From: the human T2T-CHM13v2.0 reference genome, Homo sapiens
Length of the DNA stretch: 64,000 bases
NCBI RefSeq assembly: GCF_009914755.1
Contig: NC_060931.1
Direction: 5' to 3' (one strand)
A program made the position numbers and the translations under genes. Below are positions 1 to 64,000 of the stretch, piece after piece (positions within the stretch are counted from its first letter, which is position 1; each line of letters begins with the position of its first letter). The notes below the pieces were generated by a model. It was not told the DNA's origin. It saw only the letters and a program-made list of their open reading frames with translations, and ran no database searches.

Positions 1-747
1 GAACACAGACCCCTTGAACAATGATGAACCAAGCTACGGGTGTCCGGCCTTGGATCCTGTGTTTTCTGGAACTTTGCTGCCAATGAGGTGAGTAACCAGA
101 GCCCTGTGGTGGGTTAAGGGGCCTGCTGTTGACCTAACACACCTGTCTCCTGGGGCCTGCTGCCACCTCTGCTCTTCTCACACTGCCTTGTCAGTGCCTC
201 TGGCTTTGTCCCCACTGTGCTTGTTGTGAGTAAATCTCAGATTTGGGGGAAATGCATACTTTCCAATTTCATTAGCAATACACTTTCAAATGCGCCTGTG
301 ACCAAGAAAAGGATAAACTGCAAACTGCAGTTTGTAAACGAACAAAATCCCTTCTTTCTGAAGCCCCTGTGATTTGCTCTGACACCTTCCTGTCAAATCT
401 AAACAGAGTCCACTGGGTAAAGACACCTGTGCAACCCTGCCTGCTGGGCTGGCATCCATACCCACACGCACACCTGGATGCTCTGACCTTGCTGCTGCCT
501 GTTCCTTCCTTGTGGGGCTGGACATCCTGAGAACAGGGCCTACATTTAAAGTTTGTGATGTTTTTGAAGCCAGCAGTGCTAACCAAAGATGCCAGGAAAT
601 GAGGAGGAGCAAAGAAAGTGACATAATTGAGGGAAGAAATATGCCTGCACTGCCCTACGTGGGAGGCACTCTCATAGCCACTCTCATAGCCACTCTCAGC
701 TACTGGAGCTTAAGTTACTTACAATTAAATAGAATTAAGAATTAGCT

Positions 748-987
<240 letters not shown>

Positions 988-3900
988 TCAGTAGCCAAGA
1001 TACAAACTATACAATGTTTCCATCATTGCAGAACACCCTCGGGGCCAGCGCTGGGCTGGGCAGCCTCGCCTTTTTCCGGGCAGTGCGGCCAGCATTGTTT
1101 CCTCAGAGCAGCTGCATCCAGACAAGGGAGGGGTTCCCAGTTCATCTACATTCTTGGGCCATACTCCTCCACCTGGGGTTTGCCGAGCACTGCACTGGTA
1201 CAACAGGGAGCACAACACAGAACCAAACTCACTGCTTCCCTCCCGAGGACGGAGGGGTGTGCTGCTTAAGGTGAGACGTGGATGCAGCCAAGCAAACTGG
1301 AAAACATCGAGTTTTGAAAACTGCTTTAAGTAAAAATATTCTGAATAAAATTAGGTAAATGGCTTCCAAATATGGCCCATTTTAAGAAATCACTATCTAA
1401 GCTCCTCATTTAGAAACAAAGACTCGATCAGGATTTTGACTCTCCTTATGACCTTGATGAAAGGAGGAAAAAACACAAGAAAAATCATTTCTTTGCATGA
1501 AATCAATGTGCAAGGACGGAACCCCCTGGCTGGAAGAGATCCTGGGAGGTCTTTCCCTTTGTCTTCATTGTTTTAAACAAAAGCCACCTCCTTAGAATTT
1601 GTTTTTAAGCCACATTCTGTATTTCAGATTTAATACTTAGTTTCTAAAACTGCTTCTTAGGTGATAGTTCACTTAGTCAACCCCTGCCTTACTCCACAGA
1701 CTTAAGGTGTTTAGTATGCACATAGTTCAGAATGAATACCTGAAAGTAGGTAGCACTGCCTGAAGACTTTCAGTAGTCAAAGTAGAAAAGCAAACACAGG
1801 TGTTTACACAGTTCACAGTGTAAAAAGGCACAGAGCTGCAGTTTACACAGCACAGGGTTCCTCCTCAGATGGAAACTTCAGCAATTGTTCTCACATGGGT
1901 TTTCATACTTGAAGATGTAATAGATGGCATTTAATGATACTAAGTTTCAGATTTGGGGAAATATTACATTTGCAACTCAGGCAAGTGTATACATAAAATA
2001 TACAAGGAAAAATAACACTAGAATGATGGTTATCATGAGCAACCAACTTCGTTTCTCAGGTTTCAATGCAAGCCCAGGTTCTGATCATTATCATCTCATC
2101 TTCTGCCTGCTTCAGTTTCTCACCTCCAAATGGAGCTTCCCGGGAAAGCACCTGGCCCGCCAGCATCACTTGACCTTCTTCTCTTTGGATGAGCAGTAGC
2201 ACATGCTGACATGTCCCTTCCTAGCAAGACTGCCAGTCACTGTCATTTCCATTCTGTTCCTTGAGGCAGCTTGTGGACCTCTACTCATTTACCTTTAGAT
2301 ATTCTACATCTTTTTTTAATTAACACCCTATCCCCACTCCCAGCCCACGCTCTGGGTCCCATCACACTCACGGAGACAAACACAGTGCTTGGGCAAATTT
2401 TTGTAATTAGTTGTGGTGAAAAGAAAGAAAAATTGATAAGATCTTGGTAGAATGTCAAACTTACCATCCTTTGAGCTGGTTCCCAGAGCAGGCTGCACCA
2501 AGGAGAGCAGGGGCAAGGCTGCGATCAGCCCCCTCCACCCCATTTGCAAGCAGGCTGCTCCAATGGGGCTGCTGATCAGCATTCAAATCAGGGGTGGCTT
2601 TGGGGAAGTGAGCACAGGTAGAAAGCCCATAAATGGAACCCGAAGCAACAGGGACTGGCCTTGCTCCGCCCCATGGGCTGGAGCAGTGAGCCTTCCCTGC
2701 CTCCATTAGCATCTTGGGACAAGCAGCCAATCATAAGCACCCCCTGAGAAAGAAATCTCATGCCCAGAAGAGCTCTGGGGCCTTAGCCTCCCTTCACCCC
2801 AATATGCTTCTGGGCCGTTTTCTCTGAGATAAGTATGTCCTAAGTGATGTTAATTTGCAGGGAAATATGTGTCAATCATCTGTGAGGCTCAATAGTAGCT
2901 CCACTAAAGAAAAACAACATAGTTATTGAAGTATCATGATTTTGTGAAAAATAGCTGAGTGCCCTGTAATTTGCAGTGGAAGGGCATCATGGTACACTTT
3001 TAAAGCCATTGTCAAGTTAGAAAAGACAAATTTGCTATACCTGGGACTAAAAGTAGGTACTCTGTCTTATATAAAATCCTCAATAATTTGAATTATAAAT
3101 GGCACCTCTCTCTTCTGTAGTTTTCCGTGCTTTCCATTGGCTTCAAAATAAAATTAAATATCATGGCTTGATATTTAAATACCTTGATAGGCTGCCCCCA
3201 AATGCCTTGGGTCCTTTGGCCACTTGGAGTGTAGGGGAACATAACCATACCCTAACTGTTCTCTCTGCAAAGTCACATGCAGCAATTCCACTGAAGGAAT
3301 GCGATGATCACAGTAGGAATCATCTTTCAGCACTACAGTTTGGTGATCACTTTGATTTTTCTGTCTCAAAAGTACATTACAAATAGGGAATTGCCATAAC
3401 CACCTCTGCATTTATCTTGTTCCAATGCAATTGTTAAGAAAAGCATAACACATGTATTACATGGGGTAATGTTTTAGGCCCTCAAGCACTTATTTTGAGT
3501 AGTATACAATTATCCGTATCATCTCAGCTTCCTCACCCTCACCTGCCCACCTTGTTTCCATCAAGGTGTCCTTTCGTCTGGAGTGGTTTCTCCACACTGA
3601 TTATTTGATACAGACAACTGGTATTTCATGAAGTATGAATAGAATCCTCTTAGGAAAGGACTGCTACTTATGTGAGCCCAGATCGTATGATGGTACATGC
3701 CAAGGCAGACCCAGGACAAGTCCCATGGTCCCTCTCAGCTTCCCCATGGAGCTGAGTTGGAGCACCACTGTTTCTCTTGGTTATTTCAGACCTGTCCAGT
3801 GTGAAGGGAGGCCCACCTGTCATTTGGGACAGGTTAAGCCACCAAACATCTAAGAATCACACTGGGCATTTCTTTCTAGATTTAAGACTGCATGCTCCAA

Positions 3901-4523
3901 AAACTGGTAAAGCCCCAGGTAGGAGCTGCTGTGGGAAGGCCAAATTTGAACTAGGTGAAGTGTTAATGAGGAAGTCCAGCATCCCATCAAGCACTTCCCT
4001 CACGAGGGCCCCTTATGTGCTCTGCCTCCTTGGCAGGGTTTATTTGCAAACAGTGAAAGAAGTGAACAGAGAAAAGACAAAAACACAAGGTAGATGCCCT
4101 CCACTCTGTTCTGGTTCTCACTTCTGTCTGGTCATGTTTTTCTTCCCCTGTAAGGGGAGGATCCTCCCCCAGAAGGCTTCACTAGAATTTTCTCTCAGCA
4201 AGGAAGATAACCAAAAAGATAATTTTAAATTGAAACTAGTATGGTAAAAAGTGGTTAGTGTATATATGTAGACTCCTTTAAATTTTTAAATAGCTTGAGG
4301 TTAGAAACACAGGGCTGTCTGGTCACAAGGTTTGAGCCCTAAGGTCACTGGATGATGTCATGGTGCGCTAAGACACGCCAACCAAACCTCTATGAGCCTC
4401 GGAAGAGCCATGGAAGTCACCCAGTCTGCACTGTGTGCTGCCGTGAACTGGCAGCCTCTGGTTAGCAGCGTAATTTCACTGAGAAAAAAGCCAGTTTTTG
4501 CTTGTTTTGTTTGGTAAGGCTTA

Positions 4524-4897
4524 TGTTATGGTTTAAGTGTGTCCCCTAAATTCATAAGTTAGAAGCTTGGTCCTCTGCAGTGGTGTTGGGAGGCAGAGCC
4601 TGATGAGAAGTGATGAAGTCACAAGGACTCTGCTCTCATGATGGCTTAATGCTGTTACCAGGAGAATGAGTTGTTATCAAAGATGGTCTGCCCCTCTTGC
4701 CTCCTTTCTGTCTCCTGCACCCACTTCTGCCTTGTGCCCTTCTGCCAGGGGACAATACAGCAAGGAGGCCTTCACCAGATGCATCCCCTTACCTTACTTT
4801 GGACACCCCAGCCCCTAAAACTGTAATTACTCTCTTTTCTTTATAAATGACTCAGTCTGTGGGAATCAGCTATAGCCACACAACACAGACTAAGACC
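4524..4897 (+). mobile_element. MaLR solo LTR (MST family)
   Basis: TGTTATGGTTTAAGTGTGTCCCC start, TTTCTTTATAAAT..CAGACTAAGAC end; 5-bp GCTTA flanks. Confidence 0.75.
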
Positions 4898-6225
4898 GCT
4901 TATAAATGCTCACATTTTACGCTTCCCAATTTAGAAACCTGCCAATGAGTAATGCTATTTTCTCTTATTCCAACCACCACAGGTGGTCAGCATGTTTAGT
5001 CACTGTTAGAGAAACTGTCTCAAGAGGCTGAATGACTTGCCCCAGACTAGGACGCTGGAAAGAGCCAAAATCCATTCCCAGATCTTAGGGTGTGGAATTC
5101 AGCATCTTTCCAAGCTACATATGCTGGTTATGGTTGTAAGATTGGTTCATTTGGTGCTACAGGCGAATAGGAACTAGATTCCAGGAAGGCGGCTACATTT
5201 TCTCGTGCTACCCACAGGGTCATCTTCCTTACTGTCCAGTGATTTGTGAAGTCCTGTGCGTGGCTGGTCTCTCCCAGGATCTTTTAGCCTACAACTTAAT
5301 AACTGGTCACTCTGCCCTCACTGCAAAGACTGTTACAGACACTGATTGATCCTCATCCATGTTGGGCCCATGGTAAAAAGAGATGATTCTGCAATGTGGT
5401 GCCACCTTAGTGATCGAGACTCCAGTATTCTAAACCTGGCATAACATCAAAATGACAAATAAAAAGTTTAATTTTCTATTTATGAAAATAAGGATGTGCT
5501 GTGAAAAGAGTCTGAAGTCCAATGTTCGGGAAACTGTAATTGCCGAGTGAATGTGTAAGGCACTCAAGTAACAAATATTTATTATTTAGTCCCTTAAAAA
5601 TAATTTACTTTATTACAAAGATAGTAATACAATTTCTAGAAAATACATGCATGTACAAAGATTGAAATAAAAAAAACACTCATAAATATCCAGATTTAAA
5701 TGTCAGCATATACCTTCCTGATCTTTTTCTATCATACTGTATCTATCAACATCTAACCTGCTTTTTTAACTATAAGTCATACATTTTGCCATATCAGTAC
5801 ACTTTTTTCTGTAACATTATTTTTAGAGCATATCAAACCATAGTTTATTTAACCAATCCCCAATTAATTCATAATTAGAATATTTCGTGTTTTTCCAGTA
5901 TAACAGTTCTATAATCTTTGATTATAACCTTTGTGTAAATTCCTATAAGTATTGAGTCAAAGGAGACACACATCTTTTCAGGCATTACATATAAAATAAA
6001 TACTAAACTAGACTCCAGGAAAGTGGTATCAATTCACATTCCCAATAGCACTGTCCCAATGGGGCTAATTTATCTCCTTTTTAATCTCAGCGTATTTCCA
6101 GTTATAACATACCATTTTTACCTCTTGATTCAACAATTGTACTTAGAAGAAGCTCTAAAAATCCAAAACTGAAGCTTCCTTTTAGACCCTCCCTATTACA
6201 ATCCGTATGAAAGTACAGAATTCGA

Positions 6226-7016
6226 GAGTGACATCAGCCAAACGGAGGAGTGAAACTTACTGGCTTCTCTCCCTACCACATAATTTCAACTAGCAAATAC
6301 CCAGTGGCAAGATTATTGCCCTGAATATCCCAGAAATTGGGAGTGAAGCTGTGACAACTCACTGGACCACAGAGCCAAGAAAAACCATGATCAGAGGTAA
6401 AGAGAATGGTTCTGTTTGATCATAACACCTCTCCCGCAAGCCCACATAGCACCGCACTTGGAGAATTTCTCTGGAATCAGTTTCTACAGTGGGAAAAGAG
6501 AGTGGGAGGTGGGCATTCACCTTCCGCACCATTCTGAGACTCTTCACAGGGGCACACTATGGTCCTTTCCCCCTGGAAGCACTGCAGGTGCCAGCAGGGT
6601 TAGCCTGCTAGGTGTAAATTAGAAACAAAGAATGGGGGTGGGGCTCACAGCAGTCAACAAACAAATCACAGAGTGGACTGCAGGGAACCTGGGCTTAGGG
6701 CACCATTTGGCACTACACGGGCTGTAGCGTTCACGGGCTTAAAGACCAAAAAAGACAGTATGCTTACAATTTCTGGACAGACCTACTATACAAGGACAAT
6801 CACAGACAAAGCCAGATTGCAAAGACTGTTTATAAATACCTACATATTCAATGCACATATATCAATGTATAACTACAAAGATGAAGAACAGTCAGGGAAA
6901 CATGATGTCACCAAACAGACAAAGTGCCAGTGACTGACTCTAAAGAGGCAGAGATATATGACATTCCTGAGATAATTCAAAATAGCTGTCTAAAGGTATA
7001 AAACTCCCTGGTAAAA
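6226..7016 (+). mobile_element. Old L1 (L1M/L1MA-type) 5' UTR and ORF1 start, internally deleted
   Basis: GAGAGTGACATCAGC-type L1M 5' start; CAGGGAAACATGATGTCACCAAA...TTCAAAATAGCTGT ORF1 start; AAGGTATAAAACTC.CTGGTAAAA inter-ORF-like motif. Confidence 0.65.
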
Positions 7017-7551
7017 ATAACTCAGGAACTGATAACCAAATGATGATGATGATGATGATCAACCCAGAGGACTGGTTGAATTCGTTGCTCAAACCAGAGA
7101 AAAACACTGTCCTACTAAATGATACTATTTTAAATAAATTGATTGGTCATTACTGTCAAGCAATTGAAGTAATTTGTCCAGATACATATAAAGATGAAGG
7201 TTTTGCTCAAATTCAAGTGAGATTCAACAGCTGAATTAAAGCTATTCAAGAGCCAGATGATGTATAAGTGGCTATAGCAAACTGCAAGACATTTGCTTTT
7301 GTGCATATATCTTCTGCACAGTTTGAAATGTCTCAAGGTAATTTCAAAAAAAGTAAACACCTTCTTCATAAAGCTGTAAAATGTGGAGCAGTACCACTAG
7401 AAATGCTGCAAATTGCCACGCAGAATTGAAACCTCCAACAAAGTAGCTGCTTTCAGCGAAGGAAAAGAGTTCATCAACATTGACAATATTAACTACCCAA
7501 GAATCATTCTCTAGTTCATTGAACATTTACAGAATAGGAACATGCTGTAAT
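7017..7551 (+). pseudogene. Processed pseudogene fragment of TTK/MPS1 kinase (N-terminal TPR region), frameshifted
   Basis: Translates as ...[40 protein letters not shown]...FAQIQVRF and, after a frameshift, [47 protein letters not shown]. This matches recalled TTK NNPEDWLSLLLKLEKNS...NKLIGRYSQAIE...[26 protein letters not shown]. No introns; stops and indels present. Confidence 0.9.
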
Positions 7552-7741
7552 TAGGCAATTAGGCAAGAGAAAGAAAAGGCATCTAAATTGGAAAGGAGGA
7601 AGTTAACTGTCTCTGTTTACAGATGACACGATCATAAGTAGAGAAAATCCTAAAGACTCCACCAAAAAAACTGTTCGAACTAAAAAACATTCAGTAAAGT
7701 TTCAGGATACAAAATCTACAAACAAAAACTAGTATTATTTC

Positions 7742-8005
7742 TTTTTTTTGAGACAAGATCTCACTCTGTTGCCCACGCTGAAGTGCAGTGTTGCAATCAC
7801 AGCTCACTGCAGCCTCAACTCCCTGGGCTCAACCAATCCTCCCACCTCAGCCTCCCAAGTAGTTGGGACCACCACACCTGGCTAACTTTTGTATTTTTTG
7901 TAGAGAAAGGGTTTTGCCATGTTGCTCAGGCTGGTGGCAAACTCGCGAGCTCAAGCAACTCACCTGCCTTGGCCTCCCAAAGTGCTGGGATTACAGCCAT
8001 AAACC
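7742..8005 (-). mobile_element. AluJ-like element
   Basis: Antisense Alu; TSD-like AGTAT(T/C)ATTTC. Confidence 0.85.
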
Positions 8006-8078
8006 AGTATCATTTCTATACATTAATGGTGAACTATATGAAAAAGAAATCAAGAAAATCCCATTTACAATACAATTA

Positions 8079-8080
<2 letters not shown>

Positions 8081-8119
<39 letters not shown>
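8081..8119. repeat. (TA)n microsatellite
   Basis: Perfect AT dinucleotide run. Confidence 0.95.
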
Positions 8120-8121
<2 letters not shown>

Positions 8122-9021
8122 AGAAATAAACTTAACCATGGTGAAAAATCTCTAGGATGAAAACTATAAAACACTGATGAAAGAAACTGAAGACACAAAT
8201 AAATGGAAAGTTATCCTGTGTTCATGGATTGAAAGAATTATTTCTTAAATGTTCATACCGTCCAAAGCAATCTGCAGATTCAGTGCAATTCCTATCAAAA
8301 TACCAATGACATTCTTCACAGATAGAAAAAAAAATCCTAAAATTCGTATGTAACCACAAAAGACCTTGAATAGCCAAAGCAATCTTGAGCAAAAAGAACA
8401 AAGCTGGAGGCATCATAATACCTGACTTCAAAATATGCCATAAAACTAAAGTTATAAAAACAGCATGGTACTGGTATAAAAACAGATAGATCAATGGAAC
8501 AGAGAACCCAGGAATAAATCCACACATTTACAGCCAACTGATATTCAACAAAGGCACCAAGAACACACATTTATTGAAAAGAAAGTACAGTCTTTCAATA
8601 AACGATGCTGGGAAAACTGAAAATCCACATGCAGAAGAATGAATTAAACCCTTATCTCCCACCATATACACAAATCAACTCAAGATGAATTAAAGACATA
8701 GATTTAAGACCTGAAACTATGAAACTGCTAGAGGAAACACAGGAGAAATGCTTCATTACATTTATATGGGCAAGAAGTTTATGAACAAGACTTCAAAAGC
8801 ACAGGCAACAAAAGCAAACAATGGGCAAATCAAACTACATCAAACTAAAAAGCTTCTGCACAGCAAAGGAAACAACCGATAGTGAAGCGACAACCTATAG
8901 AATGGGAGAAAATATTATATTTGCAAAGTATACATCCAACAAAGGTTTAATATCTAAAATATAAAAGGAACTCAACTTAATAGTAAGAAAACAAATAACC
9001 CTGTTTAAAAATGGTCAAAAG

Positions 9022-10677
9022 CCCTCTCCCTCTCCCTCTCCCTCTCCCCACGGTCTCCCTCTCCCCACGGTCTCCCTCTCCCTCTCTTTCCACGGTCTCC
9101 CACTGATGCCGAGCCAAAGCTGGACTGTACTGCTGCCATCTCGGCTCACTGCAGCCTCCCTGCCTGATTCTCCTGCCTCAGCCTGCCGAGTGCCTGCGAT
9201 TGCAGGCGCGCGCCACCATGCCTGACTGGTTTTCGTATTTTTTTGGTGGAGACGGGGTTTCGCTGTGTTGGCCGGGCTGGTCTCCAGCTCCTAACTGCGA
9301 GTGATCCGCCAGCCTCGGCCTCCCGAGGTGCCGGGATTGCAGATGGAGTCTGGTTCACTCAGTGCTCAATGGTGCCCAGGCTGGAGTGCAGTGGCGTGAT
9401 CTCGGCTCGCTACAACCTCCACCTCCCAGCCGCCTGCCTTGGCCTCCCAAAGTGCCAAGATTGCAGCCTCTGCCCGGCCGCCACCCCGTCTGGGAAGTGA
9501 GGAGCGTCTCTGCCTGGCCGCCCATCGTCTGGGATGTGAGGAGCCCCTCTGCCTGGCTACCCAGTCTGGAAAGTGAGGAGCGTCTCTGCCCGGCCGCCAT
9601 CCCATCTAGGAAGTGAGGAGCGCCTCTTCCCGGCCACCATCCCATCTAGGAAGTGAGGAGCGTCTCTGCCCGGCCACCCATCGTCTGAGATGTGGGGAGC
9701 GCCTCTGCCGCGCCGCCCCGTCTGGGATGTGAGGAGCGCCTCTACCCGGCCGCGACCCCGTCTGGGAGGTGAGGAGCGTCTCTGCCCAGCCGCCCCGTCT
9801 GAGAAGTGAGGAGACCCTCCGCCTGGCAACTGCCCCATATGAGAAGTGAGGAGCCCCTCCGCCCGGCAGCCACCCCGTCTGGGAAGTGAGGAGCGTCTCT
9901 GCCCGGCAGCCACCCCATCCGGGAGGGAGGTGGGGGTCAGCCCCCGCCAGGCCAGCCGCCCCGTCCGGGAGGGAGGTGGGGGGGTCAGCCCCCCGCCCGG
10001 CCAGCCGCCCCGTCCGGGAGGGAGGTGGGGGGTTCAGCCCCCCGCCCGGCCAGCCGCCCCGTCCGGGAGGTGAGGGGCGCCTCTGCCCGGCCGCCCCTAC
10101 TGGGAAGTGAGGAGCCCCTCTGCCCAGCCACCACCCCGTCTGGGAGGTGTACCCAACAGCTCATTGAGAACGGGCCATGATGACAATGGCGGTTTTGTGG
10201 AATAGAAAGGGGGGAAAGGCGGGGAAAGGATTGAGAAATCGGATGGTTGCCATGTCTGTGTAGAAAGAGGTGGACACGGGAGACTTTTCATTTTGTTCTG
10301 TACTAAGAAAAATTATTCTGCCTTGTGATCCTGTTGATCGGTGACCCTATCCCCAACCCTGTGTTCTCTGAAACATGTGCTGTGTCCACTCAGGGTTAAA
10401 TGGATTAAGGGTGGTGCAAGATGTGCTTTGTTAAACAGATGCTTGAAGGCAGCATGCTCGTTAAGAGTCATCACCACTCCCTAATCTCAAGTACCCAGGG
10501 ACACAAACACTGCGGAAGGCCGCAGGGTCCTCTGCATAGGAAAACCAGAGACCTTTGTTCACTTGTTTATCTGCTGACCCTCCCTCCACTATTGTCCTAT
10601 GACCCTGCCAAATCCCCCTCTGTGAGAAACACCCAAGAATGATCAATAAAAAAAAATTAAAAAAAAAAAAAAAAAAA
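9022..10677 (+). mobile_element. SVA retrotransposon, near full length (subfamily not resolved)
   Basis: (CCCTCT)n head, antisense Alu-like region, GC-rich VNTR (~9470-10145), SINE-R (HERV-K LTR-derived), AATAAA at 10645 and poly(A). Confidence 0.97.
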
Positions 10678-10991
10678 CTGTAAAAAAAAAAAAAAAAAAA
10701 AGCTCCATATTTACAGCTGTAATATCAAATAAAGTGATTATTTTTTACAACCCCCTTAACACCTTTTGGAGATGGCGTTTCTGTTTTCAGAAATTAACGT
10801 AAAATCAAGAAGCAAGATTCCATAAGCTCAGAACTCTGGACAGCTGATCAGGTTTACCTATGGTGCTTTGCCTTTAACTAGAGTGTGTGACGGTAGATTA
10901 TTTCAGATATGTATGTAAGACTGTTTCCTGAACAATAAGATGTATGAAAGGAGCAGAAATAAATAATTTTTCTAATTAAAAAAAAAAAAAA
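10678..10991 (+). other. SVA 3'-transduced unique sequence with its own AATAAA and poly(A)
   Basis: Lies between the SVA poly(A) and the right TSD ATGGTCAAAAG (10993-11003; left copy 9011-9021). Confidence 0.88.
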
Positions 10992-10992
10992 C

Positions 10993-11773
10993 ATGGTCAA
11001 AAGACCTGAATAGACTTCTCAAAAGAAGACAAGCAAATGGCCAACGGGTATATGAAAAAATTTTCAACATCACTAATCATTAAGAAAATGAAAATCAAAA
11101 TCACAATGAAATATCACCTCAGTCACCTCATACCAGTTAAAATGGCCATTACCAAAAAGACAAAAGATTAGCTTTGTTTGGGCCTTTCTTGGAAAAAAAA
11201 AAAAAAAAGACAGAAGGTAAGTGTTGGCAAGGATGCGGAGAAAAAAAAAGCTTTTGTATGCTATTGGAGGAAATGTAAATTAGTATCCCCATTAAGGCAA
11301 ACAGTATGGAGGTTCTTCAAAATATTAAAAATAGAACTAGCATATGATCCAGCAATCCCACTACTGGGTATTTACCCAAAGGAAATGAAATCAGTACATC
11401 AAAAAGGCATCTTGCACTCCCACGTTCACTGTAGCATTATTCATTATAGCCAAGTTATGGAAGCAACCTAAGTGACCATCAAGAGATGAATGGATAAGCA
11501 AAATGGACATATACACAATGGAGTACTATTCAGCAATAAAAAAGAACAAAATCTTGTCATTTGCAACCACATGGATGAACCCCTGGAGAATATTATGTTA
11601 AGTGAAATAAGCCGGGTACAGACAGTACACGATCTCACTTATATTTAGAATCTATAAAAGCAAATCTCATAGGAGATAGTAGAATGGTGGTTACCAGATG
11701 CTTAAGTGTTTGGGGGCAGCGGGGAAGGCAGATCCTGGTCAATGATATATAGTTACAGTTAGATAAAAAGAAC
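10993..11773 (+). mobile_element. L1 (L1MA-like) 3' part, resuming after the SVA
   Basis: GACCTGAATAGAC..., ATATGATCCAGCAATCCCACTACTGGGTAT, TATGTTAAGTGAAATAAGCC, L1MA-type 3' UTR. Confidence 0.88.
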
Positions 11774-11774
11774 T

Positions 11775-12072
11775 GCTGGGTGTGGTGGCTCATGCCTGTG
11801 CTCCTAGCACTTTGGGAGGCCGAGGCAGGCAGATTTCTTGAGCCCAGGAGTTTGAGACCAGCCTGGGCAATGTGGCAAAACCTCATCTCTACAAAAAATA
11901 CAAAAATTAGTTGGGCGCAGTGGCACACACCTGTGGTTCCAGCTACTTGAGAGGGTGAGGCAGGAGGATTGGTTGAGCCCAGGAGTTTGAGACTGCAGTG
12001 AGCCATAATTGTACTACTACACTCCAGCCTGGGGCACAGAGCCAGACCCTGTCTCCCCCAAGAAAAAAAAAA
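11775..12072 (+). mobile_element. AluJ-like element (copy 1 of a local duplication)
   Basis: Dimeric Alu with AluJ diagnostic GAGCCCAGGAGTTTGAG. Confidence 0.88.
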
Positions 12073-12084
12073 GAGCTAAAAACC

Positions 12085-12360
12085 AGAATAGGCAAATATA
12101 TAGAGACAGATATTAGACAAGTAATTGCCTGGGGCCAGGAGGTATATGGTGGGGGAGAGCAGAATAAGGGAGAAGAGAAAAATGAAAAATGATTACTTAT
12201 GGTTAAGAAGTTTCTTTACTGGGTGATGAAAATGTTCTAAAATTGATAGTGGTGATGGTTGTACAACTCTGAGAACATACTAAAAACCACTAGACAGTCT
12301 ATTTTAAATGGTTGAATTGTGTGATATGTGAATTATATCTCAATACAGCTGTTTTAAAAA
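12085..12360 (+). mobile_element. L1MB-like 3' end
   Basis: GATGAAAATGTTCTAAAATTGATAGTGGTGATGGTTGTACAACTCTG...GAATTATATCTCAATA. Confidence 0.8.
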
Positions 12361-12735
12361 GTTCTGAATTGTTATTTCTTCAAAACGATGGATGCTTTGC
12401 TAAATTGGCAACATACACTAAGAACATGAATGTCATTAAATACCTTTGCCTAGTGGCTGAACCAGAATCCCAACCCCAGGACTACTGTTGAGGCCACATT
12501 CTAGGTCCCCAAGAGTGGGCTCCTTCACACCAGGCACAGTACCTCACTATAAACTCAGCCTACAGACCTGATGGCCAAGCAGTTCCCTGCTGGGCCAAGG
12601 AAGGGCTGGAGGAGGATGGCAGGGCCACTTGGATGCTAGCCAGGAGCAACTGGAATGGGAAATTCTTAAGTGTCTCTGATATGGCACAGAATGACCTCAA
12701 AACTCAGGTGATAAAATTCTTGGATAAAAAGAATT

Positions 12736-13029
<294 letters not shown>

Positions 13030-13908
13030 CTAAAAGCCAGAATAGGCAAATATATAGAGATAGATATTAGACAAGTAATTGCCTGGGGCTAGGAGGTATA
13101 TGCTGCGGGAGAGCAGAACAAGGGAGAAGAGAAAAGATGTGCGTACCAAAAGGATGTGAGGCCCTGAGCCCAGGGCAGGTAAGGCATGGGACTGCCTTAT
13201 TTTACCCTGGCATTTAGGACAGTACTCCACAAACCACAAATTCTTATAAATCACAGCCAGTGAAAGTATGCTCAAAATCCAGAAAGCTCTTTTAAAAAAG
13301 GTCTCAACACTTTGAGATGTTAGTCTTGAAATAAGTTAATGTTTCAAATTATATTCATTCCTTTAAATGGATTAAATTGCTATTTCTTGACCCGGCAAAA
13401 TTTTACCTTGGTAGATCATTCAATAAAGCAGCACTGTGCCCTTCTCTAAGTCTGTGGTGTTGTACCGGCTCCTGCCATCATTTTTCACAGCTCTTTGAGG
13501 AGCAAAGAGGTGGAGGACTTGGTAGACACTAAGTAGCAAGTTGTGATAAGAATCAGAAACAGACACCAACTTCTTGAATCTCAACTAAGGTTTCTTTAGC
13601 CACATTCTACACAAAGATAAAATCTTAAGCCATTCATTAAAATCTTCAAAATTATATGTATTTGATAATAAACATCACATAGAGCAAATGGTTAAGTCAC
13701 TAACACATTCTCTTTAACAGCAATTTCAGTTTTATAAAACTACTTTCAGATATTGTTTCATTTTGTATCATGATTTTTAAGTTTTCTCACTGCAGCTGGA
13801 ATTAATTTCGTTACAATGAGAGGAGGAAGGGTTTAAAAATTAAAACGGTGTCTTCTAATTTTAAAATGTTAATTTAACAAAATATTCCATCCTATTTCAA
13901 CATTATTA

Positions 13909-14247
<339 letters not shown>

Positions 14248-14381
14248 TCAAATACACTGGTTTTATCAAAAAACATGAAAAAGCCAAAATATAAATTTTC
14301 ATGTTAGCTAGTCTTCCAATTTCATTTTATCCTAAGCAACTTAGGTCTCAGTTCTGTAATGTGACATTAATATAATGTTTA

Positions 14382-14685
<304 letters not shown>

Positions 14686-15642
14686 ATAATGTTTATCATG
14701 TCCACCTCCACAGGACAATGAGATGTAATTATAATAGGAAATATGATGGGTATGTTTCAGGGAGAATGAGCACATCTACCAGTACTGAATCAGCTTTGAT
14801 GTTCAGAAACATCAAAGAAATATGGTCTCATCACTTAACACAGATGATACCTTAGAAGTTTCGTTTGTTTCTACTCTAAATAGAAGGGTCTTCTTTCCAG
14901 AACGACAGATCCGATACACTGTGGAAGAAAGAAATATAAGGAATTACAACCTAAACCCAAAACTGGCCCCAGGAAGAAACTAGTTGGAATGGCAGAAGGA
15001 GCTCCCAGCTAAGAGCTGTGTTGGCTGGGCCAGCTCTCTAGGCATCAAGAGGGGAGTGGACTCAGGTGGGCTTGAGTCCTCAGCAAGAGAGAGACTCCAA
15101 ATGCTGCAGCTGTGACACCCCACAGTGCTCTGAGTAACCAAGGCAGTGGCGGCGGGGTGACAGAGGCTGTTCTTTCTGTCACTGGGCTCCAAGGGGCAGG
15201 AGCAAGCGGGGTGAACACACTGAAATGCAAGACTGACTGTGCGCTACAGGCCGTGCTGAGCTAGAGCCTCTGCCTGGAGGGAAAGTACCAAGCTCCCAGG
15301 CAACAGCTTTACGAATTCTGGCTACTACACCAAGTCTAAATACATGACGATTTTCACAACATCAATGAGAAATTGTTCTTTAAAGTCTGAATAAATAAAT
15401 TCTAGCTTTTCTTTTCAGTGTCTTAAAAACAAAGCAAAACAGACATGAGCAACATGAAGTGATATGTTTATCCAACTGTGTGTTGTTGAATCAACTTTTA
15501 GTTAAAATGTTAGAGAGGGACAAATAAGTACAGTGTGTCGATGTGCGGTGCTGTGAGGGCACAGACCAGTGATCAGAACACAACACCTGCGGCCTCTCCC
15601 ATCCTGACAAAGTCTCTGCATGCCAACTCCAGCGACAGGGTG

Positions 15643-29766
<14,124 letters not shown>

Positions 29767-30600
29767 GGCCGCGGATGGCGCAGCCGCGGCGGGCCTCTGT
29801 GGGTAACAGAAAAGCGTCGCGCCCTGAGTGTCCCCGCCCGGAAACACGGCAGCGCGAACAGTGGTTCCGCCCGGCTCGGGCTACGCGACTCTTACCAGGG
29901 TTATCTCCGGGCCACGCCCCGGAGGAGGTGGGGCTAGGGGGTCACGCCCTAGAGGAGGTGGGGTCACGGGTCAAGGATCACAGGTCACGCCCCGGGGGAG
30001 GTGGGGGTCCCAGTCTCCGGGTATGCCTCCGCGCTGCCGGGTAATGGTGGGATCTACTTTTAGTGAGGCGGAGGCTTCAAGCCCCAGATTCGGGGAGGTT
30101 GTTCTGAGAATTCACGTTTTGAAAGAATTTTGTGACACCTATTTCAAGTGTTATTTTAAAATATCCAAATAAAATTAATCGTTTATAAAGGTTAAACAAT
30201 ATTATCTTAAATATACCTAAGGTAGAGCAGCTTTAAACCCTCCAGCCTCAGATGACGGTACTGGTACTTTGGTATTGAAGCATCTTGGTGGATTAAGGTT
30301 CTGAAAATTGTTTCAAATGACTTCTAAAAAAATTGAACATATTACTGGCTAGTTGGTAAAGACGGGAAGCTTAAAGAACACTGACGTTAAGTGATAATTC
30401 TGCAGTTTGCCTCAAGACGAACTTTATTACATCCGATAAAATTCTTATTAGCATAAATAATGTCATTAGGATTTTTTTTAAAGGAAAGAAATTTTAAAGG
30501 GGGAAATGAAGCAACAATTGTATCTAATTTGGTTTTTCAAAGACTAAAGATTATCTGTGTTAACAATTGTTATTTTTAATGTCCTTTGCAAATAGACTAG

Positions 30601-30954
<354 letters not shown>

Positions 30955-30964
30955 TAATTTTCAA

Positions 30965-31438
30965 AGACACATGCACACATATGTTTATTGTGGCACTATT
31001 CACAATAGCAAAGACTTGGAACCATCCCAAATGTCCATCAATAATAGACTGGATAAGGAAAATGTGGCACATATACACCATGGAATACTATGCAGCCATA
31101 AAAAAGGATGAGTTCATGTCCTTTGCAGGGACATGGATGAAGCTGGAAACCATCATTCTCAGCAAAATATCACAAGGACAGAAAACCAAACACCGCATGT
31201 TCTCACTCATAAGTGGGAGTTGAACAATGAGAACACATGGACACAGGGAGGGGAATATCACACACTGGGGCCTGTTGGGGGGTGGAGGCCTGGGGGAGGG
31301 ATAGCGTTAGGAGAAATACCTAATGTAAATGATGAGTTGATGGGTGCAGCACACCAACATGGCACATGCATACCTATGTAACAAATCTGCACGTTGTGCA
31401 CATGTACCCTAGAACTTAAAGTGTAATAATAATAATAA
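30965..31438 (+). mobile_element. L1PA 3' end
   Basis: ORF 30981..31223 [20 protein letters not shown]... is the L1 ORF2 C-terminus; L1PA 3' UTR and tail follow. Confidence 0.93.
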
Positions 31439-31571
31439 GGTGCAAAATACAAAAATTGCAGTTTTTGCCTATTTTAAGACTATAACATGAAGCAAAATTC
31501 TAATCTTCATTGTCATATGCGAGTGTTTGCCAAACCAAACTTAATAGATCACTTTCAAAGTTATGCCAACA

Positions 31572-32175
<604 letters not shown>

Positions 32176-33585
32176 ATGCCAACATTTTTTATTTGCCCCA
32201 TATGATCTGCAGGAAAAAGCCTGTTTTTTAATTTCCTCATGAATGAGTTTTGAAGAGTTGAGCATCACATTAAATAAAGTGGCTGCTAGTAGATAAATGA
32301 ATATAATTAAAGAATGTATCTAAATAAACTTTGTAAACAATGTTTTGTAACATCTTGATCTTTAGTGTAAATTGCTTAATTTTATGTCATAAAAACTGAT
32401 AAAGCAATTTTTTAAACTTCCTAAGAAGATGTGATATGATACATTCTGCATGGACAAAAGCCCAAATAATATAGGAATTTGACTCAAGAAATAGAAAATA
32501 AAGCTGCAATTATCTTTTCTTGGAAGAAGAAAGGAATCTTTTATGTGCTCTTGCAATTTTCTTAAACAGGTTTAGCAAATTAATTCATTAACTTCAGAAT
32601 TGACAATTAAGTATATTGACACTACTTCTCTACTTTCCAAATGATTTTGAGGCAAGGAATGTGATCTCTAGAGATTTCTAGAAGCCCCATGTACCACTGA
32701 GTTTTCTAATGCAATGTATATTCATGTTCTCATCTAGCTACAGTAAATTGCCTTCTGACTTAAGAACTGCCAAATGTCAGGGATTAGTAATTCAGTCACA
32801 CAATGATTTGGGAAACAGTGTTCACGCTGTTCATTAAGTTTGTTTAGTGGGGAGGTAAATGCCTTAATCTTGTCTTAGAAACTGAAATAAACAGTGGTGC
32901 AAATAAAATGTCATTCAGGATGCATATAGTTGGAAGTAAGGGAAATAACCTCTCTACAGCTGCAGATGGTAAACTCTGTCTAGGTAAGTATTTGGCCAGT
33001 CTCTTTCAGGTACTTACTCATCTTCTCTAGTCCCTGGGGGAAGAGACAGCAATTTGCAGCCCTGTTGTTAGCAGTTAATGTTGGAAAAATTACCCAAGGG
33101 AAACAACGTGACTAGCTCACATGTTACGCATCAAATTTGAAAGGCAGTATTTGTCTTCTTTTTTTAACATGAGAAAACTGTAAAATGAAGGAAAGCATAC
33201 CCTAGAGGTGGCATGAGTGAATGTCTTTTGACAACTGTACTTGTTCTAAGAGATGGGTTTTTGCTTAAGCAGCTCTTCAAAGACTCTTCTCCTCTTTTAG
33301 GTGTCAAAAAAATTCTTCAATAAATTCCATAGATACTTTTCTAAATGAAGATTTGTGGAGCACATGAGAAGTGTCAGGCATGGTGGTGAGTGATGGGGAT
33401 TAAGGAAGGGGACCAGCCCCTACTCAAGAGGAGGGTGATCAACATTTATTGGATGCCTTTAAAGCACTATTTAAATATTATTGATCAGTAGGGTGAGATA
33501 GATAGCTCTCATTTTATAGCACTCTGCACTGATATCATCACTTAGATAATATAAACACACGTAAAATAAGTATGATTATTCCCAT

Positions 33586-33891
33586 TTTATTTTATTTTAT
33601 TTTATTTTAGATGGAGTCTTGCTCTTGTTGCCCAAGCTGGAGTGCAATGGTGCAATCTCGACTCACTGCAACCTCTGAGTCCTGGGTTCAAGTGATTCTT
33701 TTGCCTCAGTCTACCGAGTAGCTGGGATTACAGGCACTTGCCACTACACCCAGACCATTTTTTGTATTTTTAGTAGAGATGGGGTTTCACTGTGTTGGCC
33801 AGGCTGGTCTCAAACTCATGACATCAGGTGAGCTGCCTGCTTCAGCCTCCCAAAGTGCTGGGATTACAGGTGTGAGCCACCATGCTCGGCC
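33586..33891 (-). mobile_element. AluS
   Basis: Antisense Alu with (TTTTA)n tail; TSD ATTATTCCCATTTTA. Confidence 0.9.
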
Positions 33892-35097
33892 TATTATTCC
33901 CATTTTAAAGATGGGGACAGATAGAATTGGCAATGTTGGCCATGGCATGCCCTACCTCACACTCTTGATGAGAATCTGCATCACTGGATTGCTGAGTGTC
34001 CAGTGACCCACATGCTCCTGCTGACTGGACCAGCTCTATTTACACTTGACCTTCAGGAAAACAATTGATAGTGTGGAAATAAATGAAGACCAACCAAATG
34101 GAACAGGCAAAGCCTATTTATTCAGAGTCAGCCATTATCACTTGCATTTCAGCAGAGACTCAAAGGCAGGCAGAGAGGTAGGAACGCTTCATAGTGGAAA
34201 AGGAAGGAGAGTATAGTGAAGTAACAGAAGAGGTTACAGAGCATGTTTATTTACCAGCTAAAGCTAAAGTGGCAAAGGAAGGAGAGGTTCATCCCTACCC
34301 TTCTGCACCCCCTTATTTCCTCCTGGGAAATATTACTGATGAATAACATTTTATATATGGCATTTTGCACATGGTAAGTTTTTTAGTCAAAGGATATATT
34401 CATCTCAATTTTTATAGATAGGCCAAGTTCCCTCCATAAATACCTATTTGCATTTCTTCCAGCAACGTGTGAGAGATCCTGTTTCCCCAAAGCCTTGGAA
34501 TAAAACATTATCAAACTTTTGGATCTTTCTAATTTCATCAGTGAAACATGGTACAGTATAATTTTTGCCATTTTTCTTAAGTAAATAAGCTTGAATATCT
34601 TTCATGTGCGTCTCTAGATGATCTGTTTACTGGCCATTTTTCTATTGGGTTATTGATATTATAATTGCTTTCTTGGGACTGTGTATATATTGGAAAGATT
34701 GGTCCTTATAATGTCAGTTGTGAATATTTTTTGCATTTTAAGTTTTGTTGGCCATGCAGAGGTTCTTGATTTTTATATAGTGGAATTTTTTTTCTTTTGT
34801 GGCTTCTAAATTTTGAGTCATATTTAGGAAGACCTTCCTCTATTCAATACCATACAGGAATTATCCCAAGTTTCCTTGTTAATATTTTTATGGTTTTATT
34901 ACCTACTTGTATATATTTTACCATACTGGGAGTTTGTCATATTGTAAAGTGAGAAATATGGATGGAATTTTATTTTCTTAATGACTGGATAATTGTCCCA
35001 AGCCATTTGTTTTTTTCCCCCATACTCTTTTGAGATGCTACCATTATCATACACCCAACTTCCACATACATGTAAATATATTTTTGGACTTGTCTGT

Positions 35098-35610
35098 TGT
35101 TGGGAACAGGCCCCCCAAAATCTGGCCATAAAGTGGCCCCAAAACTGGCCATAAACAAAACCTCTGCAGCACTGTGACATGTTCATCATGGCCATAACGC
35201 CCACGCTGGAAGGTGGTGGGCTTACAGGAATGAGGGCAAGGAACACCTGGCCCACCCAGGGCGGAAAACTGCTTAAAGGCATTCTTAAGCCACAAACAAT
35301 AGCATGAGCTATCTGTGCCTTAAGGACATGCTCCTGCTGCCATTAACTAGCCCAACCTATTCCTTTAATTCAGCCCATCCCTTTGTTCCCCATAAGGAAT
35401 ACTTTTAGTTAATTTAAGATCTATAGAAACAATGCTAATGACTGGCTTGCTGTTAATAAATATGTGGATAAATCTCTGTTCGGGGCTCTCAGCTCTGAAG
35501 GCTGTGAGACCCGTGATTTCCCACTTCACACCTCTATATTTCTGTGTGTGTGTCTTTAATTCCTCTAGCGCCGCTGGGTTAGGGTCTCCCCGACCAAGCT
35601 GGTCTCGGCA
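35098..35610 (+). mobile_element. MER9 solo LTR (HERV-K HML-3)
   Basis: TGTTGGGAACAGGCCCCCCAAAATCTGGCCATAAA...GCTGGTCTCGGCA; TG...CA ends; 6-bp TSD GTCTGT; 513 bp. Confidence 0.9.
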
Positions 35611-36092
35611 GTCTGTTCCATTGGTCTATCTGTTTGCCAGTATCATACAGTTTTAACTATTGTTTTATACCTATGTCATAGAGCTATTTCTTTTTGTTGA
35701 TTTTTTTTCAGAGATTTTTCTGGCTGTCCTTTTGCTAAGTTTATATTTCCATATGAACTTTAGAATCAATTTTATTTAAAACATACCCCCCTTTGGGTTT
35801 TTAAAAATATATACATGTCTTAATTTTTAAAAAACTTTTTAATTGAAAATATCGAACATATATAAATCTAGACAGAATAATATAATGAAGCTCCATGGAC
35901 TGGCAGCATTCAACTTCAATGATCATTTCATGGCCAATCTTTTTCATGAATTTTCTTATCCATTTCTTCCTCTTATGTTATTATGGAAAAGATCCCACAT
36001 ATATCATTTCAACTTTAAATATTTAAATATGTAAATAAAAAGATTTATTTTAAAATCATCATTTTAGTACCATTATCATACAGACACCTATA

Positions 36093-36382
36093 ATTTATTT
36101 TTTTCAGACAGGGTCTTGCTCTGCCGCCCAGGCAGGAGCACAGTGATCATGGCTCACTGCAGCCTCAAATTCTTGGGCTCAAGTGATCCTCCCACCTCAG
36201 CCTTCCAAGTAGCTGGAACTGCAGGTGTGCATTGCCATGCCCAGCTAATTTTTTTATTTTTAATAGAGACAGGGTCTCACTATGTCACCCAGGCTCATCT
36301 TGAACTCCTGGAGTCAAGCAGTCCTTCTACCTTGGCCTCCCAAAGTGCTGAGATTATAGGTGTGAGCCACCGTGCCCAGCCC
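36093..36382 (-). mobile_element. AluJ-like element
   Basis: Antisense Alu with GGCTCAAGTGATCCTCCCACC. Confidence 0.85.
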
Positions 36383-36576
36383 AAATTATTTTTTTTAACG
36401 ATAATTCTTTAATATCTCATAACTGTCCCATAAAGTCCATATTTTTCTGCTTTTTAACTGAGATCAAGTTACATTTATAAATTAACTTAGAACTGACATC
36501 TTGACAGTTGAGTTTTCCCATTGAAGGATACAGTATATGGTACATCTATTTTTCCATTTATTTTACTGAAGTCTTC

Positions 36577-36864
36577 TTTTTTTTTTTTTCTCCAGACAGG
36601 GTCGCCCAGGCTGGAGCGTAGTGGCTCGAACACAGCTCACTTGAAGCTTCAACCTCCCGGGCTCAAGTGATCCTCCCACCTGTCTCCTGAGTAGCTGCAA
36701 CTACAGGCATGTGCCAAGACGTCTGGCTAATTTTTAAATTTTTTGTAGGGATGGGGTCTTGCTGTGTTGCCCAGACTGGTCTCAAACTCCTGGGCTCAAG
36801 TGATCCCCCAACCCTTGGCCTCCCAAAGTGCTAAGATTACAGTTGTGAGCCACTGTGCCTGGCC
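36577..36864 (-). mobile_element. AluJ-like element
   Basis: Antisense Alu; TSD AAGTCTTCTTTT. Confidence 0.85.
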
Positions 36865-37412
36865 TTAAGTCTTCTTTTAGTCATTCACTGCTGTTTGGGA
36901 TTTTTTCACATAGATATTTTACTTTCTTCTTTTATTTGATGTTTATTATCTAAAGATAATAATGGATTTTGTAAGTTATACCCTGTTGTTTTTATGAATG
37001 ATATTGATTTATATATGGGAATTTTGCATCCACGAACTTACAACAGTTTTTCCTTGTTTCTAATTCTTTTAAAATAGACTCTATTGCATTTCAAGGAATT
37101 CATCAAATTATCTGCAAATGGTCATGGTCAGAACTCCTCACTAATTTTTACCTCCAATTTAAAAATTACTGGTTTCCTATCTAATTGCGCTGACCAGTGC
37201 CTCCAGATCAGCACTAAATGATAGTAGTGATAGTGGACATCCATGCCTGGTGTAAATAAATGAGTCCGTGAAGGCAAAGATGCTATTATGGGAAAGACTG
37301 ATGATGAGACTATCTTCTTCTAAATACAAAATGAGTTTTCAATGCTCTAACAACATGAAGCATCCTTAAAGACTAAACTATGGCAAGGATATTTAATTTA
37401 CTTCCATATTTT

Positions 37413-37418
37413 TTTATT
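37413..37418 (-). terminator. SUN3: SUN3 polyadenylation signal AATAAA
   Basis: TTTATT on the plus strand, ~155 nt downstream of the stop codon. Confidence 0.75.
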
Positions 37419-37573
37419 AGTAAAATGCATTTACTTTTTACAGGCAAGTATGAACCACTTTGAGGTTTTCTTCCCACTCCCAATTCTCAATTCCTATGGG
37501 TGCGGTATCATCTAAGAGAATAAGCATTCTTGAATATTCTGGACATGTGGCATGGCCTTCTGTACCAACTCTT

Positions 37574-59321
<21,748 letters not shown>

Positions 59322-60333
59322 CTGAAAACAACAGAAAAAGATAAATCATTCTGAATTCTGCTTATTCAAATAGAGTCTTTTTTTTTTCTCAGAAAAGGGA
59401 AATAAATAGCACATTGACTCCTGATATACAGATGTGCTGGCTGGAACTCAGGAGCGTCCTCTGAGAGGCCCGCCTCTTTCCTAGCCTCACCTGTACATCA
59501 TGAATGTATTTGAAGGAGATGAGGTAATGCAAATCTATTTAATGAGTGACATTCAACAGGAGCTCTTGGATGGGCACATCATTTCCTATTTCTTAAGACT
59601 GTAAAGGCCTGAACACAGTCTGAGAGGGAGGTTGGAAGAGGAAAAAATAGAGGGAAGAGGAAGAGAGGGAAGGGAAGACAAGCGGGAGAGGCGCCCCTGG
59701 TGGATGTGGAAAAACCTAAGGAGCACATGGCGACGTTAGAGGACCATGCTGAGCTCTTTGGGCTTGTCCCTGAATAAGGAGGGGGACTCCCACTTACAAA
59801 TAAGAAAGGGATGTGATTACTTTTGGGCTAGATTGGCAATCACAATCAGAAAATTGCAGAAATTTATCTAACACTGGTGTCATGTCTGGTATAGATAGTC
59901 TCTGGTATGGACGGTCTTGGTGGTGCCCAAACCAAGACAAGAAACCAGGAAAAGGTAAAGTTACTGTTTGGACACAACATGTGGCTTCAGAGGACTTTCT
60001 GCTATGGAGGTGGTCAGTGAAAACATAAACACTGGGAAGATAGAGCATGCTGGAGTGCAGGCAGCACTCTGGTCTGCAGTACCGGGCTACTGTGCTGCCT
60101 GTTCCTCACCTGGAATGGGGGAATGGCCTAGCTGCATCCTCCTGTCACTGAGAAGAACTTGGGTCTGGGTGGCCAGCACCTCTATGTCCCTTAGCTCATC
60201 CTGCTGTGTGTCTTCCGGGCCCTGCCACAGATGACGGTGGTTGGGTGCTCACATTTCAAATGCCCTACAAGTCATTAGCCTGGGAGCCTCCAAAGCCCTG
60301 CACTCTCTTCCCGTCTGTCTTTACCCAGCATGA

Positions 60334-60436
60334 GACACACACACACAAACACACACACTCCACATACACATGCTTATACACACGTATGCACATGCTCATA
60401 GGCACACATGCATACTCACATATGCACACATGCACA
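60334..60436. repeat. Degenerate (CA)n / CATG-rich tract
   Basis: CACACA/CATG alternation. Confidence 0.8.
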
Positions 60437-60996
60437 GCCCCTATTCCAACATGGGATGGTTGGAGAAGGTCAATAATATTACCAACAGAGAAAGGAGGGC
60501 AAAAGAGAGCACCTTGGGGCACCAATCTTGAAGGGCTCAGAAGCCAACAACTGAGTGGACAAGCTGGTAAGAAGGGGAGGACAAGTGTGAAAGGGTGATC
60601 TCTTCCCCAGAGGATTCCAGGAAAAATAGTCAACAATGCCCATCGAGGGATGGCTCCTGACATCCTTTCTTTACATCTGGAACTCCCCTACCCTGACATG
60701 TTTTACTCAAGTGGTTTATCAATTAAGAGGCAGTATCTTTGACTATGTGCCAAGAAAATAATGTAGATCAGAGTGGAGGAATGATCAAGTGTGAAAACGA
60801 AGGCCGACCCAAGCAATCAATTCCCTTGGGTTTAAACTTAAATCTTGGAGGATTCCCGCAGCAGTCTCCAGAAATTTGTCTCATCCACATACTCTCCCTG
60901 CCAGGTTGGGAAGCAGACACCTCTGCCTTTAAGGATCACTTTCTTGTAGCAACAAAGCTCACACTTCAGGCACCCAACAGAGAACTCAAAGGGACC

Positions 60997-61456
60997 CTAT
61001 GAGTTTCCTGGGGCTCTTGACACACATGACCACAAACGGGGTGGTTTGAAACAATGGAAATTTATTCTGTCGCTGTTCTGGAGGTCAAAAGTGTAAGGTC
61101 AACGTGTCCACATGTTTACACTCCTCTGAAGGTCCTCAGGGAGATTCTGTTTCTTGCCTTTTCTAACTTCTGGTGGCTCTGGGCATTCCTAGGCTTGTGG
61201 CTGCATCACTCCAGTCTCTGCCTCTGCCTTTACGTGGTCTCTTCTTCTCCTCTCTGTGTCTCTCTCCTCTGTAAGTCTCCTAAAGAGATCCCTGTCATTG
61301 TATTTAGGACCCATCTGAGTAATCTAGGACGATTTGATCTCAAGAAACTTAATTACATCTGCAAATACCTTTTTCCCAAATAAAGGTCACATTCACAGTT
61401 TCTTGGGGTCAGGAGGTAGACATATCTTTTTGGGAATCACCTTTCAACCTCCTACA
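60997..61456 (-). mobile_element. MLT1-family MaLR LTR
   Basis: GGAAATTTATTCTGTC..TTCTGGAGGTC...TTAATTACATCTGCAAA...TTTCCCAAATAAAGGTCACATTCAC...TCAACCTCCTACA. Confidence 0.85.
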
Positions 61457-62966
61457 GTGACCATCAATGTGCTATCTGGGAAATAGTGCTCCATCTTTAC
61501 CCAGTAATTAGCTTGCTTTTCTGTTACAAAGACTGGCTTTTTATCAGTTAGCTCTGCCCAAAATAGTGCTATACTATAAATGTGTTGTGTCTTGTGCGAT
61601 GTTATTCTGTCATGTGTGATAATGATGTCAGAATGGAATGTAGTGTGGCACATAGAAAAATATTGCCTTGCTTTTGTTCTGAACAATTACACTTCTTATA
61701 CGTTCTCCTCAACATTTTTATTTTGACAAGGATGTGAATTTGGGAGCTTATCATTGGTAGATAGAGATTCTCACTTCTAGTTTTTCACATTCTGTTTGAG
61801 CAACTTCCCTGTCAGTAGGAGCAGTGTTTTCAATTTGTTTCTTTTTTCTGTTCTAGCCTTAAAATAACATACAGAAAATACTCCTCAATTAATTTGCTGA
61901 TAAATGAACTTGAGAGTTCCATGAAAAATAAAATATTTCACAATTTTAAAAACATTTTTATTTTGCTTCATTCCCAAAAGCATTTCAGGCAAGTTCTACT
62001 ATAGGAACTTGTATAGTATAAGAACATGTAGGACAAAACAGTAAGTAAGGAAGTGAAAGTGAAGATAAAATAAAGATTGGAAAAGTAAGATAATGCGAGA
62101 AGGATGAAGTTGGAACCTACTCGTGCCTGAAATTCTTGAAAGTTATTAGCTGTGGGCTATAAATTTGTTTCAGAGCATCACAGCAACCAAATGGGTGGGA
62201 GAGGGGGCAGGCCAATGGCCAAAATTTACCACATCCACAATGTGGAAAAAGAAAATCAAAAGTGTTATAAAGGCTGCTTTGTGTATAGTTGATTATCTTT
62301 CTGAAACATTTCTGGCAATGAGATGGGTGTTCAGTGTCCTAGGAACCTTCCTAAAACATCCCTCCCTGTAGGCTGTTGGCCTCATGACAAAGCCTATGTC
62401 AGGGAAAGCCTCATCAGATGTGAAAATGTCCAGAGCACTCGTTAAGAGGACACAGCCTCCAGGGATATTGTTTTCAGCAACAAAGTCCCTGTGCCTCATC
62501 CTAACCATGGATTAAGGTAGGGTTTGTCTGCATGTGCTGTCAATTTACAGCCTCCTGAGACACGAAGGCGTCAGGTAGAGGCTGGCAAAGAAATAGCCAT
62601 GGGCAAAGCCCAGTTTTACTTGTTTTTTGTTTAGTTTTTTTTTTTTTTTCTTCAGATAATGTTGACTGAGACCCAAAGCTTTATGCCTTGGAACATGGCT
62701 CTAGTAATTTGAACCAAGATAAATTCAATGATGTGTTAACACATTTCTGACATGGTCATTAAAATTTTTTTTCTCAATGAGGTCCCATAAGATATCTAAC
62801 TTTAAACCATATAACTTCAAGGTGAATCCTACAAACTATAGTGATTGCAGACTGTGCCCTGGGTAAATAACTAAGCTTGCTGCTTAATATAGCTTTAAGA
62901 TAGAAACCAATTAAATATTGGAGTAAGTAATTTGAAGTCATTGGTCTTGAACTCACAACTGTGATC

Positions 62967-63317
62967 ACTGTGGCTTGAATATCTATGTTTCTTCCAAAAT
63001 TTATGTTGAAACTTAATCCCCATTGTGGTGGTGTTAAGAGGTAGGGTCTTTTGGGGAGTGATTAAGTCATGAAGGTACCACCCACGTGAATAGGATTAGT
63101 GCTTTTAATAAAAAGCTCGAAGGAAGTAGTTTAGGCCCTTTTCGCCCTTTGACCTCCTACCACGTGAAGACACAAGAAAGCTCTCATTAAACATAGAATG
63201 CACATGCCTTGATCTTGGACTTCACAGCCTCCAGAACTGTGAGAAAGACATTTCTGTTCTTTATAAGCTACCTAGTCTATGGCATTTTGTTATAGCAGCA
63301 TAAATGGATTAAGACTG
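62967..63317 (+). mobile_element. MaLR LTR (MLT1A/MST-like)
   Basis: TATGTTGAAACTTAATCCCCA...GCCTTGATCTTGGACTTC.CAGCCTCCAGAACTGTGAGA...TTGTTATAGCAGCA. Confidence 0.82.
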
Positions 63318-63968
63318 TGCTGGTGATTTGAAAGTGGCATGTGACAATAAAATTTTGTTCTCAGTGTAGCAGTGAGCAAAGTCTTAGTCTGAATGGCAGG
63401 CCCAGTCTCAACAAAATCTGGATCCTCAGGGAGGATCATTTCAGCTCTGGAATATGCAGTGGTGTGACCACAGGCTGCCTTCCTTCATTGTGCTGATCCA
63501 TTGTGCTGATCCAGCTTCCTAATCTATAAATGGATTTAGTAATACTCTTACTGAAAAGTCATTTCGAGGATAAAGTGTAATATATATTTAGTGTTCTTAG
63601 GATCTCTTCTGATGCATAACTATTACCATTATCCTGTTCTCCATGGTGGAATATGAGGCGATATATCCAGCTTTTTGAAAAGTAATATCAAATCATTGGG
63701 ATTCAATATGACAACAAGGTCACCTAAAAATTATAAATATTCTTTACTTATTTTTCTTTTAAGAGTTTATCCTAAGTAATCAAGGAGAGGCAAATTGATT
63801 AAGCCATAGGATGTTTGTGTTTATAATATTTAAAAAATTAGAGACAATCCAATTGTTTAGAAATAAGTATTCATTGAAAATATTATTCATTGGAATATTT
63901 TATCATCCATTACATGTCATTATAAAATAATATCTAAAGGCAAGGGAGCATATTTAAAATCTATTACT

Positions 63969-64000
63969 GGCTGAGTGCAGCGTTTCATGCCTGTAATCGC
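63969..64000 (+). mobile_element. Alu 5' end, truncated by the window edge
   Basis: GGCTGAGTGCAGCGTTTCATGCCTGTAATC. Confidence 0.6.

What the first reader, a model, noticed from the sequence alone, without database searches (positions are those of the whole stretch)
6226..7620. L1-TTK(MPS1)-L1 chimera: spliced mRNA fragment captured inside an L1
Seen in sequence: L1 5'/ORF1/inter-ORF-like sequence runs straight into ~535 bp (7017-7551) that translates as the TTK N-terminal TPR region, and this runs straight into L1 ORF2 RT-region sequence. All parts share one orientation. The insert has no poly(A) or TSD of its own, and the 3' junction carries a short tandem AATTAGGC-AATTAGGC. From knowledge: the TTK region covered (about residues 48-225) spans several exons, so the insert is mRNA-derived, and ordinary processed pseudogenes keep the mRNA 3' end and poly(A). 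Inference: L1 reverse transcriptase switched templates twice (L1 RNA to TTK mRNA and back), or cDNA was patched into a break, replacing the first part of ORF2. This may be an unannotated TTK pseudogene and an unusual type of chimeric retrocopy.
Basis: partly seen in the sequence, partly recalled or inferred. Interest (0 to 1): 0.8.

Follow-up and report, generated by a model that had tools for sequence, protein, structure and literature searches.

The report
Ancient L1 carrying spliced TTK fragment
An old, dead L1 retrotransposon between PKD1L1 and HUS1 has about 3 kb of its middle replaced by a 536-base intron-free piece of the TTK (MPS1) kinase messenger RNA, a rare but harmless relic of how the L1 copying enzyme or DNA repair can stitch different RNAs together.

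Summary
Window 7017-7552 is an intron-free copy of four consecutive TTK exons: 86% identical to the chr6 gene, PDB hits to the TTK TPR domain at E 1e-19 to 1e-20, and the only such copy in the genome.

- The left L1 piece (6226-6996) is the 5'UTR plus about 32 ORF1 codons, not inter-ORF sequence.
- 20 bases of unknown origin (6997-7016) separate it from TTK.
- The right L1 piece starts near ORF2 residue 676. It runs, through two Alus and an SVA, to the L1 3' end at about 12357.

New findings:
- The left piece begins at the exact 5' terminus of its L1 family.
- The whole block is flanked by a 13-base direct repeat (11/13; anchored null 0.16%), so the two L1 ends arrived as one insertion.
- TTK homology starts exactly at an exon's first base and ends mid-exon.
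- The L1 tail and the TTK insert are equally diverged (about 0.15).

Best reading: one retrotransposition event with reverse-transcriptase template switching (0.45). Rivals are a later break repaired with a TTK cDNA patch (0.3) and a single switch onto a pre-spliced L1-TTK RNA (0.2).

This is a rare variant of known chimeric retrocopies, with no sign of function.

The parts
6210..6222 (+). Left copy of the target-site duplication, AAAGTACAGAATT
   Evidence: 11 of 13 identical to 12358-12370. It sits right against the L1 5' terminus. Anchored null 0.16% of 4912 random boundary pairs; unanchored 2.2% of 1967.
6223..6225 (+). Three extra bases (CGA) between the TSD and the L1 5' terminus
   Evidence: Not present in the 4 relatives' termini.
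6226..6901 (+). L1 5'UTR, starting at the family's true 5' terminus
   Evidence: 41 non-self genomic matches at 67-75% identity. Four independent copies start at the same base with unrelated upstream flanks.
6902..6996 (+). Start of L1 ORF1 (about 32 codons, decayed)
   Evidence: Alignment with 9 relatives holds up to ...CTAAAGG at 6996. The relatives then continue with ORF1 and the window does not.
6997..7016 (+). 20-base filler of unknown origin (TATAAAACTCCCTGGTAAAA)
   Evidence: No more like the L1 continuation than shuffles (437 of 500 shuffles score as high or higher). Not the preceding TTK exon (8/25 end-anchored; local score reached by 70 of 300 shuffles). No significant match in 26 kb of the TTK locus.
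7017..7242 (+). TTK exon after the ATG exon (C6:81216204-81216426), copied from its very first base
   Evidence: 84.9% identity. The genomic exon is preceded by an ag acceptor.
7243..7337 (+). Next TTK exon (C6:81216781-81216887), carrying a 12-base deletion
   Evidence: 88.4% identity.
7338..7477 (+). Next TTK exon (C6:81219207-81219350)
   Evidence: 87.9% identity.
7478..7552 (+). First 65-75 of 115 bases of the next TTK exon (C6:81219827-...). The copy ends mid-exon, at about codon 227-231.
   Evidence: Homology is clear to 7542 and possible to 7552.
7549..7564 (+). 3' junction: AATTAGGC twice. TTK and L1 both carry CCAGAG at the corresponding point.
   Evidence: Alignment of the window, the TTK exon and 5 L1 copies.
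7557..7741 (+). L1 ORF2 from about residue 676, including the reverse-transcriptase active-site box (reads FTDD at about 7616-7627)
   Evidence: Residue number extrapolated.
7742..8017 (-). Later Alu insertion plus its TSD copy (AGTATYATTTC at 7731-7741 and 8007-8017)
8018..9021 (+). L1 ORF2 continued. 8806-8964 corresponds to ORF2p residues 1003-1053.
   Evidence: PDB 8uw3/8sxt, E 1.5e-6. 40 genomic relatives at 73-79% identity.
9022..11003 (+). Later SVA insertion with about 274 extra bases and a second poly(A). TSD ATGGTCAAAAG at 9011-9021 and 10993-11003.
11004..11773 (+). L1 ORF2 end and first part of the 3'UTR
11774..12076 (+). Later Alu insertion within the L1 3'UTR
12077..12357 (+). 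Rest of the same L1 3'UTR to its 3' end. At most about 5 A of tail remain.
   Evidence: 7 of the 9 relatives aligned carry both 3'UTR parts contiguously. 2287 first-look candidates, 39 non-self scored at 73-94%. 13.9% different from the majority of 10 relatives.
12358..12370 (+). Right copy of the target-site duplication, AAAGTTCTGAATT

Best explanation
Proposed mechanism: one L1 retrotransposition event produced a three-part cDNA, roughly 70-100 million years ago. That date is a rough reading of about 0.15 substitutions per site.

Proposed steps:
1. Reverse transcription was primed at a nick in the target, at TG/AAAG.
2. It copied an L1 RNA from its 3' end back to about ORF2 codon 676.
3. It then jumped to a spliced TTK mRNA, in the middle of the fourth exon after the ATG exon, at a short patch of similarity (CCAGAG).
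4. It copied about 536 bases of TTK, back to the first base of the exon that follows the ATG exon.
5. After about 20 bases of unknown origin, it resumed on L1 RNA at about ORF1 codon 32.
6. It ran to the very 5' end of that L1 RNA.
7. The product integrated with a 13-base target-site duplication.

Shown: the anatomy, the spliced origin of the TTK piece, the single TSD around a block with true L1 termini, and equal divergence of L1 and TTK.

Inferred: that both internal junctions were made by the reverse transcriptase during that one event.

The element is a dead pseudogene. Nothing found here points to a function.
For: - The two L1 pieces are collinear, share the + strand, and have the true family 5' terminus (4 independent copies start at the same base) and the true 3' end.
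- A 13-base direct repeat, 11/13 identical, lies exactly at both ends. It is reached by 0.16% of 4912 random anchored boundary pairs.
- The TTK piece has the same orientation as L1, as a template switch requires.
- The insert carries four exons without introns and has no poly(A) or TSD of its own.
- At the 3' junction, TTK and L1 share CCAGAG at the switch point.
- The ages agree. The L1 3' tail is 13.9% from the majority of 10 relatives (JC 0.154). TTK insert against the gene is 14.0% (K2P 0.156).
- There is only one copy of the insert in the genome, so it is not a family.
- Double template switches giving tripartite chimeras flanked by direct repeats are described (PMC2104539, Background and section 8 read).
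Against: - The TSD is imperfect (11/13), and hardly any poly(A) remains (at most about 5 A, sequence).
- The nick site TG/AAAG is only a partial match to the recalled TT/AAAA preference.
- The 5' junction is not a direct join. It has 20 unexplained bases. A filler plus a microhomology is also what end-joining repair leaves (PMC5110952, passages read).
- A switch gives no reason for TTK homology to start exactly at an exon's first base. I estimate that as a 3-5% coincidence.
- Equal divergence cannot exclude a patch added during the first quarter or so of the element's life.
- I could not show that both L1 pieces belong to one subfamily. Three of 6 elements with the left-type 5'UTR had a readable 3' end, and all three carry a different 3' tail.
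- No orthologous loci could be examined.
Confidence: 0.45

Rival explanations
1. Later break repair. A complete full-length L1 inserted first; this accounts for the TSD and both termini. Afterwards a double-strand break inside it was repaired by end joining. About 3 kb of L1 was lost, and a reverse-transcribed piece of spliced TTK mRNA was captured as a patch (a class 2 templated sequence insertion).
For: - The insert has no TSD and no poly(A).
- It comes from several spliced exons.
- One junction has 20 untemplated or unknown bases. The other has a short microhomology.
- Recipient sequence was lost.
- These are the features listed for class 2 insertions (PMC5110952, abstract and passages read).
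- Collinearity of the two L1 pieces follows automatically.
Against: - Orientation would be random, and it is the same as L1, which favours switching by a factor of 2 only.
- The patch would have landed by chance inside one of the rare full-length old L1s.
- The deletion (about 3 kb) is far larger than the microdeletions described for this class.
- TTK and L1 divergences are equal, so the repair would have had to follow the insertion fairly soon.
- If the left and right pieces really are different subfamilies (the hint), this model fails.
Confidence: 0.3
2. One switch onto a pre-formed hybrid RNA. An RNA already consisted of the L1 5' end (5'UTR, about 32 ORF1 codons and 20 further bases) spliced, in cis or in trans, onto the acceptor of the TTK exon that follows the ATG exon. 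The reverse transcriptase, copying an L1 RNA, switched once to this hybrid RNA within a downstream TTK exon and copied it to its 5' end.
For: - TTK homology starts at the exact first base of an exon that is preceded by an ag acceptor.
- The sequence before it is not the upstream TTK exon.
- The 5' part then reaches the true 5' end of its RNA, as in classic two-part chimeras (feature i in PMC2104539).
- Exon-L1 chimeras whose junctions fall on splice sites, some with short untemplated bases, have been described and attributed to possible trans-splicing (Law and Burns; sections 24 and 32 of the preprint read).
Against: - No L1 of the left type lies within 20 kb upstream of the exon or elsewhere in the 36.7 kb of the TTK locus examined.
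- The L1 sequence does not end at a recognisable donor. The 20-base filler is not L1, so the donor would have to lie in unknown sequence.
- The described cases join gene first exons upstream of L1, not L1 upstream of internal exons.
- The exon-boundary match could be chance (about 3-5% by my estimate).
Confidence: 0.2
3. Independent insertions joined by deletion. Two unrelated L1 insertions and a TTK retrocopy were brought together by later deletions.
For: The only hint is that the closest 5'UTR relatives with readable 3' ends (3 of 6) carry another 3' tail type than the window's right piece.
Against: - L1 insertions are truncated at the 5' side, not the 3' side, so the left piece cannot be an insertion of its own.
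- The TSD pairs the left piece's 5' terminus with the right piece's 3' end.
- There is no second TSD, no second poly(A), and no remainder of another L1 beyond 12370.
Confidence: 0.03

Closest known systems
LINE-mediated chimeric retrogenes made by template switching, including tripartite ones (Buzdin, Gogvadze and co-workers; PMC2104539)
   Same: - Parts from different RNAs are fused in one orientation.
- The 3' part is a 5'-truncated L1 that runs to the L1 3' end.
- The 5'-most part reaches the 5' end of its RNA.
- The whole is flanked by a short direct repeat.
   Different: - L1 is at both ends, and the cellular mRNA is an internal fragment in the middle.
- The 5' part is only the first 771 bases of L1, not a full-length RNA copy.
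- One junction carries 20 extra bases.
- According to that paper, the two human tripartite elements known then had no recognisable direct repeats. This one has.
mRNA/L1 5' chimeras with splice-site junctions (Law and Burns, Cell Genomics 2026, PMC13174262)
   Same: - Spliced gene exons are fused in sense to L1 within one TSD-flanked insertion.
- One junction falls exactly on a gene splice site.
- No L1 is present in the parent gene today.
   Different: - Their 17 cases put first exons, ending at a donor, upstream of a nearly full-length L1.
- Here internal exons, starting at an acceptor, sit downstream of an L1 5' end and replace the L1 interior.
- TTK occurs neither in the main text nor in the 4 supplementary files held (some cells are cut).
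Class 2 templated sequence insertions (cDNA patches at double-strand breaks; Onozawa and Aplan, PMC5110952)
   Same: - A piece of spliced cDNA without poly(A) or TSD.
- A filler at one junction and a microhomology at the other.
- Loss of recipient sequence.
   Different: - Those are recent polymorphisms or experimental events at arbitrary sites, with small deletions.
- This is an ancient fixed insert inside an L1, in the L1's orientation, with about 3 kb lost.
Classical processed pseudogene
   Same: Intron-free copy of an mRNA, decayed by stops and frameshifts.
   Different: - It lacks the mRNA 3' end, a poly(A) tail and a TSD of its own.
- It covers only codons 47 to about 230 of TTK.

Membership tests
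LINE-mediated chimeric retrogene (template-switch chimera) | The 3' part is a 5'-truncated copy, usually of a LINE, ending at the LINE 3' end | tested here: met
   The right piece starts at about ORF2 residue 676 (extrapolated). It runs to the family 3' end at about 12357.
LINE-mediated chimeric retrogene (template-switch chimera) | The 5' part is a full-length copy of a cellular RNA (reaches its 5' end) | tested here: inconclusive
   The 5'-most part starts at the exact L1 family 5' terminus, but it is only the first 771 bases of L1. The TTK part is an internal fragment.
LINE-mediated chimeric retrogene (template-switch chimera) | Parts directly joined in the same transcriptional orientation | tested here: inconclusive
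   Same orientation: yes. The 3' junction is direct, with a microhomology. The 5' junction has 20 unexplained bases.
LINE-mediated chimeric retrogene (template-switch chimera) | The whole chimera is flanked by short direct repeats (TSD) | tested here: met
   13 bases, 11/13 identical, at both ends. Anchored null 0.16%.
LINE-mediated chimeric retrogene (template-switch chimera) | Poly(A) at the 3' end and an L1 endonuclease-type target site | tested here: inconclusive
   Only about 5 A remain. The target reads TG/AAAG, against the recalled TT/AAAA preference.
Classical processed pseudogene | Contains the mRNA 3' end with poly(A) and has its own TSD | tested here: not met
   The copy ends mid-exon at about codon 230 of TTK and abuts L1 ORF2. 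No A-tract and no repeat lie at its borders.
Classical processed pseudogene | Introns absent | tested here: met
   Three exon-exon junctions are present.
Class 2 templated sequence insertion (cDNA patch at a break) | No TSD, no poly(A); end-joining marks (microhomology, untemplated bases, loss of recipient bases) | tested here: met
   About 3 kb of L1 is missing. These marks do not exclude template switching.
Class 2 templated sequence insertion (cDNA patch at a break) | The insert arrived after the recipient sequence was already in place | not testable with these tools
   This needs orthologous loci of other mammals. Divergences are equal (0.154 against 0.156) and so cannot decide.
Splice-mediated L1/mRNA chimera (cis- or trans-splicing before reverse transcription) | The gene part ends or starts exactly at an annotated splice site | tested here: met
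   TTK homology begins at the first base after the ag acceptor of the exon at C6:81216204.
Splice-mediated L1/mRNA chimera (cis- or trans-splicing before reverse transcription) | A matching splice site in the L1 partner at the junction | tested here: not met
   L1 homology stops 20 bases before the junction. No donor can be assigned.
Splice-mediated L1/mRNA chimera (cis- or trans-splicing before reverse transcription) | For the cis form: an L1 resident in the parent gene | tested here: not met
   No left-type L1 in 36.7 kb of the TTK locus. None at E<=1 in the 10 kb upstream of the exon. Only the present-day human genome was examined.

The most novel reading that the evidence does not exclude
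The 5' junction was made by the splicing machinery. An L1-initiated RNA supplied a donor that was joined, in cis or in trans, to the acceptor of an internal TTK exon, and the hybrid RNA was then captured by a template switch. This would be the mirror image of the exon-to-L1 trans-splicing proposed by Law and Burns. It would show that L1 RNA can act as the upstream partner in such RNA recombination. It would also leave a fossil of an L1-promoter-driven TTK transcript.
Probability: 0.2. Interest if true: 0.6.

Novelty: new variant of a known kind. Interest (0 to 1): 0.4.

Why it matters
This is a clean human example of an L1 whose interior was replaced by a piece of spliced cellular mRNA. Both true L1 termini and a recognisable target-site duplication are present.

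Tripartite chimeras are the main evidence that the L1 reverse transcriptase can switch templates twice. According to PMC2104539, the two human cases known at that time lacked flanking repeats.

The exact exon-start junction also bears on the recent proposal that splicing joins L1 and gene RNAs.

In practical terms, it is a TTK pseudogene fragment that the RefSeq table supplied with the finding does not list. It could attract mis-mapped TTK reads. Nothing found here suggests a function.

Tried and rejected
- Two different L1 3' ends. I first read the right L1 as two different L1s ('L1X' ending at 11772 and 'L1Y' from 12078) and considered a four-part chimera or a 3' transduction. Aligning 9 relatives showed both parts contiguous in 7 of them, so it is one ordinary 3'UTR split by an Alu. 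Rejected.
- Origin of the 20-base filler. I tested it against the L1 continuation, the upstream TTK exon and 26 kb of the TTK locus. A 10-base hit at GGTAAAAATA in the TTK intron proved to be chance. The origin remains unknown.
- A resident L1 in TTK. None was found.
- Same-subfamily test:
  - Six 10-kb loci with the left-type 5'UTR were fetched.
  - Three had readable 3' ends, all with another tail type.
  - The others were broken by young L1 insertions or out of range. Two extensions, of 1.6 and 1.8 kb, again hit young L1s.
  - Five of the best ORF2 relatives showed no L1 where a 5'UTR should be.
  - Both tail types are equally distant from the window in the shared ORF2-end and 3'UTR part.
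  - The question stays open.
- Divergence of the left piece. Its distance from the majority of 17 relatives (20.1%) is uninformative, because the relatives are a mix of subfamilies.
- Identity of the flanks. They look like an older L1 on the minus strand. Support is weak:
  - DNA searches found nothing.
  - PDB and Pfam searches with minus-strand frames found nothing.
  - tblastn with a young L1's ORF2 gave only short, collinear, non-significant hits: 20 bits at 6068-6006, 15.8 bits at 5858-5838, and E 0.78 at 12700-12671.
- A PDB search with the 41-residue frame at 7607-7732 gave only spurious hits.
- Locus L043 has an internally deleted L1, but with other breakpoints, so there is no recurrent deletion.
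- Literature. A search for 'TTK', 'processed pseudogene' and 'chromosome 7' found one unrelated paper, seen as a listing only. No paper naming this locus was found.
Full report
**What is there**

Window 7017-7552 (+ strand) is a copy of TTK (MPS1) mRNA.
- Two of its open stretches hit only the TTK N-terminal TPR domain among solved structures (4h7x/4b94; E 6.1e-19 and 3.8e-20).
- A search of the window's own genome with 7005-7555 gave five matches: the window itself and four separate blocks of the TTK gene on contig C6.
- I located the exon borders in the fetched gene. The blocks are consecutive exons of 223, 107, 144 and 115 bases, each with ag/gt borders. In the window they abut without introns (7017-7242, 7243-7337, 7338-7477, 7478-about 7552).
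- The exon carrying the ATG ends at C6:81214377 after 46 codons plus one base.
- Identity is 455 of 529 (86.0%), K2P 0.156, with several indels. Every frame has at least 7 stops.
- It is the only such copy in the genome.
- The RefSeq table supplied with the finding lists no gene here.

**The L1 pieces**

The left piece (6226-6996):
- It has 41 non-self matches in the genome at 67-75% identity.
- Four of them start at the same first base as the window (GAGTGACATC...), each with an unrelated upstream flank. So 6226 is the true 5' terminus of this L1 family.
- Aligned with nine relatives, homology holds through the 5'UTR and about 32 codons of ORF1, up to 6996. The relatives then continue with ORF1 and the window does not.
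- That these codons are the ORF1 start rests on the relatives' continuation and on my recollection of old L1 ORF1 N-termini. No protein-level hit confirms it.

The right piece:
- It begins at 7553-7557, about 20 codons before the reverse-transcriptase active-site box. The window reads FTDD. I recall this as FADD at about residues 700-703 of human ORF2p.
- Window 8806-8964 aligns to ORF2p residues 1003-1053 (8uw3/8sxt, E 1.5e-6). That places the start at about residue 676.
- It continues to the L1 3' end at about 12357, interrupted by three later insertions:
  - an Alu on the minus strand (7742-8006, 11-base TSD);
  - an SVA with extra 3' sequence (9022-10992, exact 11-base TSD);
  - an Alu on the plus strand (11774-12076).
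- I first took the sequence after the last Alu for a different L1. In 7 of the 9 relatives aligned, the two 3'UTR parts are contiguous, so it is one element.

About 3 kb of L1 is missing: most of ORF1, the spacer and 676 ORF2 codons. It is replaced by 20 + 536 bases.

**One insertion**

- AAAGTACAGAATT (6210-6222) lies three bases before the L1 5' terminus. AAAGTTCTGAATT (12358-12370) lies directly after the L1 3' end.
- A match of at least 11/13 at such anchored positions occurred in 0.16% of 4912 random boundary pairs from the window. Anywhere within 45/55-base flanks, it occurred in 2.2% of 1967 pairs.
- A 3'-truncated L1 5' piece cannot be an insertion of its own.
- Nothing beyond 12370 continues the left L1.
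- The block 6223-12357 therefore arrived as one L1-bounded unit.
- The flanks look like remnants of an older L1 on the minus strand. Only short, collinear, non-significant protein matches support this. DNA, PDB and Pfam searches found nothing.
- Weak points: the repeat is imperfect, only about 5 A of tail remain, and the nick site (TG/AAAG) is a partial match to the recalled L1 preference.

**The two internal junctions**

The 3' junction:
- TTK homology is clear to 7542 and possible to 7552. L1 homology starts at 7556-7557.
- The TTK exon would continue for another 40-50 bases, so the break is mid-exon.
- At the corresponding points, TTK reads ...GATTCCAGAGGAC... and L1 copies read ...CCAGAGCAATTAGGC....
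- A join at the shared CCAGAG, followed by small deletions, would give the observed AATTAGGC-AATTAGGC. A simple tandem duplication is the alternative.

The 5' junction:
- TTK homology begins at the exact first base of an exon preceded by ...ttatttag.
- The 20 bases before it (6997-7016) are not the upstream exon: 8/25 end-anchored, and the local score is reached by 70 of 300 shuffles.
- They are not the L1 continuation: 437 of 500 shuffles score as high or higher.
- They are not found in 26 kb of the TTK locus.
- I estimate the chance of a random breakpoint falling within 2 bases of an exon border at about 3-5%. This is my estimate, not a computed result.

**Age**

- The L1 3' tail differs from the majority of 10 relatives at 37 of 266 sites (JC 0.154).
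- The TTK insert differs from today's gene at 14.0% (K2P 0.156). That figure includes the gene's own changes.
- The two are of like age, very roughly 70-100 million years at usual mammalian neutral rates (recalled).
- This fits a joint origin. It cannot exclude a patch added early in the element's life.

**Same subfamily?**

- Of six 10-kb loci carrying the left-type 5'UTR, three had a readable 3' end (L040, L043, L044). All three have a different 3' tail from the window.
- The other three were broken by young L1s or out of range.
- Five of the best ORF2 relatives were not full length.
- In the shared ORF2-end and 3'UTR part, both tail types are equally distant from the window, at 70-75%. They are therefore close lineages that may share 5'UTRs.
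- Many relatives share only the first about 425 bases of the 5'UTR, which shows that these 5'UTRs are modular.
- The question stays open. It matters because different subfamilies would exclude a later patch.

**Mechanism**

Three readings explain the anatomy.

(a) One retrotransposition with two template switches, L1 to TTK mRNA and back to L1.
- For: the single TSD, both true termini, the same orientation, the microhomology and equal ages.
- Tripartite chimeras flanked by repeats are described. According to the same paper, the two human ones known in 2007 lacked recognisable repeats (PMC2104539).

(b) A later double-strand break in a resident full-length L1, repaired with a TTK cDNA patch.
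- The insert shows every mark of class 2 templated insertions: no TSD, no poly(A), spliced template, filler and microhomology (PMC5110952).
- Against: the shared orientation, the chance landing inside a full-length L1, and the size of the deletion.

(c) One switch onto an RNA in which an L1 5' end had already been spliced to the TTK exon.
- This alone explains the exact exon start, and why the 5' part reaches an RNA 5' end.
- It echoes the splice-site junctions of Law and Burns.
- Against: no donor can be assigned, the filler is unexplained, and no such L1 lies in or near TTK today.

I put these at 0.45, 0.30 and 0.20. Independent insertions joined by deletion get 0.03. A single retrotransposition event, (a) plus (c), gets about 0.65.

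**Comparison and novelty**

- The element works like the LINE-mediated chimeric retrogenes. It meets their TSD and 3'-part criteria.
- It differs in three ways: L1 is at both ends, the middle is an internal mRNA fragment, and there is a filler.
- It is not a classical processed pseudogene, having no mRNA 3' end, poly(A) or own TSD.
- TTK is absent from Law and Burns's main text and from the 4 supplementary files held, in which some cells are cut.
- My searches found no paper on a TTK pseudogene at this locus.
- I rate it a new variant of a known kind. It is a well-preserved curiosity with bearing on mechanism and no sign of function.
- The decisive evidence, orthologous loci in other mammals and Dfam coordinates, was out of reach here.

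Noticed in passing
window 9022-11003: An SVA: CCCTCT hexamers at 9022-9086, a 40-base VNTR at 9466-10149, and poly(A) at 10648-10701. It is followed by about 274 extra bases and a second poly(A), all within an exact 11-base TSD (ATGGTCAAAAG). The extra piece has a 99% copy at C6:160086587-160086859 (minus strand), older copies at 86-93%, and a two-block match at C6:56813775-56814363. This suggests a 3' transduction from a chr6 source that itself lies in an old retrocopy.
   Followed up: partly
window 11759-12181 and 12720-13135: A second copy of the Alu, with about 14 bases of L1 before it and the first about 105 bases of the L1 3' tail after it, lies about 960 bases downstream. Overall identity is 87.6%, and 94% in the L1 part. 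It may be an Alu copied together with flanking sequence, or a local duplication.
   Followed up: partly
window about 5790-6222 and 12371-12740, minus strand: The flanks of the element read like a much older L1 ORF2 C-terminal remnant on the opposite strand, split by the insertion. Support is limited to short, collinear, non-significant matches.
   Followed up: partly
L043 (G000:C23:49681500-49691499), positions about 460-4440: A related L1 with its own internal deletion: the 5'UTR is joined within about 300 bases to mid-ORF2. The breakpoints differ from the window's.
   Followed up: partly
loci L012-L037: Many relatives share only the first about 425 bases of the window's L1 5'UTR. Others share only the part from about 450 to the ORF1 start. 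The 5'UTRs of these old L1s are modular.
   Followed up: no
window 8082-8120: A (TA)n microsatellite has expanded inside the L1 ORF2.
   Followed up: no

What the first reader, a model, noticed from the sequence alone, without database searches (positions are those of the whole stretch)
9007..11003. SVA with a ~280-bp 3' transduction that looks like an mRNA 3' end
Seen: the TSD ATGGTCAAAAG (9011-9021 and 10993-11003, with an L1-endonuclease-type TT/AAAA at 9005-9010) brackets the SVA plus extra DNA. The order is SVA poly(A), CTGT, a second A-run, unique sequence 10702-10977 with AATAAA at 10728 and 10958, then a third poly(A). The host L1 resumes exactly after the TSD. From knowledge: SVAs read through their poly(A) signal and carry 3' flanks. 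Inference: the source SVA sits next to a gene 3' UTR or a processed-pseudogene tail, and the stacked A-tails suggest more than one round of mobilisation. The tag should identify the source locus and sibling insertions. I could not identify the donor gene.
Basis: partly seen in the sequence, partly recalled or inferred. Interest (0 to 1): 0.7.

Follow-up and report, generated by a model that had tools for sequence, protein, structure and literature searches.

The report
SVA carrying a source-less OSTC-pseudogene tail
A young human jumping element (SVA) on chromosome 7 carries the last 276 bases of an OSTC pseudogene from chromosome 6, likely picked up by read-through from a parent SVA that once sat in that pseudogene and is missing from this genome; this is a known kind of event, traced here to its donor.

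Summary
Observation confirmed. One target-site duplication (9011-9021 / 10993-11003) brackets a full-length SVA plus a 276-bp tag, and the host L1 resumes in register. The donor is now identified. The tag is 276/278 identical to the 3' end of an intronless OSTC processed pseudogene on chr6 (160.087 Mb), but only 93% identical to the spliced OSTC gene on chr4. There is no SVA in 60 kb around the donor, and the junction 24-mer occurs only at chr6 and chr7. The tag starts exactly at the donor's TT/A10 run, an L1-endonuclease-type site, and a chr19 paralogue took an Alu at the homologous spot. The SVA is a published hs_SVA_D4 element, listed without a chimpanzee or gorilla orthologue. Four D4 relatives carry another 3' tag whose chr2 origin also lacks an SVA. 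Best reading (~0.62): 3' transduction from a vanished or rare source SVA inside the pseudogene. Rivals: template switch from pseudogene RNA to SVA RNA at the A-run (~0.22), or two sequential insertions (~0.08). Both leading mechanisms are in print. I found no paper on this case. No function is shown.

The parts
9007..9021 (+). 5' target-site duplication (exact core 9011-9021; 15 bp with one mismatch), behind a TT/AAAA endonuclease-type site
   Evidence: (D11)
9022..9101 (+). SVA CCCTCT hexamer region (intact 5' end, no 5' transduction)
9102..9465 (+). SVA Alu-like domain (boundaries approximate)
   Evidence: (matches Alu-type repeats)
9466..10149 (+). SVA VNTR (about 40-bp and 49-bp units)
10150..10650 (+). 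SINE-R with poly(A) signal AATAAA at 10645; hs_SVA_D4 diagnostic bases; 4 differences from the published D4 consensus (10272, 10315, 10350, 10364)
   Evidence: consensus compared by eye
10648..10677 (+). first A-tail, interrupted by TT at 10657-10658
10678..10681 (+). CTGT spacer of unassigned origin (possibly the TSD remnant of an earlier source element)
10682..10701 (+). second A-run (A20); its last 10 A's match the A10 run of the chr6 donor
10702..10977 (+). 3' terminal 276 bp of the OSTC processed pseudogene at G000:C6:160086583-160086860(-); substitutions at 10719 and 10829; AATAAA at 10728 and 10958
10978..10991 (+). third A-tail, starting exactly where the donor's own A-tail starts
10993..11003 (+). 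3' target-site duplication
11004..11300 (+). host old L1 resuming in register (its upstream part is about 8140-9021; extents approximate)

Best explanation
One target-site duplication on chr7 encloses a full-length SVA_D4 plus the last 276 bp of the chr6 OSTC pseudogene, and these were likely copied as one read-through RNA from a parent SVA that is inferred to have sat in the pseudogene's A10 run and is absent from this genome. Steps: (1) shown: an OSTC mRNA copy lies on chr6 with its own 16-bp TSD and a private TT/A10 run 276 bp before its end. (2) inferred: a D4 SVA inserted at that TT/AAAA site in an ancestral human chromosome, in the pseudogene's sense. (3) inferred: its transcript passed the SVA poly(A) signal and ended at the OSTC-derived AATAAA. 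(4) hallmarks shown, enzymes from established knowledge: L1 proteins inserted that RNA into an old L1 on chr7 by target-primed reverse transcription. (5) inferred: the chr6 source allele was lost by drift or is rare, while the chr7 daughter persisted. The product is most likely an inert passenger.
For: Tag 276/278 identical to chr6 vs 93% to the chr4 gene. It sides with chr6 against the gene at 19 columns, 9 of them private among the 7 aligned sequences. The junction is exactly TT/A10-G, the L1-endonuclease consensus (consensus from knowledge). The chr19 paralogue carries an independent ~330-bp Alu insertion with TSD at the homologous spot. The donor is a pseudogene rather than the parent mRNA, which favours a genomic neighbour over an abundant RNA (inference). 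Tag and SVA have aged alike: 2/278 vs 4/497, Fisher p=1 (little power). Lost sources occur in this subfamily: 4 D4 copies share a ~225-bp 3' tag from chr2:85.52 Mb, with no SVA in the 3.2 kb fetched there. PMC12593883 section 10 finds sources for 84% of transduction-bearing SVAs and infers lost or rare sources for the rest.
Against: The defining element, an SVA at the donor site, is absent in CHM13, and no sibling carries the tag, so the source is postulated. It was not found in the supplements of PMC12593883 (35 genomes; name and recalled-coordinate searches). An A-run at the junction is equally what a poly(A)-to-oligo(A) template switch predicts. The pseudogene name appears as a transcript on a blood-cell microarray (PMC6402526, one table passage), so donor RNA may exist. 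AAAAG(C) is present at both ends of the SVA proper, which a sequential-insertion model would expect.
Confidence: 0.62

Rival explanations
1. Template switch in one insertion event. L1 reverse transcriptase primed on the poly(A) of an RNA from the chr6 pseudogene and copied 276 nt to the internal A10 run. The resulting T-run then paired with the poly(A) of a D4 SVA RNA, which was copied in full. No SVA ever sat at chr6.
For: No SVA at the donor and no siblings. The junction falls exactly in an A-run that only the chr6 copy has among the 7 aligned sequences, which would explain why the pseudogene and not the OSTC mRNA was used. Precedent: PMC12593883 section 9 proposes a template switch for SVA-CKS1BP. 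The pseudogene name is listed as a transcript.
Against: It needs a probably scarce pseudogene RNA and an SVA RNA at the same nick (inference). The published case lacked a poly(A) at the junction, whereas here A20 exceeds the donor's A10. The site is a consensus endonuclease target that was independently hit in a paralogue.
Confidence: 0.22
2. Two sequential insertions at chr7. First came a 5'-truncated retrocopy of the pseudogene RNA, joined by AAAAG microhomology. Then the SVA entered the TC/AAAAG junction with a 5-6-bp TSD.
For: AAAAGC lies both at the left junction (9017-9022) and at the start of the tag (10698-10703). No source SVA is needed.
Against: A 5-6-bp TSD is short for SVA (from knowledge). 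The left side is fully explained by the long TSD plus a usual D4 start: G followed by C(C/T)CTC in at least 3 of 8 D4 5' ends printed. The right side is fully explained by donor sequence. It needs a second hit at one exact base, and the two parts show no age gap (weak).
Confidence: 0.08
3. Two-hop chain: the chr7 element descends from the vanished chr2:85.52 Mb source (whose flank begins AAAAACTG) through the vanished chr6 intermediate, with CTGT as the remnant of the first hop. This adds to the best explanation rather than replacing it.
For: Among 27 other tails printed (26 readable), A-run+CTG occurs only in chr2-tag group members, 4 printed. PMC12593883 notes very short transductions that are source TSDs.
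Against: The fourth base differs (CTGT vs CTGG). Three chr2-tag members share A at window position 9324 and chr7 does not. AAACTG follows 72 SVA tails genome-wide, so chance is not remote. The SINE-R tree is a star with no resolving power.
Confidence: 0.25

Closest known systems
SVA 3' transductions with no recoverable source element (PMC12593883, sections 9-10 read)
   Same: TSD encloses SVA plus unique tag plus poly(A); the tag maps to one origin locus where no SVA is found; a lost or rare source is inferred (their chr13 SVA_D case).
   Different: This is a reference-genome D4 element, not one of their non-reference insertions; the origin lies inside a processed pseudogene's 3' UTR, so the tag ends at a true mRNA poly(A) site.
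SVA-CKS1BP chimera (PMC12593883, section 9)
   Same: An SVA_D joined 5' to a 5'-truncated mRNA-derived sequence within one TSD; human-specific.
   Different: CKS1BP has no poly(A) at the junction, is close to full length and has 3 copies; here there is an A20 junction, only 3' UTR, one copy, and the donor is a specific pseudogene rather than the parent mRNA.
hs_SVA_D4 subfamily (PMC6139936, sections 5 and 11 and supplementary files 2-3 searched)
   Same: Diagnostic SINE-R bases match; the element is listed as hs_SVA_D4 chr7:47999470-47999966 (hg19) with empty ape columns.
   Different: That row has no observation about a transduction.
AMAC/SLC35G gene copies made by SVA 3' transduction (recalled; the paper was not held, nothing read)
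   Same: SVA read-through carrying gene-derived sequence.
   Different: Those carry a whole coding gene; this tag is 276 bp of non-coding 3' UTR.

Membership tests
SVA retrotransposon | hexamer, Alu-like, VNTR, SINE-R, poly(A) in order | tested here: met
SVA retrotransposon | TSD and endonuclease-type site | tested here: met
hs_SVA_D4 | D4 diagnostic SINE-R substitutions | tested here: met
   Consensus compared by eye: 4 differences in about 497 bp; row found (hg19 position predicted to within about 10 bp from recalled HUS1 coordinates)
hs_SVA_D4 | absent from chimpanzee and gorilla | not testable with these tools
   No ape genomes held; 39 of 39 D4 rows have empty ape columns in PMC6139936 file 2
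SVA 3' transduction | one TSD encloses element, tag and terminal poly(A) | tested here: met
SVA 3' transduction | tag maps to a single origin locus | tested here: met
   chr6 99% vs next best 93%; junction 24-mer at 2 places only
SVA 3' transduction | source SVA directly upstream of the tag at the origin | tested here: not met
   No VNTR or SINE-R hit better than E=0.08 in chr6:160,066,001-160,126,000; so filed only as an inferred, source-less transduction
SVA 3' transduction | tag absent from the pre-insertion allele | not testable with these tools
   Needs ape or empty-allele sequence; the L1 register is consistent with it
Template-switch chimera (SVA-CKS1BP type) | no poly(A) between the joined parts | tested here: not met
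   A20 at the junction; this does not exclude a switch onto poly(A)
Template-switch chimera (SVA-CKS1BP type) | 3' part derives from an RNA present in germ cells | not testable with these tools
   Only a blood-cell microarray listing of the recalled name
Processed pseudogene (chr6 donor) | intronless mRNA copy with A-tail and own TSD | tested here: met
   Uninterrupted 149-codon frame matching OSTC, E=5e-89; 16-bp TSD and A-tail

The most novel reading that the evidence does not exclude
No SVA ever stood at chr6: L1 reverse transcriptase jumped from an internal oligo(A) of a pseudogene RNA onto the poly(A) of an SVA RNA. If so, some 'source-less 3' transductions' are RNA-RNA chimeras that mimic lost source elements, and counts of extinct SVA sources are inflated.
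Probability: 0.22. Interest if true: 0.55.

Novelty: new member of a known kind. Interest (0 to 1): 0.3.

Why it matters
It is a clean, traceable record of how young human SVAs move gene-derived 3' ends. It points to two exact addresses (the chr6 OSTC-pseudogene A10 run and chr2:85.52 Mb) where active SVA_D4 elements likely once stood, which pangenome and archaic genomes can test directly. It also shows how a lost-source transduction and a poly(A) template switch leave almost the same footprint. No effect on HUS1, PKD1L1 or OSTC is shown; the tag is non-coding.

Tried and rejected
Direct copy from OSTC mRNA: rejected (93% vs 99%; 19 columns side with chr6). Source SVA near the donor: none in 60 kb; none within 1.5 kb of the other 10 matches either. 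Siblings: none. Parent SVA with the same tail plus CTGT: the tail pattern matched only chr7. A looser pattern gave 72 tails with AAACTG; 12 of the 72 were fetched and none is D4 (0-1 of 11 diagnostics). One of them (chr6:43.25 Mb) reads A-run+CTGT but is only 91% identical. Descent from the chr2 source: suggested by CTG, not supported by the 9324 marker (the chr19 and chr5:84.8 Mb VNTR alignments there were partial or unreliable). The SINE-R tree of 50 elements was uninformative within D4. Literature: 'OSTCP1' word-start gave rice genes in the 20 listed of 210; whole-word with 'pseudogene' gave 1 paper. SVA+retrotransposon+OSTC+transduction gave 0 OSTC occurrences in the 25 listed of 425. SVA+HUS1+PKD1L1 showed nothing on this element in the 15 listed of 28. 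The 2006 SVA transduction survey and the T2T repeat paper were not held, and the supplement of PMC9311842 and the main tables of PMC10681720 could not be seen; any of these may list this event.

Full report
Observation. The structure is as described: TT/AAAA, TSD at 9011-9021, hexamers, Alu-like domain, VNTR 9466-10149, SINE-R, AATAAA at 10645, A-tail, CTGT, A20, 276 unique bases, A14, TSD at 10993-11003. The 11-mer occurs only at these two places in the window. Against an L1 in the flank of locus L030, the left and right flanks join in register, so everything between the TSDs is inserted DNA.

Donor. A genome search with 10702-10979 gave 11 matches from 10 scored candidates: self, chr6:160,086,583-160,086,860(-) at 99%, chr4:111.97 Mb at 93%, and eight more at 75-94% (two are halves of one interrupted copy). 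The chr6 match differs at 2 of 278 bases (10719, 10829). It is the 3' end of an intronless copy with an unbroken 149-codon frame that matches OSTC in solved structures (E=5e-89; OST3_OST6) and has its own 16-bp TSD and A-tail. The chr4 match is preceded by a splice acceptor and intronic DNA, so it is the parent gene's last exon. The name OSTCP1 for the chr6 copy is recalled, not from a call. The tag sides with chr6 against the gene at 19 columns, 9 private among 7 aligned sequences, and ends where the donor's A-tail begins.

No source, no siblings. In 60 kb around the donor (about 20 kb downstream, 39 kb upstream) neither VNTR nor SINE-R has a hit better than E=0.08. None of the other matches has SVA sequence within 1.5 kb. 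The junction 24-mer, with one mismatch allowed, occurs only at chr6 and chr7.

The junction. The donor reads TTCTT, A10, GCTCC, and the chr7 tag starts at that A-run. The other aligned copies have interrupted A-rich sequence there. TT/AAAA is the L1 endonuclease consensus (established knowledge). In the chr19 paralogue an Alu (recognised by eye) with a TSD sits at the homologous spot, so this position is a usable target.

The SVA. Of 40 scored candidates, the nearest relatives are chr1:23.69, chr2:38.41 and chr17:19.39 Mb, with 33, 33 and 39 differences in 1,546 bp. A diagnostic 56-mer found 24 places. PMC6139936 supplementary file 2 lists hs_SVA_D4 at hg19 chr7:47999470-47999966 with empty chimpanzee and gorilla columns; all 39 D4 rows are so. 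I matched that row to this element by a coordinate estimated from recalled HUS1 positions and by the D4 consensus (4 differences by eye). Tag decay (2/278) and SINE-R decay (4/497) do not differ (low power).

A second empty source. The chr1 relative carries its own ~225-bp 3' tag, shared with SVAs at chr12:75.92, chr19:6.35 and chr5:84.80 Mb. Its origin is chr2:85.52 Mb, where the sequence runs on without poly(A) and no SVA lies in the 3.2 kb fetched. Copies at matching positions are listed as D4. That flank begins AAAAACTGG, which resembles chr7's A-run+CTGT. Against a link: the fourth base differs, three group members share 9324A that chr7 lacks, and 72 SVA tails genome-wide contain AAACTG. 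I leave CTGT unassigned.

Mechanism. Best: 3' transduction from a D4 source in the pseudogene's A10 run that is now lost or rare (0.62). It explains the endonuclease-type junction, the choice of a pseudogene over the parent mRNA and the end at the OSTC poly(A) site, and it has a parallel within the subfamily. Rival: template switch from pseudogene RNA to SVA poly(A) (0.22); it explains the missing source and lack of siblings. Third: sequential insertion with a 5-6-bp TSD (0.08), prompted by AAAAGC on both sides of the SVA proper, but each side is explained otherwise. These odds are my judgement, not computed.

What is known. PMC12593883 (abstract, sections 9 and 10, passages, supplement searches) reports sources for 84% of transduction-bearing polymorphic SVAs, infers lost or rare sources for the rest, and proposes a template switch for SVA-CKS1BP. 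It has no mention of OSTC in text or the two supplements searched. PMC9132208 (passages) describes an orang-utan SVA transduction without identifiable source. PMC9311842 (passages) gives SVA 3' transductions of 7-995 bp, median 71; its supplement was not readable. PMC10681720 (passages; one 7-kb supplement searched, no hit). PMC6402526 (one table passage) lists OSTCP1 on a microarray; PMC9333335 (passages) lists an OSTC-like protein. Searches turned up no account of this insertion's tag, but older surveys of reference SVA transductions were not held and may list it.

Verdict. Real, now traced to its donor, and a new instance of a known kind. The classical definition fails on one tested point (no source SVA at the origin), so it is filed as a source-less, inferred 3' transduction. 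No function is shown. The element lies between the annotated PKD1L1 5' end (4591) and HUS1 3' end (13574), outside the listed exons and functional elements (hub table). Interest 0.3.

Noticed in passing
window 7040-7550 (+): A decayed, spliced fragment of the TTK (MPS1) kinase N-terminus: 64 residues match TTK structures (E=2.6e-19) and the DNA hits four separate exon-sized pieces at chr6:81.216-81.220 Mb (79-89%). It lies directly before L1 ORF2-like sequence, so it may be an old mRNA-L1 chimera or a retrocopy inside the host L1.
   Followed up: partly
G000:C2:85523190-85523412 (L050); daughters L049, L051, L052, L053: A four-member hs_SVA_D4 3' transduction group whose origin on chr2 has no SVA in CHM13: a second vanished source element.
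   Followed up: partly
L002:2096-2545 (-), chr6:160.087 Mb: The donor OSTC pseudogene keeps an unbroken 149-codon frame; a CpG-island-like stretch lies about 27 kb upstream at 160,114,751-160,115,750.
   Followed up: partly
L006:1165-1500 (chr19:56.70 Mb): An Alu with TSD inserted in this OSTC paralogue at the spot homologous to the chr7 junction.
   Followed up: yes
L046, chr12:75.918 Mb: This D4 element's SINE-R is split by an insertion of about 280 bp with Alu-like sequence on the opposite strand.
   Followed up: no
window about 11760-12185 and 12720-13140: A local duplication of an Alu plus its downstream flank, about 960 bp apart, just beyond the HUS1 3' end (seen by eye).
   Followed up: no
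G000:C17:47.18, 47.40 and 65.74 Mb; C13, C14, C15, C21, C22 short arms: Near-identical SVA tails recur at these places, as expected for segmental duplications.
   Followed up: no
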